Shown here: piece by piece, positions 1 through 4,891 of the stretch | Layout of the letters: each line of letters opens with the position of its first letter | How positions within the stretch are numbered: the first letter of the stretch is position 1 | Virus record (IMG/VR): IMGVR_UViG_2585427789_000012 | Reading direction: 5' to 3' (one strand) | Length of the DNA stretch: 4,891 bases | From: a virus | Lineage: Duplodnaviria > Heunggongvirae > Uroviricota > Caudoviricetes | Made by a program: the position numbers and the translations under genes | The notes under the pieces: generated by a model | The model's input: only the letters and a program-made list of their open reading frames with translations | Told to the model about the DNA's origin: nothing | The model's database searches: none

Positions 1-265
1 GCGTTTCCCCGTTCTGGCCTGTCCACTGGCTCACCTGCATGTTACCCGCCACGCTCACCAGTTCGCCTTTGTGGTGTTTTGCCAGTGCGTCGGCCTGTCT
101 GCCAAACGCCAGGACAGATAACCACATCGTCGCCGTTCCGTCATCTGCCTGGCTGCACGGCAGGGGAACCGCCATACTCGCCATCGCCATTTGTGTCCCT
201 TTGCTGGTGGTCTTTAACTGCGGGTCAGCCACCAGCCGCCCGTAAGCCGCTATCTGTGCTGTCAT
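1..265 (-). CDS. Partial CDS (N-terminal 88 codons; gene continues past the window start): SSB-like OB-fold single-stranded-DNA-binding protein
   Basis: Minus-strand frame is open from ATG at 265-263 to the window edge; it is absent from the ORF track because it has no stop in the window. Translation MTAQIAAYGRLVADPQLKTTSKGTQMAMASMAV...WLSVLAFGRQADALAKHHKGELVSVAGNMQVSQWTGQNGE aligns by eye to E. coli SSB at the conserved G.L..DP...W..V..FG..A...KG..V...G...WT.Q.G positions. The ATG overlaps the stop of the upstream ORF (ATGA at 262-265). Confidence 0.6.
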   Translation of the reverse strand, partial: MTAQIAAYGRLVADPQLKTTSKGTQMAMASMAVPLPCSQADDGTATMWLSVLAFGRQADALAKHHKGELVSVAGNMQVSQWTGQNGET

Positions 266-507
266 GCTGTCTGCTCTCCGGTTTTAACGTTGATGGTTGT
301 CACCTGTTCCGCTTCGGCAATCTCCCGTTCTGTCAGCGTGGCAAAGTTTGCCGCTGCCGTGGTCATGAATGCGCTTACCAGTTCGGGATGTGCTTTTGCG
401 TACCCTTCTCCCGCGTTGCGGTCGATGATTTTTATCGCCACCCTCAGCCAGTGTTCTGTCAAATCAAGGGCGTGAGATTGTGGTTTTTTTGCGTGCTTCG
501 TTGTCAC
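262..507 (-). CDS. Hypothetical protein, 81 aa
   Basis: ORF with GTG start at 507-505, preceded by SD GAGGT (515-519 on the minus strand) at 7-nt spacing. Its stop is coupled to the SSB-like start. No family recognised. Confidence 0.5.
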   Translation of the reverse strand: MTTKHAKKPQSHALDLTEHWLRVAIKIIDRNAGEGYAKAHPELVSAFMTTAAANFATLTEREIAEAEQVTTINVKTGEQTA

Positions 508-551
508 AGGCTTTACCTCACAGCAATAAAATAAAATTTTTGCATTTTAAC

Positions 552-781
552 CCTTCACCTGTTCACCTTTTGAGATTTTCCCTTTTTATTCATAATGTTA
601 AGGGGTGAACAGTTTCACAAAAACTATTCACCAACTGTTCACCACTGTTCACCCTTAAAGCTCAATAAATAATCAAAAAGGTGAACAGTGAATAGTTTGG
701 TGAACAGTTCACAAATAACTGTTCACCCTATAATGTACTGATATAAAAGATATTTATAACAGGGTGAACAGTGGTGAACAG
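552..781. repeat. Iteron array: nine perfect copies of CTGTTCACC/GGTGAACAG plus degenerate copies; crr/ori-like replication element
   Basis: CTGTTCACC at 559-567, 635-643, 645-653 and 719-727. The inverse GGTGAACAG at 604-612, 680-688, 699-707, 763-771 and 773-781. Degenerate copies at 552-559, 613-618, 627-632, 688-695 and 708-712. An AT-rich stretch (728-762) sits inside the array, which lies directly downstream of the replication gene. Confidence 0.8.
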
Positions 782-794
782 TTATTCCATAAGT

Positions 795-2609
795 TTAATT
801 TTTGCTGTCGTCATTTGTGACCGATGCACATGATGGCATCCAGTCTTCTGAATCCTCTGTCAGTGTCACATTTGAACGCAAACCGTGCTTCGTTTTCCGT
901 TTTATATACTCCCTGCCATATTCCGCCATTGCCCCCGGCATATCTTTACCGAAGCGCGTCAGTGTTACAGGTTTACCGAATCCGTGTGCCCTCATATATG
1001 CCAGATAGGCGTGATAAAGATACCTGCGCGGACTGAACGGAATAATTTCGGCATTACCCACTAACAGACCATCACACATTACCGACGACATGAGATAGCC
1101 ACAGAAGTCCACCAGCGAATCGCCCTCGCGTTTTATCACCAGAGCTTCTTCTGATTTCTGCTGCTCATACAGCAGGCGTTTAGCTTCGTCCTGGTCAGAA
1201 AAACGAGTAAGCAGATGGCGAATCACAACCGCCAGCTCTCCTTCTATTTTTTCTGCCAGCATGGGGTCGCGCTCGTTCTCCGGTACAACCTCCGAAAAAT
1301 TGAATATCACCCGACGACGTGAGATCCCCCCGCTGCGGTCACTGAATGACATGGCGTTATTGTTCACCGCCAGCACGACCGCCTGAATGCGTGTTGAGTA
1401 GGGGGCTTTATGCTTCGGGTCGATTGCCACCTTGTCACCGCCTGTAATAGCCTTAATTCCTGCGCCATCACCAGCGTAGCGGGTCATATCCGGCATGATA
1501 ATCAGCGAAAAGCCAACCACTAACGCGCGTTCCCTTGCATCTTCCAGCGCCTTCATGCTTGCCGATACTGTGTTGGCCTTACCCGCCAGCATGGTGCAAA
1601 TCTCCGCCATCACGCTTTTACCACTTCCCCCTGGACCTGTTACCTCAATGAATAACTGCCAGTCGTACCGGTTCGCCAGCACCATGAATAATGCAGCCAG
1701 CACGCGATCCGTCTTGCGGTCATTCTCTGCCACCGAGCAGCGTAACCACTTCCAGAAATTCGGCGCATGTGTTGCCAGCGTTTCCCCCTCTGCTGGTGGG
1801 CTGAAAGGTAATTCACTGGCAATTAACAACCAGTCGTTTTTGTTATGCTCCCGAAAATTACCTGTTCTGGTATCAAATACCCCGTTACTGAATCCAATCA
1901 GGTTACGGGCTGTATTCCCCATTACAGGCAAACTTAACTTCATGGTATCGACCGCCGATTTAATGGCGTTCTGCGAATAGCTGATCTCCGCATCAATGAA
2001 AATCTGCGCCATAGCACGCTGTAACTCTTTATCCTGAATCGGCTCCCATACAACGCCGTTGTAATGGTGAACAGTGTCAGAGTCGGCATGAATCGCCAGT
2101 TCACCGCCATAATGTGCCAGGAGAACTTCGCCGCGCTGGCTTGCTCCCATCTGGTTAAGCGCCAGTGGTGCGGCGCTGTCTTCTGTTTTTTTCTTAACAG
2201 GAAGCTGAATCACCAGACCATCAGAAAGATTCTGGCGCTCACGGGCCAGATATTCGCGCCAGTTCTGCACCTCCTGGCCGTGCATACCCTCAGGATAAAA
2301 ATTTGCATCCTGTACGCCTGCCGCCGCCAGCTTCTGACCAATCGCCTTTATCATTACTGGCGCAAGATATCCGGCCCTGAATATGCGCACGGATTTTCTG
2401 CCTTCCGGCACAATTTGCAGCTTATCCAGTTCGGATAACTGCTGCTCCCCAAGCCACACAGGAGGCTCATTATCTCCGGCCATACGCGCGTCATGTTCCT
2501 GCCATTGTTTTGCGTGTGACCAGGCATCACTACCCGCAAAAATAATGACTTCTGTTTCTTTGTGTTTTATGCCGCGTGACTGCTGTTTTACGTTCGGTGC
2601 CAGTTTCAT
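795..2609 (-). CDS. P4 alpha-family replication protein (D5_N-like region plus SF3-type P-loop NTPase; 'phage/plasmid primase, P4 family' C-terminal type), 604 aa
   Basis: Walker A VTGPGGSGKS near residue 325, followed by ITGGDKVAIDPKHK...NNNAMSFSDRSGGISRRRVIFNF, which is typical of P4-alpha/D5 helicase cores. SD AGGGG lies 6 nt upstream and the ATG overlaps the upstream stop (ATGA at 2606-2609). The first ~300 residues contain no Cys, so no zinc ribbon is present. Confidence 0.88.
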   Translation of the reverse strand: MKLAPNVKQQSRGIKHKETEVIIFAGSDAWSHAKQWQEHDARMAGDNEPPVWLGEQQLSELDKLQIVPEGRKSVRIFRAGYLAPVMIKAIGQKLAAAGVQDANFYPEGMHGQEVQNWREYLARERQNLSDGLVIQLPVKKKTEDSAAPLALNQMGASQRGEVLLAHYGGELAIHADSDTVHHYNGVVWEPIQDKELQRAMAQIFIDAEISYSQNAIKSAVDTMKLSLPVMGNTARNLIGFSNGVFDTRTGNFREHNKNDWLLIASELPFSPPAEGETLATHAPNFWKWLRCSVAENDRKTDRVLAALFMVLANRYDWQLFIEVTGPGGSGKSVMAEICTMLAGKANTVSASMKALEDARERALVVGFSLIIMPDMTRYAGDGAGIKAITGGDKVAIDPKHKAPYSTRIQAVVLAVNNNAMSFSDRSGGISRRRVIFNFSEVVPENERDPMLAEKIEGELAVVIRHLLTRFSDQDEAKRLLYEQQKSEEALVIKREGDSLVDFCGYLMSSVMCDGLLVGNAEIIPFSPRRYLYHAYLAYMRAHGFGKPVTLTRFGKDMPGAMAEYGREYIKRKTKHGLRSNVTLTEDSEDWMPSCASVTNDDSKN

Positions 2610-2905
2610 TTTTTACCCCTGAATCCGTTAATCATGGTTTTCAGCTTCTGGATGTTTGCCCGTGCCCTGGCGTTGCTGGTGGACACGTTATGCGGCGCGG
2701 TCTGTACCAGAGAAAAATCACGCCGGAACTGATAAACAGGCATCACGCAATCATATTCGTAACCTTCACGGCGGTAGGTTACGCGCCGTTCTTCCACGTC
2801 CTTAATCATTACCGTGCCGCCGTACTGGTCGCGGTAAATATCGCCGCGCGTAAATTTAGGGTGAGTGTTGCCACTGGCAGTTAAGCCAGAATATTTAAGT
2901 TTCAT
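2606..2905 (-). CDS. Hypothetical protein, 99 aa, translationally coupled to the replication gene
   Basis: ATG at 2905 with SD GGAG 10 nt upstream; stop overlaps the alpha-like start. No family recognised. Confidence 0.6.
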   Translation of the reverse strand: MKLKYSGLTASGNTHPKFTRGDIYRDQYGGTVMIKDVEERRVTYRREGYEYDCVMPVYQFRRDFSLVQTAPHNVSTSNARARANIQKLKTMINGFRGKK

Positions 2906-2910
2906 TATTT

Positions 2911-3144
2911 TTATTCTCCGGTGTGCTGTTCTTTATATCTGTCGTGCAATAGATCTATTTCTTGCAGTTCCATTATTACAGGCTCAAGAAGCGTTATTAA
3001 TGCCGTGGCAATTCTTGATTTTTGTTTGTCGCGTTCATTGTCGCCAAGTGTTTCAAGCCATATGCGCAATATTTCCAGCATGTTTTCACTGTGAGAAAGT
3101 GCAAGAAATGCGCGGCCTATTGTTTCGTGGTAAATATCACGCAT
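2911..3144 (-). CDS. Hypothetical protein, 77 aa (predicted helical)
   Basis: ATG at 3144 with SD GAGGA 8 nt upstream; it overlaps the stop of the upstream ORF by 8 nt (3137-3144). Its stop at 2911-2913 is 5 nt from the next start. Confidence 0.6.
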   Translation of the reverse strand: MRDIYHETIGRAFLALSHSENMLEILRIWLETLGDNERDKQKSRIATALITLLEPVIMELQEIDLLHDRYKEQHTGE

Positions 3145-3397
3145 GGCTTACATCCTCAGGAAATTTTCTTCTATAACGCGCCTCTGCCACATATTCCGCA
3201 TAATCGGCGGCGATATTCAGTACATCAAGCCCCGTTGATTTATATTCTCTCGTGGAAAGTAAGAAAAAAGCCGCTCTAATAAGCTCTGGCATTGACGAAA
3301 GCGCATCAGCCGCATCATCAGGAACGCCGGAAAATTCCTGTTTCAGGGAATTAAAACGATCATCACGCATAACCCCCCCCATTTTCACAATCAGCAA
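3137..3397 (-). CDS. Hypothetical protein; 86 aa from the TTG at 3397, more likely 77 aa from the ATG at 3370 (alternative ATG at 3382)
   Basis: The ATG at 3370 gives the same 8-nt ATGCGTGA start/stop overlap seen at 3137-3144 and is preceded by the G8 tract (3373-3380 on the minus strand) acting as an SD-like element. The N-terminus is therefore ambiguous. Confidence 0.55.
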   Translation of the reverse strand: MLIVKMGGVMRDDRFNSLKQEFSGVPDDAADALSSMPELIRAAFFLLSTREYKSTGLDVLNIAADYAEYVAEARYRRKFPEDVSHA

Positions 3398-3602
3398 TCA
3401 GGATGGCTTTAGCCTCATTCAGCGCCATATCAGCACTAAATTGCATAAGAGCCAGTGAGTGAGGAACGAAAGCCCCGGTATATTCTGTTTCGCTGGTGGC
3501 GTGCTTATGCGCCTTGTCTGCGATAACAGAAATATCAATCAGCGCGTGCATCAGCGTTTTGATGGCTTCGGCGGCTGCGTCCGGTGTGGTTTTATTGTGC
3601 AT
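3363..3602 (-). CDS. Hypothetical protein, 79 aa
   Basis: ATG at 3602 with SD-like GGGGGA 6-7 nt upstream; it overlaps the stop of the upstream gene by 11 nt. The C-terminal codons run through the G8 homopolymer. Confidence 0.6.
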   Translation of the reverse strand: MHNKTTPDAAAEAIKTLMHALIDISVIADKAHKHATSETEYTGAFVPHSLALMQFSADMALNEAKAILIADCENGGGYA

Positions 3603-3798
3603 AGGTTTCCCCCTGGCGAATACGGGCGGCGAATACCATCACGCAGCCATCAGGAGATTGCTGACGCGCTTCCTGTTCGCTGGTGGCCTCAATGGTAATC
3701 ACGCGCGGTTGTGCCGTGCTCAGGGCGATAAAACGCCAGATGTATTTATTCAGGTTGTACGAGTCCCGCCCTTGCGGGTGTCTGGTATAATTTCTCAT
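3592..3798 (-). CDS. Small protein, 68 aa, first gene of the leftward operon; possibly Icd-like (host cell-division inhibitor family)
   Basis: ATG at 3798 with SD GAGG at 5-nt spacing. It is the C-terminal 68 codons of the 382-aa track ORF (MRNYTRHPQGRDSYNLNKYIWRFIALSTAQPRVITIEATSEQEARQQSPDGCVMVFAARIRQGETYAQ). The Icd-like label is from recalled annotations of P4-like prophages and is not verified. Confidence 0.55.
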   Translation of the reverse strand: MRNYTRHPQGRDSYNLNKYIWRFIALSTAQPRVITIEATSEQEARQQSPDGCVMVFAARIRQGETYAQ

Positions 3799-3905
3799 AG
3801 CTGCCTCGATACTTCTGCTATCGTTGGTGGTTAGACGCCCTGCATGTGTTGCGAGCACTGCGGGGCGTTGCTTAATTTGAGTGACAAAACTCAAACTGTG
3901 CGCAC

Positions 3906-3935
3906 AGATTAAAATCATGTGTGCGCACATGTCAA
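3906..3935 (-). promoter_or_regulatory. Candidate leftward early promoter (-35 TTGACA at 3935-3930; -10 TAATCT at 3911-3906, 18-bp spacer)
   Basis: Perfect -35 hexamer on the minus strand with a moderate -10; predicted start near 3899, giving a ~100-nt leader before the ATG at 3798. Confidence 0.4.
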
Positions 3936-3938
3936 TAC

Positions 3939-3967
3939 TTAACATCTCATTTTTTTTGCTGTATTGT
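3939..3967 (+). promoter_or_regulatory. Candidate rightward promoter (-35 TTAACA at 3939-3944; -10 TATTGT at 3962-3967, 17-bp spacer)
   Basis: Sigma70-like hexamers read by eye, positioned divergently from the leftward promoter and upstream of the ATG at 4004. Confidence 0.3.
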
Positions 3968-4003
3968 GTGCGCCCATAAAGTCCATTTAAGTGAGGTGCA
4001 TCA

Positions 4004-4201
4004 ATGTCTAGCGGTAACACAAACAACAAATCAGCAAAGAAAAATATTCGATTCCCACATGAGCTTATAGATGGGATTGATGCCAGCGTTGAACAAGAAA
4101 AATTAACTAATCCTAGTGCTAATTTTTCCGCATGGGTCTTAGATGCCTGTGGACGCAAATTAAAATATGAACAGCGCCGGAAGGCCAAAGAATCAGAATA
4201 A
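4004..4201 (+). CDS. Small DNA-binding protein, 65 aa; putative ribbon-helix-helix (CopG/Arc/ParD-like) regulator
   Basis: SD AGGT 6 nt upstream of the ATG. KKNIRFPHELIDGIDASVEQEKLTNPSANFSAWVLDA fits the RHH pattern of an N-terminal beta-strand followed by two helices. It is divergent from the early operon and next to the palindromic operators. Confidence 0.5.
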   Translation: MSSGNTNNKSAKKNIRFPHELIDGIDASVEQEKLTNPSANFSAWVLDACGRKLKYEQRRKAKESE

Positions 4202-4243
4202 TCACTATCAGCGCCGTGGTGTGAGTAACTACGGCGCATTGCT

Positions 4244-4432
4244 ATGCAGGGCAACACAATGACCGATAAAGAATTGACCAAAACATTATCACCGACACGG
4301 AAAAGACGGCGCAGAAAGATAGAGCATGAATCAGAAAGATTCGCACCTTGTTCGTTTGCTCTTGAGAAATTCCTTAAAGAGCGCAGGAAAAAACTCTCGT
4401 TGCAAACCTTGGAACGAACCAAATCTGACTGA
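4244..4432 (+). CDS. Hypothetical very basic small protein, 62 aa (or 57 aa from the ATG at 4259)
   Basis: ORF containing TRKRRRRK; weak SD for the 4244 start, AGGG 9 nt upstream of the 4259 start. A terminator follows. Coding status is uncertain. Confidence 0.3.
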   Translation: MQGNTMTDKELTKTLSPTRKRRRRKIEHESERFAPCSFALEKFLKERRKKLSLQTLERTKSD

Positions 4433-4498
4433 TCACATTGCCCACCAGCCGCAAATGTGGCATTGTTGGTGATGCTTTTGTTTTCCCTTGTTCCCACT

Positions 4499-4527
4499 GG
4501 CGACCCTTTTGCGGTCGCCTTTGTTTT
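4499..4527 (+). terminator. Rho-independent terminator (stem GGCGACC/GGTCGCC, 7-nt loop, TTTGTTTT tail)
   Basis: Perfect 7-bp GC-rich stem at 4499-4505 and 4513-4519, followed by a U-tract at 4520-4527. A weaker bulged hairpin with a U-rich tail precedes it at 4443-4484. The reverse complement has no U-tract, so it is + strand specific. Confidence 0.65.
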
Positions 4528-4565
4528 GCCTGTTATCCGGCAATAGTGGCGCTTCACCACACGGT

Positions 4566-4574
4566 TGATATAAT
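4566..4574 (+). promoter_or_regulatory. Extended -10 promoter element TGATATAAT
   Basis: Perfect TATAAT at 4569-4574 with TG at 4566-4567; no good -35, which extended -10 promoters can lack. Predicted start near 4581. Confidence 0.4.
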
Positions 4575-4580
4575 TCCCCT

Positions 4581-4651
4581 GCACTGATCCATTTTTTTCG
4601 CAGCAGGTTAATTGTTCAGAAAGGCGGTTCCTTATCGGGGCCGCTTTTTTT
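4581..4651 (+). ncRNA. Candidate ~70-nt small RNA (from the extended -10 promoter to an intrinsic terminator)
   Basis: Predicted start near 4581. Terminator hairpin GCGGTTCC (4624-4631), loop TTATC, GGGGCCGC (4637-4644; two G-U pairs), then T7 (4645-4651). No ORF of note lies between them. Confidence 0.3.
4624..4651 (+). terminator. Rho-independent terminator (8-bp stem, 5-nt loop, T7 tail)
   Basis: Stem GCGGTTCC/GGGGCCGC with two wobble pairs, followed by TTTTTTT at 4645-4651. Confidence 0.55.
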
Positions 4652-4891
4652 ATGCCTGAAAATACCCGATAACATGGCTTTTTAGTTTCACCAGGACGAA
4701 CGAAGCCCCGCCCCTGTTCGGGCGTATATCCAGTATTCATGGTTAGATCTCTGTGTTAGTGGATGGGTGGCGGCGGTGCGCCGCCAGCCTGATTAGTGAA
4801 CTGCCTCGCGGCTGTCCTTCCATGCCAGAACTTCGGATAAAGACCAGCCAACGGAACGACCGCCGAGTTTACGCCGTGATGGGAATTGTCC

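Follow-up and report, generated by a model that had tools for sequence, protein, structure and literature searches.

The window, by which we mean the whole 4,891-nt stretch of DNA analyzed here, is the replication and regulation module (1..4891, − strand) of a ~15-kb capsid-forming PICI (cf-PICI), a satellite of E. coli phages; the whole island occupies L001 3709–18771. The module comprises the terminal part of ssb, one small ORF, the origin, the primase gene, a DUF4222 gene and three small ORFs. Also present are an icd-like gene, a YlcI gene in divergent orientation, a pseudogene and the first part of alpA. The AT-rich origin region (540..790) holds ten copies of TGTTCACC, five per strand; these repeats provide context for the Chi sites described below and are no Chi feature themselves. 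The replicase gene (795..2609, − strand) encodes a protein of 604 aa with D5_N, DUF5906 and Pox_D5 domains, and two Chi sites lie inside it. For packaging, the island has capsid, portal, HNH, TerS and TerL genes of its own, and it looks intact, with this gene set complete.

The replicon has much in common with that of P4, including TGTTCACC iterons identical to the P4 type-1 ori/crr repeats, a replicase with a D5-type helicase, an AlpA-type regulator and an icd-like gene. An earlier note on this DNA had called the element P4-like, a description that suits the replicon, with its iterons and D5-type helicase, but not the element as a whole. P4 lacks capsid, portal and terminase genes, carrying sid, delta and psu instead, and we rejected its identification with the island in favor of a cf-PICI on the basis of the capsid, portal and HNH/TerS/TerL genes. 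The island resembles the EcCIEDL933-type cf-PICI (bioRxiv 10.1101/2022.09.08.507074) in its size of ~15 kb, its lack of tail genes and its gene order (int, alpA, replicase/ori, capsid, protease, portal, connector, HNH, TerS, TerL), and the EDL933-type element L074 matches 66% of it at 81% identity. The two differ in that the island is integrated in yifB/comM and uses a P4-alpha-like primase/helicase where the EDL933 type uses a DUF927 replicase. The cf-PICI paper mentions neither Chi nor RecBCD.

Eight exact Chi octamers (GCTGGTGG) lie in the window, five on the + strand and three on the − strand, all at precisely the coordinates and strands that the earlier note had listed. The resulting density is 1.64 sites per kb, or one site per 0.6 kb. 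Dinucleotide shuffles of the window (n = 200) gave a mean of 0.17 Chi and a maximum of 2, in agreement with the random expectation of ~0.15 put forward before; the E. coli average given with it, one Chi per 4.6 kb, is likewise correct, with 1008 sites quoted for K-12 (PMC12315714). The strong enrichment claimed earlier is also real when measured against the host, since the 150 kb examined from the same genome contain 0.20 Chi per kb and at most 4 sites per 4.9-kb window. The island as a whole has 13 Chi (0.86 per kb, one site per 1.16 kb), with the window as its densest part, and the density relative to the host is 4x for the island and 8x for the window. In a census of all octamers in the island, Chi is the most frequent, outnumbering every other octamer and each of its one-mismatch variants, which are scarce except for GCTGGCGG (n = 8).

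All eight window sites fall inside annotated coding sequence, three in gene-sense orientation (the window − strand) and five in antisense (the window + strand). Among the sense sites, that at 229..236 in ssb (CGG-CTG-GTG-GCT, Arg-Leu-Val-Ala) has the orientation typical of the family and is present in 6 of 6 E. coli ssb homologues examined, at local identities of 78–90%. The site at 1109..1116 in the primase/helicase gene (TCG-CTG-GTG-GAC) is the most deeply conserved of the window: of 16 primase homologues from different genera, 12 have it exactly and all 16 retain CTGGTGG, with identity at third codon positions of only ~50%. Among the same-phase octamers of the gene it ranks in the top 1.4%. 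The third, at 4442..4449 in a truncated accessory pseudogene (GCT-GGT-GGG), is common to L081 only. The antisense site at 203..210 in ssb (coding strand ACC-ACC-AGC, Thr-Thr-Ser) is kept only in the close relatives L080 and L081 and altered in L073–L076; together the sites at 203 and 229 make up an inverted pair of 8 bp, separated by 18 nt and lying ~300 bp from the iteron origin. The antisense site at 1792..1799 in the primase gene (CCA-CCA-GCA, Pro-Pro-Ala) occurs in 7 of 16 homologues, a level of conservation ordinary for the gene (top 24.5%). The remaining antisense sites lie at 2675..2682 in the DUF4222 gene (TCC-ACC-AGC; also in L075, with GCTGGTTG in its place in L074 and L076), at 3492..3499 in a small gene of unknown function (GCC-ACC-AGC-GAA; common to L075 only) and at 3679..3686 in the icd-like gene (GCC-ACC-AGC-GAA; common to L073, L081 and L005 of E. 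ruysiae). Comparison of the flanks between sites revealed no shared position, the octamer alone being in common.

The enrichment is not driven by codon usage. Synonymous-codon shuffles of the window (n = 5000), which keep every protein and the codon usage of each gene but do not preserve codon-pair bias, gave an expectation of 0.91 Chi and a maximum of 5 against the 8 observed; permuting the codons of the window genes gave 0.28. Across the island genes, 12 Chi are observed where shuffles preserving protein and codon usage predict 1.44. The earlier suggestion that the excess is partly codon-driven therefore fails, as codon usage explains less than one site, and the similar count under codon-preserving shuffles that was to have undone the claim did not appear. 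A broader version of this idea is that codon usage, codon-pair bias or peptide motifs (Leu-Val-Gly/Glu, x-Thr-Ser) produce Chi as a by-product of composition or coding, with no selection on the DNA motif. Every one of the window sites lies in coding sequence, those in sense orientation are built from the common codons CTG and GTG, codon-pair bias escapes the shuffles, and host genes put through the same test (150 kb, same genome) also exceed expectation, by 2.28-fold. However, when the null is scaled by this host excess the window count still has P ~1e-3, five of the sites are antisense and involve no favored codons, and Chi is commoner than any near variant or other octamer. P4 and the phage HK106, with the same host and similar GC content, are Chi-free and Chi-poor, respectively. 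Together with the shuffle results, these observations make a by-product very improbable.

We also give little credence to amelioration, in which the integrated island would have acquired Chi as host DNA does, although Zheng et al. warn that cryptic prophages may gain Chi like the chromosome (PMC12315714) and the five + strand sites of the window are co-oriented with three flanking host sites, all +. The 4x to 8x difference in density from the host speaks against it, as does an excess above codon expectation that is ~3x that of the host. Around four islands, 33 kb of adjoining host DNA contain only 4 Chi, and 8 of the 13 island sites are in the 'wrong' orientation for their chromosomal position. 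In addition, the island is apparently intact, and vB_KppS-Ant, a record derived from virions, is enriched too.

Enrichment recurs in related elements. Seven other E. coli PICIs carry 9–15 Chi each (0.75–0.97 per kb), counts unreached in 500–1000 shuffles of each, although the compared elements have modules and ancestry in common and their counts are not independent. Four of them are cf-PICIs with 13–15 Chi each, including the EDL933 type with an unrelated DUF927 replicase and a RepA type, and three lack TerL and have 9–10 each. In twenty cf-PICIs from Klebsiella, Enterobacter, Serratia, Pluralibacter, Proteus, Xenorhabdus and other non-Escherichia genera, we counted 59 sense and 3 antisense Chi against expectations of 14.2 and 4.2 (strand bias, P = 1e-4). 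Enrichment in both groups disposes of the objection, foreseen in the earlier note, that relatives might show none. The 5/3 strand split reported there is exact, but it is not a neutral detail: across the cf-PICI family enrichment falls on the gene-sense strand (window − strand), and the five antisense sites of the window (+ strand) are an addition found only in the sampled Escherichia elements. When the E. coli elements are pooled, both strands are about equally enriched (sense, 60 vs 13.1 expected; antisense, 37 vs 9.0).

The sense sites also have a preferred map position. The termini of the vB_KppS-Ant record fall in the HNH–terS intergenic region, and the genome of the helper HK106 is arranged likewise, starting with terS and ending with HNH; these record termini and gene order suggest that cos lies between HNH and terS. 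On a map drawn from this putative cos, 22 of 45 mapped sense Chi from 15 non-Escherichia elements fall within the rightmost 20%, and all six Chi of vB_KppS-Ant are on the top strand. Right-end clustering of Chi is likewise reported for phage LLS (PMC12315714).

We detected no Gam, Abc2, RecT, Erf or exonuclease/recombinase family among the island's 24 annotated products, which do include an SSB. Because seven small proteins are of unknown function, the island may encode an unrecognized anti-RecBCD protein. HK106, a proven helper for this cf-PICI family, encodes Erf and the RecBCD modifier Abc2, and its 41.5 kb contain only 4 Chi (0.10 per kb); since Abc2 modifies RecBCD, Chi may be irrelevant or blunted in a cycle driven by this helper. 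Our scan of the 11.6-kb P4 genome found 0 Chi. The P2-type terminase packages monomeric circles, which would make concatemers unnecessary for P4. Both counts conform to a published rule, by which Chi is sparse in elements that have a Rec module and abundant in those that lack one (PMC12315714).

On balance, we favor the explanation that Chi is selected at the level of the mobile element rather than gene by gene, and that host RecBCD–RecA thereby spares and recombines linear satellite DNA. We infer that RecBCD acts on the island's Chi during the satellite life cycle, and likewise at which stage. The satellite must pass through linear, end-bearing DNA as a cos-cut genome, as broken forks or rolling-circle tails and as concatemers, the last being the substrate that its own HNH/TerS/TerL machine requires. 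RecBCD entering at the ends would meet dense Chi and switch within 1–2 kb from degradation to RecA loading, and the spared DNA could be recombined into multimers or prime recombination-dependent replication. Gene-sense Chi (window − strand) would face RecBCD arriving from the HNH-proximal 'right' cos end, and antisense Chi (window + strand) would serve RecBCD from the opposite direction. That neither Gam nor Abc2 nor any recombinase family was detected in the island fits this shielding; the enrichment of both strands in E. coli, which a simple single-entry-end model does not predict, counts against it. Wild-type lambda has no Chi, enters cells and survives, and protection on entry is therefore not obviously required.

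Two other forms of selection could act on the octamer. Chi may be recombination hotspots for module exchange between related islands, with RecBCD–Chi–RecA copying an incoming Chi-bearing segment into the resident island so that Chi-rich modules spread selfishly, whatever the needs of packaging. PICIs are highly mosaic, with the same primase/ssb/icd modules beside unrelated packaging and accessory modules (L073–L081), sites turn over rapidly among close relatives, and Chi on both strands in E. coli suits ends on either side; we nevertheless regard this account as unlikely, as it predicts neither the near-exclusive sense bias and right-end clustering outside Escherichia nor the absence of Chi from P4, another mosaic element common in E. 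coli. More doubtful still is that Chi serves immune evasion rather than replication, as a 'look like self' device that limits the RecBCD degradation feeding CRISPR spacer acquisition, Argonaute guides and other RecBCD-linked defences. Levy et al. 2015 reportedly found that Chi bounds spacer acquisition, no RecBCD inhibitor was detected in the satellite, and a device that protects against ends of either polarity fits the enrichment of both strands in E. coli. Against this, whether Chi marks self is a matter of dispute (bioRxiv 10.1101/2021.07.08.451572), and the cos-related strand bias and right-end clustering of other genera are unpredicted.

Selection for the protection of linear DNA accords with the published account of Chi-rich phages lacking recombination genes (PMC12315714; bioRxiv 10.1101/2021.07.08.451572). 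The Chi logic was established with lambda red gam chi+ and has been proposed for LLS-type lambdoid phages and P1 (same sources). As these citing papers relate the work of Lam 1974, Henderson and Weil 1975 and Dabert 1992, lambda red gam chi+ and Chi-bearing rolling-circle plasmids need correctly oriented Chi to form packageable multimers or high-molecular-weight DNA without Gam/Red; those constructs were made in the laboratory and carried one Chi or a few, whereas the island is a natural element with 13. In P1 and its relatives, Chi is read as selected to engage RecBCD–RecA on linear DNA (bioRxiv 10.1101/2021.07.08.451572, Subramaniam and Smith), and the mixed orientation in P1 resembles that of the E. 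coli PICIs. P1 circularizes after headful packaging by recombination between terminal repeats, a requirement that does not apply to the island because it has cos-type HNH/TerS/TerL and an integrase.

The LLS class of lambdoid phages (Zheng et al. 2025, PMC12315714) shares with the island a temperate, cos-packaged, enteric life, no recognizable recombinase or RecBCD inhibitor, and Chi as the top octamer at several-fold the host density; it shares with the cf-PICI family Chi on the top (late-gene sense) strand, clustered toward the right cos end. The island differs in being a 15-kb satellite that borrows helper tails rather than an autonomous phage of 30–58 kb, and in its closer spacing (one Chi per 1.16 kb, or 0.6 kb in the window, against 1.86 kb in LLS). 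Unlike LLS, E. coli PICIs are enriched on both strands and may receive a RecBCD modifier from the helper, as with Abc2 of HK106, and RecBCD dependence, demonstrated for LLS, is presumed for the island. Chi-rich lambdoid phages without a Rec module were described by Bobay et al. 2013, as cited in PMC12315714, and the island extends to satellites this Chi-rich pattern already known for phages without recombination genes of their own.

A search of both strands for exact matches to the Chi octamer, GCTGGTGG, returned eight sites in the window, five on the + strand (starting at 203, 1792, 2675, 3492 and 3679) and three on the − strand (229, 1109 and 4442), reproducing every position listed in an earlier note on this DNA. 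That note's chance expectation of 0.15 sites was right as well, as dinucleotide-preserving shuffles of the window give a mean of 0.17 Chi and a maximum of 2, and its E. coli average of one Chi per 4.6 kb agrees with the 1008 sites quoted for the K-12 genome (PMC12315714). The density is 1.64/kb in the window and 0.86/kb in the whole island to which the window belongs, compared with 0.20/kb in a 150-kb sample of the genome that carries it. Expressed as spacing, there is one Chi per 0.6 kb in the window and one per 1.16 kb in the island, denser in both cases than in the Chi-rich lambdoid phage LLS (one per 1.86 kb) or in P1 (one per 1.9 kb; PMC12315714). With 13 copies, Chi is the island's commonest octamer, the iteron core having 11. 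One-mismatch variants of Chi are rare in the island, with the exception of GCTGGCGG (n = 8). The flanks of the 13 sites have nothing in common beyond the octamer itself, and we dropped the idea of a longer motif or repeated segment around Chi, the repeat finder having returned, iterons excepted, only short chance pairs.

All eight window sites fall within annotated coding sequence, the one at 4442 in a truncated pseudogene. On the gene-sense strand, which is the − strand of the window, two of the three sites read x-CTG-GTG-G and one reads GCT-GGT-GG; on the antisense (+) strand, four of the five read xCC-ACC-AGC and one CCA-CCA-GC. The data nevertheless disfavor the view that Chi is a by-product of coding. 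When synonymous codons are permuted within each window gene, 0.91 Chi are expected (maximum of 5 in 5000 permutations) versus the eight observed, and a similar count in codon-preserving shuffles, one of two outcomes that the earlier note held would count against it, was not obtained. Permuting codon order gives an expectation of 0.28 for the same eight sites, and permuting synonymous codons in all island genes gives 1.44 against 12 observed. Amelioration toward the Chi content of the host is likewise disfavored. The host chromosome is itself enriched, with 30 sites against 13.1 expected in the same kind of test on the 150-kb sample (2.3-fold); this sample holds at most 4 Chi in any 4.9-kb window and at most 6 in any 15-kb window, and a null inflated by the host factor gives P of ∼1e-3 for the window and of 1e-3 to 2e-4 for the island.

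The window is identical, except for one base (3116), to the chromosome of E. coli E600003, where a ∼15-kb island (3709–18771 of L001, the window with 12-kb flanks) splits yifB/comM, the gene of a Mg-chelatase-like AAA ATPase, into fragments at 2344–3708 and 18772–18945 of L001 that are both annotated as pseudogenes. Other related islands that we sampled have different insertion sites: the smrA–abgR interval, the phoQ–roxA interval and a position next to a tRNA-Ile gene. The island is transcribed in the direction of the window's − strand and encodes, in this order, an integrase, AlpA, a truncated accessory gene alongside the divergent YlcI gene, an icd-like gene, three small ORFs, DUF4222, a D5-type primase/helicase of 604 aa, an AT-rich region with the iterons, another small ORF, SSB, a ProQ/FinO protein and, each with Pfam matches, its own HK97-type capsid, S78 prohead protease, portal, connector, HNH, TerS and TerL. 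The general layout is that of a capsid-forming PICI (cf-PICI): the island is ∼15 kb long, the integrase lies at one end, AlpA is the regulator and the replicase adjoins an iteron origin; the annotation of the island includes no tail genes. The window is the replication and regulation module of this island. This architecture is the one described for EcCIEDL933, a cf-PICI that has been shown to be induced by a helper phage and to join its own small capsids to helper tails (bioRxiv 10.1101/2022.09.08.507074).

The island resembles P4 in its alpha-type primase/helicase (D5_N, DUF5906 and Pox_D5) and in its TGTTCACC iterons. The AT-rich origin at 540–790 contains ten copies of this repeat between 560 and 780, five per strand; P4 has the identical octamer as its type-1 ori/crr repeat. 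Additional copies, one per strand, lie at 1361 and 2066 inside the primase gene. However, sid, delta, psu and epsilon of P4 were neither annotated nor detected in the island, and P4 relies on the capsid and terminase of its helper, whereas the island encodes both itself. These differences rule out that the island is P4.

Several other features of the module deserve mention. The − strand ORFs at 3137–3370 and 3363–3602 match the C-terminal and N-terminal halves, respectively, of one 154-residue family (phrog_2512), and they meet at a G8 tract on the coding − strand (C8 on +) at 3373–3380, which suggests one gene split at the homopolymer by a frameshift, or possibly a phase-variable gene. The promoter region from which the icd-like operon and the YlcI gene diverge contains GTGCGCAC palindromes at 3898–3905, 3921–3928 and 3968–3975 (two exact, one with one mismatch) that look like candidate operators, although their count alone is not significant. 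A mechanical ORF of 382 aa on the − strand (3592–4740) takes in the icd-like gene, the promoter region and, in antisense, the YlcI gene; on this strand the RefSeq annotation has just the truncated pseudogene (4197–4740) and the icd-like gene (3592–3798), and the ORF is therefore probably not a gene. Inside ssb, the Chi at 203 (+) and the one at 229 (−) make up a perfect inverted repeat of 8 bp whose arms are 18 nt apart, a pair that is also kept in two related E. coli islands (L080 and L081). From its position, RecBCD coming from either direction would meet an active Chi ∼300 bp from the origin at this pair. We rejected an oriC-like polarity of Chi toward the origin: 9 of the 13 island sites face the iterons, which is not significant, and inspection of the site lists of three related islands (L073–L075) did not reproduce the trend.

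A lack of enrichment in related elements, the other outcome that the earlier note held would count against it, was not found. Four other E. coli cf-PICIs, among them one of the EDL933 type, whose DUF927 replicase is unrelated, and one with a RepA helicase, carry 13–15 Chi each (0.84–0.97/kb), and three E. coli PICIs that belong to other types and lack TerL carry 9–10 each (0.75–0.84/kb). In all seven, the observed count was reached in 0 of 500–1000 shuffles; the host DNA on either side of four islands, 33 kb altogether, contains 4 Chi. Twenty cf-PICIs from other genera, found via their primase and bounded by tblastn, have 59 sense and 3 antisense Chi, with 14.2 and 4.2 expected. We dropped a link between Chi enrichment and possession of a terminase, as the E. 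coli PICIs without TerL are equally Chi-rich. Nor is the enrichment a trait of P4-like elements, given that the 11.6 kb of P4 contain 0 Chi and that the island itself lacks P4's genes for capsid size and helper control. Phage HK106, a proven helper of EcCIEDL933 (bioRxiv 10.1101/2022.09.08.507074), has 4 Chi in 41.5 kb, all on the top strand, and carries genes for Abc2, which modifies RecBCD, and for the recombinase Erf. Its density of 0.10/kb is eightfold below the 0.84/kb of the EDL933-type satellite (L074), in which no Rec or anti-RecBCD genes were detected, a contrast seen in one pair.

The strand of each site matters, as RecBCD responds to 5'-GCTGGTGG-3' only on approach from the 3' side (bioRxiv 10.1101/2021.07.08.451572). 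In the other genera, sense Chi are enriched approximately fourfold and antisense Chi are not, a bias beyond codon-based expectation (P = 1e-4). The family-typical Chi strand is thus the window's − strand, and the five + sites are atypical: the split is 3 sense to 5 antisense in the window and 8 to 5 in the island, a weak sense bias. The genome of HK106 begins with terS and ends with HNH. For vB_KppS-Ant, a cf-PICI of Klebsiella, the virion-derived record likewise starts at terS and ends after HNH, with termini that map onto the HNH–terS intergenic region of our island; all six Chi of vB_KppS-Ant are on the top strand. On a map drawn from an inferred cos position, on which sense Chi would be active for RecBCD that enters at the right cos end, the rightmost fifth holds 22 of the 45 sense Chi mapped in 15 non-Escherichia elements. 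These cf-PICIs reproduce, in both strand preference and right-end clustering, the pattern of phage LLS, which has 20 of 23 Chi on the top strand, with half of these lying within the rightmost 22% (PMC12315714). Antisense enrichment, with 37 sites versus 9.0 expected when eight E. coli islands are pooled, is confined to Escherichia among the elements sampled. Near the terL-side end, our island has a Chi on its − strand (L001 3935), and in three related E. coli cf-PICIs (L073, L074 and L076) a + strand Chi lies about as far from that end (∼195–203).

Conservation differs from site to site. All six E. coli homologues examined carry the sense Chi in ssb (229). For the sense Chi in the primase gene (1109), 12 of 16 homologues from various genera have an exact copy and all 16 have CTGGTGG; third-position identity in this gene is only ∼50%, and by conservation the site ranks among the top 1.4% of octamers in the same phase. 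The antisense primase Chi (1792) is not conserved above the background of the gene, and we make no claim of purifying selection on it. The remaining window sites recur only in close relatives, or differ there from Chi by a single mutation, which indicates turnover.

Phages that have a Rec module and an inhibitor lack Chi, and phages without them accumulate it (Zheng et al. 2025, PMC12315714), a dichotomy that this source cites from Bobay et al. 2013 and that is described for P1 in bioRxiv 10.1101/2021.07.08.451572. Searches for Gam, Abc2, RecT, Erf, Red-beta and an exonuclease gave no match by Pfam among 24 island products or by PHROGs among ten products; seven small proteins lack a functional assignment, and the island encodes an SSB. 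By gene content, the island appears to fit the dichotomy, and on this fit the most likely function of its Chi would be to switch RecBCD. At the ends of satellite DNA, Chi would turn RecBCD from a nuclease into a RecA loader; RecA loading would spare the DNA and promote recombination or recombination-dependent replication, and the products would be the multimers needed by a cos terminase. We also considered a selfish recombination hotspot that promotes module exchange. Four points stand against the proposed RecBCD switch: the founding paper on cf-PICIs (bioRxiv 10.1101/2022.09.08.507074) makes no mention of RecBCD and ties PICIs to it by no experiment, Abc2 of HK106 may neutralize Chi in a helper-driven cycle, the E. 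coli islands are enriched on both strands, which a single entry end would not lead one to expect, and the function of the seven small proteins is unassigned.

To date, documentation of the rule for Chi-rich mobile elements covers autonomous phages, namely lambdoid phages without Rec modules and P1. Our element appears to be of a known kind, Chi-rich temperate elements without a Rec module; we found no report of Chi enrichment in PICIs or other satellites in the searchable literature, and the satellite case appears unreported. We tentatively advance a broader reading, which we hold to be possible but on balance doubtful: that enterobacterial PICIs as a class depend on host RecBCD–Chi–RecA as a so far unrecognized host factor, with dense Chi replacing an anti-RecBCD protein, and that Chi content predicts exploitable hosts and helpers. 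The antisense set of Escherichia would then reflect an extra need, either to have both DNA ends protected or recombined or to evade defenses fed by RecBCD, such as CRISPR adaptation; evasion of this kind was also considered as a reading of Chi in its own right. In our judgment, this Escherichia-specific set and the helper–satellite contrast, a concrete and testable observation, are the parts most worth pursuing. If the Chi are functional, a 15-kb element with 13 synonymously recodable sites would be a clean system in which to separate concatemer formation, protection and immune evasion, and Chi density and strand would be a simple sequence marker of satellite packaging polarity and host adaptation. 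RecBCD–RecA would then also be a host factor for the spread of PICIs, which carry virulence and defense genes between enterobacterial species.

Follow-up and report, generated by a model that had tools for sequence, protein, structure and literature searches.

The 81-aa open reading frame (ORF) and the gene for a single-stranded DNA-binding protein (SSB) at the beginning of the window, i.e. of the whole 4,891-nt stretch of DNA analysed here, rather probably form an optional accessory cassette in the replication module of a capsid-forming PICI (cf-PICI) in E. coli yifB, with the SSB serving the replication of the island. Both are real genes under purifying selection, as indicated by low pairwise dN/dS values (0.06-0.22 for ssb, 0.11-0.40 for the 81-aa ORF) and by many homologues. 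They are located on the strand of the primase gene, directly downstream of the primase/helicase and of an iteron origin.

The window is 100% identical to a chromosomal segment of E. coli E600003 (locus L001), where it lies inside an island of about 15.06 kb (L001 3709-18771) that splits yifB into two fragments. The island starts with genes for a tyrosine integrase and an AlpA regulator, a divergent YlcI/YnfO gene, an Icd-like gene and three small ORFs. The middle part consists of a DUF4222 gene, the gene for a 604-aa primase, the iterons, the 81-aa ORF, ssb with a product of 141 aa, a ProQ/FinO-domain gene and an 82-aa ORF, and the island ends with genes for the major capsid protein, prohead protease, portal, head-tail connector, HNH, TerS and TerL. 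Phage_integrase and Phage_AlpA were matched in Pfam searches, and Phage_capsid, Peptidase_S78, Phage_portal, Phage_connect_1, HNH, Terminase_4 and TerL_ATPase/nuclease all exceeded the Pfam cut-offs. The annotations of the island contained no tail, lysis, holin or lysin genes, and sid, psu, delta and epsilon of the P4 gene list were likewise not annotated. Since the island has its own capsid and packaging genes and none of these four P4 genes is annotated, the element is classed, from its genes alone, as a cf-PICI of E. coli and not as a P4-type satellite. The architecture that defines cf-PICIs and the criteria for their recognition have been described (10.1101/2022.09.08.507074; 10.1101/2025.02.11.637232; PMC10085698). 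In common with cf-PICIs, as known from the prototype EcCIEDL933 (Alqurainy et al.; 10.1101/2022.09.08.507074) and from the SatelliteFinder survey (PMC10085698), the island has a size of about 15 kb, which falls into the range of about 10-18 kb for this class, and the gene order int, alpA, small genes, primase/rep, origin, capsid, protease, portal, connector, HNH, TerS and TerL; tail and lysis genes are absent from cf-PICIs as they are from the annotation of this island, and the likeness to EcCIEDL933 is one of architecture. A scan of the window with Rfam for P4 CI/isrK-type immunity RNAs yielded no match, nor was any other Rfam family matched. The mechanical ORF list also contained a 382-aa ORF at window positions 3592-4740 (minus strand). 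RefSeq places at these positions a 207-nt Icd-like gene (3592-3798) and a truncated pseudogene (4197-4740); the YlcI/YnfO (DUF3950) gene occupies 4004-4201 of the other strand. The 382-aa ORF is probably not a gene.

The primase/helicase gene (795-2609, minus strand) encodes a 604-aa protein of the P4-alpha (D5-like) type with matches to the Pfam families D5_N, DUF5906 and Pox_D5; its score against TIGR01613 was 96 bits, below the cut-off of 108.7. Residues 137-594 were 49.5% identical to P4 alpha (76% of the length). The first ~136 residues had no Pfam match and did not align to P4 alpha, which indicates that the N-terminal (primase) part differs from that of P4 alpha. Ten copies of GGTGAACAG, counted at no more than one mismatch and present in both orientations, form an iteron array at 559-781, the putative replication origin. 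Over the whole window 13 matches to GGTGAACAG were observed against 0.98 expected, and none of 200 shuffles reached 13. The iteron core TGTTCACC coincides exactly with the annotated P4 type 1 ori/crr repeat, and the primase/helicase is the probable initiator acting on the iterons. The array borders the 81-aa ORF, so the two genes indeed sit just past the iterons, where the initial annotation had placed them. Three more iteron-like sites, one exact and two with one mismatch, were found within the primase coding sequence at 2066-2074 (plus strand), 2097-2105 (minus strand) and 1360-1368 (minus strand); two of these form an inverted pair at a distance of 23 nt. Since chance alone would produce about one such site in the window, those within the primase gene may be chance occurrences or a second binding site.

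These features invite comparison with the P4 replicon, for which the reference repeats lie at 4291-4590 and 9310-9413 of NC_001609.1 (L049). The helicase and origin-binding part of the P4 initiator is homologous to that of the island, the octamer TGTTCACC is identical, and in both elements the repeats are situated directly downstream of the initiator gene (crr in P4). The N-terminal part of the P4 initiator, however, is unlike that of the island, and the remainder of the island is not P4-like. Neither ssb nor a homologue of the 81-aa ORF occurs in P4, whereas the island has both. The annotated P4 genome contains no ssb, and P4 was not found among the organisms of the GenBank phage records matched by the island SSB in tblastn; the statement of the initial annotation that an element-encoded SSB is not part of canonical P4 thus holds. 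That the element is a P4-type satellite which gained ssb is very improbable. Such an origin would agree with the identity between the primase/helicase and P4 alpha, with the shared type 1 repeat core and with the position of the array directly behind the primase gene, but it is opposed by the lack of annotated sid, psu, delta and epsilon, by the island's own capsid, protease, portal, connector, HNH, TerS and TerL genes and by the failure of primase residues 1-136 to align with P4 alpha. As a class of element, a P4-type satellite was ruled out by gene content, cf-PICI genes being present and P4 genes unannotated. The initial annotation had proposed either a mosaic replication module or a different satellite or island lineage. 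The second option was borne out by the cf-PICI gene content; the first applies in part, given the P4-like replicon (primase and iteron core) and the occurrence of the ORF/ssb cassette behind several unrelated initiators.

The window covers the 5' part of ssb (1-265, minus strand), i.e. 88 of 141 codons read from an ATG start in a stop-free translation. The gene continues beyond window position 1 and was completed from the identical E. coli record (L001 11840-12265, WP_000126639.1), which gave the full protein of 141 aa. What had been described as a partial gene with an SSB OB-fold pattern showed a clear similarity to the SSB family: the 88 residues within the window matched PF00436 with an E-value of 8.3e-14 and 51.9 bits, above the curated cut-off of 26 bits, and the full protein scored 62.7 bits against TIGR00621 (cut-off 53.95). 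The island SSB also matched phrog_44 (SSB; E 1.5e-39), and 27 of the 28 PDB sequences which matched at E ≤ 0.01 are SSBs. The best PDB match was 2cwa (E 2.3e-10, residues 4-99), and the E. coli structure 1eqq was matched at E 3.8e-5. Judged from its sequence, the second gene encodes an SSB of the bacterial type, in which a short linker connects an OB-fold domain to a D-N-I-P-F tip at the C-terminus.

The identity between the island SSB and E. coli SSB (P0AGE0) is 26%. Both proteins have an N-terminal OB-fold domain, a disordered linker and a tip ending in IPF, and the island residues W48, F54 and W81, which are invariant in the clade, aligned with W54, F60 and W88 of the E. coli protein. With 141 aa the island SSB is shorter than its E. 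coli counterpart of 178 aa. In the alignment the position of the E. coli H55 is occupied by a leucine, and W40 of the E. coli protein has no equivalent because the L23 loop is shortened in the island SSB; the binding mode and the oligomeric state could therefore differ. The linker of the island SSB is short, basic and Gln-rich, that of E. coli SSB long and rich in Gly, Gln and Pro. The C-terminal tip of E. coli SSB is the docking site for partner proteins. The island protein ends with DDPYGDNIPF, so that its tip reads DNIPF as compared to DDIPF in E. coli SSB. Among 14 sequences, D137 and F141 of this tip were invariant and I139 and P140 were present in at least 90%. Hosts of the clade are Escherichia, Shigella, Salmonella, Citrobacter and Klebsiella. 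A tblastn search of the GenBank phage records for relatives of the island SSB retrieved only sequences at ~30% identity or less, mostly from Firmicutes phages.

Members of this SSB clade are present in classical PICIs (Nissle 1917, O157:H7 and Citrobacter) as well as in cf-PICIs. They follow initiator genes of four unrelated types, namely a D5/P4-alpha primase (L001, L002 and L045), a RepA-family helicase (L003), a DUF927 primase (L047) and a Zn-primase-helicase (L044), and the complete cassette of 81-aa ORF and ssb was found behind at least three kinds of initiator. In vB_KppS-Ant, a related cf-PICI whose primase is 74.5% identical, the origin is directly followed by the capsid gene and the cassette is missing; the island studied here has a four-gene insert between origin and capsid gene, comprising the 81-aa ORF, ssb, the ProQ/FinO-domain gene and the 82-aa ORF. 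The ssb of the Nissle 1917 island is a frameshifted pseudogene. The four initiator types, the absence from vB_KppS-Ant and the frameshift in Nissle 1917 show the cassette to be optional and exchangeable.

Several other genes and elements were noted around the cassette. The gene directly downstream of ssb, which lies just outside the window at its position-1 end (L001 11273-11803, minus strand), encodes a 176-aa ProQ/FinO-domain protein, a putative RNA chaperone, that was matched by FinO NF010317 (E 5e-18) and ProQ NF003434 (E 9e-16), both below their cut-offs. The pairing of ssb with a ProQ/FinO-domain gene recurs in the island of E. coli F11 (L047 2967-3464), and a frameshifted PerC-family gene is located further downstream of ssb in the same island (L047 2336-2561). 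Genes for PerC-family transcriptional regulators also follow ssb in the O157:H7 PICI (L003 8636-8908) and in the Klebsiella element (L044 8049-8321). PerC/Pch-type regulators are tied to the control of virulence genes in pathogenic E. coli. The Klebsiella element, recorded as a circular 22.9-kb 'plasmid' of K. pneumoniae (NZ_CP033626.1), resembles a satellite-type element with genes for an integrase, an Icd-like protein, DUF4222, a primase-helicase, SSB, PerC and a tape-measure protein. The record LR881103.1 (L046; 16.5 kb), named 'Escherichia phage vB_KppS-Ant', combines the cf-PICI architecture with a gene annotated as tape measure protein.

The first gene of the cassette occupies positions 262-507 on the minus strand. 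It was present in the ORF list, starts with GTG at 507-505 and is also called by NCBI PGAP; a GAGG motif at 516-519 (minus strand), 8 nt upstream of the GTG, resembles a Shine-Dalgarno sequence and may function as such. The initial annotation had referred to an unknown 81-aa ORF. The protein matched phrog_1231 over virtually its full length (E 2.2e-49, residues 2-80 of 81), a family with no assigned function that is also matched by its distant relatives. Searches of Pfam, NCBIfam and PADLOC yielded no match for the 81-aa protein, family searches with ten of its distant relatives likewise none, and tblastn detected no relative in the GenBank phage records. Close homologues (162) were confined to enterobacteria; when 1.84 billion cluster representatives were searched with a profile, 727 relatives were retrieved at E ≤ 0.001. 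The latter are mostly 60-130 aa long and have the core IDxxFGEGYAKxHPELIAAFMxTAA. In the 81-aa protein the conserved core is IDxxxGEGYAKxHPELxxAFMxTAA, of which GxGYAKxHPELxxAFMxTAA is nearly invariant in the family.

A first AlphaFold model of the 81-aa protein was weak (pLDDT 65.5). With a deeper alignment a helical hairpin was predicted (H9-32 and H41-75) at a mean pLDDT of 76.8 and with 84-95 in the core. Foldseek found nothing for this model in the PDB (best E 5.9) and matched only three uncharacterised phage proteins in BFVD, which are probably members of the same family. The phrog_1231-type family is spread over Proteobacteria, Verrucomicrobia, Desulfobulbaceae and others, and some relatives adjoin D5, DUF927 or AlpA genes. 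In Neomegalonema MAGs (L016, L019, L020, L022, L023 and L032; ~5950-6215) distant relatives are located between two CoA-transferase subunit genes, and in Roseovarius (L035-L043) they adjoin amidohydrolase genes; these apparently housekeeping contexts indicate that the family is not confined to mobile elements. In many islands no other gene lies between the origin and the 81-aa ORF. The product of this ORF is most likely a small accessory or regulatory factor associated with replication or with the origin. It is quite unlikely that the family represents a new type of origin-, helicase- or SSB-associated replication factor and that, separately, the tip-bearing SSB clade is a tool for the takeover of the host SSB interactome.

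The two genes overlap in an ATGA at 262-265 (minus strand), where the ATG of ssb (265-263) shares nucleotides with the TGA of the 81-aa ORF (264-262). This overlap, already pointed out in the initial annotation, is retained in two further E. coli islands, those of Nissle 1917 (L002) and O157:H7 (L003), and in the Citrobacter island the junction reads TAAATG. The arrangement suggests translational coupling of the 81-aa ORF and ssb. Such coupling would be accounted for if both proteins formed a two-protein unit, with the 81-aa protein acting, for example, as a loader, chaperone or regulator of the SSB. The conservation of the 4-nt overlap in three E. coli islands and the abutting genes in Citrobacter are in line with this explanation. 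The same applies to the contiguity of both genes in complete E. coli genomes, of which 1728 out of 5426 matched the 701-nt two-gene segment and 924 covered at least 80% of this query, and to the Klebsiella element, in which a small ORF (126 aa) also overlaps the start of ssb. The Klebsiella ORF, however, is unrelated to the 81-aa ORF. Moreover, in E. coli F11 (L047) ssb comes straight after the DUF927 primase gene without the 81-aa ORF, and strain 2013C-3277 has the 81-aa ORF without ssb. In 39 of 40 loci from other genomes that encode relatives of the 81-aa protein, the neighbourhood gave no SSB hit; in the remaining one, from Shigella (L004), the relative is followed by a degraded fragment of ssb. 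The HMM used for these neighbourhoods was built mostly from the PICI clade and could miss a very divergent SSB; Pfam scans served as a control and revealed no SSB among the 25 most frequent families of immediate neighbours, nor among ten further downstream proteins. With these observations a two-protein unit appears distinctly improbable. Each gene was found alone and relatives of the 81-aa protein occur without an SSB, which argues for a lineage-specific arrangement and not for an obligate partnership. A role of the 81-aa protein as obligate partner of the SSB was ruled out by the solitary occurrence of each gene, the unrelated ORF in the Klebsiella slot and the relatives lacking an SSB. In two islands ssb is broken downstream of an intact 81-aa-type ORF, by the frameshift in Nissle 1917 (L002 9001-9443) and by degradation in Shigella flexneri (L004 6219-6695). 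The absence of the cassette from one cf-PICI and these broken ssb genes indicate that island replication is not strictly dependent on the cassette.

A scan of window positions 1-1000 revealed no promoter-like site on the minus strand and no terminator. As no terminator-like site separates it from the primase gene, the pair is probably part of the same helper-induced, AlpA-dependent transcript. Under the reading favoured here, an accessory function of the cassette in island replication, the primase/helicase would open the iteron origin after AlpA-dependent induction triggered by the helper, and the island SSB would coat the displaced single strands. Its host-like tip could then recruit replication and repair proteins of the host, e.g. 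the chi subunit of Pol III and PriA. The island would thereby possess an SSB supply of its own which supplements the host pool while helper and island replicate together. The occurrence of one SSB clade behind four initiator types suggests that the SSB acts generically on single-stranded DNA (ssDNA) and host partners and not via a cognate initiator. In Gram-negative PICIs, Primase, SSB and DUF5906 have been described as replication genes which colocalise with mapped origins (Mageeney et al. 2023; PMC10111431).

The SSB might instead be a competitor or decoy, in which the tip captures host SSB partners (ExoI/SbcB, RecQ, RecJ, PriA and chi) or the protein masks ssDNA against RecA, helper recombination or ssDNA-sensing defence. 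In either form the island would gain an advantage over the helper, or incoming DNA would be protected. The initial annotation had likewise suggested, as a speculation, that such SSBs may interfere with functions of host or helper. No part of this protein, otherwise so distant from E. coli SSB, is better conserved than the tip, D-[DN]-I-P-F, the clade is restricted to satellites and other small elements with no closer relative in bona fide phages than those at ~30% identity, and the optional presence of the cassette is typical of accessory or counter-defence genes. According to a 2026 preprint (10.64898/2026.04.29.721553), the triggering of DRT10 requires an SSB-like phage protein whose tip reads FDDDIPF, which indicates that tip-bearing proteins of this kind can interact with the ssDNA metabolism of the host. 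On the other hand, ssb is situated within the replication block beside the origin and outside the known accessory hot spots, no PADLOC model was matched, and the prototype cf-PICI was reported to be harmless to helpers (10.1101/2022.09.08.507074). We therefore regard a decoy function as rather unlikely.

The presence of ssb in the replication modules of Gram-negative PICIs is already known, and the finding is in this respect correct but ordinary. RefSeq annotates the island protein as single-stranded DNA-binding protein (WP_000126639.1), and the module described by Mageeney et al. (2023; PMC10111431) displays the same association of SSB with primase/DUF5906 and origin as this island. That study categorises the SSB only, without functional work or mention of the small upstream ORF. 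The searchable literature yielded this categorisation of the SSB; work on the function of PICI SSBs or of phrog_1231 was not found there, and ssb is not mentioned in the main text of the cf-PICI papers (10.1101/2022.09.08.507074; 10.1101/2025.02.11.637232; PMC10085698). The significance of the analysis lies mostly in the correct classification of the element, a cf-PICI with a P4-type replicon and not P4. Beyond that, it describes a separate clade of SSBs whose C-terminal tip resembles that of the host protein. About a third of the complete E. coli genomes carry this clade on satellites, often with a small conserved protein coupled to the SSB. If the SSB redirects host partners to the island or affects helpers or ssDNA-sensing defence, it would add a further layer to the conflict between satellite, helper and host.

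Follow-up and report, generated by a model that had tools for sequence, protein, structure and literature searches.

Replication of the satellite phage P4 requires crr and is independent of DnaG, with the alpha protein looping ori to crr; P4 is also said, on the strength of work by Tocchetti et al. in 1999, to have an iteron-free ori2 inside alpha. SaPI origins, as reported by Ubeda et al. in 2007, follow the initiator-helicase gene immediately on its 3' side and contain an AT-rich segment flanked by iterons. Among Gram-negative PICIs, a pri-rep-ori fragment of EcCICFT073 sustains a temperature-sensitive plasmid, and deletion of rep or ori abolishes or strongly reduces replication (Fillol-Salom et al. 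2018, PMC6092414). The same study described the layout of the PICI origin as common to no other known replicon, and also drew a comparison with the SaPI origin (PMC6092414). The core of P4-like satellites, as used by SatelliteFinder, consists of int, psu, delta, sid, alpA, epsilon and alpha; capsid-forming PICIs (cf-PICIs) comprise int, a regulator, a primase, their own capsid, a connector/adaptor, TerS, TerL and HNH but lack genes for tails and holins (PMC10085698). The paper on cf-PICIs does not address their replication origins.

Here, we examined a 4,891-nucleotide stretch of viral DNA (hereafter the window) in which an array of short repeats lies directly 3' of a gene related to P4 alpha. 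From comparisons with P4, EcCICFT073 and a set of related loci, this array is very probably the complete vegetative replication origin of a cf-PICI of ~15 kb residing in yifB/comM of E. coli.

An array of twelve iterons beside the initiator gene

Nine exact copies of CTGTTCACC/GGTGAACAG, in both orientations, were identified within 230 bp (552-781). Dinucleotide-preserving shuffles gave an expectation of 0.05 exact 9-mers per whole 4.9-kb window, and more than one match occurred in none of the 200 shuffles, which excludes a chance origin of the array. Three degenerate sites, two of them recognised by reading against relatives, bring the total to twelve (Table 1). The AT-rich spacer flanked by the iterons is the least stable 35-mer of the window, with a nearest-neighbour energy of -34.2 kcal/mol compared to a window mean of -48.0 (sd 3.9). 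A palindrome, GTGAACAGTTCAC, with 6-bp arms about a central A, was found at 700-712, and is absent from relatives. The original prediction, made from the letters of the window alone, had described perfect copies of the repeat in both orientations together with degenerate ones, an AT-rich stretch flanked by them, and this palindrome, and on all three points it was borne out. The stop codon of the 604-aa ORF (795-797) lies 13 bp from the last iteron.

Two further exact matches, a 9-mer at 2066-2074(-) and an 8-mer at 1361-1368(+), fall within the 604-aa gene. Both were considered as an internal origin or autoregulatory site and rejected, given that relatives break both at synonymous positions, and these copies thus appear fortuitous. 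A search for DnaA boxes in 480-820 found none. An RNA gene was likewise rejected, as Rfam returned only plant microRNA models far under their thresholds (34 bits vs 249), matches which can be attributed to the inverted symmetry of the array.

Judged by alignment, the array is composed of two inverted six-site units, an ori1-like unit A and a crr-like unit B, separated by 26 bp. This assignment follows from alignments of the units with each other, with P4 ori1 and with the spacers of P4 crr; when flipped, unit B aligns over its full length with both unit A and P4 ori1. Inside the AT-rich spacer of unit A, TATCAGTACATTA at 731-743(-) fits the IHF consensus. Overlapping this match is a second motif, CAGTA[AC][AG]TTA, which adjoins the inverted iteron and is common to the window, EcCICFT073 (near 7050) and P4 ori1 (near 9365-9380) despite their differing iterons.

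Table 1. Positions of the origin components and of the initiator gene in the window.
Feature	Position	Strand	Description
Whole origin region	486-794		From the stop codon of the gene to the far edge of the exchanged cassette
A/T tract beside unit B	526-551		Aligns with the A/T tract that opens each 120-bp repeat of P4 crr
Unit B	552-653	+	Inverted second unit, crr-like spacer
Unit B sites	552-559 (degenerate), 559-567, 604-612 (inverted), 624-632 (one mismatch), 635-643, 645-653
Degenerate site CCTTCACC	552-559		Two mismatches; recognised by reading against relatives
Unit B spacer	568-603		36 bp, 75% AT
Degenerate site TATTCACC	625-632		One mismatch to the 8-mer core
Central spacer	654-679		26 bp, 81% AT; dyad centre between the inverted units
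Unit A	680-781	-	ori1-like; six sites around an AT-rich spacer
Unit A sites	773-781, 763-771, 719-727 (inverted), 699-707, 688-695 (degenerate), 680-688
Degenerate site TATTCACT	688-695	-	Two mismatches; recognised by reading against relatives
AT-rich spacer	728-762		35 bp, 80% AT; presumed DNA-unwinding element
Exact 9-mer sites	559-567(+), 604-612(-), 635-643(+), 645-653(+), 680-688(-), 699-707(-), 719-727(+), 763-771(-), 773-781(-)
604-aa alpha-like initiator	795-2609	-	Annotated 'DNA primase family protein'; corresponds to Pri-Rep in PICIs
C-terminal origin-binding domain, aa 496-592	834-1124	-	phmmer match to PDB 1KA8, E 3.3e-24
Presumed wing segment KRKTKHGLRSN, aa 570-580	870-902	-	Varies with the iteron core
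N-terminal Toprim-like domain, aa 1-136	2202-2609	-	Outside the exchanged cassette

Correspondence to ori1 and crr of P4

The octamer TGTTCACC had been named in the original prediction as the type I iteron of P4, an identification upheld by the P4 record (GenBank X51522), in which the same octamer is annotated as 'ori type 1 repeat' in both crr and ori. All exact copies of TGTTCACC in that record (n = 11) fall within crr (4291-4590) or the origin (9310-9413). Unit A is collinear with P4 ori1 (9295-9430) at a mean column identity of 78%, with iteron offsets, in gene orientation, of 0/10/53(inverted)/74/85/93 in unit A and 0/10/53(inverted)/75/86/96 in P4 ori1. In both cases, the first pair of sites is followed by a spacer of 35 bp (80% AT in unit A, 83% AT in P4 ori1), and the triple of unit A is spaced 11 and 8 bp, compared to 11 and 10 in P4. 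The spacer of unit B resembles those of P4 crr (35 bp, 69-71% AT) in both sequence and composition.

These correspondences modify two earlier expectations. The anticipated crr-like element directly 3' of the alpha-like gene was found in that position, but it is not solely crr-like, since its gene-proximal half corresponds to P4 ori1 and only its distal half has a crr-like spacer. Similarly, alignment to P4 crr and ori, which had been proposed as a check, recovered both elements and not crr alone, unit A matching ori1 and the spacer of unit B matching crr. Given that unit A is collinear with ori1 and that unit B is crr-like, the whole origin appears to be contained in the array. The array also has the layout by which Gram-negative PICI origins were defined, the same as that of EcCICFT073 (PMC6092414). 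These alignments reveal homology between the PICI origin and the ori1 and crr of P4, contrary to the uniqueness claimed for it in print.

Domain composition of the initiator and joint exchange of its helicase/binding part and the array

The 604-aa protein matched the Pfam families D5_N, DUF5906 and Pox_D5, as well as NCBIfam TIGR01613 (P4-family primase C-terminal domain), and is 49% identical to residues 313-776 of P4 alpha, corresponding to the SF3 helicase and C-terminal domain. PDB 1KA8, to which its own C-terminal domain aligns, is the crystallised origin-binding domain of P4 alpha. By homology, the protein is therefore classed as an alpha homologue with a P4-type origin-binding domain. 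Residues 1-136 form a confidently folded Toprim-like domain, to which no Pfam or NCBIfam family was matched and in the alignment of which the canonical Toprim acidic motifs are not recognisable; elsewhere, this domain is found fused to RepA/AAA_25 helicases. A zinc-ribbon DnaG-type primase region is absent from the 604-aa protein, the N-terminus of which consists only of the 136-aa Toprim-like fold. The mechanism of P4 thus cannot be transferred wholesale, and host DnaG may provide priming. EcCICFT073, which has the same N-terminus, replicates in DH5-alpha, so the priming factor, whichever it is, must be available in E. coli. A DUF4222 gene (2606-2905(-)) shares 4 nt with the beginning of the initiator gene and is conserved at this place in both EcCICFT073 and the circular element described below; its product may be an accessory replication factor.

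Comparison of the window with EcCICFT073 revealed 83% identity over 1-472 and 90% over 2188-3597, and an intervening stretch (473-2187) that is essentially unalignable. This block comprises the array and codons ~140-604 of the initiator gene. Correspondingly, the window protein and the Pri-Rep of EcCICFT073 share 97% identity in their first 136 aa and ~43% beyond. From position 486, the block is shared, at 88% identity, with the circular record NZ_CP148328. These alignments show an array and a helicase/binding part of the gene that have evidently been exchanged together as one cassette. Among relatives, the cassette of helicase, binding domain and origin is joined to at least three N-terminal kinds: the Toprim-like domain of 136 aa in the window, a different N-terminus in Serratia, and a zinc-ribbon primase of P4 type in proteins of 772-814 aa.

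NZ_CP148328, a 10.79-kb circular record deposited as a plasmid, carries the cassette within a complete PICI-like element (integrase, regulator, Icd-like protein, DUF4222 protein, primase-family gene, iteron array, and a ClpP/major-capsid fusion), and is probably an excised or episomal island. Its circular form weakly favours autonomous replication of the cassette; it is the only small circular carrier in the plasmid collection, which gives no sign of a regular plasmid state. Across 5426 complete E. coli genomes, the array was detected at an identity of at least 89% in 594, always beside a gene annotated as 'DNA primase family protein'. These carriers harbour the array at 658 places, with ~10% possessing more than one, and such multiple arrays of the same type in one genome argue against strict incompatibility between identical origins.

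Co-variation of the iteron core and a segment of the binding domain

In a comparative set of 72 related loci (one genome per species), nearly every locus has just one array, located 3' of the gene at a distance of 30-70 bp, with no further cluster within 6 kb. The core of the iteron is specific to the lineage (TGTTCACC, TGTCTACC, TGTCCGCC, TGTCCACC, TGTGCACC or TCTCTACC, and TATACAT/C in Xenorhabdus), and the layout of two units is retained in the TGTTCACC, TGTCTACC, TGTCCGCC, TGTCCACC and TCTCTACC lineages. Proteus relatives carry the ori1-like half alone, indicating that unit B is dispensable in some lineages. Two loci depart from the general arrangement in other ways: in Escherichia ruysiae the two origin units occur in a different order (7806-8150), and in Serratia marcescens the array retains few intact iterons (7365-7700) and may represent a decaying element.

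All users of TGTTCACC, P4 included, share the pattern K-R-[KH]-T-K-[HQN]-G-[IL]-[RQ]-[ST]-N in a short segment of the binding domain. P4 is only 49% identical to the window protein in the remainder of this domain, yet shares the TGTTCACC-type segment. Conversely, in close relatives with TGTCTACC, TGTCCGCC or TGTCCACC iterons, the segment is 30-39% identical and has an insertion of 5 aa, while the remainder of the domain is 78-85% identical; in the TGTCTACC-type protein, for example, the counterpart of aa 567-583 is KRKQCTRGPDKGRTISN. The variable segment comes after the third helix of the binding domain, and in the topology of winged-helix domains a DNA-contacting beta-hairpin follows the third helix (PMC2777425). 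On the basis of this topology and of the alignment with 1KA8, we presume the segment to be the wing of a winged-helix domain; an AlphaFold2 model of the domain (pLDDT 41) was too poor to support the assignment. Taken together, these comparisons show, at the level of sequence, that changes of iteron core across lineages are accompanied by changes in the presumed wing segment. This co-variation indirectly suggests that the protein encoded by the adjacent gene binds the array.

Apart from P4, the sole record matching the window in the phage collection was vB_KppS-Ant (LR881103), which is labelled 'Escherichia phage' and described as an 'induced prophage' of 16.5 kb, and which possesses the gene set of a cf-PICI and the same origin layout. 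Between this record and the window, the iterons are conserved and the spacers have diverged, a pattern that points to selection acting on the sites.

Gene content of the surrounding island

The window is 100% identical to the chromosome of E. coli E600003, where it sits in an island of ~15 kb that splits yifB/comM. In the RefSeq annotation (NZ_CM128598), the island, bounded by two fragments of yifB, comprises, in order, an integrase, an AlpA-like regulator, an Icd-like protein, small ORFs, a DUF4222 protein, the 604-aa protein and the array, followed by a hypothetical gene, SSB, a ProQ/FinO protein, major capsid protein, an HK97-type protease, portal, a head-tail connector, HNH, TerS and TerL. 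No sid, delta or psu is annotated in the island, and its annotated content corresponds to the published definition of cf-PICIs (PMC10085698). From its gene content, the island is classified as a capsid-forming PICI and not as a P4-type satellite. The original view of the window as a P4-like satellite replicon is consequently abandoned, given the lack of annotated sid, delta and psu and the presence of the island's own capsid, protease, portal, connector, HNH, TerS and TerL. The accompanying suggestion that a second, ori-type cluster might lie outside the window also found no support, as a search of the flanking sequence throughout the 15-kb island revealed no further iteron cluster, even when one mismatch was allowed.

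Several other features of the window concern the island at large. Between the divergent Icd-like gene (3592-3798, -) and a YlcI/YnfO gene (4004-4201, +), the palindrome TGTGCGCACA occurs three times (3897-3906, 3920-3929 and 3968-3977, the third with one mismatch), and these copies look like operators of the island's regulatory switch. The short, overlapping ORFs 3363-3602(-) and 3137-3370(-) match the N- and C-terminal halves, respectively, of the 154-aa phrog_2512, and a run of eight C at 3373-3380 (G8 on the coding strand) lies at their junction; the gene may be split, the tract may be slippery, or the sequencing may be in error. An AlpA-like helix-turn-helix regulator is represented by the 3' end of its gene (4793-4891(-)), which continues beyond the right edge of the window and is complete in the annotation of the genome record.

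A model of initiation and its alternatives

In the model we favour, induction would lead the island to express the 604-aa initiator, which combines an SF3 helicase with a winged-helix origin-binding domain at its C-terminus, like that of P4 alpha. The C-terminal domain would bind the twelve TGTTCACC sites in the two inverted units of six, upon which the 35-bp, 80% AT spacer of unit A, the homologue of P4 ori1, would melt first and admit the helicase. Unit B, as an adjacent counterpart of crr, would provide a second binding platform cooperating with unit A. With one hexamer assembled per unit, head to head, unwinding would then proceed bidirectionally, as at palindromic origins served by SF3 helicases. 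What the model says of binding, of where the DNA melts, of two hexamers and of the source of primers is inferred; the match of six sites to one hexamer is at present numerology, the triple of unit A being spaced 11/8 and that of P4 11/10. A point against the model is that the EcCICFT073 cassette, in which the role in replication was demonstrated, has a different iteron and shares only ~43% identity in the helicase/binding part.

Three other readings of the array were weighed against this model. In P4, the slot directly 3' of alpha holds crr and not ori1, and the resemblance of the unit B spacer to crr spacers, together with the iteron-free ori2 reported inside P4 alpha, could be taken to mean that the whole array is only a crr-type cis enhancer, with initiation occurring elsewhere, either at a second cluster or within the gene. 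We consider this extremely improbable, as unit A fits P4 ori1 site by site, including its 35-bp AT-rich spacer, the island contains no other cluster even with one mismatch allowed, and the equivalent segment of EcCICFT073 is the ori needed for plasmid maintenance (PMC6092414). A transcriptional role deserves mention because two gene blocks of the same orientation flank the array and nothing resembling a terminator was found there, such that transcription probably crosses the array and a bound protein would act as a roadblock. Since the initiators of iteron plasmids often double as repressors, the sites might serve mainly as an operator, either blocking or tuning read-through into the SSB and capsid genes or mediating autoregulation. 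A scan of 440-900 for promoters and terminators found, however, no terminator and one weak resemblance to a promoter, located on the opposite strand and not exceeding the count in shuffled sequence, leaving no convincing promoter in or beside the array; moreover, twelve sites with an unwinding element and homology to ori1 far exceed the needs of an operator, and the functional test of EcCICFT073 indicates replication (PMC6092414), making a chiefly regulatory array very unlikely.

The remaining alternative concerns unit B alone, which might act chiefly in the control of copy number or in incompatibility, through pairing of origins ('handcuffing'), instead of promoting initiation. It is less AT-rich than unit A while repeating its binding sites, and the Proteus relatives manage with the ori1-like half only. 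On the other hand, crr, its P4 counterpart, is required for replication and does not inhibit it, the layout of unit B has been kept across at least four iteron types, and some genomes carry the same array more than once. We therefore regard a unit B devoted chiefly to such control as very unlikely, although a function in copy control may coexist with one in initiation.

As an origin, the array is ordinary, widespread and of an already described type; given that origins of such architecture beside pri-rep have been shown to work, nothing about it is surprising in kind. What the present analysis adds is the homology of the PICI origin to P4 ori1 and crr, the fusion of these two parts as an inverted pair, and a specificity that tracks a short segment of the initiator. 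It locates the origin from which a very common E. coli island replicates, and links literatures on PICI and P4 origins that have so far been treated separately. In addition, the natural swaps of iteron and segment on an otherwise constant domain offer a ready guide to DNA recognition by this initiator family, and point to pairs of initiator and origin that would be orthogonal and of use in engineering. A more general proposal, which we judge unlikely, is that head-to-head units of six sites nucleate two SF3 hexamers, that specificity is set by a swappable C-terminal segment passed on with the iterons in a single cassette, and that PICI and P4 origins cross-fire or compete. P4-type satellites and the cf-PICI of the window come from separate satellite families that use different helper phages, and cross-firing or competition in one cell might be expected from the sharing of both segment and octamer with P4 alpha. 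Were this the case, the half-dozen classes of iteron and segment would represent replication compatibility groups that cut across families in Enterobacteriaceae.

Comparison with known replication origins

Among the closest known origins is that of EcCICFT073, which likewise lies immediately 3' of pri-rep, among the same neighbours (Icd-like, DUF4222 and pri-rep, followed by a hypothetical gene and SSB). The layout of its array is also the same, but its iteron is CTGTCTACC as opposed to CTGTTCACC in the window. P4 alpha has in common with the window protein the SF3 helicase, the C-terminal binding domain (1KA8) and the presumed wing motif, but contains a zinc-ribbon primase region which the window initiator lacks. 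Although the ori1 and crr units of P4 are mutually inverted as they are here, they lie ~4.7 kb apart (crr ending at 4590, the ori1 iterons starting from 9310), as compared to 26 bp in the window. Furthermore, P4 crr is a tandem pair of 120-bp units located directly 3' of alpha, the position at which the window has one unit of each kind with ori1-like unit A nearest the gene, and the t-alpha terminator that follows alpha in P4 has no equivalent between the gene and the array.

More distant systems resemble the window in part. Origins of SaPIs in S. aureus agree in their position and in the flanking of an AT-rich segment by iterons, but the iterons are unrelated and the Rep family is different. 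SV40 large T antigen and papillomavirus E1 are SF3 helicases that possess their own origin-binding domain and act at palindromic origins, where, as in the window, inverted sites lie around or beside an AT-rich segment. Their binding domain differs in fold and is N-terminal, whereas that of the window protein is C-terminal, and the sites of the window, twelve in number, are far more numerous; by analogy, the shared inverted symmetry suggests head-to-head hexamers at the window's array. The initiators of pSC101, R6K, P1 and RK2 are not helicases and need DnaA and DnaB. These plasmids share with the window repeated initiator sites by an AT-rich unwinding element and an adjacent initiator gene, but their iterons are direct repeats of 17-22 bp, in contrast to the iterons of 8-9 bp in both orientations found here.

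Follow-up and report, generated by a model that had tools for sequence, protein, structure and literature searches.

How is DNA synthesis primed in a satellite whose replication protein resembles P4 alpha but appears to have lost the primase? The question is raised by the pri-rep gene at positions 795..2609 (minus strand) of the window, by which is meant the whole stretch of 4,891 nucleotides that was analysed. An earlier note on this DNA, made from the letters alone, had proposed that the encoded protein lacks the canonical primase module and that the element may rely on a host or helper primase. The explanation that we favour, and consider reasonably probable, is that the protein is an origin-binding helicase of the P4-alpha type, with a small, conserved domain, devoid of all known primase catalytic residues, in place of the primase part, and that primers are supplied by the host. 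What was observed directly is the arrangement of domains, the missing catalytic residues, the cluster of iterons and the setting within an island; on these the explanation builds.

Gene and domain layout

The pri-rep reading frame starts with ATG and encodes a 604-aa P4-alpha-like initiator and SF3 helicase, as judged from the ORF, its annotation, identity to alpha and Pfam matches, and is listed in RefSeq as WP_001735913.1, "DNA primase family protein". Because the start overlaps the stop of the upstream DUF4222 gene by 4 nt (ATGA) and the N-terminal peptide MKxAPNxK is kept in homologues, no upstream exon is missing. The bulk of the protein is made up of three recognizable domains, all encoded on the minus strand. 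These are D5_N at residues 161-290 (1740..2129; Pfam PF08706, E 4.8e-13), the SF3 P-loop NTPase core, or DUF5906, at residues 324-432 (1314..1640; PF19263, E 6.6e-11), and a C-terminal winged-helix origin-binding domain, Pox_D5, at residues 495-590 (840..1127; PF03288, E 3.7e-13). The core contains the Walker A motif GPGGSGKS at 325-332, TGGDKV at 389 and RRR at 431, so that both the D5_N-like region with its SF3 core and the motifs read by the earlier note are borne out. In a sequence search of the PDB, core residues 236-439 are similar to the primase-helicase 7ola, while residues 496-592 match 1ka8, the C-terminal domain of P4 alpha (E 3.3e-24). NCBIfam TIGR01613 (primase_Cterm) scores 96.0 bits over residues 238-543, under its curated cutoff of 108.7.

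Nothing in Pfam matches residues 1-160. Toprim, Zn-ribbon and Prim-Pol models give no Pfam match in the 604-aa protein even at E<=1, the Zn ribbon PF08273 included, and the AEP catalytic domain (PF09250 and relatives) is matched neither in the query nor in 28 family members. The protein contains no EGY string, and its first cysteine is residue 291. The expectations that the first ~300 residues would hold no cysteine, and hence no Zn ribbon, and no EGYxxD-type Toprim signature therefore held up, and the profile searches that had been proposed returned D5_N, left TIGR01613 below cutoff and gave no confident Toprim or AEP match with intact catalytic residues in the N-terminal region.

This region consists of two parts. 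Residues 1 to ~130 (2220..2609, minus strand) form a conserved domain in the alignment of homologues, hereafter the N-domain, which is matched by no Pfam model, has a predicted Toprim-like alpha/beta fold and is without the catalytic Glu or DxD. Residues ~131-160 (2130..2219, minus strand) form a poorly conserved linker, with a pLDDT of 68 at residues 131-140. The suggestion that the N-terminal ~170 aa are divergent or non-catalytic is thus right as to the catalytic residues but too generous in extent, the domain being ~130 aa and the linker a further ~30 aa.

P4 alpha (gpalpha, NP_042036, taken from NC_001609), which combines primase, 3'-5' helicase and ori-binding functions, is 777 aa long and does carry the N-terminal primase domain that the earlier note ascribed to it, with Zn_Ribbon_Prim at 30-66 and Toprim_3 at 210-299, followed by D5_N, DUF5906 and Pox_D5. 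By BLASTP, query residues 137-599 align to alpha 313-776 with 49% identity over 464 residues (E 6e-161), and there is no alignment before query residue 137 or alpha residue 313. As far as sequence can tell, the 312-residue primase region of alpha has no recognizable counterpart in the query.

Island context

The window is 100% identical to the chromosome of E. coli E600003 (NZ_CM128598.1), in which the RefSeq annotation shows an island of ~15 kb inserted in yifB. From the integrase end toward packaging, which is the reverse of the window coordinates, the island encodes an integrase, an HTH regulator, YlcI/YnfO, an Icd-like protein, three small ORFs, DUF4222 and pri-rep, followed by an 81-aa ORF, SSB, ProQ/FinO, an HK97 capsid protein, protease, portal, connector, HNH, TerS and TerL. 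No tail or lysis genes are annotated by RefSeq in the ~15 kb. Capsid-forming islands (cf-PICIs) are recognized by an integrase, a regulator and pri-rep together with their own capsid, protease, portal, head-tail connector, HNH, TerS and TerL, and no tail or lysis genes (PMC10085698). By gene content the island matches a capsid-forming PICI, and the window is its replication and early module. The comM-like Mg-chelatase gene yifB is split by the island, its fragments flanking at 2344-3708 and 18772-18945 of the extracted NZ_CM128598.1 locus, outside the window.

Upstream of pri-rep and in the same operon lies the DUF4222 gene (2606..2905, minus strand; Pfam PF13973, E 8.3e-24). On the other side, a conserved hypothetical gene of 81 aa (262..507, minus strand; phrog_1231) stands between the origin and the 5' part of ssb (1..265, minus strand), which encodes the island's own single-stranded DNA-binding protein (RefSeq WP_000126639.1; NZ_CM128598.1 locus 11840-12265). 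Minus-strand genes overlap by 4-11 nt at 2606-2609, 3137-3144, 3363-3370 and 3592-3602, which points to an operon with translational coupling that extends from the Icd-like gene to pri-rep. An open frame of 382 aa at 3592-4740 (minus strand) spans the Icd-like gene (3592-3798) and crosses the opposite-strand YlcI/YnfO gene (4004-4201). It has no Pfam match, RefSeq annotates just a 68-aa Icd-like CDS and a pseudogene fragment (4197-4740) across it, and the frame is probably open by chance or left over from a gene that has decayed.

Putative replication origin

Directly 3' of pri-rep, at 560..780, lies a putative replication origin made up of nine exact copies of TGTTCACC, the P4 type-I iteron, set in both orientations around AT-rich spacers; repeat and inverted-repeat families are found here as well. 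The window contains 11 copies of the octamer where 0.16 would be expected, a number not attained in any of 200 shuffles. The octamer is annotated in both ori and crr of P4, and crr likewise lies just downstream of alpha. In E. coli PICIs, the ori is found 3' of the rep gene, with sets of iterons flanking an AT-rich stretch (PMC6092414), and the arrangement at 560-780 matches this organization. Sub-threshold Rfam matches to the plant miRNA families MIR821 and MIR5380 at 574-754 come from the long imperfect palindromes of the inverted iterons, and are taken as spurious rather than as a sign of an RNA gene. A search of the window with Rfam gave no C4/IsrK-type immunity RNA at E<=0.1.

Cassette exchange with EcCICFT073

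The experimentally studied relative EcCICFT073 (NC_004431 1,377,930-1,388,654) has the same order of Icd-like gene, small ORFs, DUF4222, pri-rep, ori, small ORF and ssb. Over residues 1-106, the 584-aa Pri-Rep of EcCICFT073 and the query are 100% identical; identity stands at ~97% up to residue 135 and at 55% overall. It falls to ~45% in the helicase and ori-binding part, and EcCICFT073 has iterons of the GGTAGACA/TGTCTACC type. The same division is seen in the DNA. Window positions 2188-3597 and 1-472 align to EcCICFT073, the flanking DNA being 83-90% identical, whereas 473-2187, which encompasses the ori and the helicase and ori-binding parts, is unaligned except for two short low-identity patches. 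Since this stretch is unaligned between matching flanks, the helicase-plus-ori unit has been exchanged as a cassette. The alignment places one breakpoint at the boundary between N-domain and D5_N, about residue 140, and the linker therefore contains both this breakpoint and the start of P4-alpha similarity at residue 137. At 98.3% identity between the two islands, the DNA of the N-domain leaves dN/dS uninformative.

Experiment has shown that EcCICFT073 needs its pri-rep to replicate, and that once the gene is deleted the island is transferred about 10^3-fold less, or lower still (Fillol-Salom et al. 2018, PMC6092414). In the same study, in which lambda is among the helpers, rep and ori maintain a ts plasmid in DH5alpha without a helper, and the EcCICFT073 Pri-Rep is named a primase fusion without domain analysis (PMC6092414). 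Helper-free plasmid replication means that a Rep protein with the N-domain suffices with host factors alone. Of the two primer sources first suggested, the host is thus favoured and an obligatory helper-phage primase has been downgraded. Lambda is not known to encode a primase.

Fold and conservation of the N-domain

At E<=10, Pfam returns no relevant family for 10 diverse N-domains. The AlphaFold2 model of the N-domain (pLDDT 89.4, pTM 0.86) has the pattern beta-alpha-beta-alpha-beta-alpha-beta followed by a C-terminal helix, so that the notion of a divergent or non-catalytic N terminus is refined to a well-folded, conserved domain rather than a remnant. Among its structural neighbours, the best four are without exception primase or primase-derived domains, with modest scores, and other Rossmann-like folds score nearly as high. 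Against viral models, Foldseek places DnaG-TOPRIM primases at ranks 2-4 with weak scores; against the PDB, it finds nothing below E 0.028, which is not significant. Taken with moderate confidence, the predicted fold is closest to Toprim. The best viral-model match (BFVD A0A6J5LID1; E 2.9e-4, TM 0.70 normalised by target length) is a stand-alone, uncharacterised protein of 112 aa from an uncultured Caudovirales phage, and may be a free-standing version of the N-domain fold. A lone weak match to Cas2 (E 0.06) in a PDB sequence search with the N-domain profile was judged to be chance.

Homology to alpha's own Toprim is not demonstrable by sequence, since hhalign returns a probability of 0.3% when an N-domain alignment of 95 sequences is compared with a P4-alpha Toprim alignment of 15. 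A manual collinear alignment that pairs VIIFAG with WIAEG and NWRE with DWND is only suggestive, and common ancestry of the two domains is unproven.

For catalysis, the Toprim domain of DnaG-type primases needs a Glu where beta1 ends and a DxD that follows beta3. P4 alpha has both, in the motifs EGYATA and DRD, and the corresponding segments of the query read VIIFAG-SDAW and VRIFRAG-Y. Across 44 representatives of the N-domain below 70% identity, the Glu position is A, V, I or L and the DxD position is AG, FG or AN. The structure prediction called for earlier accordingly yields a confident alpha/beta fold that is most Toprim-like, with non-acidic residues where the catalytic Glu and DxD would stand. 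The most conserved positions are G26, A29 and L58 (100%), then A4, P5, P50, G80 and A95, and the conserved acidic positions are E20, at the start of beta1, and E115, with none other. A Zn-binding element is impossible because the domain has no cysteines. Judged by its residues, the canonical primase active site is missing from the N-domain.

Distribution and partner helicases

An exhaustive profile search for the N-domain gave 138 matches among 1.84 billion cluster representatives. The domain is at or near the N terminus in nearly all of them, and always so in full-length proteins of 416-738 aa. In 28 full-length members analysed with Pfam, it fronts D5_N/DUF5906/Pox_D5 (14-15), DUF927 (11), a VapE-like module (1) or an AAA_25 RepA-like module (1), with no Toprim, Zn-ribbon or AEP match in any of the 28. 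The partner is always a replicative-helicase module, except in apparent deletion fusions. The database proteins P0037, P0040 and P0048, from some E. coli genomes, join the N-domain in frame to the C-terminal half of SSB or to PerC-like sequence, and look like deletion derivatives without the helicase-ori cassette.

Nearly all of the best 120 full-length homologues are 598-619 aa long (range 546-793 aa); DUF5906 and D5_N are found in all, Pox_D5 in nearly all and Toprim in none. Their hosts are Escherichia, Shigella, Citrobacter, Salmonella, Klebsiella and Enterobacter. N-domain DNA is present in 1015 of 5426 complete E. coli genomes, and the helicase-ori cassette of the window in 774 of the 5426, while just 3 of 50,697 phage records encode the domain. 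A search of representative genomes with a close N-domain alignment gave two loci. More distant members reside in small islands of the type int, AlpA/HTH_17, Ash and rep, and in those examined no separate primase gene is found near rep.

Proposed mechanism and alternatives

In the favoured explanation, Pri-Rep would act as both replication initiator and helicase of the cf-PICI. Its C-terminal winged helix would bind the nine TGTTCACC iterons downstream of the gene, and D5_N with the SF3 P-loop core would make up a ring-shaped helicase, by which the origin is melted and unwound in the manner of P4 alpha. In contrast to alpha, Pri-Rep would be unable to synthesise primers: the domain in the primase slot has a Toprim-like fold but no metal-binding acidic residues, from which it would follow that primers come from the host. 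They would most likely be made by host DnaG on unwound DNA coated by host or island SSB. Alternatively, host priming may follow primosome or DnaB loading, or possibly use read-through transcripts across the origin. The retained N-domain is probably non-catalytic and may serve in DNA or protein binding or in support of the helicase, similar to the dead primase domain of Twinkle.

A further, tentative proposal sees in the N-domain a "primase-slot" module, specific to satellites and so far undescribed, which would act either as an adaptor coupling any one of four helicase families with host priming or, less likely, as a new minimal primase. The adaptor form, in which the N-domain recruits priming machinery (host DnaG, a DnaB/PriA primosome or an SSB tail) to its helicase, is somewhat doubtful as stated, and it refines the favoured explanation rather than contradicting it. 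The domain stands in the primase slot of four unrelated helicase families and is swapped as a unit, the EcCICFT073 breakpoint falling exactly at its boundary, and an island-encoded SSB gene is nearby. Its best-conserved loops, after beta1 (A25-G26-x-x-A29-W30) and beta3 (A79-G80), would, provided that the fold is correctly assigned, line what was once the active-site face of a Toprim domain. Against these points, no known DnaG- or SSB-binding motif is recognised in the domain.

It is improbable that the N-domain is a true primase that has diverged strongly from the canonical kinds. Unconventional primases are known from mobile elements such as SCCmec, and in the other relatives checked the slot is filled by a known or annotated primase-type domain (P4 alpha, Scapp and, below threshold, Abt2graduatex2); in addition, no island examined has another primase gene, and E20 and E115 are fairly conserved. 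The core is, however, only about 110 aa long with no Zn-binding element, lacks a conserved acidic cluster and the N-terminal subdomain required for DnaG-type catalysis, and showed no sequence similarity to any primase family in the Pfam, PDB and hhalign searches. In the proposed Toprim register, E20 would fall where beta1 begins, clear of the edge that forms the canonical active site.

There is equally little to recommend a domain unrelated to priming, that is, a satellite-specific Rossmann-like regulatory or interference domain (for helper sensing or blocking, or copy number) with a convergent resemblance to Toprim: the modest structural scores, the near-equal Rossmann-like folds, the empty Foldseek search of the PDB and the near confinement to satellite-like islands agree with it, but the N-terminal fusion to a replicative-helicase module, constant bar the apparent deletion fusions, and the primase or primase-derived nature of all four best structural neighbours do not. 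An obligatory helper-phage primase is downgraded, as the EcCICFT073 replicon works helper-free.

Novelty and significance

The protein family and its requirement for replication are already known. In the literature found on PICI and cf-PICI Pri-Rep, the protein is called a primase and no examination of its domains was found. Nor did the literature searched describe the missing catalytic primase module, an unnamed domain common to four helicase families or cassette exchange at the boundary of that domain. Among the vehicles of gene transfer in Enterobacteriaceae, PICIs and cf-PICIs are very common; annotation routinely labels their core gene "primase", and satellite-finding tools use it as a marker for a primase. 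Our results indicate that the widespread enterobacterial form has no recognizable primase catalytic centre; in its place is a conserved domain, as yet unnamed, which is exchanged among helicase types. This shifts the expected host dependence of satellite replication, with DnaG now a candidate requirement as opposed to the DnaG-independent P4, and defines a new domain family for databases. If the reading of the N-domain as a primase-slot module is true, a large class of satellites, present in roughly a fifth of complete E. coli genomes, would prime by an undescribed mechanism.

Comparison with known systems

P4 alpha and the query have in common D5_N, the SF3 P-loop core and the C-terminal winged helix, as well as TGTTCACC iterons directly downstream of the gene (the crr region in P4). 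They differ in that alpha residues 1-312, with Zn_Ribbon_Prim, the EGYATA Toprim motif and DxD, are absent from the query and an unrelated-looking domain of 130 aa is found instead; in that the query scores under the TIGR01613 cutoff; and in that it belongs to a cf-PICI, not a P4-type satellite.

The same D5_N-DUF5906-Pox_D5 helicase chassis with a swappable N-terminal slot is seen in gp58 of Serratia phage Scapp, gp51 of Streptomyces phage Abt2graduatex2 and vaccinia D5. Scapp gp58 is 38% identical to the query and has a Prim-Pol (AEP) domain in the slot, while Abt2graduatex2 gp51, annotated as a primase, has a DUF3854 match of 22.6 bits, just below the Pfam cutoff of 23; in the query and the EcCICFT073 Pri-Rep, the slot contains the unnamed N-domain. 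A BLAST alignment to the Abt2graduatex2 primase that runs through the N terminus has an implausible register and is not used as evidence. As differing N-terminal modules are found on one chassis, the region before D5_N is a swappable slot, which holds a recognised primase domain in P4 alpha and Scapp and a non-catalytic-looking domain in the satellite lineage.

By analogy, the closest functional counterpart of the query is metazoan Twinkle, a relative of T7 gp4 and likewise a helicase that keeps an inactive primase-derived domain. Twinkle is an SF4/DnaB-like helicase as opposed to SF3 and has no detectable sequence relationship to the query, which makes it an analogue and not a family member. 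Its inactive domain aids ssDNA binding and helicase activity (PMC2241861), and the satellite protein would provide a tractable parallel in bacteria to this case of a helicase with a retained but dead primase domain.

Follow-up and report, generated by a model that had tools for sequence, protein, structure and literature searches.

The window considered here is a 4,891-nucleotide stretch of a Caudoviricetes virus genome (IMG/VR record IMGVR_UViG_2585427789_000012), whose central part holds a cassette of five small open reading frames (ORF1 to ORF5) between the alpA gene and a primase gene:

4793..4891, minus strand: alpA (activator gene of PICIs), of which the window includes just the 3' part (translation ending in FPSRRKLGGRSVGWSLSEVLAWKDSREAVH and a stop)
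3798..3592, minus strand: ORF1, 68 aa, basic (pI 9.5), opening the operon
3602..3363, minus strand: ORF2, 79 aa, acidic (pI 5.3)
3373..3380, minus strand: poly-G tract where ORF2 meets ORF3 (coding strand G8, plus strand C8)
3370..3137, minus strand: ORF3, 77 aa from the ATG start chosen by PGAP, acidic (pI 4.8)
3144..2911, minus strand: ORF4, 77 aa, acidic (pI 5.1)
2905..2606, minus strand: ORF5, 99 aa, basic (pI 10.05)
795..2609, minus strand: P4-family primase/helicase, 604 aa (D5_N, DUF5906, Pox_D5; Pfam, NCBIfam and PHROG)
559..781: origin-like iteron field with nine copies of GGTGAACAG/CTGTTCACC, 3' of the primase gene

The five ORFs, their coordinates and their stop/start overlaps were recovered as an earlier note on this DNA had given them. 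ORF1 and ORF2 overlap by 11 nt (ATGCACAATAA), ORF2 and ORF3 as well as ORF3 and ORF4 by 8 nt each (ATGCGTGA), ORF4 and ORF5 are separated by 5 nt, and the ORF5 stop overlaps the primase start as ATGA. The plausible SD claimed for each ORF was likewise seen as a purine-rich, SD-like motif upstream of all five starts, with ORF3 having two further in-frame start options upstream (ATG at 3382, giving 81 aa; TTG at 3397, giving 86 aa), and a scan of the minus strand from 2606 to 3798 found no terminator-like sites. Pairwise dN/dS among related loci is low for every gene (ORF1, 0.23; ORF2, 0.22; ORF3, 0.23; ORF4, 0.28; ORF5, 0.34) compared with 0.8-1.8 for the same sequences in shifted frames. Every ORF matches a PHROG family (E 1e-30 to 1e-52), public databases contain identical copies of all five proteins, with contig counts per protein running from 5 to at least 1000, and all five are annotated by RefSeq/PGAP in a genome of 99.9% identity. 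Because of the low dN/dS, the PHROG, Pfam and NCBIfam matches and the exact database copies, all five ORFs are genuine genes, and the overlaps add to the case for close coupling of the genes within an early operon running into the replication gene, as had been proposed. Where the earlier note had allowed for poor conservation and a non-coding substitution pattern, the genes are conserved and span a dN/dS range of 0.22-0.34. A view of the small ORFs as degenerating or meaningless frames of a cryptic element could draw on the frameshift-type fusions and truncations that recur between adjacent cassette genes in relatives, and on the IS21 element that interrupts the capsid gene of the nearest island, but the dN/dS values effectively refute this idea: purifying selection is confined to the annotated frames, conservation extends over hundreds of genomes and islands of proven mobility, and for one member (RgdR) a phenotype has been demonstrated by experiment (PMC3378721).

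In the 99.9% identical genome, the gene order is int-alpA-cassette-primase-SSB-ProQ-capsid-protease-portal-connector-HNH-TerS-TerL, and related contexts carry an HTH regulator beside int at the alpA position. The nearest genome is that of a human stool isolate. Based on these gene contexts, the alpA 3' end, the iterons and published definitions (PMC6092414; bioRxiv 10.1101/2022.09.08.507074), the element is assigned to the PICIs, with the capsid-forming type present in the 99.9% identical genome and the window corresponding to the regulatory and replication part. The designation "P4-like island" was imprecise, and identity as a P4 satellite was dropped given the capsid-forming PICI context and the lack of sid, psu, delta and epsilon genes of the P4 type in the 99.9% identical context. 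The window does resemble the P4 left (early) operon (..., epsilon, orf151, alpha) in placing small early genes before a P4-family primase, and its iterons share a TGTTCACC core that presumably equates them with the type I iterons bound by P4 alpha; however, the window primase has 604 aa and P4 alpha 777 aa, and an Rfam search found no P4 CI RNA. In the view of Fillol-Salom et al., PICIs form a lineage separate from P4 (PMC6092414). Closer likenesses are EcCICFT073 and OI-51 (classical PICIs, the latter with the same cassette in other alleles) and EcCIEDL933 (capsid-forming), all of which show the order int, alpA, small ORFs including rgdR, pri/rep and then an iteron origin; the 99.9% identical genome adds the capsid, portal, protease, connector, HNH and terminase module of the capsid-forming type. 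Unlike these islands, the window spans the regulatory and replication part only, and the capsid gene of the nearest island is broken.

The conservation and synteny check proposed in the earlier note indicates that the cassette is widespread, with matches in 1773 of 5426 complete E. coli genomes. It is a mosaic, with several alleles per position, optional extra small genes and exchange points at the conserved overlapping junctions; the genes that precede ORF2, for example, all end in (Y/H)(A/V)Q. Small-gene alleles do not follow the replicase alleles. Multiple alleles per position, optional genes and conserved stop/start junctions are also features of lambdoid nin-type arrays, but those arrays lie downstream of the replication gene, whereas the cassette lies upstream of a replicase in a satellite. 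The cassette is a common, already catalogued E. coli PICI module, and the finding is mostly ordinary. To call it the best place for undescribed biology was an overstatement, since it also lies inside OI-51/CP-933C and EcCICFT073, which have been studied experimentally. In the PICI papers, the small ORFs that lie from alpA to rep stay hypothetical (PMC6092414; bioRxiv 10.1101/2022.09.08.507074).

ORF1 is clearly Icd-like by profile comparison, as suspected from the outset, scoring 70.3 bits against NCBIfam NF033153 (E 1e-19; cutoff 25) and E 2e-41 against phrog_6196. PHROGs labels the latter family "transcriptional repressor", so that function is uncertain even for the Icd-like family. The immI operon of phage P1 begins with icd, whose product blocks cell division reversibly. 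ORF1 is likewise small, basic and at the head of a regulated operon; unlike P1 icd, it has no C4-type antisense RNA or other Rfam element upstream (Rfam search), and division inhibition by the satellite homologs would be a function carried over by analogy.

The earlier note had given a family to the first ORF only and had regarded ORF5 as uncharacterised, yet ORF5 matches Pfam DUF4222 (PF13973, E 8e-24) and has a counterpart that has been studied experimentally. Because it is identical at 96 of 99 residues (97%) to the OI-51 protein of O157:H7 EC4115 and shares a 90% cluster with CFT073 AAN79962.1/C1493, ORF5 is identified by homology as the ortholog of RgdR, and it shares with that protein the length of 99 aa, the RGD motif at residues 20-22, K35 and a position just upstream of, and overlapping, a PICI replicase gene. 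RgdR (ECs1581), encoded on OI-51/CP-933C of O157:H7 and with C1493 as its CFT073 ortholog, is a regulator of motility as well as of type III secretion (Flockhart et al. 2012, PMC3378721). It binds DNA non-specifically and has clear effects on host transcription (PMC3378721), and rgdR is present in every E. coli PICI analysed (PMC6092414). The downstream replicase is a D5-type primase here and a RepA helicase in OI-51.

ORF5 is translationally coupled to the replicase gene: across most related loci its stop codon touches or overlaps the replicase start codon, with replicases of the primase and the RepA-helicase type alike. The two replicase types have a common N-terminal region of ~125 residues (41-62% identity). 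Such coupling to both types, together with the constant location of the cassette directly 5' of the replicase, the DUF4222 gene that precedes the replication gene in lambdoid phage mEp460 and the non-specific DNA binding of RgdR (PMC3378721), might suggest that ORF2-5 are accessory factors for island replication (remodelling the origin, or recruiting or loading host replication proteins) and not host-takeover genes. This is quite unlikely, since induction and replication of EcCICFT073 reportedly need only int, alpA and pri-rep (PMC6092414), Pfam, NCBIfam, PHROG and further homology searches gave no likeness to known loaders or initiators, RgdR clearly affects host transcription, and the replicase alleles are not tracked by those of the small genes.

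Of the proteins for which remote-homology and structure predictions had been recommended earlier, ORF2, ORF3 and ORF4 gave no informative homolog or fold in the searches, and the hairpin models of ORF2 and ORF3 gave no informative structural relative. ORF4 (phrog_2196, E 3e-41) has 527 homologs, and among 120 listed, all those with a source name are from E. coli. Its sequence suggests a helical character, and in some relatives its place is taken by divergent alleles from its own family (hhalign probabilities against other position-4 alleles of 91.6% and 58.7%). ORF2 matches phrog_5146 and phrog_2512, and ORF3 matches phrog_24341 (E 3e-41), with the exact ORF3 sequence found on at least 1000 contigs and its first ~25 codons almost invariant at the nucleotide level. 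In an AF2 model of a fused ORF2-ORF3 homolog (pLDDT 78), the ORF2 part forms helices 9-37 and 39-73 and the ORF3 part helices 80-89, 97-115 and 118-146. ORF2 is thus predicted to be a long alpha-hairpin and ORF3 a short helix followed by an alpha-hairpin, probably as separate domains because distant relatives encode stand-alone halves (e.g., ORF2-like proteins alone).

The poly-G tract between these genes encodes Gly-Gly-Gly at the ORF2 C-terminus and sits where the ORF3 SD is expected. Among the related loci tallied, the tract varies between G4 and G11 (three further loci, with match lengths implying G12, were left out), and RefSeq complete genomes confirm G6, G7, G8 and G9. Where the length is 1 modulo 3, ORF2 and ORF3 are fused into the 154/155-aa protein of phrog_2512, as in 22 of 69 distinct haplotypes (32%) and in all sampled O157:H7 genomes (G7). 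A polymorphic G6-G11 tract that fuses ORF2 and ORF3 in about a third of relatives, O157:H7 included, is new to us. It could be read as an adaptive switch for phase variation, or as a site of programmed slippage, that alternates fused and separate proteins and alters their interactions, given that in 6 of 63 haplotypes the length differs although the ±240-nt flanks are otherwise the same and that the run is unbroken in almost all relatives, even with ORF2 only ~50% identical. Such a switch is nevertheless very doubtful. The in-frame fraction equals the neutral expectation, the tract is stable within the O157:H7 clone, the ~100 nt around the run are nearly invariant, so its conservation may be hitch-hiking, and homopolymer sequencing error may explain some length calls. 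Moreover, ORF3 keeps its own ATG and G-rich SD in every frame, and no ON/OFF effect would therefore follow. As in distant relatives, ORF2 and ORF3 are most likely two genes here; in many relatives the slippage-prone run fuses them, probably at small functional cost.

Upstream of the cassette, the following features were recognised:

3835..3868, minus strand: conserved hairpin, rich in GC and without a U-tract, within the operon's 5' leader, from folding of variants
3896..3976: divergent promoter/operator region, read from the sequence
3935..3930 (-35, TTGACA) and 3913..3908 (-10, TTTAAT), minus strand: cassette promoter with a 16-nt spacer, identified by eye
3920-3929: putative operator O1, in the promoter spacer, TGTGCGCACA
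3896-3907: putative operator O2, at the start site, CTGTGCGCACAG
about 3967-3976: putative operator O3, a half-site over the -10 of the ylcI-like promoter
4004..4201, plus strand: YlcI/YnfO-family gene (DUF3950), 65 aa (NF041551, E 3.5e-16; PF13132)

The promoter scan picked up the plus-strand promoter of the ylcI-like gene, and the cassette promoter misses its strict rule only because position 2 of the -10 is not A. Among relatives there are ~11 classes of YlcI-like allele, each with its own operator core within a conserved promoter/operator layout. The three operator copies per locus vary jointly with the YlcI-like allele and not with the ORF1 allele; one locus (L001) has an identical ORF1 and different operators. 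This co-variation, also new to us, points to the YlcI-like protein as a candidate allele-specific repressor of the cassette promoter, although it could partly be linkage since the gene and operators are adjacent. A ribbon-helix-helix fold may be guessed for the protein from its sequence pattern, but profile searching against PDB sequences gave no relative of that kind.

Taken as a whole, the locus is best explained, with a probability of roughly 0.6, as a repressed, helper-induced PICI early operon encoding an Icd-like protein, RgdR and acidic binding proteins. The operon would be read from the sigma-70 promoter (TTGACA-16-TTTAAT), which in the integrated island the divergent YlcI-like protein would shut via three cognate palindromic operators. 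A helper phage would induce the island (AlpA-dependently in characterised PICIs) and hence expression of the operon, and the Icd-like ORF1 may then arrest host division or growth. RgdR, being small, basic and a non-specific DNA binder, would reprogramme host transcription and may assist the coupled replicase, and the small acidic ORF2-4 products most likely bind host, helper-phage or island proteins. RgdR phenotypes appear in uninduced O157:H7 (PMC3378721), which means that transcription of rgdR must occur in the integrated island as well, through leakage or an internal promoter, and that strict repression of the operon is too simple a picture. Of the roles anticipated earlier, host takeover or manipulation fits published data for two of the five genes and lacks an informative match for ORF2-4, while nothing was found in support of anti-defence (PADLOC gave no matches).

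Published satellite loci tie the Icd-like family to phage-triggered growth arrest. In ECOR61, transposon insertions in an Icd-like gene and the next two overlapping small ORFs suppress death triggered by a phage protein, and in ECOR15 the same was seen for a P4 prophage (alpA-icd-hyp-primase) with its Icd-like gene and its primase gene; activation of either locus is toxic, and the Icd-like gene is required for toxicity (Silas et al., bioRxiv 10.1101/2023.04.06.535777). The cassette and primase could thus be a phage-sensing growth-arrest module (abortive infection or superinfection exclusion) in which the acidic proteins sense an incoming-phage protein or modulate the response. This is a possible but unlikely reading, compatible with the repressed early operon and not exclusive of it. 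In ECOR61 all six linked genes are needed, the Icd-like and DNA primase genes among them, and the Icd-like gene, four small ORFs and primase here also make six genes of the same overlapping style; another E. coli PICI, EcCIMP1, aids superinfection immunity. However, the demonstrable sharing with ECOR61 is the Icd-like domain only, its small ORFs have 61 and 63 aa compared with 79, 77, 77 and 99 aa here, small-ORF number differs as well, the trigger (phage orf24) is unrelated to the window genes and PADLOC gave no match. The toxicity in ECOR61 and ECOR15 may be merely uncontrolled satellite induction; AlpA overexpression alone turns EcCICFT073 replication toxic (PMC6092414).

The leader hairpin matches no Rfam family, and RNAalifold on an automatic alignment gives a weak consensus only (-4.95). 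All 27 distinct variants nevertheless fold (-13 to -23 kcal/mol), with pairing-preserving changes recognised by eye (e.g., ACG/CGU to AAG/CUU).

The five small ORFs ahead of the primase gene were recovered with the coordinates, junctions and Shine-Dalgarno (SD) motifs reported in the earlier note, and ORF1-5 form one tightly coupled gene string ending in the primase. Successive genes overlap by 11 nt (ATGCACAATAA) at the first junction and by 8 nt (ATGCGTGA) at the next two, then come a gap of 5 nt and, at the primase start, an ATGA overlap; a purine-rich SD-like motif lies ahead of every start codon in the cassette. Coding-sequence homologs drawn from ~80 related loci give pairwise Nei-Gojobori dN/dS values of 0.23, 0.22, 0.23, 0.28 and 0.34 for ORF1 to ORF5, compared with 0.8-1.8 when the same DNA is read in the two other frames as a control. 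Such low dN/dS in the annotated frames (0.22-0.34) marks ORF1-5 as genuine genes subject to purifying selection; the possibility that they are junk ORFs is rejected, and the non-coding substitution pattern that was named beforehand as evidence against them is not seen. ORF2, ORF3 and ORF4 were also suspected of paralogy (alike helix patterns, identical MRD starts), which was rejected at hhalign probabilities below 2%.

Features of the cassette and its surroundings in the window
4891..4793, minus strand, 3' end of alpA
4244-4432, plus strand, conserved 62-aa ORF after the ylcI-like gene (phrog_21027)
4004..4201, plus strand, divergent ylcI-like gene (DUF3950, 65 aa)
3935..3930 and 3913..3908, minus strand, cassette promoter upstream of ORF1 (-35 TTGACA, 16-nt spacer, -10 TTTAAT)
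Promoter spacer and 3896-3907, operators: palindrome TGTGCGCACA in the spacer, and recurring copy CTGTGCGCACAG at 3896-3907
3835-3868, minus strand, GC-rich leader hairpin between the promoter and the ORF1 SD, no U-tract
3798..3592, minus strand, ORF1, 68 aa
3602..3363, minus strand, ORF2, 79 aa
3373-3380, G-run at the ORF2/ORF3 junction, G8 on the coding strand (C8 on the plus strand), GATTGTGAAAAT-G(n)-TTATGCGTGATGA
3370..3137, minus strand, ORF3, 77 aa (alternative in-frame starts: ATG at 3382, 81 aa; TTG at 3397, 86 aa)
3144..2911, minus strand, ORF4, 77 aa
2905..2606, minus strand, ORF5, 99 aa
2609..795, minus strand, primase gene, 604 aa
559-781, both orientations, nine iteron copies (GGTGAACAG/CTGTTCACC) directly downstream of the primase gene
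262-507, minus strand, conserved 81-aa ORF after the likely origin (phrog_1231), upstream of SSB in L001, the genome 99.9% identical to the window

The description of these genes as a tightly coupled set of real genes opening with an Icd-like protein stands, whereas "uncharacterised" does not hold for ORF5, the published regulator RgdR, and "P4-like" gives way to a phage-inducible chromosomal island (PICI) context. The cassette is a widespread and already annotated PICI module with one component characterised experimentally and one assigned to a family. Of 5426 complete E. coli genomes, 1773 contain a match, which in 750 cases spans at least 80% of the cassette length. An integrase gene and alpA at one end, followed by a primase or replication gene with an adjacent iteron origin, is the PICI arrangement, seen here as the alpA 3' end, primase and nine iterons in the window and as int and an HTH (alpA) gene near the cassette in both L001 and OI-51. 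The order in L001 is integrase, HTH (alpA), YlcI/YnfO-family gene, ORF1-5, primase, hypothetical gene, SSB and ProQ/FinO, continuing with major capsid (IS21-split), prohead protease, portal, connector, HNH, TerS and TerL, in an island adjoining the ilv operon. Capsid-forming PICIs (cf-PICIs) are defined by this gene set, with no tail or lysis genes (bioRxiv 10.1101/2022.09.08.507074); all components of the packaging module are annotated in L001, where the annotated stretch ends inside TerL, and the module lies beyond the reach of the window. In L001 (NZ_CM128603.1; L001 positions 4364-8155) the major capsid gene is broken by an IS21-family element (istA/istB), and given this interruption the island there probably cannot package itself.

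With other alleles, the cassette also precedes a RepA-type helicase gene in classical PICIs (e.g., OI-51/CP-933C of O157:H7, between roxA and phoQ). Helper-phage induction and high-frequency transfer have been demonstrated for EcCICFT073, a classical PICI, and EcCIEDL933, a capsid-forming one (PMC6092414; bioRxiv 10.1101/2022.09.08.507074). No sid, psu, delta or epsilon gene is annotated in the full island context of L001, and no Rfam match to a CI RNA immunity element was found in the window. With sid, psu and delta absent, the label "P4-like" is accurate only for the primase family (TIGR01613; Pfam D5_N/DUF5906/Pox_D5) and for the iteron core, which matches the P4 alpha-binding iteron TGTTCACC. 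Phage relatives of the cassette were not detected by distant-mode blastn against 50,697 phage genomes; tblastn with ORF1 picked up the cf-PICI-like vB_KppS-Ant alone, and tblastn with ORF5 nothing beyond weakly similar DUF4222 proteins of temperate phages. Among GTDB species representatives the fused ORF2-ORF3 protein was found at a single locus, in Shigella, and judging from these searches its family is essentially restricted to Escherichia/Shigella.

ORF5 matches Pfam DUF4222 (PF13973) at 83.3 bits against a gathering score of 27, shares 96/99 residues (97%) with its syntenic counterpart in O157:H7 EC4115, and falls in the same 90% cluster as CFT073 AAN79962.1/C1493. RgdR, described by Flockhart et al. 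2012 (PMC3378721), has 99 aa, a pI of ~10 and an RGD motif that occupies residues 20-22; this motif and K35 were shown to be important for activity (PMC3378721), and ORF5 retains both R20-G21-D22 and K35 (KFT-RGD-IYRDQYGGTVMIK35). By sequence, ORF5 is RgdR, orthologous to the tested proteins ECs1581 and C1493. RgdR activates the LEE1 promoter, represses motility and binds DNA non-specifically, deletion of rgdR or of OI-51 reduces both type III secretion and the expression of LEE, and the ortholog from CFT073 has activity as well (PMC3378721). The protein is encoded in all analysed E. coli PICIs (Fillol-Salom et al., PMC6092414), and a DUF4222 gene also lies ahead of the replication gene in the lambdoid phage mEp460. 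Since the RgdR phenotypes occur in uninduced O157:H7, rgdR must have some transcription without induction. A promoter-like match inside ORF4, upstream of rgdR (2972-3000, minus strand; TTAATA-17-AATAAT, extended TG), could explain RgdR activity in uninduced islands, in a region where such matches are no more frequent than chance (3 found versus 3.2 expected).

ORF1 matches the NCBIfam Icd-like model NF033153 over positions 1-48 of 48 at 70.3 bits (cutoff 25). In E. coli ECOR61, transposon insertions that suppress cell death triggered by a phage protein hit the Icd-like gene and the next two overlapping small ORFs, six linked genes being required at that locus, the primase among them; in the ECOR15 P4 prophage, suppressor insertions fell in the integrase (DUF4102), alpA, the Icd-like gene, a hypothetical gene and the primase (bioRxiv 10.1101/2023.04.06.535777). 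These satellite loci lend indirect support to a possible role of the Icd-like protein in inhibiting host cell division. A Klebsiella cf-PICI-like element likewise carries an Icd-domain protein and two small ORFs followed by a primase. By analogy with ECOR61, the cassette may be a phage-sensing growth-arrest module, a rival reading that would be compatible with the main model set out below. Rfam searches revealed no antisense RNA of the C4/CI type known from P1 and P4 upstream of ORF1, their matches being iteron artefacts. A stop-free frame of 382 codons (3592..4740, minus strand) continues ORF1 in the upstream direction, through the promoter and operators and along the antisense strand of two plus-strand genes. 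The same upstream extension underlies the 135-aa "Icd-like" proteins annotated by PGAP in some genomes, and the output of one gene caller includes a "protein" of 477 aa (P0242). [quoted passage not shown]

The same locus has been annotated either as two proteins of 77-79 aa or as one of 154 aa because the length of the G-run at the ORF2/ORF3 junction varies: PGAP gives a single 154-aa protein in many genomes, and phrog_2512 (154 aa) spans ORF2 and ORF3 end to end. Counting distinct haplotypes (±240-nt flank plus tract), with three loci whose match lengths imply G12 left out, the tally is G4 in 1, G7 in 17, G8 in 30, G9 in 15, G10 in 4 and G11 in 2, and more than one length was seen in 6 of 63 identical-flank haplotypes. 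RefSeq complete genomes carry G6, G7, G8 and G9, and all sampled O157:H7 genomes carry G7, in which ORF2 and ORF3 are fused. Tracts with n = 1 mod 3 (G7 and G10 among them) yield a fusion of 154 or 155 aa, such that a change in length toggles between fused and split products. A homopolymer that varies in length between close relatives, as this one does, is one mark of a phase-variable locus, and the tract may be an adaptive switch; this reading is not supported, however, as the fusing share (32% of haplotypes) equals the neutral expectation and ORF3 retains an ATG of its own, downstream of the G-rich segment, whatever the frame. Programmed ribosomal or transcriptional frameshifting was considered and set aside: fusion from G8 would need a +1 shift, and slippage at the DNA level accounts for the data. 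Distant relatives have stand-alone ORF2-like proteins, many ending in HA* over the ATGCGTGA junction, as well as stand-alone ORF3-like proteins. From these comparisons we conclude that two separate genes are the ancestral arrangement, present in the window, and the fusion is a derived, probably tolerated product of slippage.

The first ~25 codons of ORF3 (3293-3373) are the most conserved nucleotide stretch of the cassette (mean pairwise identity 0.94-1.0, counting synonymous sites), exceeding the flanking coding sequence, which could reflect a sweep by recent recombination or additional constraint acting on the nucleic acid. PDB sequence searches with all cassette ORFs returned nothing, and PADLOC gave no match at E <= 0.1 among nine window proteins. 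ORF2, ORF3 and ORF4 show no distinctive computational signal.

Within 3896-3976, three operator copies of the TGTGCGCACA type lie over the cassette promoter and over the oppositely oriented ylcI-like promoter, one half-site covering the -10 of the latter. The layout is conserved in all relatives, and the core (GTG-N6-CAC-like) varies between relatives with all copies changing together, so that the repeated promoter operators co-vary with the allele of the adjacent regulator. The ~11 operator cores pair one-to-one with YlcI-like allele classes (26 distinct proteins), and it is the YlcI-like allele and not that of ORF1 that they track (e.g., L001 has an identical ORF1 and different operators, and related loci L032 and L046 have identical YlcI-like proteins and the same operators). 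Because the operators follow the ylcI-like allele, this protein is a candidate repressor: the pattern points to allele-specific repression of the cassette operon, and linkage could mimic such co-variation. The protein belongs only to DUF3950/NF041551, with a weak HicB-like match (E 0.039), and a PDB profile search returned no ribbon-helix-helix relative. No report of this pairing as PICI repression was found in the searchable literature, where the global repressor of Gram-negative PICIs is described as unclear (Fillol-Salom et al. 2018, PMC6092414). The leader hairpin is kept in 27 sequence variants whose differences, judged by eye, preserve pairing; RNAalifold on an automatic alignment gives only a weak consensus, and no Rfam family matches it.

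In the proposed scheme, the cassette operon would stay repressed while the island is integrated and be switched on when a helper phage induces the island through AlpA (cf. PMC6092414), whereupon the Icd-like protein would halt division or growth, RgdR would change host transcription and may aid the replicase, and ORF2-4 would act as small acidic binding proteins. A joint reading goes further and is improbable, at roughly one chance in eight: the operon would be a regulated growth-arrest module of enterobacterial PICIs, its toxic Icd-like effector and acidic hairpin partners silenced by an allele-specific repressor of the YlcI type, hitherto overlooked and with ~11 or more operator specificities. 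Such a protein would fill the place of the "missing" master repressor in Gram-negative PICIs, and G-run slippage would switch ORF2/ORF3 between fused and split forms, varying the helper or competitor phage proteins sensed. As filed, the cassette finding is of low importance: the cassette is an annotated part of E. coli PICIs, and its final gene encodes a virulence regulator already in the literature. Two leads look most promising. One is the candidate repressor/operator system, in which the co-variation of operators and YlcI-like alleles offers a concrete candidate for how Gram-negative PICIs stay silent. The other is the function of ORF2-4, which lack an assigned role although hundreds to thousands of E. 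coli genomes encode them, all sampled O157:H7 among these; they lie in an early operon that is toxic when activated in related satellites.

Amongst relatives, the alleles at each cassette position reassort independently, with exchange at the conserved overlapping junctions. Identity ranges from 45-100% for ORF1 and 52-100% for ORF5, ORF2 falls into classes of ~50, 75, 90 and 100% and ORF3 into classes of ~66, 85 and 100%, and ORF4 is either ~72% identical or replaced. Any gene preceding ORF2 ends in (Y/H)(A/V)Q*, owing to the overlap of its final codons with the start of ORF2. Optional extra small genes occupy the equivalents of the ORF1/ORF2 (3592-3602) or ORF2/ORF3 (3363-3370) junction in several related loci (L004, L018, L025, L056 and others), the inserted genes encoding "MINLSLTDLN..." (70 or 122 aa), "MSQEITLQQ..." (76 aa) or a long Icd-like protein (155 aa). 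Frameshift fusion of adjacent cassette genes recurs (proteins P0247 and P0262), and an alternative ORF4 allele (L018, L081, L082) contains another apparently indel-prone G-run.

A further rival reading takes the cassette genes as replication accessory factors. In most loci, with either replicase type, the stop codon of ORF5 adjoins or overlaps the start of the replicase gene, the exceptions having gaps of 17-98 nt. D5-type primases and RepA-type helicases (the window primase compared with L002 and L163) share their N-terminal ~125 residues at 41-62% identity; this segment, which sits directly after the coupled RgdR gene, might serve both replicase types for interaction or regulation. The iteron field is the likely origin, and its inverted copies account for spurious miRNA matches in Rfam.

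Follow-up and report, generated by a model that had tools for sequence, protein, structure and literature searches.

An Icd/Kil-family gene at the head of a satellite replication operon and two possible routes to its expression

The Icd protein of phage P1 binds to FtsZ, prevents formation of the Z ring and makes cells filamentous, activities that have been shown for P1 Icd only (PMC11897509). Residues 12-51 are its minimal core: this segment by itself inhibits growth, induces filamentation and interacts with FtsZ (Zhao et al. 2025, PMC11897509). The gene belongs to the immI operon of P1 and P7 (c4, icd, ant1/2), where control is exerted through the C1 operator Op51 together with C4. An earlier note on the DNA described here stated that icd heads this operon, which is correct in that icd is the first protein cistron, but in the P1 record the c4 RNA gene precedes icd. 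Satellite P4 offers a second arrangement, with a left operon that consists of PLE, seqA, cI (the CI RNA), the nested genes kil and eta, epsilon and the alpha primase. P4 kil is the 3' end of the longer in-frame eta ORF (214 aa, L011 8812-8168), which has its start within ORF88, the alpA homologue, and passes through seqA and cI before ending as kil. According to the summary in PMC10111431, which draws on Forti et al. 1999, translation of eta takes place only from the late promoter upstream and keeps transcription from terminating; Kil is described there as the truncated, 'cell killing' form. Lambda Kil, T7 Gp0.4 and T5 Hdi are likewise small early division-blocking proteins, a likeness of presumed function to the protein described below; they are helix-turn-helix hairpins, unrelated in sequence and fold to the beta-beta-alpha-beta Icd type (PMC11897509).

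The stretch of DNA analysed here, referred to as the window, comprises 4,891 nucleotides of the IMG/VR virus record IMGVR_UViG_2585427789_000012 and is 100% identical to part of a ~15 kb island in preA of E. coli E300010 (RefSeq NZ_CM128601.1). In the RefSeq annotation the island reads int, HTH (alpA-like), a YlcI/YnfO gene on the opposite strand, Icd-like, three small ORFs, DUF4222 and a D5/P4-type primase, followed by a small ORF, SSB (a pseudogene), ProQ/FinO, major capsid, HK97 protease, portal, connector, HNH, TerS and TerL. This annotation of the identical island, the sole source for the comparison, contains the gene set by which the capsid-forming PICI (cfPICI) family is defined (PMC10085698) and lists no tail or lysis genes; judged by annotation alone, the window is part of a capsid-forming PICI-type satellite of ~15 kb. 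According to a recent survey, most satellites of Enterobacter encode an Icd-like protein (PMC13612085).

Our reading of this locus, which we hold with a probability of roughly 0.6, is that an Icd/Kil-family gene heads the replication operon of the cfPICI, likely brings host division to a stop, and is reached both through its own promoter and by read-through from alpA. Among known systems P4 kil/eta comes closest, closer than P1 immI, and in its regulatory architecture the locus varies the designs of P4 and P1. With P4 the island shares its satellite lifestyle, an Icd-family ORF as first translated gene, a P4/D5-type primase at the end of the operon, and the nesting of the short gene in a longer in-frame ORF. 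In P4, however, an isrK-like seqA and the C4-type CI RNA lie between promoter and kil, and the window has neither; conversely, P4 lacks an opposite-strand YlcI/YnfO-orf62 unit and divergent promoters with palindromic operators, both of which the 382-codon long ORF of the window crosses. The island also carries capsid and terminase genes where P4 has sid/delta/psu. What the locus has in common with P1 immI is a homologous Icd core and an icd gene that is the first protein cistron and is coupled to the next gene. It differs in having no c4 RNA and no antirepressor as the next gene, and a divergent protein gene with operators stands in place of the C1 operator and C4.

The Icd-like gene and its operon

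The Icd-like ORF occupies 3592-3798 on the minus strand (ATG at 3798-3796, 68 sense codons, TAA at 3594-3592), and its Icd core spans residues 19-62. A Shine-Dalgarno motif read from the sequence, GAGG at 3804-3807 (minus strand), stands 5 nt before the ATG, and GAGG-N5-ATG is the start of the icd-like gene in 79 of 80 related IMG/VR loci. Among 49 distinct related sequences, pN/pS is 0.17 in the frame of the ORF as against 2.4-2.5 in the two other frames, and variable sites are distributed 9/10/25 over the three codon positions. Purifying selection on the core (codons 19-62) is strong, with a pN/pS of 0.078. For codons 1-18, pN/pS is 2.47 and pS very low (0.018); constraint in this part seems to act at the level of the nucleic acid, not of the protein. 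The 45 nt preceding the ATG show no coding constraint (pN/pS 1.1 in the icd frame). The 68-aa ORF to which the earlier note drew attention is borne out by its ATG, Shine-Dalgarno motif and TAA together with the in-frame pN/pS, and it is a real coding gene, beyond chance. The RefSeq version of the gene at the identical locus has 117 codons and starts at 3945. We rejected this 117-aa PGAP start for promoter-proximal transcripts because it sits upstream of the -35 box.

The same note had tentatively placed the product in the Icd family and proposed a profile search, and the placement held. NCBIfam model NF033153 (phage_ICD_like) matches residues 19-62 along its full 48 positions with 70.3 bits (E 1e-19), a significant score against the curated cutoff of 25 bits, and RefSeq names the identical locus Icd-like. 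Among reference members, the model gives 52.6 bits for P1 Icd and 76.1 bits for the P4 kil ORF (65 aa, beginning MATTLTPSHPEF). In PHROGs, a reciprocal link connects the Icd-like protein to phrog_1426, the family of P1 Icd (E 7.5e-5); in Pfam, no model covers the Icd core. A direct tblastn comparison with P1 Icd was insignificant (E about 3), so that the homology to P1 Icd rests on profile models. Identity to P1 Icd is about 36-37% over the 43-residue core, and residues 19-61 align with P1 Icd 12-51 unambiguously despite this low identity. The core motif [FY]xWRF ... E.EAR ... P ... F.AR is present in this alignment, the two proteins having in common Y/F-I-W-R-F, E-x-E-A-R, P-D-G and F-x-A-R. 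Ten residues (W21, R22, F23, E41, E43, A44, P49, F56, A58 and R59) are invariant in a family alignment that includes P1. Two of these, R22 and R59, align with P1 R15 and R49, which lie at the FtsZ interface in an AlphaFold3 model only and hence as a prediction (PMC11897509); P1 Y24, also predicted at the interface, is not conserved in the Icd-like protein.

An AlphaFold model of the Icd-like protein, built on 21 sequences, predicts strands at 19-25, 32-38 and 54-61 and a short helix at 41-46, with a core pLDDT of 85-90 and a disordered N-terminus. The predicted beta-beta-alpha-beta core, three strands and one short helix, corresponds to the one small helix and three strands described for P1 Icd12-51, which are likewise a prediction (PMC11897509). 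A fold search of the viral models in BFVD returned an Icd-like protein as best match and nothing significant besides. A scan of genome contigs yielded 7 loci only. Identical copies of the sequence are found in E. coli chromosomes under the RefSeq name 'host cell division inhibitor Icd-like protein'. By every feature that can be examined in sequence and predicted structure, the protein is a member of the Icd/Kil family; this identity is already known from public annotation, and naming the gene adds little to it. Most likely the protein would serve to arrest division of the host cell upon activation of the satellite, and we infer from the conserved core that FtsZ may be its target.

The Icd-like ORF is the first cistron of a leftward replication operon that continues with three small ORFs, DUF4222 and the primase. 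The second cistron (3363-3602, minus strand) encodes 79 aa, has its ATG at 3602 and belongs to phrog_5146/2512, PHROGs of unknown function; profile searches with its product gave no Ant, KilA or Bro match. Its start overlaps the 3' end of the icd-like gene by 11 nt, and the same overlap occurs in the sibling island L010. This geometry is that of translational coupling, and the two genes may be coupled accordingly in expression. Distal in the operon lies the D5/P4-type primase-helicase (795-2609, minus strand), for which the Pfam models D5_N, DUF5906 and Pox_D5 pass their cutoffs and TIGR01613 scores 96 bits, under its cutoff of 108.7. At the other end of the region, the 3' end of an alpA-like HTH regulator gene, named after the RefSeq annotation of the identical locus, occupies 4793-4891 on the minus strand and is cut by the end of the window.

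Promoters, operators and a divergent repressor candidate

The earlier note had described the Icd-like ORF as the first cistron after a leftward promoter, and this holds: -35 and -10 elements lie ~100 nt upstream, with no other plausible leader ORF. The putative sigma-70 promoter of the operon (3906-3935, minus strand) combines a perfect -35 box, TTGACA at 3935-3930, with a weak -10 box, TAATCT at 3911-3906, across an 18-nt spacer. A consensus promoter scanner did not call it because the -10 box matches at only 3 of 6 positions. The layout of a TTGAC-type -35 box and palindrome recurs, at the same distance, in every related module.

Between the start of the icd-like gene (3798) and that of a divergent YlcI/YnfO-family gene (4004) lie 205 bp. 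Analysis of direct and inverted repeats in this interval identified an operator-like palindrome, TGTGCGCACA, at 3897-3906, on the predicted leftward transcription start, and again at 3920-3929, inside the spacer of the leftward promoter. A third operator-like copy, TGTGCGCCCA, at 3967-3976 covers the -10/+1 region of a rightward promoter-like site at 3939-3967, which stands back to back with the leftward one. The divergent gene (4004-4201, plus strand) encodes 65 aa and is assigned by NF041551 (59 bits), DUF3950 and phrog_949. Downstream of it, on the same strand, lies orf62 (4244-4432), an unannotated and conserved small ORF of 62 aa. It is found in 55 loci and matches no family in profile searches; its pN/pS of 0.37 compares with 0.66 in the antisense frame, which is a weak comparison. 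A terminator-like hairpin at 4499-4519 (plus strand) ends the rightward ylcI-orf62 unit.

Each module pairs its own YlcI-like protein with its own GTG...CAC repeats, as seen in 8 loci from other genomes and in the 80 IMG/VR loci. Such pairing is the pattern expected of repressor/operator pairs with distinct immunity specificities, and the YlcI/YnfO-family protein is probably the repressor of the operon, acting through the three TGTGCGCACA palindromes. An hhalign comparison with Arc gave a probability of 24%, which makes an assignment to the RHH class suggestive only, and sequence searches of the PDB with the YlcI-like protein gave no match. The first of the two routes to icd would thus start at the operon's own promoter (-35 at 3935-3930), bracketed by the three TGTGCGCACA palindromes, and would yield the short form of Icd. 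A YlcI/YnfO-family repressor would act along this route at the point where P1 and P4 use the C4/CI antisense RNA.

A long open frame between alpA and the Icd-like gene

The second route would use a feature that contains the short gene. The frame of the Icd-like ORF is open for a further 314 codons upstream and forms a nested ORF of 382 codons (3592-4740, minus strand), which begins 52 nt after the stop of the alpA-like gene and runs antisense through orf62, ylcI/ynfO, the divergent promoters and the leader. Over 3799-4740 the three minus frames contain 0, 21 and 19 stops, the open one being that of icd. Its first ATG (4740) has no Shine-Dalgarno motif, and its upstream part, which is unrelated in sequence between modules, matches no family in PHROGs or profile searches.

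A long ORF spans the alpA-icd interval in all 80 related IMG/VR loci, either in frame with icd or ending 22 nt before its ATG. In 67 of the 80, with alpA-icd intervals of 450-1270 nt, the icd frame itself is open back to the region of the alpA stop; in the 13 exceptions an ORF of 275-401 codons in another frame takes its place, and all of these end 22 nt before the icd ATG. Seven further loci come from other genera and show protein identities of about 50-60%. Six of them (E. ruysiae, Cedecea, Pantoea, Klebsiella, Hafnia and Enterobacter) have 223-289 in-frame open codons, and the seventh, from Brenneria, has 171 open codons in a different frame, up to the icd ATG. The suspicion that the long ORF calls that dominate a 50%-representative search were a selection artefact was rejected, as the same was found on unbiased DNA loci.

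Such a frame might be a functionless by-product, the combined shadow of the opposite-strand genes and of shared ancestry. We consider this unlikely, yet it has substance. Across ylcI and orf62, 37-62% of synonymous shuffles keep the long frame open, and openness opposite these genes is unsurprising because their third codon positions coincide with those of the long ORF; moreover, the related loci share ancestry and are not independent trials. The non-coding pieces, by contrast, stay open by chance in only about 2-6% of shuffles for the 205 nt of 3799-4003 (1.6-5.6%) and in 0.1-1% for the 308 nt of 4433-4740. Openness is also kept across 49 distinct 140-nt upstream sequences, over the whole range of interval lengths and in 6 of the 7 loci from other genera, and where the phase with icd has been lost the long ORF still spans the interval up to 22 nt before the ATG.

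The arrangement matches that of P4 eta/kil, and we propose the same mechanism. Read-through from the int/alpA unit would enter the 382-codon ORF, which runs in frame into icd, and ribosomes translating this ORF would coat the transcript along the antisense repressor unit and the leader. They would thereby protect the read-through transcript from premature termination, the part that eta plays for the late PLL transcript of P4; such an anti-termination role of the long ORF is our interpretation, by analogy with P4. We extend it, tentatively and at somewhat less than even odds, to Icd-carrying Enterobacterales satellites at large. In these, the 0.5-1.3 kb alpA-icd interval would be a 'bridge' of translation in one frame by which the repressor is bypassed, a generalisation of the P4 eta mechanism to satellites without a CI RNA. 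The interval would have remained open although it contains two divergent promoters, a structured leader and, on the opposite strand, a repressor operon with its terminator, and the amino-acid sequence of the frame would be irrelevant. Ribosomes trailing RNA polymerase from an induced int/alpA promoter would guard the transcript against Rho and against leader structures, so that polymerase is delivered, or translation coupled, to icd and the replication genes.

The same open frame allows a different conclusion, namely that a long Eta-like protein of 382 aa is the real product, that the 68-aa form is only its C-terminal domain and that the annotated short gene is an artefact. The frame is indeed open from 4740 to 3592, as it is in the 67 related loci and in most of those from other genera, and public databases hold many 'proteins' of 200-640 aa that end in an Icd domain. 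We regard this explanation as improbable. The fusion is dispensable, since the 13 loci with an out-of-frame long ORF have its stop 22 nt ahead of the icd ATG, and the Shine-Dalgarno motif and ATG of the short form are conserved. The upstream parts of the long ORF are wholly different between modules and match no family, and the leader, read in the long-ORF frame, shows a pN/pS of 1.1. Furthermore, the long ORF contains the operon's own promoter and lies antisense to a bona fide gene, and P1 Icd (73 aa) and P4 Kil (65 aa) act as short proteins. A short Icd-like protein, made from its own promoter and reached also through the long frame, fits these features better.

Gene function, the leader and a swappable RNA switch

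A further possibility concerns the role of the short gene itself, which could be mainly regulatory, either with translation of icd opening or coupling the downstream genes or with the protein acting as a transcriptional repressor. The conservation in L010 of the 11-nt overlap with the next ORF would suit such a role, the P1 record states that icd is 'apparently required for expression of ant', and phrog_6196 and phrog_1743 are labelled 'transcriptional repressor'. The purifying selection on the core (0.078) nevertheless argues for a functional protein, for which AlphaFold predicts no DNA-binding fold, and the PHROG label most likely derives from an old P4 'cI gene product' CDS, a translation across the CI RNA and kil. 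Coupling and division inhibition are, in any case, not mutually exclusive. A mainly regulatory gene therefore seems to us a poor prospect, and we retain division inhibition as the likely role.

The earlier note had also pointed to the structured leader as a place to look for an RNA-based control like that of P1. The structure itself stood up, with conserved and covarying hairpins, but Rfam revealed no c4-like antisense RNA. The larger leader hairpin (3835-3868, minus strand) has a covarying basal stem and a conserved apical GUGC...AACAC, and is followed by CUAACCACCAAC; in an RNAalifold analysis of the leader, 6 of 15 pairs were changed on both sides. One module has exchanged this entire hairpin for an unrelated one. 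A smaller hairpin, CGAUA-N7-UAUCG at 3807-3823 (minus strand), supported by folding and by RNAalifold, abuts the Shine-Dalgarno motif. The hairpins are thus predicted structures supported by covariation, and they are not C4-like. The larger one lacks a U-tract behind it, and we therefore discarded the idea that it is an intrinsic terminator.

Rfam searches of the whole window, even at E<=1, gave no match to C4, c4-a1b1 or isrK; at the permissive threshold only spurious miRNA-type matches over the iteron region appeared, and no phage RNA. The C4 model recovered the positive controls, with 68.8 bits in P1 (together with c4-a1b1), 74.9 bits in P4 (together with isrK) and 77.1 bits in L010. This sibling E. 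coli island (GCA_032850305.1) exemplifies a group of loci, carrying the RefSeq names 'ash family protein' and 'Icd-like', that share with the window the leader, the Shine-Dalgarno motif, the ATG and the first 18 codons, as well as the downstream genes (78 aa, 75 aa, DUF4222), the divergent YlcI-like/operator design and the long open frame. It differs from the window by 336 extra nt (994-1329) inserted between codon 18 and the Icd core, after ...AAT AAA. The block contains isrK (58.5 bits), C4 (77.1 bits) and a2/b2-like sites, together with a second Shine-Dalgarno motif and ATG that start the Icd core. Of 5426 complete E. coli genomes, 834 carry the L010-type isrK-C4 cassette, and locus L003 carries a different in-frame insertion at the same point, just before [FY]-I-W-R-F. 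The alignments identify this junction as a recombination point. Since L010 has the cassette and the window does not, the isrK/C4 RNA switch appears, on this comparison, as a swappable module of these islands that is missing from the copy studied here.

Persistence of C4-type control, by an RNA supplied in trans from a co-resident P4-like or PICI element or by a divergent version in the leader, is highly improbable: the leader segment CUAACCACCAACGAUAG does partly resemble the sibling a2/b2 target region (UUCUCACC ... CCCAACGAUAAAGGAGG), satellites often co-occur in one genome (PMC10085698) and 834 E. coli genomes carry the L010-type cassette, but the window contains no C4, isrK or c4-a1b1 match at E<=1, complementarity to the one sibling C4 examined, by eye, amounts to only 5-6 nt per site, an 11-nt insertion, folding into a hairpin by itself, breaks the site near the Shine-Dalgarno motif, and no matching C4 was found for this leader.

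An isrK/C4 switch in one island and a protein repressor with operators in a near-identical other constitute a natural pair for the comparison of immunity designs. The comparison also points to several likely annotation artefacts, among them the name 'Ash family protein' with the Pfam model Phage_ASH, the PHROG label 'transcriptional repressor' and the over-long Icd-like CDS calls. For the islands themselves, conservation of a long open frame opposite a repressor unit suggests that read-through dependent on translation is a general route of induction. The curated model unites P1 Icd, P4 Kil and the 'Icd-like' proteins of PICIs in one family, and the region conserved among them is the region shown to bind FtsZ in P1. 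Because this region is conserved throughout the family, division arrest is probably a common early step of satellite induction, which could be tested with a 44-residue peptide.

The start of the Icd-like frame and the adjoining insertion point

Within the first 18 codons of the Icd-like ORF (window 3745-3798), most changes are non-synonymous and the synonymous sites are almost frozen (pN/pS 2.47, pS 0.018). The same segment contains a GC hairpin, CCCGC-aagg-GCGGG (3765-3778), and L010, a sibling E. coli island, keeps the same 54 nt 5' of its inserted isrK/C4 cassette. The near-frozen synonymous sites, the hairpin and the retention of these 54 nt in L010 together suggest that codons 1-18 have a role at the RNA or DNA level. 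In the related E. ruysiae locus (L003, 2790-3190), an in-frame insertion of approximately 70 codons separates the N-terminus from the Icd core. Recombination seems to favour the point immediately 5' of [FY]IWRF as a hot spot. The L003 insertion itself (KFIYTFLAV...VHVAADTLVDAC...) looks like a second Icd-like domain, a divergent one.

Database labels of the Icd-like gene and the RNA-bearing DNA

Among the PHROGs linked to window 3592-3798, phrog_6196 and phrog_1743 carry the label 'transcriptional repressor', most likely derived from the old 'cI gene product' CDS of phage P4 (NP_042040). That CDS, now named 'transcriptional repressor', is a translation spanning the CI RNA plus kil. RefSeq places the start of the Icd-like CDS at 3945, 5' of the -35 box, and treats window 4197-4740 (-) as a pseudogene under the name 'incomplete hypothetical protein'; the extension created by this start (3799-3945) and the pseudogene are both parts of one 382-codon open frame.

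Residues 272-366 of the protein P0169 match Pfam PF10554 (Phage_ASH), and the isrK and C4 RNA genes sit in the DNA encoding this part (L010 1036-1321; P4, L011, 8168-8584). In hundreds of E. coli genomes, the same isrK/C4-bearing DNA appears in RefSeq as 'ash family protein'. Since the PF10554-matching residues are encoded by isrK/C4 DNA, the 'Ash protein family' looks like a translation of RNA genes inside an eta-like ORF.

Flanking elements and the host island

On the alpA side, the interval that separates the alpA-like stop (4793) from the long ORF's first ATG (4740) holds a GC-rich hairpin (GGCGGCG-CAC-CGCCGCC, window 4769-4785, -) without a U-tract. L003 carries a match to int-alpA RNA (Rfam RF02996; 75-143, 49.8 bits) 5' of the related locus, and the equivalent region lies outside the window. 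Downstream of ylcI, a basic 62-aa ORF (MQGNTMTDKELTKTL..., 4244-4432, +) that lacks RefSeq annotation is followed by a terminator-like hairpin (4499-4519). Of 80 related loci, 55 keep this ORF, at a pN/pS of 0.37; one copy has an internal stop, and family searches returned no match to any family.

AT-rich DNA separates the primase stop (795) from the next gene (507) and holds a dense array (558-783) of at least 10 GGTGAACAG repeats, which occur in both orientations. This array is probably the replication origin of the island. The miRNA-type Rfam matches at 558-783 are spurious, being produced by this array.

In E. coli E300010 (L001, NZ_CM128601.1 1732056-1757156), the island insertion interrupts preA and the island SSB gene is an annotated pseudogene with an internal stop. 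The island also encodes a ProQ/FinO-family protein, a possible partner of the structured leader RNA.

Follow-up and report, generated by a model that had tools for sequence, protein, structure and literature searches.

We propose that the ~100-nt leader upstream of an Icd/Kil-like gene (hereafter kil) in an E. coli phage satellite may be at once the target of a SymR-related antisense RNA and the template from which it is transcribed. The DNA analyzed (hereafter the window, 4,891 nt) is the regulatory and replication region of this satellite, a capsid-forming PICI (cf-PICI). We consider it likely that a SymR-like cis-antisense RNA covers the leader and its Shine-Dalgarno (SD) sequence and blocks translation of kil, and the predicted RNA probably keeps both kil and the replication operon behind it silent. 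Computational analysis revealed hairpins with covariation and a selected strand, promoter- and terminator-like signals and their conservation, a similarity to SymR and a nested open reading frame (ORF); from these features we infer that the antisense RNA is made and how it acts.

An identical island is annotated in NZ_CM129038.1, where it is inserted in yifB. It spans ~15 kb and carries the gene content by which PICIs and cf-PICIs are recognized, namely int, an alpA-like gene, a primase gene with an origin (ori), and capsid, portal and terminase genes. Three further related islands were examined besides this one. The module is common: of 5426 complete E. coli genomes, 1361 gave matches to the region, the majority of them spanning the second leader hairpin to the end of kil, and among the 30 matches listed from such genomes none has an ncRNA annotated under it. 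E. coli Nissle 1917 has a copy (L167, 8960-9044), and the identical island is present in strain 700481. The 100-nt region has no match in deposited phage genomes, and Rfam 15 does not contain the predicted antisense RNA when curated thresholds are applied. No description of the RNA was found in literature on its 13-mer, on Icd-like genes, or on PICIs in combination with antisense RNA. Comparisons were made across a set of 165 related loci, the phylogenetic depth of which comes mostly from IMG/VR because a scan of genome contigs gave four loci only. Coordinates of the features discussed are collected in Table 1.

Table 1. Features of the window bearing on the predicted antisense RNA and its target (positions are those of the window).
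Feature	Position	Strand	Remarks
Icd-like/Kil-like gene (kil), 67 aa	3592-3798	-	NCBIfam phage_ICD_like, 70.4 bits; SD GAGG at 3804-3807
Eta-like long ORF, 382 aa	3592-4740	-	Same frame as the Icd-like gene
Invariant GC hairpin, CCCGC-N4-GCGGG	3765-3778		kil codons 7-12, directly upstream of the putative antisense promoter
Putative extended -10, TGGTATAAT	3783-3791	+	Within codons 2-5 of the Icd/Kil-like gene
Predicted SymR-like cis-antisense RNA, ~77-82 nt	3799-3879	+	Predicted +1 at A3799, 7 nt past the -10
Stem-loop 1 of the predicted antisense RNA	3800-3833	+	RNAalifold consensus, 23 sequences
Near-invariant junction motif, CTAACCACCAACG on the mRNA strand (CGUUGGUGGUUAG on the predicted antisense RNA)	3822-3834	-	Joins the two stem-loops
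Stem-loop 2 (hairpin 2 of the preliminary description)	3835-3868	+	Side bearing G.U pairs, stability, compensatory changes at nine pairs
T-rich tail, TTGCTTAATTT	3869-3879	+	Directly after stem-loop 2
Hairpin 1, TTGAGT-N6-ACTCAA	3877-3894	-	5′ end of the early mRNA, outside the predicted antisense RNA
Perfect operators, TGTGCGCACA	3897-3906 and 3920-3929		Control region 3897-3976
Early promoter, TTGACA (3935-3930) and TTTAAT (3913-3908)	3908-3935	-	16-nt spacer
Repressor-gene promoter	3939-3967	+	Divergent control region
One-mismatch operator copy, TGTGCGCCCA	3967-3976		Control region 3897-3976
YlcI/YnfO-family (DUF3950) gene	4004-4201	+	Pfam DUF3950, NCBIfam YlcI_YnfO_N

A preliminary description of this DNA had reported three inverted repeats in the leader, read on the minus strand, and all three were recovered. 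The stem of hairpin 1 lengthens to 9 bp in the minimum free energy (MFE) fold. Hairpin 2 has 10-nt arms (3835-3844 and 3859-3868) that are 90% complementary with 14 nt between them, and hairpin 3, CGATA-N7-TATCG at 3807-3823, has a 3′ arm that shares one base with the SD. The transcription start that had been predicted near 3899 is also plausible, 3899-3901 agreeing with the two hexamers and the spacer of the early promoter. Folding and covariation analyses, both proposed earlier as checks, bore out the view that the leader is not a simple one. With 106 nt, it has a folding energy of -32.1 kcal/mol (z = -3.03), a value equaled by 1 of 200 shuffles, and its hairpins are conserved; hairpin 2 was found in 161 of the 165 related loci and shows double changes at 9 of 14 pairs, a level attained by none of 500 shuffles. 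The arms of hairpin 3 are invariant in the window's subtype and read CGTTA/TAACG in another, a compensatory change at the third pair. All 15 other promoter types have a hairpin at the position of hairpin 1, with unrelated sequences and no strand preference that is consistent across the 15 types.

Several features indicate that the strand under selection is not the mRNA strand. The complement of the leader folds better than the leader itself (-38.4 kcal/mol, z = -4.40, 0 of 200 shuffles). When the 13 shared pairs of hairpin 2 were scored across relatives (412 cells), pairing was retained in 93.7% on the plus strand vs. 83.3% on the mRNA strand, and all 43 cells with a wobble-type departure were G.U on the plus strand and C.A on the mRNA strand, where G.U did not occur once. 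The plus-strand hairpin also had the lower MFE in 27 of 27 variants (mean -21.4 vs. -16.3 kcal/mol) and was the more stable fold in 21 of 21 variants of a second set. Downstream of the hairpin, the mRNA strand has no U-run, its tail being CUAACCACC. The earlier suggestion of a sense-strand attenuator is thus contradicted, with the G.U pairs of hairpin 2, the T-rich tail and the -10 all on the plus strand; the suggestion of translational control stands insofar as the structure adjoins the SD, whereas the selected strand of hairpin 2 is the opposite one. Because these three signals coincide on the plus strand, hairpins 2 and 3 are best read as two stem-loops of an antisense RNA that are mirrored in its target, and stem-loop 2 is best read as the terminator hairpin of that predicted RNA. 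Conserved "leader hairpins" may therefore belong to the opposite strand, and it is the side bearing the G.U pairs that decides.

The putative promoter of the antisense RNA matches the extended -10 of sigma-70 promoters (TGnTATAAT) perfectly, and is one of two perfect TGNTATAAT matches in the window, where 0.14 would be expected. Its consensus among 53 unique relatives is TggTATgaT, and no usable -35 was found for it. In types A and B every variant has TATGAT or TATAAT as its hexamer, the natural TATGAT variants having His at kil codon 4, while types C and K have TATGCT. The variability of codon positions in kil also speaks for this element. In codons 2-18 the third positions are nearly invariant while the first and second vary, codons 19-62 show the reverse, and third positions over the promoter region are ~8-fold less variable than elsewhere in the gene.

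The RNA predicted from this promoter is the complement of ~80 nt of the leader and also of the SD. Its RNAalifold consensus consists of two stem-loops, of which stem-loop 1 adds further G.U on the plus strand, seen in all 23 sequences at pair 4-35 and in 9 of them at pair 7-32, where the other 14 have A-U. The outer helix of stem-loop 1, formed by the 5′ end and GGUGGUUA, surrounds the complement of hairpin 3, and the stem-loop holds the anti-SD CCUC (3804-3807) as well as a hypervariable 7-nt apical loop (3812-3818), of which at least 10 variants occur between invariant arms. The offset of the junction motif is constant in 80 of 80 loci, and in other subtypes the motif takes the form CTAACCA[AC]nAAC. 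At the 3′ end, the plus-strand tail score is 2.43 in the window and 2.41 on average, against a background of 0.77 ± 0.79 and a score of 0.54 for the mRNA-strand tail, and at least 5 of 8 positions are T in 42 of 53 variant contexts. The T-tract of the window itself is interrupted (4 of 8 T by the stem definition used) and follows a GC-rich hairpin, and the homologous hairpin of one relative (L087) was rated terminator-like by the scan on the plus strand, with 15 pairs followed by GCTTTTTTAA. A long U-run is missing from SymR itself. Our own covariance model (CM), built from type A sequences only, scores 3797-3882 on the plus strand at 91 bits vs. 11.6 for the sense hairpin and detects all other subtypes on the plus strand at 31-48 bits.

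Two other explanations can be weighed against this evidence. According to the first, the structures act in the sense mRNA only and no antisense RNA exists, hairpin 1 being a 5′ stabilizer, hairpin 2 a structural or processing element, and hairpin 3 a device tuning the kil ribosome binding site (RBS). The sense leader does fold with a z of -3.0, hairpin 3 either adjoins the SD or displays it in the loop, as it does in other subtypes, and carries one compensatory change between subtypes, and Watson-Crick covariation suits both strands equally. However, none of the 43 wobble cells of hairpin 2 pairs on the mRNA strand, the T-tract and -10 lie on the plus strand, and both the Rfam SymR model (see below) and our own CM score that strand, so that we regard a purely sense-strand function as unlikely. 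According to the second, hairpin 2 is a mere insulating terminator on the plus strand that keeps stray antisense transcription out of the repressor promoter, with a short transcript of no regulatory role. Such an element would account for a terminator-like hairpin with a T-rich tail just upstream of that promoter and for a sequence that drifts freely while its structure is kept, as in terminators. It would not lead one to expect a conserved promoter 44 nt upstream of the hairpin with SymR-like spacing to +1, a conserved stem-loop 1 and junction motif between promoter and terminator, or a resemblance to a validated regulatory antisense RNA, and we give it little credence.

The resemblance in question is to SymR, the antisense antitoxin of symE in a type I toxin-antitoxin-like system of E. 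coli, the -10 of which has been validated by mutation: silent changes of CATTCT to CACTCC abolish SymR (PMC1891008; Kawano, Aravind & Storz, 2007). The Rfam SymR model (RF01809) matches the antisense strand of relatives over its full length, at 36.1 bits in L005 (local E of 1e-5), 34.9 in L082, 32.8 in L006 and 25.9 in L120. These scores lie well under the gathering score of 61 bits, which none of the relatives reaches, and the window's own copy gave no SymR match even at E ≤ 10 in a 181-nt search. Beyond the family, our own CM scored highest at the symR locus, on the strand of SymR, with a marginal match of 15.7 bits (E of 0.02, with rough calibration). In the sense alignment, the symE sequence ATTCTA, which corresponds to the SymR -10 TAGAAT, shares columns with ATTATA of the window, and T1, A2, and T6 are invariant.

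Like SymR, the predicted RNA would be a cis-antisense RNA of ~77 nt with a promoter embedded within the first codons of the overlapped ORF (here the -10 in codons 3-5) and a 5′ end a few nucleotides from the start codon, the predicted +1 lying beside the ATG at 3796-3798; the spacing from -10 to +1 is 7 nt in both. Both RNAs have two stem-loops linked by UG(A/G)UUAG, as seen in the RNAalifold consensus and in the full-model alignment of relatives, the junction of SymR being UGAUUAG, and some variants have a GUGUUxGCGCAC-like apex of stem-loop 2. The mRNA leaders are colinear, with the junction motif aligning with CTAATCACAATC of symE. The two systems differ in the gene overlapped (phage_ICD_like here, and SymE, with an AbrB fold, for SymR), in the locus (a phage-satellite early operon vs. 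the hsd/mcr region) and in the control of the target promoter (a presumed satellite repressor vs. LexA). Moreover, the predicted RNA of the window's subtype ends just before the AUG, one base short of it, covering the SD and not the start codon. If the relationship is true, SymR, which has hitherto been known as SymE's partner, would be tied to a different toxic gene family, suggesting that antisense-RNA cassettes move between toxin genes as modules.

The gene that would be controlled opens the early (replication) operon as its first cistron, and the ATG of the next ORF (3602) overlaps its 3′ end. P4 Kil (65 aa) scores 76.1 bits on the same family model (NF033153) as the window protein, whereas pairwise BLASTP of the window protein against P4 Kil gave no match; judged by this shared family, the Icd-like gene and P4 kil are homologues. 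A long in-frame ORF encloses the leader, a layout like that of P4 eta/kil that the preliminary description had overlooked. This eta-like ORF starts upstream of the early promoter and past an AlpA/Vis-like gene, as in P4, crosses the promoter and leader, and runs antisense through the repressor gene. Its frame is open upstream in relatives for a median of 286 codons, vs. 6 and 0 in the other frames, and for at least 100 codons in 55 of 62 distinct upstream regions; its N-terminal 314 aa gave no family match. One could argue from such a long conserved open frame that the inverted repeats are incidental to coding and have no function at the RNA level. Yet coding constraint yields neither compensatory changes at nine pairs nor one-sided G.U, and the encoded peptide is wholly different between hairpin types, which makes this exceedingly improbable.

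P4 kil is controlled by an RNA of P4 itself, the eta/kil logic being summarized in PMC10111431. The satellites resemble each other in having an RNA that acts at the translation start of kil (CI RNA in P4, the predicted RNA here) and an operon that leads to primase. They differ in that the CI RNA arises by processing of the sense-strand leader transcript and acts on seqA/seqC, with no protein repressor at PLE, whereas the window has a putative antisense gene of its own and, encoded divergently, a presumed protein repressor with operators. The preliminary description had also raised the possibility of a processed regulatory RNA, and P4, whose Icd-like kil is preceded by an RNA of this sort, offers a precedent for a processed sense-strand immunity RNA of the P4 CI or P1 c4 type acting on nearby targets; true C4 RNAs also occur elsewhere in the operon of some relatives. 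Nevertheless, C4, a1b1, and isrK went unmatched both in a search of the whole window (E ≤ 1) and in a local one (E ≤ 10), while the P4 positive control scored 74.9, 44.1, and 60.8 bits, respectively. Membership of the P4 CI/C4 family (RF01695, clan CL00128) was accordingly rejected. Hairpin 2 is, in addition, much smaller than C4 and is selected on the opposite strand, and a processed sense-strand RNA is very improbable here.

Other antisense systems share parts of the proposed arrangement. In P1 and P7, the antisense-type c4 RNA reportedly blocks translation of icd, a small cell-division-inhibitor gene of immI, and a block of icd translation shuts off the genes behind it (icd-ant). The predicted RNA would resemble c4 in being directed against translation of an icd-type gene, and hence toward downstream shut-off, but c4 acts in trans, arises by processing of the same transcript, and is a member of the C4 family that is absent here. 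Sar of P22, CopA of R1 (tap-repA), and FinP of F (traJ) are short cis-antisense RNAs of two stem-loops that lie over the RBS of a first or leader cistron, recognize their targets through hairpin loops, and control a downstream replication, antirepressor, or transfer gene. Their resemblance to the predicted RNA is one of mechanism only, without sequence relationship. The chaperone ProQ/FinO was considered as a partner; a gene of this family is present in this island and in 0 of 3 other islands with the module, and the link to a chaperone is therefore unsupported.

Taken with these precedents, the cis-antisense RNA that we favor could act as follows. Transcription from the putative extended -10 in the first kil codons would begin at about A3799 and proceed through stem-loop 1, with the anti-SD and the complement of hairpin 3, the GGUUAG junction and stem-loop 2, ending in the T-rich tract at about 3879. 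By analogy with SymR/symE, the RNA would pair around the SD of the early mRNA, which is transcribed from the operator-controlled promoter, and would stop kil translation, and the mRNA might be destabilized as well. As kil heads a tightly overlapping operon leading to primase, its untranslated state could, as in P4 kil/eta, exert polarity on the replication genes. Hints of a translation-sensitive (Rho-dependent) terminator past the kil start come from the invariant GC hairpin at 3765-3778 and, in type B relatives, from a terminator-like hairpin within kil. Transcripts arriving from upstream (alpA, eta-like ORF) would instead be translated through the leader and, if P4 is a guide, escape the block.

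It is quite possible, although less likely than not, that a portable SymR-type cassette, comprising the leader, the antisense RNA gene, and the promoter-bearing first codons, was grafted onto the kil/Icd-like first gene of PICI and cf-PICI early operons, where it would form an RNA immunity layer replacing the CI RNA of P4, with eta-like translation overriding it upon induction from upstream. The apical loop of stem-loop 1 may tune cross-regulation among co-resident satellites. That loop variation in type A serves as a device for discriminating between satellites is speculation; as a means of keeping co-resident satellites apart it found no support when four pairs were checked, one of which had an identical RBS region and one a near-identical apex of stem-loop 2. 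Since RBS regions can be identical, the predicted RNA would not discriminate between such satellites. A trans partner transcribed from the second perfect extended -10 (4566-4574) and ending at a terminator was likewise discarded, its duplex energy of -46.6 kcal/mol being no better than that of shuffles (-47.3 ± 3.7 kcal/mol).

Regulation of Gram-negative PICIs is now described almost wholly via AlpA. The module described here adds a divergent repressor with its operators, a nested eta/kil pair, and a probable antisense RNA, and, if true, would place satellite replication under a second layer of control resembling that of P4. The YlcI/YnfO-family protein is presumed to be the repressor acting at the operators, and the divergent repressor arrangement is common to four islands.

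The three inverted repeats of the kil leader lie exactly where the preliminary description had placed them (hairpin 1 at 3877-3894, hairpin 2 at 3835-3868 and hairpin 3 at 3807-3823), and its picture of a structured leader holds, since 106 nt fold into these three repeats at -32.1 kcal/mol (z = -3.03). Relatives were collected through the Icd-like protein, with 4 loci from species genomes (Escherichia ruysiae, Shigella, Klebsiella and Tenebrionibacter) and a further 160 from IMG/VR. Within E. coli, the region was matched in 1361 of 5426 complete genomes; most of these matches begin at window 3865-3872, the edge of hairpin 2, and extend to the end of the gene. Hairpin 2 is found in 161 of the 165 loci and keeps its shape through about 20 different sequences; a nearly unchanged 13-mer follows it, CTAACCACCAACG (CTAACCA[AC]nAAC in other subtypes). 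In type A, the window's subtype, the arms of hairpin 3 are invariant and at least 10 versions of its 7-nt loop occur. In type C the arms read CGTTA/TAACG, a compensatory change, and the SD lies in the loop; the hairpin has 4 bp in type K and is wider in type B. The region is mosaic, because in locus L142 the promoter, operators, hairpin 1 and hairpin 2 are identical to those of the window and the RBS and kil part, joined at CTAACCA, is of type B. Promoter types and hairpin-2 types are likewise found in shuffled combinations; together with the comparison of L142 to window 3835-3960, this points to frequent recombination at conserved flanks. The promoter, operators and hairpin 1 are wholly different from one immunity type to another. 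Placement of the promoter hexamers puts the early transcript start at about 3899-3901. A hairpin is present at the position of hairpin 1 in every promoter type examined, but gives no strand signal, and we take it as a 5′-end hairpin of the early mRNA.

Features of the window (window positions) and SymR matches in related loci (positions within each locus; all below the Rfam gathering score of 61 bits)
Feature	Position	Strand	Details
phage_ICD_like gene (kil)	3592-3798	minus	67 aa; first gene of operon; 70.4 bits (family search)
YlcI_YnfO_N / DUF3950 gene	4004-4201	plus	65 aa; divergent (family search)
Primase gene			domains D5_N, DUF5906, Pox_D5 (family search)
Early promoter	3935-3930, 3913-3908	minus	TTGACA, 16-nt spacer, TTTAAT
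Operator copy	3897-3906		TGTGCGCACA; overlaps early start
Operator copy	3920-3929		TGTGCGCACA; inside promoter spacer
Operator copy	3967-3976		one mismatch; over divergent promoter (3939-3967)
Putative antisense promoter	3783-3791	plus	TGGTATAAT; 44 nt upstream of hairpin 2; no -35
SymR match, L005	1902-1973	antisense	36.1 bits; local E 1e-5
SymR match, L082	1428-1500	antisense	34.9 bits
SymR match, L006	1428-1500	antisense	32.8 bits
SymR match, L120	291-364	antisense	25.9 bits

The strand that folds was examined with 32 distinct hairpin-2 sequences aligned both ways, the two alignments (A2 and A3) being mirror images. On the + strand, 93.7% of the 412 cells at 13 pairs were paired, with 43 G.U, vs. 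83.3% and no G.U for the same pairs and cells on the mRNA strand. Each C.A or A.C mismatch of the mRNA strand corresponds to a wobble pair on the + strand, which is the standard sign that the + strand is the folding one. Covariation of the leader stems, to which the preliminary description had looked for support, is found in hairpin 2: across all 14 pairs on the + strand both sides change at nine, and none of 500 shuffles reached any of five measures. Slid controls were only 33-51% paired. By MFE folding, hairpin 2 was stabler on the + strand in all distinct contexts (27 of 27 and 21 of 21), with means of -21.4 vs. -16.3 kcal/mol on the mRNA strand and G.U counts of 41 vs. 8. The + strand of 3797-3882 folds at -38.4 kcal/mol (z = -4.40), and RNAalifold analysis of 23 type A sequences gave two stem-loops, with stem-loop 2 (the complement of hairpin 2) directly after stem-loop 1. 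In the latter, the 5′ end pairs with GGUGGUUA, the complement of hairpin 3 is enclosed, and further G.U pairs are present. We consider it probable that the conserved structure belongs to an antisense RNA.

Signals for the ends of such an RNA were also found. Perfect extended -10 motifs occur twice in the window vs. 0.14 expected, and one of them is the putative antisense promoter within kil. Its hexamer is conserved despite a varying distance to the ATG: types A and B have TATGAT or TATAAT, except for TATAGT in L029 (a type A locus), and types C and K have TATGCT. Among 57 unique type A sequences, variation in kil codons 2-18 falls on first and second positions, with third positions almost constant (mean entropy ~0.03), and in codons 19-62 it lies at third positions (mean entropy ~0.26); the 5′ end of kil is thus constrained at the nucleotide rather than the amino-acid level. 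In type A, the predicted antisense RNA ends one base short of the AUG. The + strand 3′ of hairpin 2 is T-rich (consensus TTTGCTnTTT), with a mean tail score of 2.41 vs. 0.77 ± 0.79 for 15-mers drawn at random from these loci and at least five T in eight positions in 42 of 53 contexts. The window itself scores 2.43 on the + strand, with an interrupted T-tract, and 0.54 on the mRNA strand. In L087, where the stem has no bulge, a scan classed it, on the antisense strand, as terminator-like (15 pairs, then GCTTTTTTAA). SymR itself has no long U-run at its end in the symE/symR locus examined.

The promoter of SymR, the cis-antisense RNA of symE, is located within the symE coding sequence, and SymR is lost upon two silent changes there (CATTCT to CACTCC; PMC1891008). 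Sub-threshold matches to its Rfam model (RF01809) in relatives all lie on the antisense strand, span the full 77-position model and fall exactly over the predicted RNA; the window's own variant gave no match to that model. A reciprocal covariance model built from type A sequences only gave 91 bits for the window on the + strand, 11.6 bits for the sense-strand hairpin and 31-48 bits for types B, C, D, E, and K, all antisense; outside the family, the best match of this model (15.7 bits, E 0.02) was the symR locus, again on the strand of SymR. Moreover, the symE and kil leaders are colinear in stem-loop 2, CTAATCACAATC vs. CTAACCACCAAC, hairpin 3, and the ATG with the first codons. The symE hexamer ATTCTA (antisense TAGAAT, the validated SymR -10) shares columns with ATTATA of the window, ATCATA of L003 and AGCATA of L004, L005, and L144, leaving only T1, A2, and T6 of the -10 invariant. 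The distance from -10 to +1 is 7 nt in both (TAGAAT GCGTGTC A in SymR; TATAAT TTCTCAT A3799 in the window). The first codons of window kil (3745-3798) and symE (L170, 1465-1506) align at the nucleotide level as ATG-xCT-Gxx-ACx-...-CAT; further on, GCACAACC is possibly alignable, in a different reading frame. We take the predicted RNA to be a distant relative of SymR on a different gene, not a member by the Rfam criterion. To judge from these alignments, a single cassette of leader, antisense gene and 5′ codons may pass from one toxin gene to another.

The genome of P4 offers a second comparison. Its C4-family CI RNA (74.9 bits), with isrK and a1b1 elements, lies upstream of a 65-aa ORF that matches phage_ICD_like (76.1 bits); this ORF is P4 kil (Forti et al., 1999). 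As summarised in PMC10111431, P4 kil is nested in frame within eta, which starts upstream of the early promoter, and eta translation suppresses immunity-dependent termination. The window shares this layout, with a 382-aa ORF (3592-4740, minus) in the kil frame that crosses the leader, promoter and operators and runs antisense through the YlcI/YnfO gene, the presumed repressor gene. In 62 distinct type A regions, the kil frame is open upstream for a median of 286 codons vs. 6 and 0 in the other frames, and for at least 100 codons in 55 of them; in one promoter type a stop occurs 30-35 codons upstream. No family match was obtained for the N-terminal 314 aa and, as in P4, translation itself may count for more than the product. 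Unlike P4, the window has no C4 match in Rfam. Bona fide C4/CI RNAs (72 bits, above gathering) do occur on the operon strand in L041 (1735-1939), L073 (1735-1939), and L131 (829-1033), where they lie downstream of the Icd-like gene and are accompanied by a1b1 and isrK elements; RNA systems of the SymR-like and the C4 type are therefore found together in one satellite. Just upstream of the antisense promoter lies an invariant GC hairpin (3765-3778, kil codons 7-12; CCCGC-AAGG-GCGGG on the mRNA strand), and in type B the same kil region (L087, 636-656) holds a terminator-like hairpin with a U-run on the sense strand. The type B hairpin is a candidate for a translation-sensitive attenuator like P4 timm.

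From these sequence features, we infer that the early promoter would be held by a protein repressor, as the operators and the divergent YlcI/YnfO gene suggest. Transcripts that escape repression would meet a constitutively made SymR-like RNA, which would pair with the SD region and leave kil untranslated; if P4 is a guide, downstream transcription or translation would then decrease. Transcripts from the alpA side, with the leader translated in the eta-like frame, would be expected to withstand the antisense RNA as well as termination. For a small toxic first cistron, control by a cis-antisense RNA is familiar from SymR/symE, P22 sar and CopA/tap, and RNA control of kil/icd from P4 and P1. Searches of Rfam (at curated thresholds), the literature and deposited phage genomes did not turn up a SymR-like RNA on a kil/Icd-like gene in a nested eta/kil pair; PICI-type satellites with this combination occur in roughly one in four complete E. 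coli genomes.

The loop of hairpin 3 (3812-3818) occurs as GCAGAAG, ACGAGAG, GCAAGAT, GAAAGAG, GCGAAAG, GCAACAG, and others in otherwise near-identical surroundings. On the mRNA strand it is rich in purines, and no version introduces a stop codon into the eta frame. A role for the hypervariable loop of stem-loop 1 as a specificity device between co-resident satellites was unsupported in four co-resident pairs. The second perfect extended -10, TGATATAAT (4566-4574, +), is followed ~50 nt on by a strong terminator (4624-4651, +; GCGGTTCC-N5-GGGGCCGC and T7) with U.G pairs on the + strand. The terminator is conserved in 21 loci, where U.G pairs change to C-G, and the -10 is present in only some of these. 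By these signals, there could be another RNA of ~70 nt here, antisense to the eta-like ORF; its complementarity to the leader was no better than that of shuffles.

All 4891 nt of the window match, at 100%, an island in yifB of E. coli strain 700481. Along the window's minus strand, the island carries genes for an integrase, an AlpA-like HTH protein, the divergent YlcI/YnfO-family protein (plus), the Icd-like protein, three small ORFs, DUF4222, a D5-type primase, the iteron region, and then SSB, a ProQ/FinO-family protein, and capsid, protease, portal, connector, HNH, and terminase proteins. This gene set is that of a capsid-forming PICI satellite. Its kil overlaps the next cistron, and overlapping genes are chained as far as the primase. 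The regulatory and replication backbone is common to three other E. coli islands, and the late genes differ. The gene for the ProQ/FinO-family RNA-binding protein (L001, 16399-16929, just past window position 1) is absent from these three islands, its position being occupied by a PerC-family regulator in one and by no annotated regulator in two. Downstream of the primase gene, an AT-rich stretch (window ~540-790) is dense in direct and inverted GGTGAACAG(T) repeats, which probably form an iteron-type replication origin and which caused spurious microRNA-family matches in Rfam. Finally, a strong intrinsic terminator at 4499-4527 (+), GGCGACC-N7-GGTCGCC then TTTGTTTT, closes a plus-strand unit of the YlcI/YnfO gene and a 62-aa ORF (4244-4432).

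Follow-up and report, generated by a model that had tools for sequence, protein, structure and literature searches.

A 65-aa protein of the YlcI/YnfO (DUF3950) family, encoded beside the replication operon of a phage satellite, quite probably binds three short operators (O1, O2 and O3) and represses both that operon and itself. No function is assigned to DUF3950 in the accessible literature and, on comparative grounds, we propose that of a transcriptional repressor. The architecture of the sites, the fold of the protein and the covariation of its residues with the operators are established by comparing the sequences of related islands, and from these we infer that the protein would bind the sites, repress and autoregulate.

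The DNA analysed (the window) is 4,891 nt long and 100% identical to part of E. coli E600003 record NZ_CM128598.1, in which it belongs to a roughly 15-kb island that has yifB as its insertion site. According to the annotation of that record the order on the minus strand is integrase, an alpA-type helix-turn-helix gene, the switch region, the Icd-like gene, four small reading frames, DUF4222, a D5/P4-type primase, an iteron-rich origin, SSB and ProQ, followed by major capsid, protease, portal, connector, HNH, TerS and TerL, with tail genes absent; protein-family scans were consistent with this gene set. An island of about 15 kb that carries int, alpA, a primase module and its own capsid and packaging genes up to TerL, without tail genes, is a capsid-forming PICI (cf-PICI) as defined in 10.1101/2022.09.08.507074, and the window is therefore the control and replication half of a cf-PICI. 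The integrase is situated beyond the alpA-like gene, a homologue of which (in locus L050) is annotated as AlpA family, and GGTGAACAG iterons are present in the region following the primase, as in P4. AlpA is required to induce Gram-negative PICIs and cf-PICIs and is turned on by the helper phage, and it has been stated that the global repressor of Gram-negative PICIs was not identified (PMC6092414; 10.1101/2022.09.08.507074; PMC11773190). For Gram-negative PICIs the activator AlpA was necessary and sufficient for induction, with no repressor needed so far (PMC6092414), and induction by a helper phage and mobilisation via AlpA are established for cf-PICI EcCIEDL933 in the literature on that island. 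In P. aeruginosa AlpA is a processive antiterminator (PMC7969949, PMC9371919). The switch region and its surroundings contain the following features.

3592..3798, minus strand: Icd-like protein of 68 aa, first gene of the leftward operon and C-terminal part of a long reading frame (NCBIfam NF033153, E = 1e-19)
3896..3907: predicted operator O1, CTGTGCGCACAG, with a perfect core at 3897-3906, placed over the final two bases of the PL -10 and over the predicted start site
3906..3935, minus strand: predicted leftward promoter PL, with -35 TTGACA (3935-3930), an 18-bp spacer and -10 TAATCT (3911-3906)
3919..3930: predicted operator O2, GTGTGCGCACAT, with a perfect core at 3920-3929; it fills the PL spacer and adjoins the -35
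3939..3967, plus strand: predicted rightward promoter PR, with TTAACA (3939-3944), 17 bp and TATTGT (3962-3967), driving the ribbon-helix-helix gene
3966..3977: predicted operator O3, GTGTGCGCCCAT, with a 9/10 core at 3967-3976, sharing two bases with the end of the PR -10 and extending over the start site
4004..4201, plus strand: 65-aa YlcI/YnfO (DUF3950) protein, predicted ribbon-helix-helix repressor, with a ribosome site GAGG 7 nt upstream
4244..4432, plus strand: orf62, a basic 62-aa reading frame 3' of the ribbon-helix-helix gene (PHROG 21027, E = 2e-13, a function-unknown family)
4499..4530, plus strand: terminator-like intrinsic hairpin and T-run at the end of the rightward unit, from sequence scan and folding
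4619-4651: second intrinsic terminator-like hairpin and T-run
4792..4891, minus strand: 3' end of the alpA-like helix-turn-helix gene, from the annotation of the identical record (full gene at 16793-16981 of L001)

The initial annotation of this DNA had described two perfect 10-bp palindromes 23 bp apart and a degenerate third copy 47 bp further on over the rightward -10, the perfect pair lying over the -10 and spacer of a leftward promoter with a perfect TTGACA, and each of these points was borne out. Exact copies of TGTGCGCACA are found at 3897-3906 and 3920-3929 (23 bp start to start) and TGTGCGCCCA, which matches it at 9 of 10 positions, lies another 47 bp along at 3967-3976; O1 is on the end of the leftward -10 and O2 is in the spacer. 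The 28.9 kb made up by the island plus flanks holds no further copy with one mismatch or fewer beyond these three sites, and 2 of 2000 dinucleotide shuffles of the window produced two identical, perfect 10-bp palindromes within 60 bp, so that it is very unlikely that the three-site arrangement arose by chance. The 12-bp frame in which O1, O2 and O3 are given above is the frame common to the sites of relatives. The PL -35 is the reverse complement of 3930-3935, and the best -10 (the reverse complement of 3906-3911) is in register with that of relatives; PL is predicted to drive the operon that runs from the Icd-like gene to the primase. PR was the sole promoter-like match of the promoter scan and its -10 recurs in relatives; orf62 is possibly co-transcribed with the ribbon-helix-helix gene. 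O3 is likely to be a weaker, autoregulatory site. The one word in the initial description that was inaccurate is 'phased': 23 bp corresponds to about 2.2 helical turns and 47 bp to about 4.5, and helical phasing of the sites was rejected. The conserved spacings reflect the fixed place of each site relative to the promoter elements and do not suggest a simple dimer–dimer contact.

An alignment-based search with the 65-aa protein gave 45 loci from species-level genomes (a set that includes Serratia, Rahnella, Klebsiella, Enterobacter, Pectobacterium, Brenneria, Pantoea and Erwinia as well as Xenorhabdus, Proteus, Morganella, Arsenophonus, Gilliamella and Orbus), to which extra E. coli, Klebsiella and Pasteurella elements were added. 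About 50 diverged islands, ranging from those of E. coli to those of Orbus and Pasteurella, show the same layout. Most loci have an integrase on the right, often with alpA, and an operon of Icd-like gene, DUF4222 and primase on the left, with related first genes at most of them. In the loci that were read the 230 bp upstream of the gene share one anatomy: a 12-bp GTG-N6-CAC site adjoins GTCAA (the -35) in 43 of 46 loci, a second 12-bp copy lies 23 bp leftward in 41 of the 46 and a third lies 46-47 bp rightward in 31. The leftward promoter of the relatives read is represented by TTGAC(A/G) and a TA(A/T)nnT hexamer at the same register, and their third site is preceded by a TAnnnT hexamer with an overlap of two bases. 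Retention of the site positions over the core elements of back-to-back promoters in about 50 diverged islands fits the original proposal that these are the operators of a repressor switch. As regards conservation of the palindromes themselves, position and spacing are kept in related elements and the sequence is not: the site centre is island-specific, with at least 12 different centres (the TTTAAA-centre class has four sites). Related sequence occurs in about one-third of complete E. coli genomes, at up to six places per genome, and a search of the switch-region DNA against the phage collection gave no match.

Two copies of a palindrome also make an inverted repeat, and O1 and O2 could therefore act at the RNA level, as a hairpin or terminator in a long transcript. 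The arms 3897-3909 and 3917-3929 are 92% complementary and the sequence scan marks a terminator-like site on the minus strand at 3931-3916, which speak for such a role. Many relatives, however, have asymmetric sites arranged as direct repeats (for example GTGTGCACCCAC, GTGTGTAGACAC and TGTCCGCACA), which makes a hairpin impossible while spacing and position are kept, and neither the third site nor the link with protein residues described below is explained in this way; we regard an RNA-level role for the repeats as highly improbable.

A candidate binder of the sites is encoded by the adjacent gene, whose 65-aa product is a member of the YlcI/YnfO family (NCBIfam NF041551, 59 bits against a cut-off of 30; Pfam DUF3950 PF13132, 28.3 against a cut-off of 25) and matches PHROG 949, a function-unknown family, with E = 1e-27. 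In an AlphaFold2 monomer model (pLDDT 75) the N-terminus is extended and is followed by two helices, so that the protein models as a ribbon-helix-helix fold: the strand-helix-helix topology spans about 45 residues, as in the ribbon-helix-helix superfamily (Arc/MetJ/CopG), and the strand has the alternating pattern of such proteins, with positions 12 and 14 varying with the operator and R16 invariant on the one hand, and K13 and F17 invariant and position 15 I or V on the other. Both PR and PL are overlapped by the three cognate-looking sites, which covary with the protein in the comparison of islands. At the level of sequence no match was obtained in a PDB sequence search with the family profile or between the window protein and Pfam Arc, and hhalign against a manually entered Arc sequence aligned the strand and first helix with a probability of 5%. 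A YlcI/YnfO homologue is also present in phage lambda records, and the family presumably includes E. coli K-12 prophage genes, to judge by its name. That the layout is general to the whole family was rejected, as the lambda homologue lies near cos with no comparable repeated palindromes upstream.

The initial annotation had named this 65-aa protein as the candidate binder, and in its favour the operator centre tracks its residues 5, 11, 12 and 14. The 12 or more classes of operator centre follow the four residues that precede an invariant IRFP motif. The segment concerned and the pairings found were as follows.

4016..4051, plus strand: specificity segment, residues 5-16 (N T N N K S A K K N I R), comprising N-terminal arm and strand, from column scan, partial Mantel tests and natural swaps
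Residues 11-14 AKKN, DKKN, KKKN or TKKG: operator centre TGCGCA
Residues 11-14 TTKG: operator centre CA(C/T)A(T/A)A
Residues 11-14 xY/FKG: operator centre TTTAAA
Residues 11-14 AKKH or DKKA: operator centre TG(C/T/A)ACC
Residues 11-14 KRKD: operator centre TCCG(C/T)A
Residues 11-14 DRKA: operator centre TGGGCA
Residues 11-14 QLKN: operator centre TGTAGA
Residues 11-14 AQKK and ATKK: two further operator centres

In a partial Mantel test the operator was correlated with residues 11-14 when the rest of the protein was controlled for (r = 0.49, p <= 2e-4), and the reverse test gave r = -0.08. An unbiased scan of all alignment columns ranked residues 12, 5, 14 and 11 top, with helix columns not comparable. 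K13, R16 and F17 were invariant in the 34 loci scanned, position 15 being I or V, and this alternation would therefore place the variable residues 12 and 14 together with invariant R16 on one face of the strand, the pattern expected of a DNA-facing strand. Natural swaps agree with this. Between L039 and L045 the 35 compared residues that follow the strand are identical, yet residues 11-14 are DRKA and KRKD, respectively; the operator is GTGTGGGCACAC in L039 and TTGTCCGCACAT in L045. L013 and L015 differ at position 12 (Q and T) and at positions 4, 5, 20 and 32, and their operators differ. A whole cassette appears to have been exchanged in the O157:H7 element L049, where a different, unannotated Arc-like gene occupies the same place (weak matches to Arc, Pfam E = 0.038, and to PHROG 228 'Arc-like repressor', E = 1.5e-6) and the palindrome pair is TGGTAATTACCA twice; orf62, for which the pattern by codon position was uninformative, is kept in this element, whose repressor cassette differs. 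We take it that this O157:H7 island may be related to the prototype cf-PICI.

Covariation of this kind could also arise from linkage only, if the operator region and the 5' end of the gene formed one recombination cassette without any recognition between them. When residues 11-14, residues 1-10, helices and flanking DNA were entered as four predictors in a partial Mantel test, flanking non-operator DNA did correlate with operator class (partial r = 0.25, p = 0.001) and, as the codons of the specificity residues lie no more than 150 bp from the operators, the covariation must in part reflect cassette inheritance; L039 and L045, moreover, resemble the products of a recombination breakpoint at the IRFP motif. 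In the same test, however, residues 11-14 retained r = 0.37 (p = 3e-4), whereas residues 1-10 as a block, which are encoded nearer to the operators, gave r = 0.03 and the helices r = -0.07. Loci that share the sequence MATGNKNNKS show four operator classes that follow residues 11-14, the same strand motif and the same operator recur together on diverged backbones (L018/L035 and L007/L008), and the covarying residues 12 and 14 share a strand face with invariant R16. Linkage thus contributes to the covariation yet does not explain the signal, and as the sole explanation it is scarcely probable.

A further alternative is that some other factor (AlpA, the Icd-like protein, a host regulator or a helper-phage protein) binds the palindromes and that the YlcI-like protein has a different task. 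AlpA is known as the master regulator of Gram-negative PICIs (PMC6092414) and the PHROGs label of the Icd-like family is 'transcriptional repressor', which lend this some plausibility. A conserved host or helper factor does not fit with a site sequence that varies between islands. AlpA was rejected as the binder, there being no such site near alpA or int and the operators differing from island to island; the layout is also retained in islands whose retrieved flank shows no detectable alpA. The Icd-like protein was rejected as well, operator class being unrelated to Icd-like sequence (r = -0.06, p = 0.8), and the Icd-like proteins of L016 and L031, like those of L013 and L015, are near-identical and accompany different operators. 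Binding by another factor is therefore very unlikely. The comparison favours the 65-aa protein, the operator centre appearing to track residues 5, 11, 12 and 14 and not the helices, the block of residues 1-10 or the Icd-like gene.

The mechanism that we propose is as follows. The 65-aa ribbon-helix-helix repressor would be produced from PR, and the N-terminal strand of its dimer would enter the major groove of each 12-bp GTG-N6-CAC site, with the N-terminal arm probably contributing too. O1 and O2 would bracket the PL -10 and their occupancy would exclude RNA polymerase, leaving the replication operon from the Icd-like gene to the primase silent while the island is integrated. O3, which has one mismatch and lies over the PR -10 and start, would mediate negative autoregulation at a higher level of repressor. 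Specificity would lie in residues 5, 11, 12 and 14, facing the variable operator centre, so that islands would carry different, non-cross-reacting pairs of repressor and operator, in other words immunity types.

The switch region is more than plain intergenic DNA, and the earlier reading of it had not included an antisense reading frame, a candidate antisense RNA or the upstream AlpA. The additional features are listed here.

3592..4740, minus strand: long nested reading frame of 382 aa with its ATG at 4740, resembling P4 eta/kil
3783..3791, plus strand: extended -10 candidate for the antisense RNA, TGGTATAAT, within codons 3-5 of the Icd-like gene
3798..3882, plus strand: candidate antisense small RNA, with a hairpin at 3807-3823, the conserved single-stranded sequence TTGGTGGTTAGA, a GC-rich hairpin at 3835-3868 and a weak T-rich tail

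The ATG of the long frame lies 52 nt past the alpA stop, and the frame runs antisense to orf62 and the ribbon-helix-helix gene and across the three operators and both promoters to enter the Icd-like gene in frame. Of 44 loci, 36 have a minus-strand frame that crosses the switch without a stop, the other two frames containing 9.6 stops on average, and this frame usually opens with a good ribosome site and an ATG; in 16 of 27 loci the frame of the first gene extends upstream for 100 or more codons without a stop. Synonymous contexts in ylcI that would create antisense stops are depleted (of 124 codons before His or Gln 3 end in T, the background being 27%), the exceptions being loci without a long frame in phase with the first gene. 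The long minus-strand frame is kept open by selection. Its encoded sequence to the right of ylcI has no conservation at the protein level and a Pfam search of the long frames found no domain, Bro-N included, so that a conventional protein was rejected as its product; substitutions by codon position between the window and O157 (6/10/10) were uninformative. The family of the Icd-like gene into which the frame leads is annotated as cell-division-inhibitor-like. A tblastn search of the phage collection with the Icd-like protein found only another cf-PICI, with no similarity to P4 or P1 records, and a link to P4 Kil or P1 Icd is not supported.

Two hairpins that lie between PL and the start of the Icd-like gene show conservation with compensatory changes, and the RNAalifold energy was -25.7 kcal/mol on the plus strand against -9.8 on the minus strand, the better plus-strand fold arising because G.U pairs on this strand turn into A.C mismatches on the other. 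The single-sequence fold of the plus strand had -38.4 kcal/mol (z = -4.6; minus strand z = -2.1). The candidate RNA is complementary to the ribosome site and start codon of the Icd-like gene and had no Rfam match. The relatives read have a TAnnnT hexamer 4-11 nt ahead of the start-codon complement, an observation confounded by coding constraint. Taken together these features point to a structured antisense RNA of about 85 nt that probably covers the ribosome-binding site of the Icd-like gene. An Rfam scan of the whole window on both strands at E <= 1 found no C4, CI or isrK RNA, which the Icd-like first gene had led us to expect, the matches obtained being spurious microRNA matches on the ori iterons.

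The long frame allows a different role for the binding protein, as a roadblock or timer that acts mainly against read-through from the alpA side and not by occluding PL. Small ribbon-helix-helix dimers are generally poor roadblocks. All three sites do lie inside the frame that leads from the end of alpA to the replication operon, and in P4 an upstream late promoter reads through the equivalent zone (PMC10111431). Against this, a -35 close to consensus (TTGACA or TTGACG) and a -10 keep a constant register relative to O1 and O2 in the relatives read, which is hard to explain if PL is not a real promoter, and we consider a predominant roadblock role unlikely. The two roles are not mutually exclusive.

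Alongside occlusion of PL by the repressor, a more speculative step would account for override at induction. Helper-induced AlpA would drive transcription from upstream, the transcript would be translated continuously through the eta-like frame, as in P4, and read-through would cross PR and the repressor gene in antisense before entering the replication operon. Speculatively, such AlpA-driven translated read-through would both override the repressor and interfere with PR. As AlpA was necessary and sufficient in published work (PMC6092414), any repression may be partial or conditional. A still more inclusive picture, which we put forward tentatively and regard as possible but doubtful in its entirety, is that Gram-negative PICIs and cf-PICIs have a DUF3950 master repressor with a readable code (residues 5, 11, 12 and 14) that defines many immunity types, that its gene is antisense in a frame kept open for the sake of translation, that AlpA-driven read-through, shielded from Rho by its coupling to translation, collides with the promoter and gene of the repressor, enters the replication operon and so flips the switch, and that a cis-antisense RNA forms a third layer of control over the Icd-like gene.

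Ribbon-helix-helix repressors with repeated operators are textbook knowledge. What appears to be new in the accessible literature is a function for DUF3950, a candidate repressor and immunity types for Gram-negative phage satellites, and a repressor gene that lies antisense inside an eta-like translated frame. The DUF3950 (YlcI/YnfO) family would gain a testable function as a transcriptional repressor, and the studied cf-PICI and related islands of Enterobacterales, Orbales and Pasteurellaceae gain a candidate repressor. The natural series of repressor–operator pairs would amount to a compact recognition code for the ribbon-helix-helix strand, usable for orthogonal synthetic repressors and for typing the immunity groups of satellites, and a repressor gene antisense in an open frame of unconserved sequence offers an unusual, tractable case of selection for translation itself.

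Among known systems the immI region of P22 (Mnt/Arc) is similar in having small ribbon-helix-helix repressors at closely apposed opposite promoters (Pant and Pmnt in P22), autoregulation, and a cis-antisense RNA (sar) over the ribosome site of the first regulated gene, all of which are predicted here, and in having its specificity in a short N-terminal segment. Arc reads bases with Q9, N11 and R13, a pattern that positions 12, 14 and 16 of the island protein match, and Knight and Sauer reportedly placed the operator specificity of Arc and Mnt in such a segment in 1989. It differs in that similarity of sequence is negligible (the hhalign probability of 5% with the manually entered Arc sequence, and the failure to match Pfam Arc, do not place the window protein in the Arc/Mnt family), that the island has one repressor gene and P22 two, that the island sites are three separate 12-bp elements at 23 and 47 bp whereas P22 has one 21-bp site for a tetramer, and that the regulated function is a satellite replication module rather than an antirepressor. 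CopG of pMV158, Omega of pSM19035 and MetJ bind contiguous boxes (heptads or 8-bp met boxes) cooperatively, side by side, in contrast to the island sites, which at 23 and 47 bp are each tied to a promoter element. The SaPI Stl/Rpr system shares with the island a divergent repressor gene beside the satellite replication operon and the role in quiescence proposed here (PMC6092414). Stl, however, is a large helix-turn-helix protein inactivated by helper-phage proteins, whereas the island protein has 65 aa, another fold and no sensor domain; no antirepressor is known for it, and Gram-negative PICIs are reportedly induced through AlpA. The eta/kil region of P4 (PLL, PLE and CI RNA) resembles the island in lying downstream of an alpA-type gene, in having a long frame with an internal promoter that ends in frame with a short first gene (4740 to 3592 here) and in having a P4-type primase and GGTGAACAG iterons after it. 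Late transcription of P4 can read through the immunity zone because eta is translated, according to PMC10111431, which summarises Forti et al. (1999). P4 immunity depends on CI RNA acting through premature termination, and the window has no C4, CI or isrK RNA at Rfam E <= 1; its short gene has no BLAST similarity to P4 or P1 records and its long frame no Bro-N or other Pfam domain. Unlike P4, the island is predicted to place a protein repressor gene antisense inside the long frame, together with the DNA operators for its product.

An open frame lies on the strand opposite the predicted ribbon-helix-helix repressor gene ylcI.

Window 3592-4740, minus strand: 382-codon reading frame, antisense to the predicted repressor gene, with counterparts in the compared loci L002-L049.

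The frame spans the entire switch and enters the Icd-like gene in frame. It is kept open in 36 of the 44 diverged loci, and contexts in ylcI that would create antisense stops are depleted. Its encoded sequence is without conservation and without a domain. In the GenBank record of Pasteurella phage Pmp7 the long frame is given as a CDS labelled 'transcriptional repressor', while PGAP labels it either a pseudogene or a long 'Icd-like protein'.

The Icd-like gene itself (window 3592-3798, minus strand) belongs to a family described as a host cell division inhibitor in NCBIfam and as a 'transcriptional repressor' in PHROGs (phrog_6196 and phrog_1743). We found no relation between the Icd-like sequence and operator class (the sequence type of the variable site centre), and because of this the PHROG label is unsupported for the switch. 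A second, candidate element overlaps the start of this gene.

Window 3783-3882 including the possible promoter element, plus strand: small antisense RNA candidate, about 85 nt long, with a possible extended -10, hairpins and a tail.

The possible extended -10 is TGGTATAAT and the tail at the end is T-rich; the two hairpins carry compensatory changes and the plus strand folds much better than the minus strand. The candidate RNA is complementary to the Icd-like gene at its ribosome site and start codon; Rfam gave no family match for this RNA. Further along the leftward operon, a run of eight C (window 3373-3380; G8 on the coding strand), possibly prone to slippage, lies where the end of a 79-aa gene overlaps the start of the next.

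Two elements follow the predicted repressor gene.

Window 4244-4432, plus strand: basic 62-aa reading frame (RKRRRRK), 3' of the predicted repressor gene.
Window 4499-4530 and 4619-4651, plus strand: two intrinsic-terminator-like hairpins with T-runs, 3' of the 62-aa frame.

The long minus-strand frame has the second of these hairpins within its first 40 codons. The 62-aa frame matches PHROG 21027, a family of unknown function, and is kept in the O157 island although the predicted repressor cassette there differs. Other cassettes, and a phage homologue, are as follows (coordinates are those of each locus).

L049 (island flanked by roxA and pepT in E. coli O157:H7 F6667), 3290-3510: unannotated 57-aa Arc-like frame (MSTPLEKRSPPYQMRLPEDF...), in a position equivalent to that of the window's predicted repressor gene.
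L050 1670-1910, L051 1950-2190 and L052 1720-1960 (other E. coli islands): diverged predicted-repressor subfamily (...AARVPHEV... or ...EARVPHAI...).
L053 (lambda-like phage O276), 200-394: YlcI/YnfO homologue (MSTKNRTRRTTTRNIRFPNQMIEQ...), carried by lambda-type phages near the genome right end.

The Arc-like frame is accompanied by two TGGTAATTACCA palindromes, the second overlapping its start codon and a TTGACA; the sole PGAP annotation in this switch region is a pseudogene on the opposite strand. The L050-L052 subfamily has its own site triplets, 11-bp GTGTT-N-AACAC and GGTGTCAGCCAC. Lambda records carry the same ORF as L053, and as no repeated palindromes comparable to those of the window were seen upstream of this lambda-type homologue, its target, if any, would differ from the sites predicted for the window protein.

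The island's presumed origin is an AT-rich stretch that lies just 3' of the primase gene.

Window 558-783: iteron GGTGAACAG / CTGTTCACC, at least eight copies, in both orientations.

This sequence corresponds to the P4 origin's type I iteron.

Follow-up and report, generated by a model that had tools for sequence, protein, structure and literature searches.

The immI region of phage P22 is controlled by Mnt and Arc, two ribbon-helix-helix (RHH) repressors that act at the divergent promoters Pant and Pmnt. The immI regions of P1 and P7 comprise the c4 RNA, icd and ant, control in P1 being exerted by the C4 antisense RNA, and the Stl proteins are large and of the helix-turn-helix type. Stl (Rpr) is the master repressor of SaPIs and Gram-positive PICIs (PMC6092414); for Gram-negative PICIs the literature describes the global repressor as 'unclear' and AlpA as an activator. 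According to PMC10111431 (citing Forti et al. 1999), the left operon of P4 is controlled by the promoter PLE, the CI RNA and the nested eta and kil genes, and translation of the read-through transcript prevents termination. The YlcI/YnfO gene of capsid-forming PICIs (cf-PICIs) figures in later surveys merely as an accessory gene with no role assigned (PMC13612085). A literature search found no functional study of YlcI, YnfO or DUF3950, and no paper that combines 'phage satellite' with 'ribbon-helix-helix'.

The present analysis concerns a stretch of 4,891 nucleotides (hereafter the window) from a Caudoviricetes record, IMGVR_UViG_2585427789_000012, in which a gene for a 65-aa protein and a small basic ORF, here called orf57, both point rightward, away from a leftward operon comprising an icd-like gene, small ORFs, DUF4222 and primase. 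The 65-aa gene is most likely the RHH repressor that keeps a phage-parasitic island silent, a role so far unassigned in Gram-negative islands.

Source element and genomic setting

The source element is a cf-PICI with a P4-like left operon. The genes are ordered int, alpA-like HTH, repressor/orf57 module, icd-like, primase, HK97 capsid, protease, portal, connector, TerS and TerL; the annotation of an identical E. coli locus (L001) has the whole set, with 0 tail genes in the island, and the published cf-PICI survey gives the same gene set, including YlcI/YnfO, with a core list that agrees with L001 (PMC13612085). The original prediction, made from the sequence of the window, took P4 immunity as its point of comparison; the element itself is not P4.

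Sequence from the 801-bp regulatory region (3800-4600) was found in 1575 of 5426 complete E. coli genomes, 33 of the 5426 carrying the exact allele. Outside Escherichia, 45 loci ranging from Serratia to Gilliamella and Orbus keep the layout wherever the flanking genes were detected, with the YlcI/YnfO gene divergent from the icd-like/DUF4222/primase operon and with int and alpA converging on it. A PADLOC search gave 0 defence-system matches for the 65-aa, orf57 and Icd-like proteins. The features of the regulatory region are collected in Table 1.

Table 1. Observed and predicted features of the regulatory region, in window coordinates
Feature	Position	Strand	Description
eta-like stop-free frame, 382 codons	3592..4740	-	in frame with the icd-like gene, shared stop
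icd-like gene, 68 aa	3592-3798	-	ATG 3798; 3' end of the 382-codon frame
leader RNA of the leftward operon	3807..3868	-	hairpin 3835-3868, single-stranded CUAACCACCAA 3824-3834, hairpin 3807-3823
predicted operator O1, CTGTGCGCACAG	3896..3907	.	just downstream of the leftward -10; at the leftward +1
leftward early promoter, analogous to P4 PLE	3908..3935	-	-35 TTGACA (3935-3930), 16-nt spacer, -10 TTTAAT (3913-3908)
predicted operator O2, TGTGCGCACA	3920..3929	.	inside the leftward-promoter spacer, abuts the -35
rightward promoter of the repressor gene	3939..3967	+	TTAACA, 17 nt, TATTGT; 9/12 matches in consensus scan
predicted operator O3, TGTGCGCCCA, one mismatch	3967..3976	.	overlaps -10/+1 of the rightward promoter; proposed autoregulation site
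YlcI/YnfO (DUF3950) gene, 65 aa, proposed RHH-type repressor	4004..4201	+	ATG, GAGGTG Shine-Dalgarno
intergenic hairpin, GCGCCGTGGT-N7-ACTACGGCGC	4211..4237	+	between the repressor gene and orf57; no T-run
orf57, small basic protein, 57 aa	4259..4432	+	ATG 4259; 62-aa ORF of the original prediction, 4244-4432
intrinsic terminator of the rightward transcript	4499..4528	+	hairpin plus T-run, from scan
second terminator-like hairpin plus T8	4623..4653	+	faces the alpA-like gene; read from sequence

The 65-aa protein and its predicted fold

The 65-aa ORF of the original prediction exists, and its product is a member of the named but uncharacterised YlcI/YnfO (DUF3950) family, with 59.0 bits against NCBIfam NF041551 (cutoff 30) and 28.3 bits against Pfam PF13132 (cutoff 25). 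A total of 115 homologues were identified across Enterobacterales; PF13132 was matched by 34/34 aligned homologues at E<=10 (best 6.3e-11), and the plus-strand gene keeps 50-80% identity between genera. The lambda homologue is 43% identical and retains RNIRFP and NFSAWV. Copies in lambda, Stx and other lambdoid phages adjoin cos, far from the immunity regions, and repression is therefore not a function of the family as a whole.

The RHH pattern earlier discerned in this protein has weak support from profile and structure searches. RHH domains are built of a strand, helix A and helix B, in that order, in about 45 residues. In the AF2 monomer (pLDDT 76), residues 14-17 are extended and not helical and are followed by helices at 18-35 and 41-64, the strand of an RHH protein forming only in the dimer, and the local motif KNIRFPHELID resembles FNLRWPREVLD of Arc. 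Searches with 34 homologues gave no significant match to a recognised RHH family; sub-threshold matches were led by HicB_lk_antitox (best 0.0021, 7/34 members), with Arc at 0.0092, NikA at 0.026, CopG_antitoxin at 0.13 and RHH_1 at 0.24. A profile search of PDB sequences gave 0 matches at E<=10, hhalign against Arc gave a probability of 5% over 17 aligned columns, and Foldseek against PDB and BFVD returned nothing useful. The RHH fold is thus a weakly supported prediction, with K12-K13-N14-I15-R16-F17-P18 as the predicted DNA-reading strand.

Divergent promoters, predicted operators and RNA structures

Three copies of the TGTGCGCACA motif, O3 having one mismatch, lie over back-to-back divergent promoters. 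These three palindromic sites occur in a span of 80 bp, the number expected for the entire window being 0.29. The leftward promoter was read directly from the sequence; the consensus promoter scan did not call it because its -10 has no A at position 2. A site is present at the O1-equivalent position in the 45 related loci, where the operators hold constant positions relative to a TTGAC-like -35; such a hexamer lies next to O2 in 43 of the 45, with TTGATT in L002 and L003, and the O3-equivalent sites read tataGTGT...ACAC. The original prediction had named the gene as a candidate repressor of the early operon, and this candidacy gains from the operators, from the synteny across the 45 loci and from the covariation described below, the role itself being a predicted one. 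The 65-aa protein is very probably an operator-binding regulator of the leftward early operon.

A protein-based immunity, different from the RNA logic of P4, had also been proposed. An Rfam cmscan of the whole window at E<=1 detected no CI, C4 or isrK RNA, with chance miRNA-like matches on iterons only, and a protein-based layer is therefore plausible; however, an RNA layer of control may exist in the leftward leader, because its hairpins are conserved with compensatory double changes in 11 of 15 predicted pairs (24 sequences). The hairpin at 3807-3823 sits just before the icd-like ATG.

The terminator originally placed at 4499-4527 was recovered by the scan. It is kept in relatives, with stems GGCGACC/GGTCGCC and GGCCACC/GGTGGCC related by compensatory changes that were seen by eye in an alignment, and lies downstream of orf57 in those inspected. 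A hairpin of the 4623-4653 type directly follows orf57 in some alleles, and most of the non-Escherichia loci examined terminate right after the repressor gene. The stem base of the intergenic hairpin (GCGCC/GGCGC) is kept in E. coli alleles.

Operator and protein covariation

In the 45 loci from other genera, operator distance is correlated with the six residues before RFP (r=0.67-0.68, p=2e-4), the partial correlation being 0.63 when the remainder of the protein is controlled for and 0.68 when the first leftward gene is (p=2e-4 in both cases), in a sample of mutually related loci with hand-anchored operator extraction. No correlation was found between the operator and the rest of the 65-aa protein (partial r 0.10), nor between the operator and the Icd-like protein encoded by the first leftward gene (r=0.05, partial r -0.08). 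The loci L016, L031 and L035 have near-identical Icd-like proteins, yet three operators with three matching strand signatures. Residues 10-14 are S10-A-K-K-N14 in the window, with S-T-T-K-G and S-G-Y-K-G as alternatives, and the alternative operators are GGTGCAYAWACAC and GTGTTTAAACAC. It is this comparative covariation that suggests that the strand residues read the palindromic operators.

The region is also mosaic. DNA homology to the window is lost at ~3873 in E. coli relatives and is back at ~4172, and the same orf57 is found downstream of 10 or more regulator alleles that differ in their operators; one alternative regulator allele matched the family profile with 96% probability. Rahnella and Klebsiella loci share the operator of the window, with no alpA homologue detected in them and an integrase that, where found, is ~23% identical. 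We read these patterns as those of a putative immunity cassette, in which the operators and the specificity part of the repressor gene would be exchanged together.

The small basic ORF

The 62-aa ORF with TRKRRRRK is present as originally described. Among 61 distinct DNA variants, ATG 4244 is replaced by TTA in nine, whereas ATG 4259 is found in 61/61; the start is therefore more likely at 4259, which gives a protein of 57 aa (pI 10.5, 18 K+R). The Arg/Lys-rich N-terminus of this protein is disordered, its core ERFAPCxFxLExFLKE is invariant, and a long helix makes up the C-terminal part; the AF2 model is of low confidence and shows nothing globular. That the protein binds nucleic acid is a guess based on composition. 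The idea that the Arg-rich N-terminus has a boxB-like target was dropped, the 4211-4237 hairpin being unlike boxB.

The description of this ORF as having no recognisable family agrees with Pfam and NCBIfam, which gave nothing, but not with a match to phrog_21027 (E=1.5e-13), a family without assigned function. Every named sequence among its 43 close homologues is from Escherichia or Shigella. A profile search of 1.84 billion representatives gave nine matches, one of them a 1141-aa protein over 18-residue stretches, with no distant relatives evident, and no homologue turned up when every ORF of the 45 non-Escherichia loci was searched with an HMM. The small gene orf57 is probably a real but Escherichia-only, lineage-specific passenger.

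The ORF is 57-59 aa long in 60 of the 61 variants, with a single indel of 6 nt, and alleles with as little as 54% identity still have it open, at 57-65 aa; across cassette types its block is the best-conserved DNA of the region. Codon statistics for orf57 are confounded because an overlapping minus-strand frame shares the wobble position: synonymous/nonsynonymous counts are equal in the two frames, and a wobble-only test (9 vs 4) was not significant. The codon-position argument rests on comparison with flanks lying in the same minus-strand frame, where the third-position excess is confined to orf57 (p=5e-4, against p=0.72 for the flanks). In 12 of 15 allele pairs it is the plus frame that has the more conservative replacements. 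The original prediction had left the choice between a coding sequence and a long 3' UTR uncertain; the invariant ATG 4259 and the third-position excess favour coding, and orf57 is probably translated.

A stop-free frame antisense to the module

The minus-strand frame of 382 codons begins 52 nt after the alpA-like stop (4793-4795) and passes, in antisense direction, through orf57 and the repressor gene and then through the operators, promoters and leader. Over 3802-4740 the other minus-strand frames contain 19 and 21 stops. The icd-like gene forms the 3' end of this longer ORF, which shares its frame and begins just after the alpA-like gene. For 28 of 32 loci, the longest frame of this kind has more than 150 codons and extends 195 nt or more antisense of the repressor start. 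The antisense embedding of both genes in a stop-free frame is absent from the original prediction. Antisense openness inside the repressor gene is uninformative when taken alone, because the antisense frame of the lambda copy is also open.

The 382-aa product of the window has no Pfam match and no Phage_ASH domain, and is rich in Cys, Ser, Leu and Arg across the promoter, terminator and antisense segments; in L127 and L131, the minus-strand ORFs given by gene callers are long and carry a Phage_ASH domain. The frame is still open in other genera, but its sequence there is unrelated, which points to avoidance of stops and not to a conserved protein. A BLASTP comparison of the Icd-like protein with the P4 ORF (Kil/Eta) gave E=10 and no homology. 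Two PGAP calls, a 117-aa Icd-like protein starting at 3945 and a pseudogene at 4197-4740, were rejected as by-products of the open frame.

Probable mechanism and alternative explanations

The reading favoured here, with somewhat more belief than doubt, is that the 65-aa protein is an Arc/Mnt-like repressor and autoregulator of the cf-PICI early operon, with orf57 co-transcribed and read-through of the eta type. Repressor made from its own rightward promoter would bind the three palindromic operators with a specificity set by the residues just before the invariant I-R-F-P. Occupancy of O1 and O2, which bracket the -10 and fill the spacer, would turn off the icd-like/DUF4222/primase replication operon and leave the island quiescent, and the weaker O3 over the repressor's own -10/+1 would provide negative autoregulation. 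Transcription of orf57 together with the repressor gene would extend up to the terminator at 4499-4528, and its probable product would be a basic peptide of 57 aa that is mostly helical. On the model of P4 eta/kil, a helper-induced transcript from the alpA side would be translated through the stop-free frame; such a transcript would avoid termination, get past the internal promoter under repression and run into transcription of the repressor gene. What the analysis observed is the presence of the genes, their family, the conserved synteny, the operator positions and their covariation with the protein, the mosaic cassettes, the open frame and the leader hairpins; DNA binding, repression, autoregulation, translation of orf57 and read-through are inferred from these.

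A broader proposal, which is speculative and more probably wrong than right, is that YlcI/YnfO proteins are the master repressors of many Gram-negative PICIs, cf-PICIs and P4-like satellites, with many immunity types and a convergent-transcription toggle. The immunity types would consist of a hypervariable DNA-reading strand and matching operators. Because the repressor gene lies antisense in the eta-like frame, helper-induced transcription from the alpA side would both bypass the promoter and end repressor synthesis, and the lambda-like homologue next to cos might feed the same switch.

If the palindromes were bound by AlpA, the Icd-like protein or a host protein, YlcI/YnfO could be unrelated to them, with a role for instance in packaging or at cos. 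The position of the lambda and Stx homologues beside cos, far from immunity regions, the weakly supported RHH fold and the PHROGs label 'transcriptional repressor' for the Icd-like family all lend themselves to this explanation, which is nevertheless unlikely: the operator type tracks the residues that precede IRFP (partial r 0.63-0.68, p=2e-4) and not the Icd-like protein, gene and operators are exchanged as one block, an alpA homologue is not detectable in the Rahnella and Klebsiella loci that have the operator of the window, and the PHROG label probably derives from an old 'cI gene product' annotation of a P4 ORF. A binding 65-aa protein might also serve as an activator or bifunctional switch in the manner of Cro, P2 Cox or P22 Arc rather than as a maintenance repressor. 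The sign of regulation at the rightward promoter is not fixed by site geometry alone, and P22 Arc, itself an RHH protein, acts in lytic development at a similar divergent promoter pair; however, protein bound within the leftward-promoter spacer (O2) or at the +1 (O1) would occlude RNA polymerase, and the gene points away from the replication/packaging operon and ends at a terminator of its own, as is usual for maintenance repressors, so that this role is very improbable.

The downstream region admits two further explanations. In one, orf57 is untranslated and 4202-4498 is a 3' UTR that extends rightward transcription and so provides both antisense RNA and transcriptional interference against read-through from the alpA side. 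The weak Shine-Dalgarno (AGGG), the missing fold and functional family, the confounded codon statistics and the lack of orf57 in non-Escherichia loci, most of which end transcription right after the repressor gene, agree with it; against it stand the invariant ATG 4259, the maintenance of an open frame in divergent alleles, a third-position excess that ends at the borders of orf57 though the minus-strand frame goes on, the conservative plus-frame replacements and the strong conservation of the block, and we consider it possible but doubtful. In the other, the real gene is the 382-aa minus-strand ORF, encoding a functional protein of an Eta/Bro network, of which orf57 would be a shadow. Most of the related loci examined share the stop-free frame of the window, Phage_ASH domains occur in the minus-strand ORFs of L127 and L131, PGAP marks 4197-4740 as a pseudogene, and P4 Eta is a real translated product (PMC10111431). 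Still, this explanation has a small chance of being right, given the composition of the product and its lack of a Pfam match, the absence of codon periodicity wherever the frame lies outside plus-strand ORFs, and the unrelated sequence of the open frame in genera that keep the plus-strand repressor gene at 50-80% identity.

Comparison with known systems

If the favoured reading, repression by the 65-aa protein, is true, the missing half of the PICI switch would be supplied and DUF3950 would gain a function, the immunity types could predict which islands coexist, and a natural series of matched protein/operator pairs would become available for work on RHH specificity. The antisense embedding of the module in a stop-free frame would offer a clean case of selection for ribosome transit and not for a protein.

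The window resembles P22 in that a small protein with an N-terminal DNA-reading strand (Mnt/Arc, 53-82 aa) is encoded divergently from the operon it silences, and in that operators overlap back-to-back promoters to give repression and autoregulation, which are predicted here. It differs from P22 in its three separate palindromes, against one operator per protein, in a target consisting of the icd-like and primase operon instead of the antirepressor, and in the position of the gene antisense within a read-through frame; homology to Arc is not significant (hhalign 5%). The curated-HMM family is the same as that of YlcI and YnfO of E. coli and lambda, but the lambdoid copies adjoin cos.

As in P4, an alpA/vis-like gene is followed by a long in-frame ORF with an internal early promoter, a short first gene and primase, and the frame upstream of the internal promoter is stop-free. 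Unlike P4, which has no gene on the opposite strand and a constitutive early promoter, the window has predicted operators and a divergent repressor gene; CI, C4 and isrK were not detected in it, and its Icd-like protein shows no similarity to P4 Kil/Eta. The P1/P7 immI regions share an icd-like first gene of the controlled operon and a structured leader upstream, whereas a protein and predicted operators take the place of C4, which the Rfam scan of the window did not find. Like Stl/Rpr, a divergent repressor by the int side would silence the replication/packaging operon of a satellite; unlike Stl, whose repression is lifted by a bound helper-phage protein, the candidate repressor of the present island is an RHH-like protein of 65 aa.

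Gene organisation and identity of the element

Both rightward open reading frames of the original prediction are present in the window (see table). Leftward of them lies a minus-strand operon whose first gene is icd-like, followed by three small ORFs, a DUF4222 gene and a D5/P4-type primase gene, beyond which a dense GGTGAACAG(T) iteron array, in both orientations within AT-rich DNA, presumably represents the replication origin; the Rfam miRNA-like matches there are spurious and caused by the iterons. An identical stretch in Escherichia coli E300010 shows the complete element, with an integrase, an alpA-like HTH gene, the 65-aa/orf57 module (orf57 being the second rightward ORF), primase, SSB and ProQ/FinO in its first part and HK97 capsid, protease, portal, connector, HNH, TerS and TerL in its second; it includes no tail genes. 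Matching core genes are given by a 2026 survey of capsid-forming PICIs (cf-PICIs), which counts the 'YlcI/YnfO family protein' and Icd among the accessory genes (PMC13612085). By its gene set the element is a cf-PICI; P4 was rejected as its identity, only the left operon being P4-like.

Of 5426 complete E. coli genomes, 1575 contain parts of the region 3800-4600, at up to five places per genome, and many strains therefore carry several islands, presumably of different immunity types; the full-length match, equivalent to the immunity allele of the window, occurs in only 33 of the 5426. The best phage-database match to the 65-aa protein (71% identity) is in LR881103.1, 'Escherichia phage vB_KppS-Ant', deposited as an induced prophage, whose size of 16,548 bp points to a packaged cf-PICI and not to a phage.

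Features of the window and of selected comparison loci
Feature	Position	Strand	Remarks
Iteron array	540-790		between primase gene and next gene
D5/P4-type primase gene	795-2609	-	leftward operon
Leader	3807-3868	-	two conserved hairpins
O1, predicted operator	3897-3906		palindrome TGTGCGCACA; palindrome search
O2, predicted operator	3920-3929		palindrome TGTGCGCACA; palindrome search
O3, predicted operator	3967-3976		TGTGCGCACA with one mismatch; palindrome search
Leftward promoter	TTGACA 3935-3930, TTTAAT 3913-3908	-	16-nt spacer
Rightward promoter	3939-3967	+	TTAACA-17-TATTGT; repressor gene
65-aa ORF (proposed repressor)	4004-4201	+	
62-aa ORF	4244-4432	+	
Terminator	4499-4528		conserved
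T8-run hairpin	4623-4653		faces alpA-like gene
Stop-free frame	4740 to 3592	-	382 codons counted from ATG
GC-rich hairpin	4765-4789		GGGTGGCGGCG/CGCCGCCAGCC
alpA-like gene, 3' end only	stop 4793-4795	-	enters from right window edge
113-aa ORF, Xenorhabdus locus L035	6223-6564 (approximate)		
113-aa ORF, Morganella locus L037	6229-6570 (approximate)		
Lambda YlcI/YnfO homologue	L132 (phage lambda locus) 200-394 = complement of about 48109-48303 of J02459	-	adjoins cos

Family and fold of the 65-aa protein

With a score of 59 bits for NF041551 (cutoff 30), the 65-aa protein is a member of the YlcI/YnfO family, which is named but uncharacterised; it also scores above the DUF3950 cutoff and has 115 homologues with 49-98% identity across the Enterobacterales; no functional study of the family was found in the literature. 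In the family alignment, an invariant R-F-P precedes a first helix, and beyond a short loop N-F-S-x-W-V leads into a second one. For the ribbon-helix-helix (RHH) fold originally proposed for this protein, the evidence is suggestive, not conclusive. Family members match HicB, Arc, NikA, CopG and RHH_1 of Pfam below threshold, and the AlphaFold2 model (pLDDT 76) places helices 18-35 and 41-64 after an extended segment, whereas a PDB sequence search and a Foldseek search with the model returned no match and hhalign sets KNIRFPHELID against FNLRWPREVLD of Arc at a probability of only 5%.

Phage lambda (J02459) encodes a 64-aa homologue, 43% identical (MSTKNRTRRTTTRNIRFPNQMIEQIN...NFSAWVIEAC) and without annotation in that record, and homologues are present in 153 phage records, mostly of lambdoid and Stx phages. 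Cross-talk between the lambda homologue and the satellite repressor is conceivable.

Predicted operators and their covariation with the proposed repressor

O1, O2 and O3 are the window's sole matches to the palindrome, three where 0.29 would be expected. O2 makes up almost the whole spacer of the leftward promoter and O1 lies directly past its TTTAAT, while O3 comes straight after the TATTGT of the rightward promoter. From the positions of their elements on the two strands, the promoters stand back to back, and the predicted operators O1 and O2 appear placed to occlude the leftward promoter and O3 to occlude the repressor's own.

Scanning one genome of each species for the pattern yielded 45 loci, spanning Serratia, Klebsiella, Pectobacterium, Xenorhabdus, Gilliamella, Orbus and a Pasteurellaceae taxon. 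Wherever neighbours were detected, the repressor gene is divergent from the icd-like/DUF4222/primase operon, and int, often together with alpA, converges on it. The intergenic order is the same in all loci: O1, about 24 bp, O2, a TTGAC -35 and O3 over the rightward -10. The operator core varies between loci, its copies agreeing inside one locus, and follows the residues immediately N-terminal to the invariant IRFP, predicted to read the DNA (strand residues): KKN occurs with GTGCGCAC, TTKG with GGTGCAYAWACAC, (Y/F)KG with GTGTTTAAACAC, KKH with GTGTGAACCCAC or GTGTGTACCCAC (O2 sites) and RKD with TGTCCGYACA.

Among these loci, which are related to one another and whose operators were anchored by hand, operator distance correlates with distance in six strand residues (r=0.67), also when controlled for the remainder of the protein (partial r 0.63, p=2e-4) or for the first leftward gene (partial r 0.68, p=2e-4). 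The remainder of the protein adds no correlation (partial r 0.10), and neither does the first leftward gene show any (r=0.05, partial r -0.08). Three Xenorhabdus loci with a near-identical Icd-like protein (L016, L031 and L035) carry three distinct operator cores (GTTTAAAC, GTGCGCAC and GTGAACCCAC) that are paired with three distinct strand signatures (GYKG, DKKN and AKKH), which amounts to a natural swap experiment. In RHH proteins, base contacts are made by alternate strand residues, and the variable positions around the invariant Arg fit the prediction of this strand-contact model. The covariation is the strongest evidence for the 65-aa protein as the putative operator-binding factor.

Proposed immunity cassette and orf57

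Among 80 E. coli-type IMG/VR loci, DNA homologous to the window spans the leader (3800-3872), is missing over the operators and the bulk of the repressor gene, and resumes at about 4172, in the last 30 nt of that gene, to continue through orf57. The gap is filled by at least 10 regulator alleles, each with its own operator, which all start MATxxxNxKS and are hypervariable in the strand that precedes R-[FIV]-P; one of them, of 59 aa, aligned with the family profile at 96% probability. Lambdoid immunity regions are mosaic, and the region in the window shows the same pattern. As judged from this comparison, the operators would form an immunity cassette together with the greater part of the repressor gene.

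The coding status of the second ORF, uncertain in the original prediction, now leans towards translation, from a later start: ATG 4244 is TTA in 9 of 61 variants, whereas ATG 4259 is kept in all 61. The product read from 4259 has 57 aa in 50 variants, 59 in 10 and 50 in one, the sole indel being of 6 nt. Variable columns are in excess at third codon positions (28/57 against 26/114 at the others, p=5e-4). Synonymous and nonsynonymous counts do not separate the strands, because the overlapping minus-strand frame has the same wobble position; the strands can be told apart since flanks in that minus-strand frame, without a plus-strand ORF, show no periodicity (23/41 vs 49/82, p=0.72) and replacements are more conservative in the plus than in the minus frame in 12 of 15 allele pairs. 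On these patterns orf57 is probably translated. By layout it is co-transcribed with the repressor gene, the transcript ending at the conserved terminator.

Homologues of orf57, down to 54% identity, share the invariant core ERFAPCxFxLExFLKE and end in one of two alternative C-termini; they make up a tiny family (nine matches in a profile search of 1.84 billion representatives). The earlier view that this ORF has no recognisable family has to be amended, as it matches phrog_21027, and holds insofar as phrog_21027 has no assigned function. The AlphaFold2 model (pLDDT 69) comprises a basic disordered N-terminus and a single long helix; from composition alone, nucleic acid binding would be a guess. 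In the non-Escherichia loci examined orf57 is absent, and a terminator usually lies directly 3' of the repressor gene, or else different cargo is found, such as the 113-aa ORF of L035 and L037. This ORF, which replaces orf57, has a CxCx(6)CxH motif, SWIM zinc finger-like in appearance. The slot 3' of the repressor gene seems to be a cargo position.

Minus-strand open frame and leader

A stop-free minus-strand frame joins the region just beyond the alpA-like gene to the icd-like gene, which forms its end and has its own start (ATG 3798, 68 aa) just past a conserved hairpin. Over 3802-4740 the remaining two minus-strand frames are interrupted by 19 and 21 stops, and such openness arose in 0 of 2000 shuffles. 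The frame runs antisense across orf57 and the repressor gene and takes in both promoters, the operators, the leader and the terminators. When the longest stop-free minus-strand frame crossing the repressor start was surveyed in 32 loci, in 28 it was longer than 150 codons and ran on, antisense of the repressor gene, for at least 195 nt; 300-500 codons were typical, even among unrelated sequences. A Pfam search of the product of the 382-codon frame gave no domain, so selection appears to avoid stops instead of preserving a protein. Openness inside the repressor gene is no proof, because lambda's copy is also open there; the argument draws on the non-coding stretches and the recurrence among loci. 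Two PGAP annotations, an Icd-like protein of 117 aa (start 3945) and a pseudogene (4197-4740), are parts of this frame and probably artefacts.

Two further hairpins were noted, one with a T8 run, not reported by the terminator scan, and a GC-rich one that separates the alpA-like stop from the frame's start. The leader RNA contains two conserved hairpins with single-stranded CUAACCAC between them, the second immediately preceding the icd-like ATG; in an alignment of 24 sequences, compensatory changes occur at 11 of the 15 predicted pairs. It has no Rfam match and could represent an uncatalogued type of immunity or processing RNA.

Proposed mechanism and comparison with known systems

In the quiescent island, the repressor would sit on O1 and O2, silencing the internal leftward promoter, and curb its own synthesis via O3, with orf57 expressed alongside. 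Helper-phage induction turns on alpA expression (PMC6092414, PMC11773190). Transcripts running leftward from the alpA side would then be translated along the open frame, would evade Rho and the weak reverse-oriented hairpins and may thereby reach the icd-primase operon regardless of the repressor, colliding head-on with repressor transcription.

The founding PICI paper describes the global repressor in Gram-negative PICIs as 'unclear', and the literature search found no paper giving this role to any protein; for the 65-aa protein as putative global repressor, the role would be without earlier assignment in the literature searched. SaPI Stl differs from it in size and predicted fold. The closest architectural analogue of the left operon is that of P4. 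As summarised in PMC10111431, a constitutive promoter lies inside P4 eta and yields Kil as a truncated product, whereas full-length Eta requires transcripts of the late promoter further upstream, its translation being coupled to the alpA homologue; translation of the read-through transcript keeps it from being terminated. The nested open frame of the window matches this arrangement and the P4 sequence itself has the same geometry, although Kil/Eta have no sequence similarity to the Icd-like protein. P4 has a constitutive promoter where the window has a protein repressor with predicted operators, and no CI/C4 RNA was detected in the window; the originally suggested departure from the RNA-based immunity of P4 is consistent with this, for an element that is a cf-PICI and not P4. 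The closest functional analogue of the 65-aa protein is P22 Mnt/Arc acting at Pant/Pmnt.

Follow-up and report, generated by a model that had tools for sequence, protein, structure and literature searches.

A candidate antisense RNA gene beside alpA in a capsid-forming PICI of Escherichia coli

PICIs and capsid-forming PICIs (cf-PICIs) are widespread satellites which influence phage–bacterium dynamics and gene transfer in E. coli. In several other mobile elements, an antisense or small RNA is found in the control region. The lambda oop RNA is about 70–80 nt long, possesses its own constitutive promoter and an intrinsic terminator, and is convergent with a key regulator gene of the immunity/decision region, to whose mRNA it is antisense on the 3′ side. 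The P22 sar RNA, an antisense transcript of 68–69 nt with its own promoter, covers the ribosome-binding site of ant in immI, a region of convergent/divergent promoters ruled by small ribbon-helix-helix (RHH) repressors (Arc and Mnt). The c4 RNA of P1/P7 and the CI RNA of P4, which control icd-ant and the P4 left operon, respectively, are immunity-region small RNAs located beside an Icd-like gene. They are processed from the strand of the target itself and act in trans on repeated target sites; when translation of the upstream frame is blocked, downstream transcription fails. In the FinP/FinO system of F-like plasmids, a constitutive antisense RNA of ~70–80 nt is directed against an activator mRNA, with FinP covering the traJ 5′ UTR and ribosome-binding site. 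Finally, AgvB, AsxR and the other EcOnc RNAs are short, with a conserved 3′ part, a variable 5′ part and intrinsic terminators, and are encoded in lambdoid prophages at the moron site, which follows PR′ (PMC4104026).

Among the cf-PICIs, the element of strain EDL933 is the prototype, and alpA is required for its induction (bioRxiv 10.1101/2022.09.08.507074). The same paper does not describe how alpA-linked expression stays silent and mentions no RNA regulator. In Pseudomonas aeruginosa, AlpA binds between −35 and −10 at PalpB and bypasses the downstream terminator tB (PMC7969949). Here, we analyse a predicted small RNA unit (4566–4651, plus strand) located next to alpA in an E. coli element; a dedicated, conserved small RNA at this position appears to be previously unreported.

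The stretch of DNA that was analysed (4891 bases, hereafter the window) matches the chromosome of E. coli strain E600003 at 100% identity, and further E. coli isolates, mostly enterotoxigenic, are near-identical. The annotation of the 100% identical record shows an island of ~15 kb, inserted in comM/yifB beside the ilv genes. The genes int and alpA are accompanied by an Icd-like gene, DUF4222, a D5-type primase, ssb and a ProQ/FinO-family gene, and then come those for the major capsid, prohead protease, portal, connector and HNH proteins as well as terS and terL. The gene set of a cf-PICI is present, namely int, alpA and a primase-type rep with adjacent iterons (558–783) together with capsid and packaging genes. 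By its gene content, the window is part of an E. coli cf-PICI satellite integrated in comM. Its counterpart in strain Sakai is ‘prophage Sp7’ (1594711–1610171), and Sp7 is EcCIEDL933. Pfam searches recognised AlpA (PF05930, 2.7e-18), a ProQ/FinO domain and the primase domains D5_N and Pox_D5. All of these genes lie on the minus strand, and the plus strand of the window harbors two small genes only. The first (4004–4201) belongs to the YlcI/YnfO family (DUF3950, NF041551, phrog_949) and its product looks like an RHH DNA binder; the second is ORF62 (4244–4432, phrog_21027). Both form a rightward operon (4004–4432) upstream of the unit, which ends at the intrinsic terminator T1 (4499–4528), composed of the stem GGCGACC/GGTCGCC at 4499–4519 followed by TTTGTTTTG. 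T1 is the top-scoring site in the terminator scan of the window, and other islands show at this position a hairpin with a different stem, GGCCACC/GGTGGCC. The initial annotation had placed the unit just past the terminator of the rightward genes, and the cassette that carries the unit does start directly after the T run of T1. On the other side, the 3′ part of alpA (4793–4891, minus strand, from annotation and Pfam; stop codon 4793–4795) is convergent with the unit, which has the rightward RHH-repressor operon on its left and the convergent int and alpA genes on its right. Furthermore, three copies of the palindrome TGTGCGCACA separate the plus-strand operon from the leftward Icd-like gene; together with the gene layout, they look like an immunity-type switch.

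Compared with the systems above, the unit appears to be a further example of a familiar type, in which the control region of a mobile element encodes a small or antisense RNA. As for oop and sar, the sequence predicts an RNA of about 70 nt with its own promoter and its own intrinsic terminator, and the convergent position beside a regulator gene recalls oop. Unlike oop, to which no sequence relation is known, the unit overlaps the alpA transcript only if read-through is presumed, is also antisense to a long open frame and behaves as a present/absent cassette. With sar, it shares the neighbourhood of small RHH repressors and of opposed promoters, and no sequence similarity. Whereas sar covers a ribosome-binding site, the unit covers codons ~30–54 of the minus-strand frame in the window and, in islands of the U90 type, the first ~30 codons. 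The neighbouring Icd-like gene is reminiscent of c4 and CI, and the logic of blocking an upstream frame would be common to both; in contrast to these RNAs, the unit lies on the opposite strand, has its own promoter and has no second target copy in the window. The C4-type arrangement (same strand, upstream of an icd-type gene, repeated targets) was accordingly not seen, and cmscan gave no match to the C4 family (P1 c4/P4 CI) in the window at E values up to 10. The FinO-domain gene of the island recalls FinP/FinO; unlike in that system, however, tblastn detected a FinO-like gene in 13 of the 54 promoter-type islands with enough flank, and ProQ/FinO was rejected as a dedicated partner. The layout of a conserved 3′ part and a variable 5′ part resembles AgvB and AsxR, which occupy a different genomic site.

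Searches of RNA families and of the literature returned no described counterpart. Rfam 15, which includes AgvB, AsxR, Esr41, the int-alpA motif and FinP, gave no family match at 4566–4651; the sole hit at the unit, Atu_C8 (E = 8.9, 17.6 bits against a gathering score of 50), is noise. The whole 15-kb island contained no family at gathering score. Two candidates from O157 were discarded on their position, since Esr41 (EcOnc14) maps to SpLE1 and EcOnc33, ~71 nt long and with a terminator, maps to prophage Sp6 beside a deacetylase gene. A full-text search with a 12-mer as DNA and RNA on both strands retrieved only an unrelated insect barcode paper, and nothing relevant was found in the literature on PICIs together with sRNAs. 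The RNA therefore appears to be undescribed in the literature and databases searched.

The initial annotation proposed that the unit opens with a perfect extended −10 element. This element is read in the sequence at 4566–4574 (plus strand) as TGATATAAT, with the TG at 4566–4567 and TATAAT at 4569–4574. A perfect TGNTATAAT is a strong sigma-70 signal; dinucleotide-preserving shuffles predict 0.14 occurrences per window and two were found. The second, TGGTATAAT at 3783–3791, is not conserved (11 of 106 versions). No usable −35 lies 17 bp upstream of 4566–4574, where GTGGCG is found, and since there is no recognisable −35 the promoter was missed by a two-hexamer scan. The conserved upstream region (4529–4565) includes, at the −35/spacer position, an imperfect palindrome GTGGCGCTTCACCAC at 4546–4560 which is a possible operator. 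Other alleles read GTGGCGCTTCGCCAC or TGGTCATTTCGACCA here, so that the palindrome is retained and its letters differ. In one locus (L021), the upstream sequence is swapped up to GGCAAT, ~45 bp before the start site, and conserved from GGCAAT on; this boundary is where the promoter would begin.

Conservation was assessed with two independently collected sets of loci from IMG/VR: a body-anchored set of 94 loci, retrieved with an 18-mer pattern from within the RNA body, and a promoter-anchored set of 81 loci, for which the pattern was limited to the −10 and the 22 nt that follow it. Within the body-anchored set, TGATATAA is invariant in all 46 unique promoter-type copies without indels, and the last T of the −10 is altered in one copy, which reads TGATATAAC. 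The surrounding columns are variable in these 46 copies (5 of 6 polymorphic upstream, 4 of 5 downstream). Outside the columns fixed by the pattern, the −10 is the longest invariant run, and it is maintained next to at least four kinds of right flank and several left flanks. Coding on the opposite strand was considered as a cause and rejected, because the invariant bases include 4567, 4570 and 4573, which are third-codon positions of the minus-strand frame and never vary within the −10. Across the unit, the window and the PI7 type differ by eight nonsynonymous changes and one synonymous change in that frame.

From the position of the −10, transcription is predicted to start between G4581 and A4583 and to end within the T7 run, giving a primary transcript (4581–4651) of 67–71 nt, in agreement with the ~70 nt of the initial annotation. 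Between promoter and terminator lies a body of ~45 nt. The RNA would begin with a U-rich part, GCACUGAUCCAUUUUUUUCGCAGC (4581–4604), which carries several point variants among islands; the first ~20 nt are more variable than the 13-mer pattern region. Then follows a near-invariant single-stranded 13-mer, AGGTTAATTGTTC (4605–4617), directly upstream of the terminator. The pattern GCRGYAGGYTAATTGTTC, which contains AGGYTAATTGTTC and allows C/T at two positions, one of them within the 13-mer, is present in 79 of the 81 promoter-anchored loci, and the other two are one base off. In O157 Sp7, the position of the 13-mer reads GGGTTATCTGTTC. With up to three mismatches, no second copy of the 13-mer beyond chance was found in the window. 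The RNA folds at −20.4 kcal/mol (z = −2.6; 3 of 200 shuffles equally good), and its centroid structure is the terminator alone, leaving the 5′ ~40 nt free. A small coding sequence was sought and rejected: there is no ATG or GTG, and the sole UUG frame has no stop before the terminator.

The terminator of the unit (T2, 4618–4651) corresponds to the stem-loop and T7 tail first noticed in the sequence. It comprises GGCGGTTCC (4623–4631), the loop TTATC (4632–4636), GGGGCCGC (4637–4644) and T7 (4645–4651). The hairpin (4623–4644) has a folding energy of −19 to −20 kcal/mol and is absent from the list of a simple terminator scan; the AGAAA upstream of the stem is able to extend the pairing with the U tail. 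Among islands, T2 exists in two versions. Type A consists of GCGGYTCC, a WTWTC loop, GGGGCCGC and T7, and type B of GCGCTCCG, a GYAA loop, CGGGGCGC and T5GTT. Each stem is fully paired, in registers shifted by one base, so that three stem positions are changed on both sides. As no single consensus structure accommodates both types in an ungapped alignment, each sequence was folded separately, and folding energies of −14 to −22 kcal/mol were obtained for the 24 variants, without exception. One type B locus (L143) shows a compensatory double change from C-G to A-T. The other variants include several G·U to G-C changes and changes of C-G to U·G, loops vary freely, and stem-weakening variants are limited to four singletons. 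This pattern of variation indicates that the terminator is under structural selection. Conservation of promoter and terminator in homologous elements, which had been suggested as a check on the unit, is thus observed, with TGATATAA unchanged in 46/46 copies and with terminator pairing preserved through two versions of the stem.

The behaviour of the unit as a cassette is best seen in islands sampled independently of it, via the ORF62 protein (76 loci that extend far enough downstream). The complete arrangement of T1, promoter, body and T2 is present in 33 loci. About 28 loci have neither T1 nor promoter, and the 3′ UTR of ORF62 leads directly through the 3′ half of the body to T2; O157 Sp7/EcCIEDL933 is in this promoter-less state. 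The remaining arrangement, in 15 loci, consists of T1 only, with alpA directly after. Where the flanks of islands agree, the difference between them is a segment of 134 bp, which starts where the T1 tail ends and includes the T2 tail. The term ‘self-contained’, used in the initial annotation, is therefore apt for a discrete 134-bp cassette which is present or absent after the operon terminator. At least four kinds of right flank occur, always with a convergent gene. This gene is a BRO-N gene, an alpA of 207 nt at a distance of ~25 nt, or an alpA of 189 nt at a distance of ~140 or ~300 nt. Wherever the promoter is present, T1 is present as well; T2 is then redundant for the operon, and its only sensible role is to end transcription from the new promoter. 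Moreover, 15 of the 76 islands do without the cassette and about 28 without its promoter, which implies an accessory function.

By BLAST, the 3′ half (from about 4599 to the T tail) was found in 1096 of 5426 complete E. coli genomes (about 20%) and the promoter-containing part in 289 of them (about 5%). The prototype PICI EcCICFT073 carries the full unit (CFT073, NC_004431.1 1380040–1380134, minus strand). A phage collection contained no copy, and the four matches in a plasmid collection are all from E. coli. Scanning species-representative genomes with the 18-mer pattern gave chance matches in unrelated phyla only, a result which is uninformative on other genera. Within the range of these searches, the unit is restricted to Escherichia. 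All copies are 80–100% identical, and part of the conservation is consequently inheritance.

The initial annotation described the stretch as ORF-poor and the unit as free of any intervening ORF. This description holds for the plus strand and fails for the minus strand, on which an open frame of 382 codons (3592–4740) contains the whole unit in antisense. The frame starts at an ATG (4740), 52 nt past the alpA stop, and its C terminus is fused to an Icd-like domain; residues 290–382, which are Icd-like, are the only part with a family match. Between 3799 and 4740, this minus-strand frame is free of stop codons, whereas the other two contain 19 and 21, and none of 20000 shuffles produced a stop-free frame. 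In 72 of 72 unique junction versions, covering all three cassette states, the frame is open for 232–441 codons, compared with about 43 and 21 codons for the other two minus-strand frames. Around the unit, at least 150 codons are open in 96 of 102 unique versions. Opposite this frame, on the plus strand, lie the RHH gene and ORF62, whose third-codon positions coincide with its own, and likewise T1, promoter, RNA and T2. Start signals follow alpA in other islands as well. A T1-only island shows TAA-AGGGGAGCAT-ATG after alpA, that is AGGGGAG-N3-ATG ten nt past the stop, with the frame again fused to the Icd-like domain, and in U90 a GTG or ATG with GAGG lies 5–20 nt past the alpA stop. In Sakai, the frame is a separate gene of 247 codons (ECs_1576). 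PGAP labels the stretch ‘hypothetical protein’ or ‘Icd-like’ pseudogene. Substitutions in the frame across the RNA unit are mostly nonsynonymous. From these patterns, the frame is probably kept open and translated, with a largely unconstrained product in the part that spans the unit. An open frame conserved together with a start site after alpA argues that a translated minus-strand transcript crosses the unit. Judged in this way, such a transcript very probably exists and would give the RNA a perfect target in cis. Between the alpA stop and the unit, neither the terminator scan nor the sequence revealed a canonical minus-strand terminator; a conserved hairpin with a variable loop and no U run follows the alpA stop.

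These findings are best explained by a cis-antisense RNA. We consider it quite probable that the unit is a real RNA gene; that it is a real gene and also acts by cis-antisense pairing has, in our judgement, slightly less than an even chance. Transcription, the start site, minus-strand read-through and the regulatory outcome are what we infer from sequence. In the proposed mechanism, the extended −10 (4566–4574) would fire constitutively and start transcription near 4581–4583, and T2 would end it at 4645–4651. The resulting RNA of ~70 nt would consist of a free U-rich 5′ half, the terminator hairpin and a U7 tail. Its presumed target is a read-through minus-strand transcript from alpA carrying the long open frame, which extends up to or into the Icd-like gene; the replication and packaging genes follow. 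Pairing with this read-through mRNA, together with head-on transcription, may lead to cleavage or destabilisation of the mRNA or uncouple translation of the leader frame, and leaky alpA-linked expression would be damped in the quiescent island. When the free 5′ 40 nt were scanned against the 15-kb island, the only strong partner was the perfect antisense; the best other site (−32.6 kcal/mol) falls within the maxima of shuffled queries (−26 to −34). The distance to the unit in the window is 142 nt from the alpA stop and 88 nt from the ATG that opens the minus-strand frame, in both cases in the downstream direction. So placed, the unit is unable to block initiation directly, and targeting requires read-through. 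A leftward promoter with operators, read by eye at about 3900–3960, is plausible, and the Icd/replication operon may therefore be expressed independently of read-through from alpA.

The main rival, which we regard as rather unlikely, is an Hfq- or ProQ-dependent sRNA acting in trans, whose single-stranded AGGUUAAUUGUUC would pair with mRNAs of the host or helper phage in the manner of SviR, AgvB and AsxR, sRNAs of satellites or prophages. The 13-mer is almost invariant in the promoter-anchored copies, including at positions which would be silent on the other strand, and this near-invariance of AGGTTAATTGTTC hints at a trans or protein-binding role, as it exceeds what pure cis-antisense pairing would need. 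The predicted RNA is built like Hfq-type sRNAs: its 5′ part is free, an A/U-rich stretch with GGUUAAUUGUUC precedes the GC hairpin, and the tail is U7; the type B tail, U5GUU, is weaker. The 3′ half is kept even where it is merely the 3′ UTR of ORF62, as in 3′-UTR-derived sRNAs, and the island encodes a ProQ/FinO-domain protein, a gene that is nevertheless limited to the 13/54 promoter-type islands mentioned above. The initial annotation suggested control of helper or host functions; no support for such control in trans was found among targets scanned within the 15-kb island, where nothing rose above the shuffle background. In addition, none of the 64 Hfq cross-linking peaks listed for O157 Sakai falls in Sp7 (Tree et al. 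2014, PMC4104026). This absence is a weak test, given that Sp7 carries the promoter-less variant.

It is improbable, in our view, that there is no RNA gene at all. T2 would then be a second terminator or insulator protecting alpA/int, and TGATATAAT would be kept by ancestry or DNA binding without firing. Such a role for T2 would suit the about 28 of 76 islands in which it is the sole terminator of the ORF62 operon, with no promoter before it; the restriction of all copies to Escherichia at 80–100% identity is compatible with ancestry, and the poor conservation of the 3783–3791 element (11/106) implies that extended −10 matches can be incidental. Against this stand the −10 as the longest invariant run amid variable neighbours and varied flanks, the strength of a perfect TGNTATAAT as a sigma-70 signal, and T1, which accompanies the promoter and leaves T2 redundant as an operon terminator.

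Least probable is an antitermination loading cassette, in which the promoter and its palindrome would load a regulator (AlpA by analogy?) onto RNA polymerase to let it pass T2, and the 70-nt RNA would be a by-product leader comparable to the lambda 6S RNA terminated at pR′-tR′ and controlled by Q: the layout, with a strong promoter separated by a short leader from an intrinsic terminator, is exactly that of a Q or AlpA target, with a conserved palindrome at the −35/spacer position (4546–4560) and alpA (PF05930) as immediate neighbour, but the P. aeruginosa motif GGGACGN5GGTA is absent and the plus strand downstream of T2 offers only antisense alpA, antisense int and the island end, so that read-through would express no gene.

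The cis-antisense reading can be extended to a fully overlapping sense/antisense switch which governs PICI induction and of which the cassette is one arm, an extension that we hold to be unlikely. Here, the minus-strand frame after alpA (230–440 codons) would be kept open by selection with its protein sequence largely unconstrained, and its translation would shield alpA-driven transcripts from Rho-dependent termination. The mRNA of the RHH operon and, where present, the ~70-nt RNA would be perfectly antisense to this leader frame and would cause cleavage or uncouple translation. Late genes would remain silent until alpA transcription outruns the plus-strand RNAs. The logic would be similar to that of the P1 c4-icd-ant circuit, here exerted in cis from overlapping genes.

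The open antisense frame around the unit is a more unusual feature than the RNA itself, and its conservation raises for annotation the question of which strand, or both, is functional. For the biology of these satellites, a dedicated RNA next to alpA, predicted from sequence in elements which include the models EcCICFT073 and EcCIEDL933 (the latter with the 3′ half), would provide a testable handle on the silencing of alpA-linked expression.

The predicted small-RNA unit, a plus-strand stretch with its extended -10 at 4566-4574, its terminator ending at 4651 and a predicted RNA of about 70 nt, lies opposite a long stop-free frame on the minus strand. In the window this frame occupies positions 3592-4740 (minus strand), and it is also found in the related island loci L144-L223, in L155 (2385-3293) and in Sakai as ECs_1576. 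All related versions of the island keep it free of stops, over lengths of 230-440 codons; it begins shortly past the alpA stop codon and reaches up to, or runs in frame with, the Icd-like gene. The RHH gene (4004-4201), ORF62 (4244-4432), both terminators and the RNA unit all lie antisense to it. PGAP labels the frame a pseudogene, and residues 1-290 of its product match no family.

At the start of this frame, approximately 19 N-terminal codons (MNTGYTPEQGRGFVRPGET; 4684-4740, minus strand) are kept across the window, O157, O145 and CFT073-type flanks, and several of the changes among them fall in third positions. Judged from these codons, the short N-terminal peptide looks to be under real coding constraint. 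In other flank types the frame has different beginnings (MTYKTK... and MNITKS...).

Between this start and the stop codon of alpA, directly after the latter, lies a GC hairpin (GGCGGC / loop / GCCGCC; 4766-4789) whose stem is kept among islands while the loop varies. Since no T run accompanies it on either strand, a canonical terminator is ruled out; the hairpin may instead act as an mRNA 3′ stabiliser. In the promoter of the RNA, the -35/spacer position is occupied by the palindrome GTGGCGCTTCACCAC (4546-4560), represented in other islands by GTGGCGCTTCGCCAC or TGGTCATTTCGACCA. Several variants carry a C to T change in the 3′ arm, for which G.U pairs would persist in a plus-strand RNA. The palindrome may serve as an operator, or it may form a hairpin in the RNA.

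Towards the left end, about ten iterons (GGTGAACAG) form a dense array in both orientations directly downstream of the primase gene (558-783), and this array is expected to be the replication origin of the island. Spurious microRNA-like Rfam matches also arose from it. Some 200 bp beyond the left edge of the window, the island encodes a ProQ/FinO-domain protein (PF04352; L010 11273-11803). Its gene is flanked by ssb and the capsid gene, a position taken in many sister islands by a PerC/PchE-type regulator.

The window has one further perfect extended -10 (TGGTATAAT; 3783-3791, plus strand), which is located within the 5′ end of the Icd-like gene and directed at the RHH gene. Of 106 unique related versions, only 11 carry this element, which is therefore probably incidental or specific to certain alleles. 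A hairpin is present in the leader of the Icd-like gene (ACGCCCCGCAGTGC...GCAGGGCGT; 3828-3870, minus strand) and is conserved in O157 Sp7, the homologous Sakai island, despite the differing switch region around it. Members of PHROG 6196 align to the translation of this hairpin, so it may be that the start of Icd-like genes has been annotated wrongly or that the leader forms a structure.

The switch region itself, between the divergent RHH and Icd-like genes, holds three copies of the palindrome TGTGCGCACA (3895-3977), one of which lies in the spacer of a leftward TTGACA-type promoter read by eye. At the equivalent position, O157 Sp7 pairs ATGGTAATTACCAT repeats with another RHH allele, a pattern suggestive of immunity-type specificity modules.
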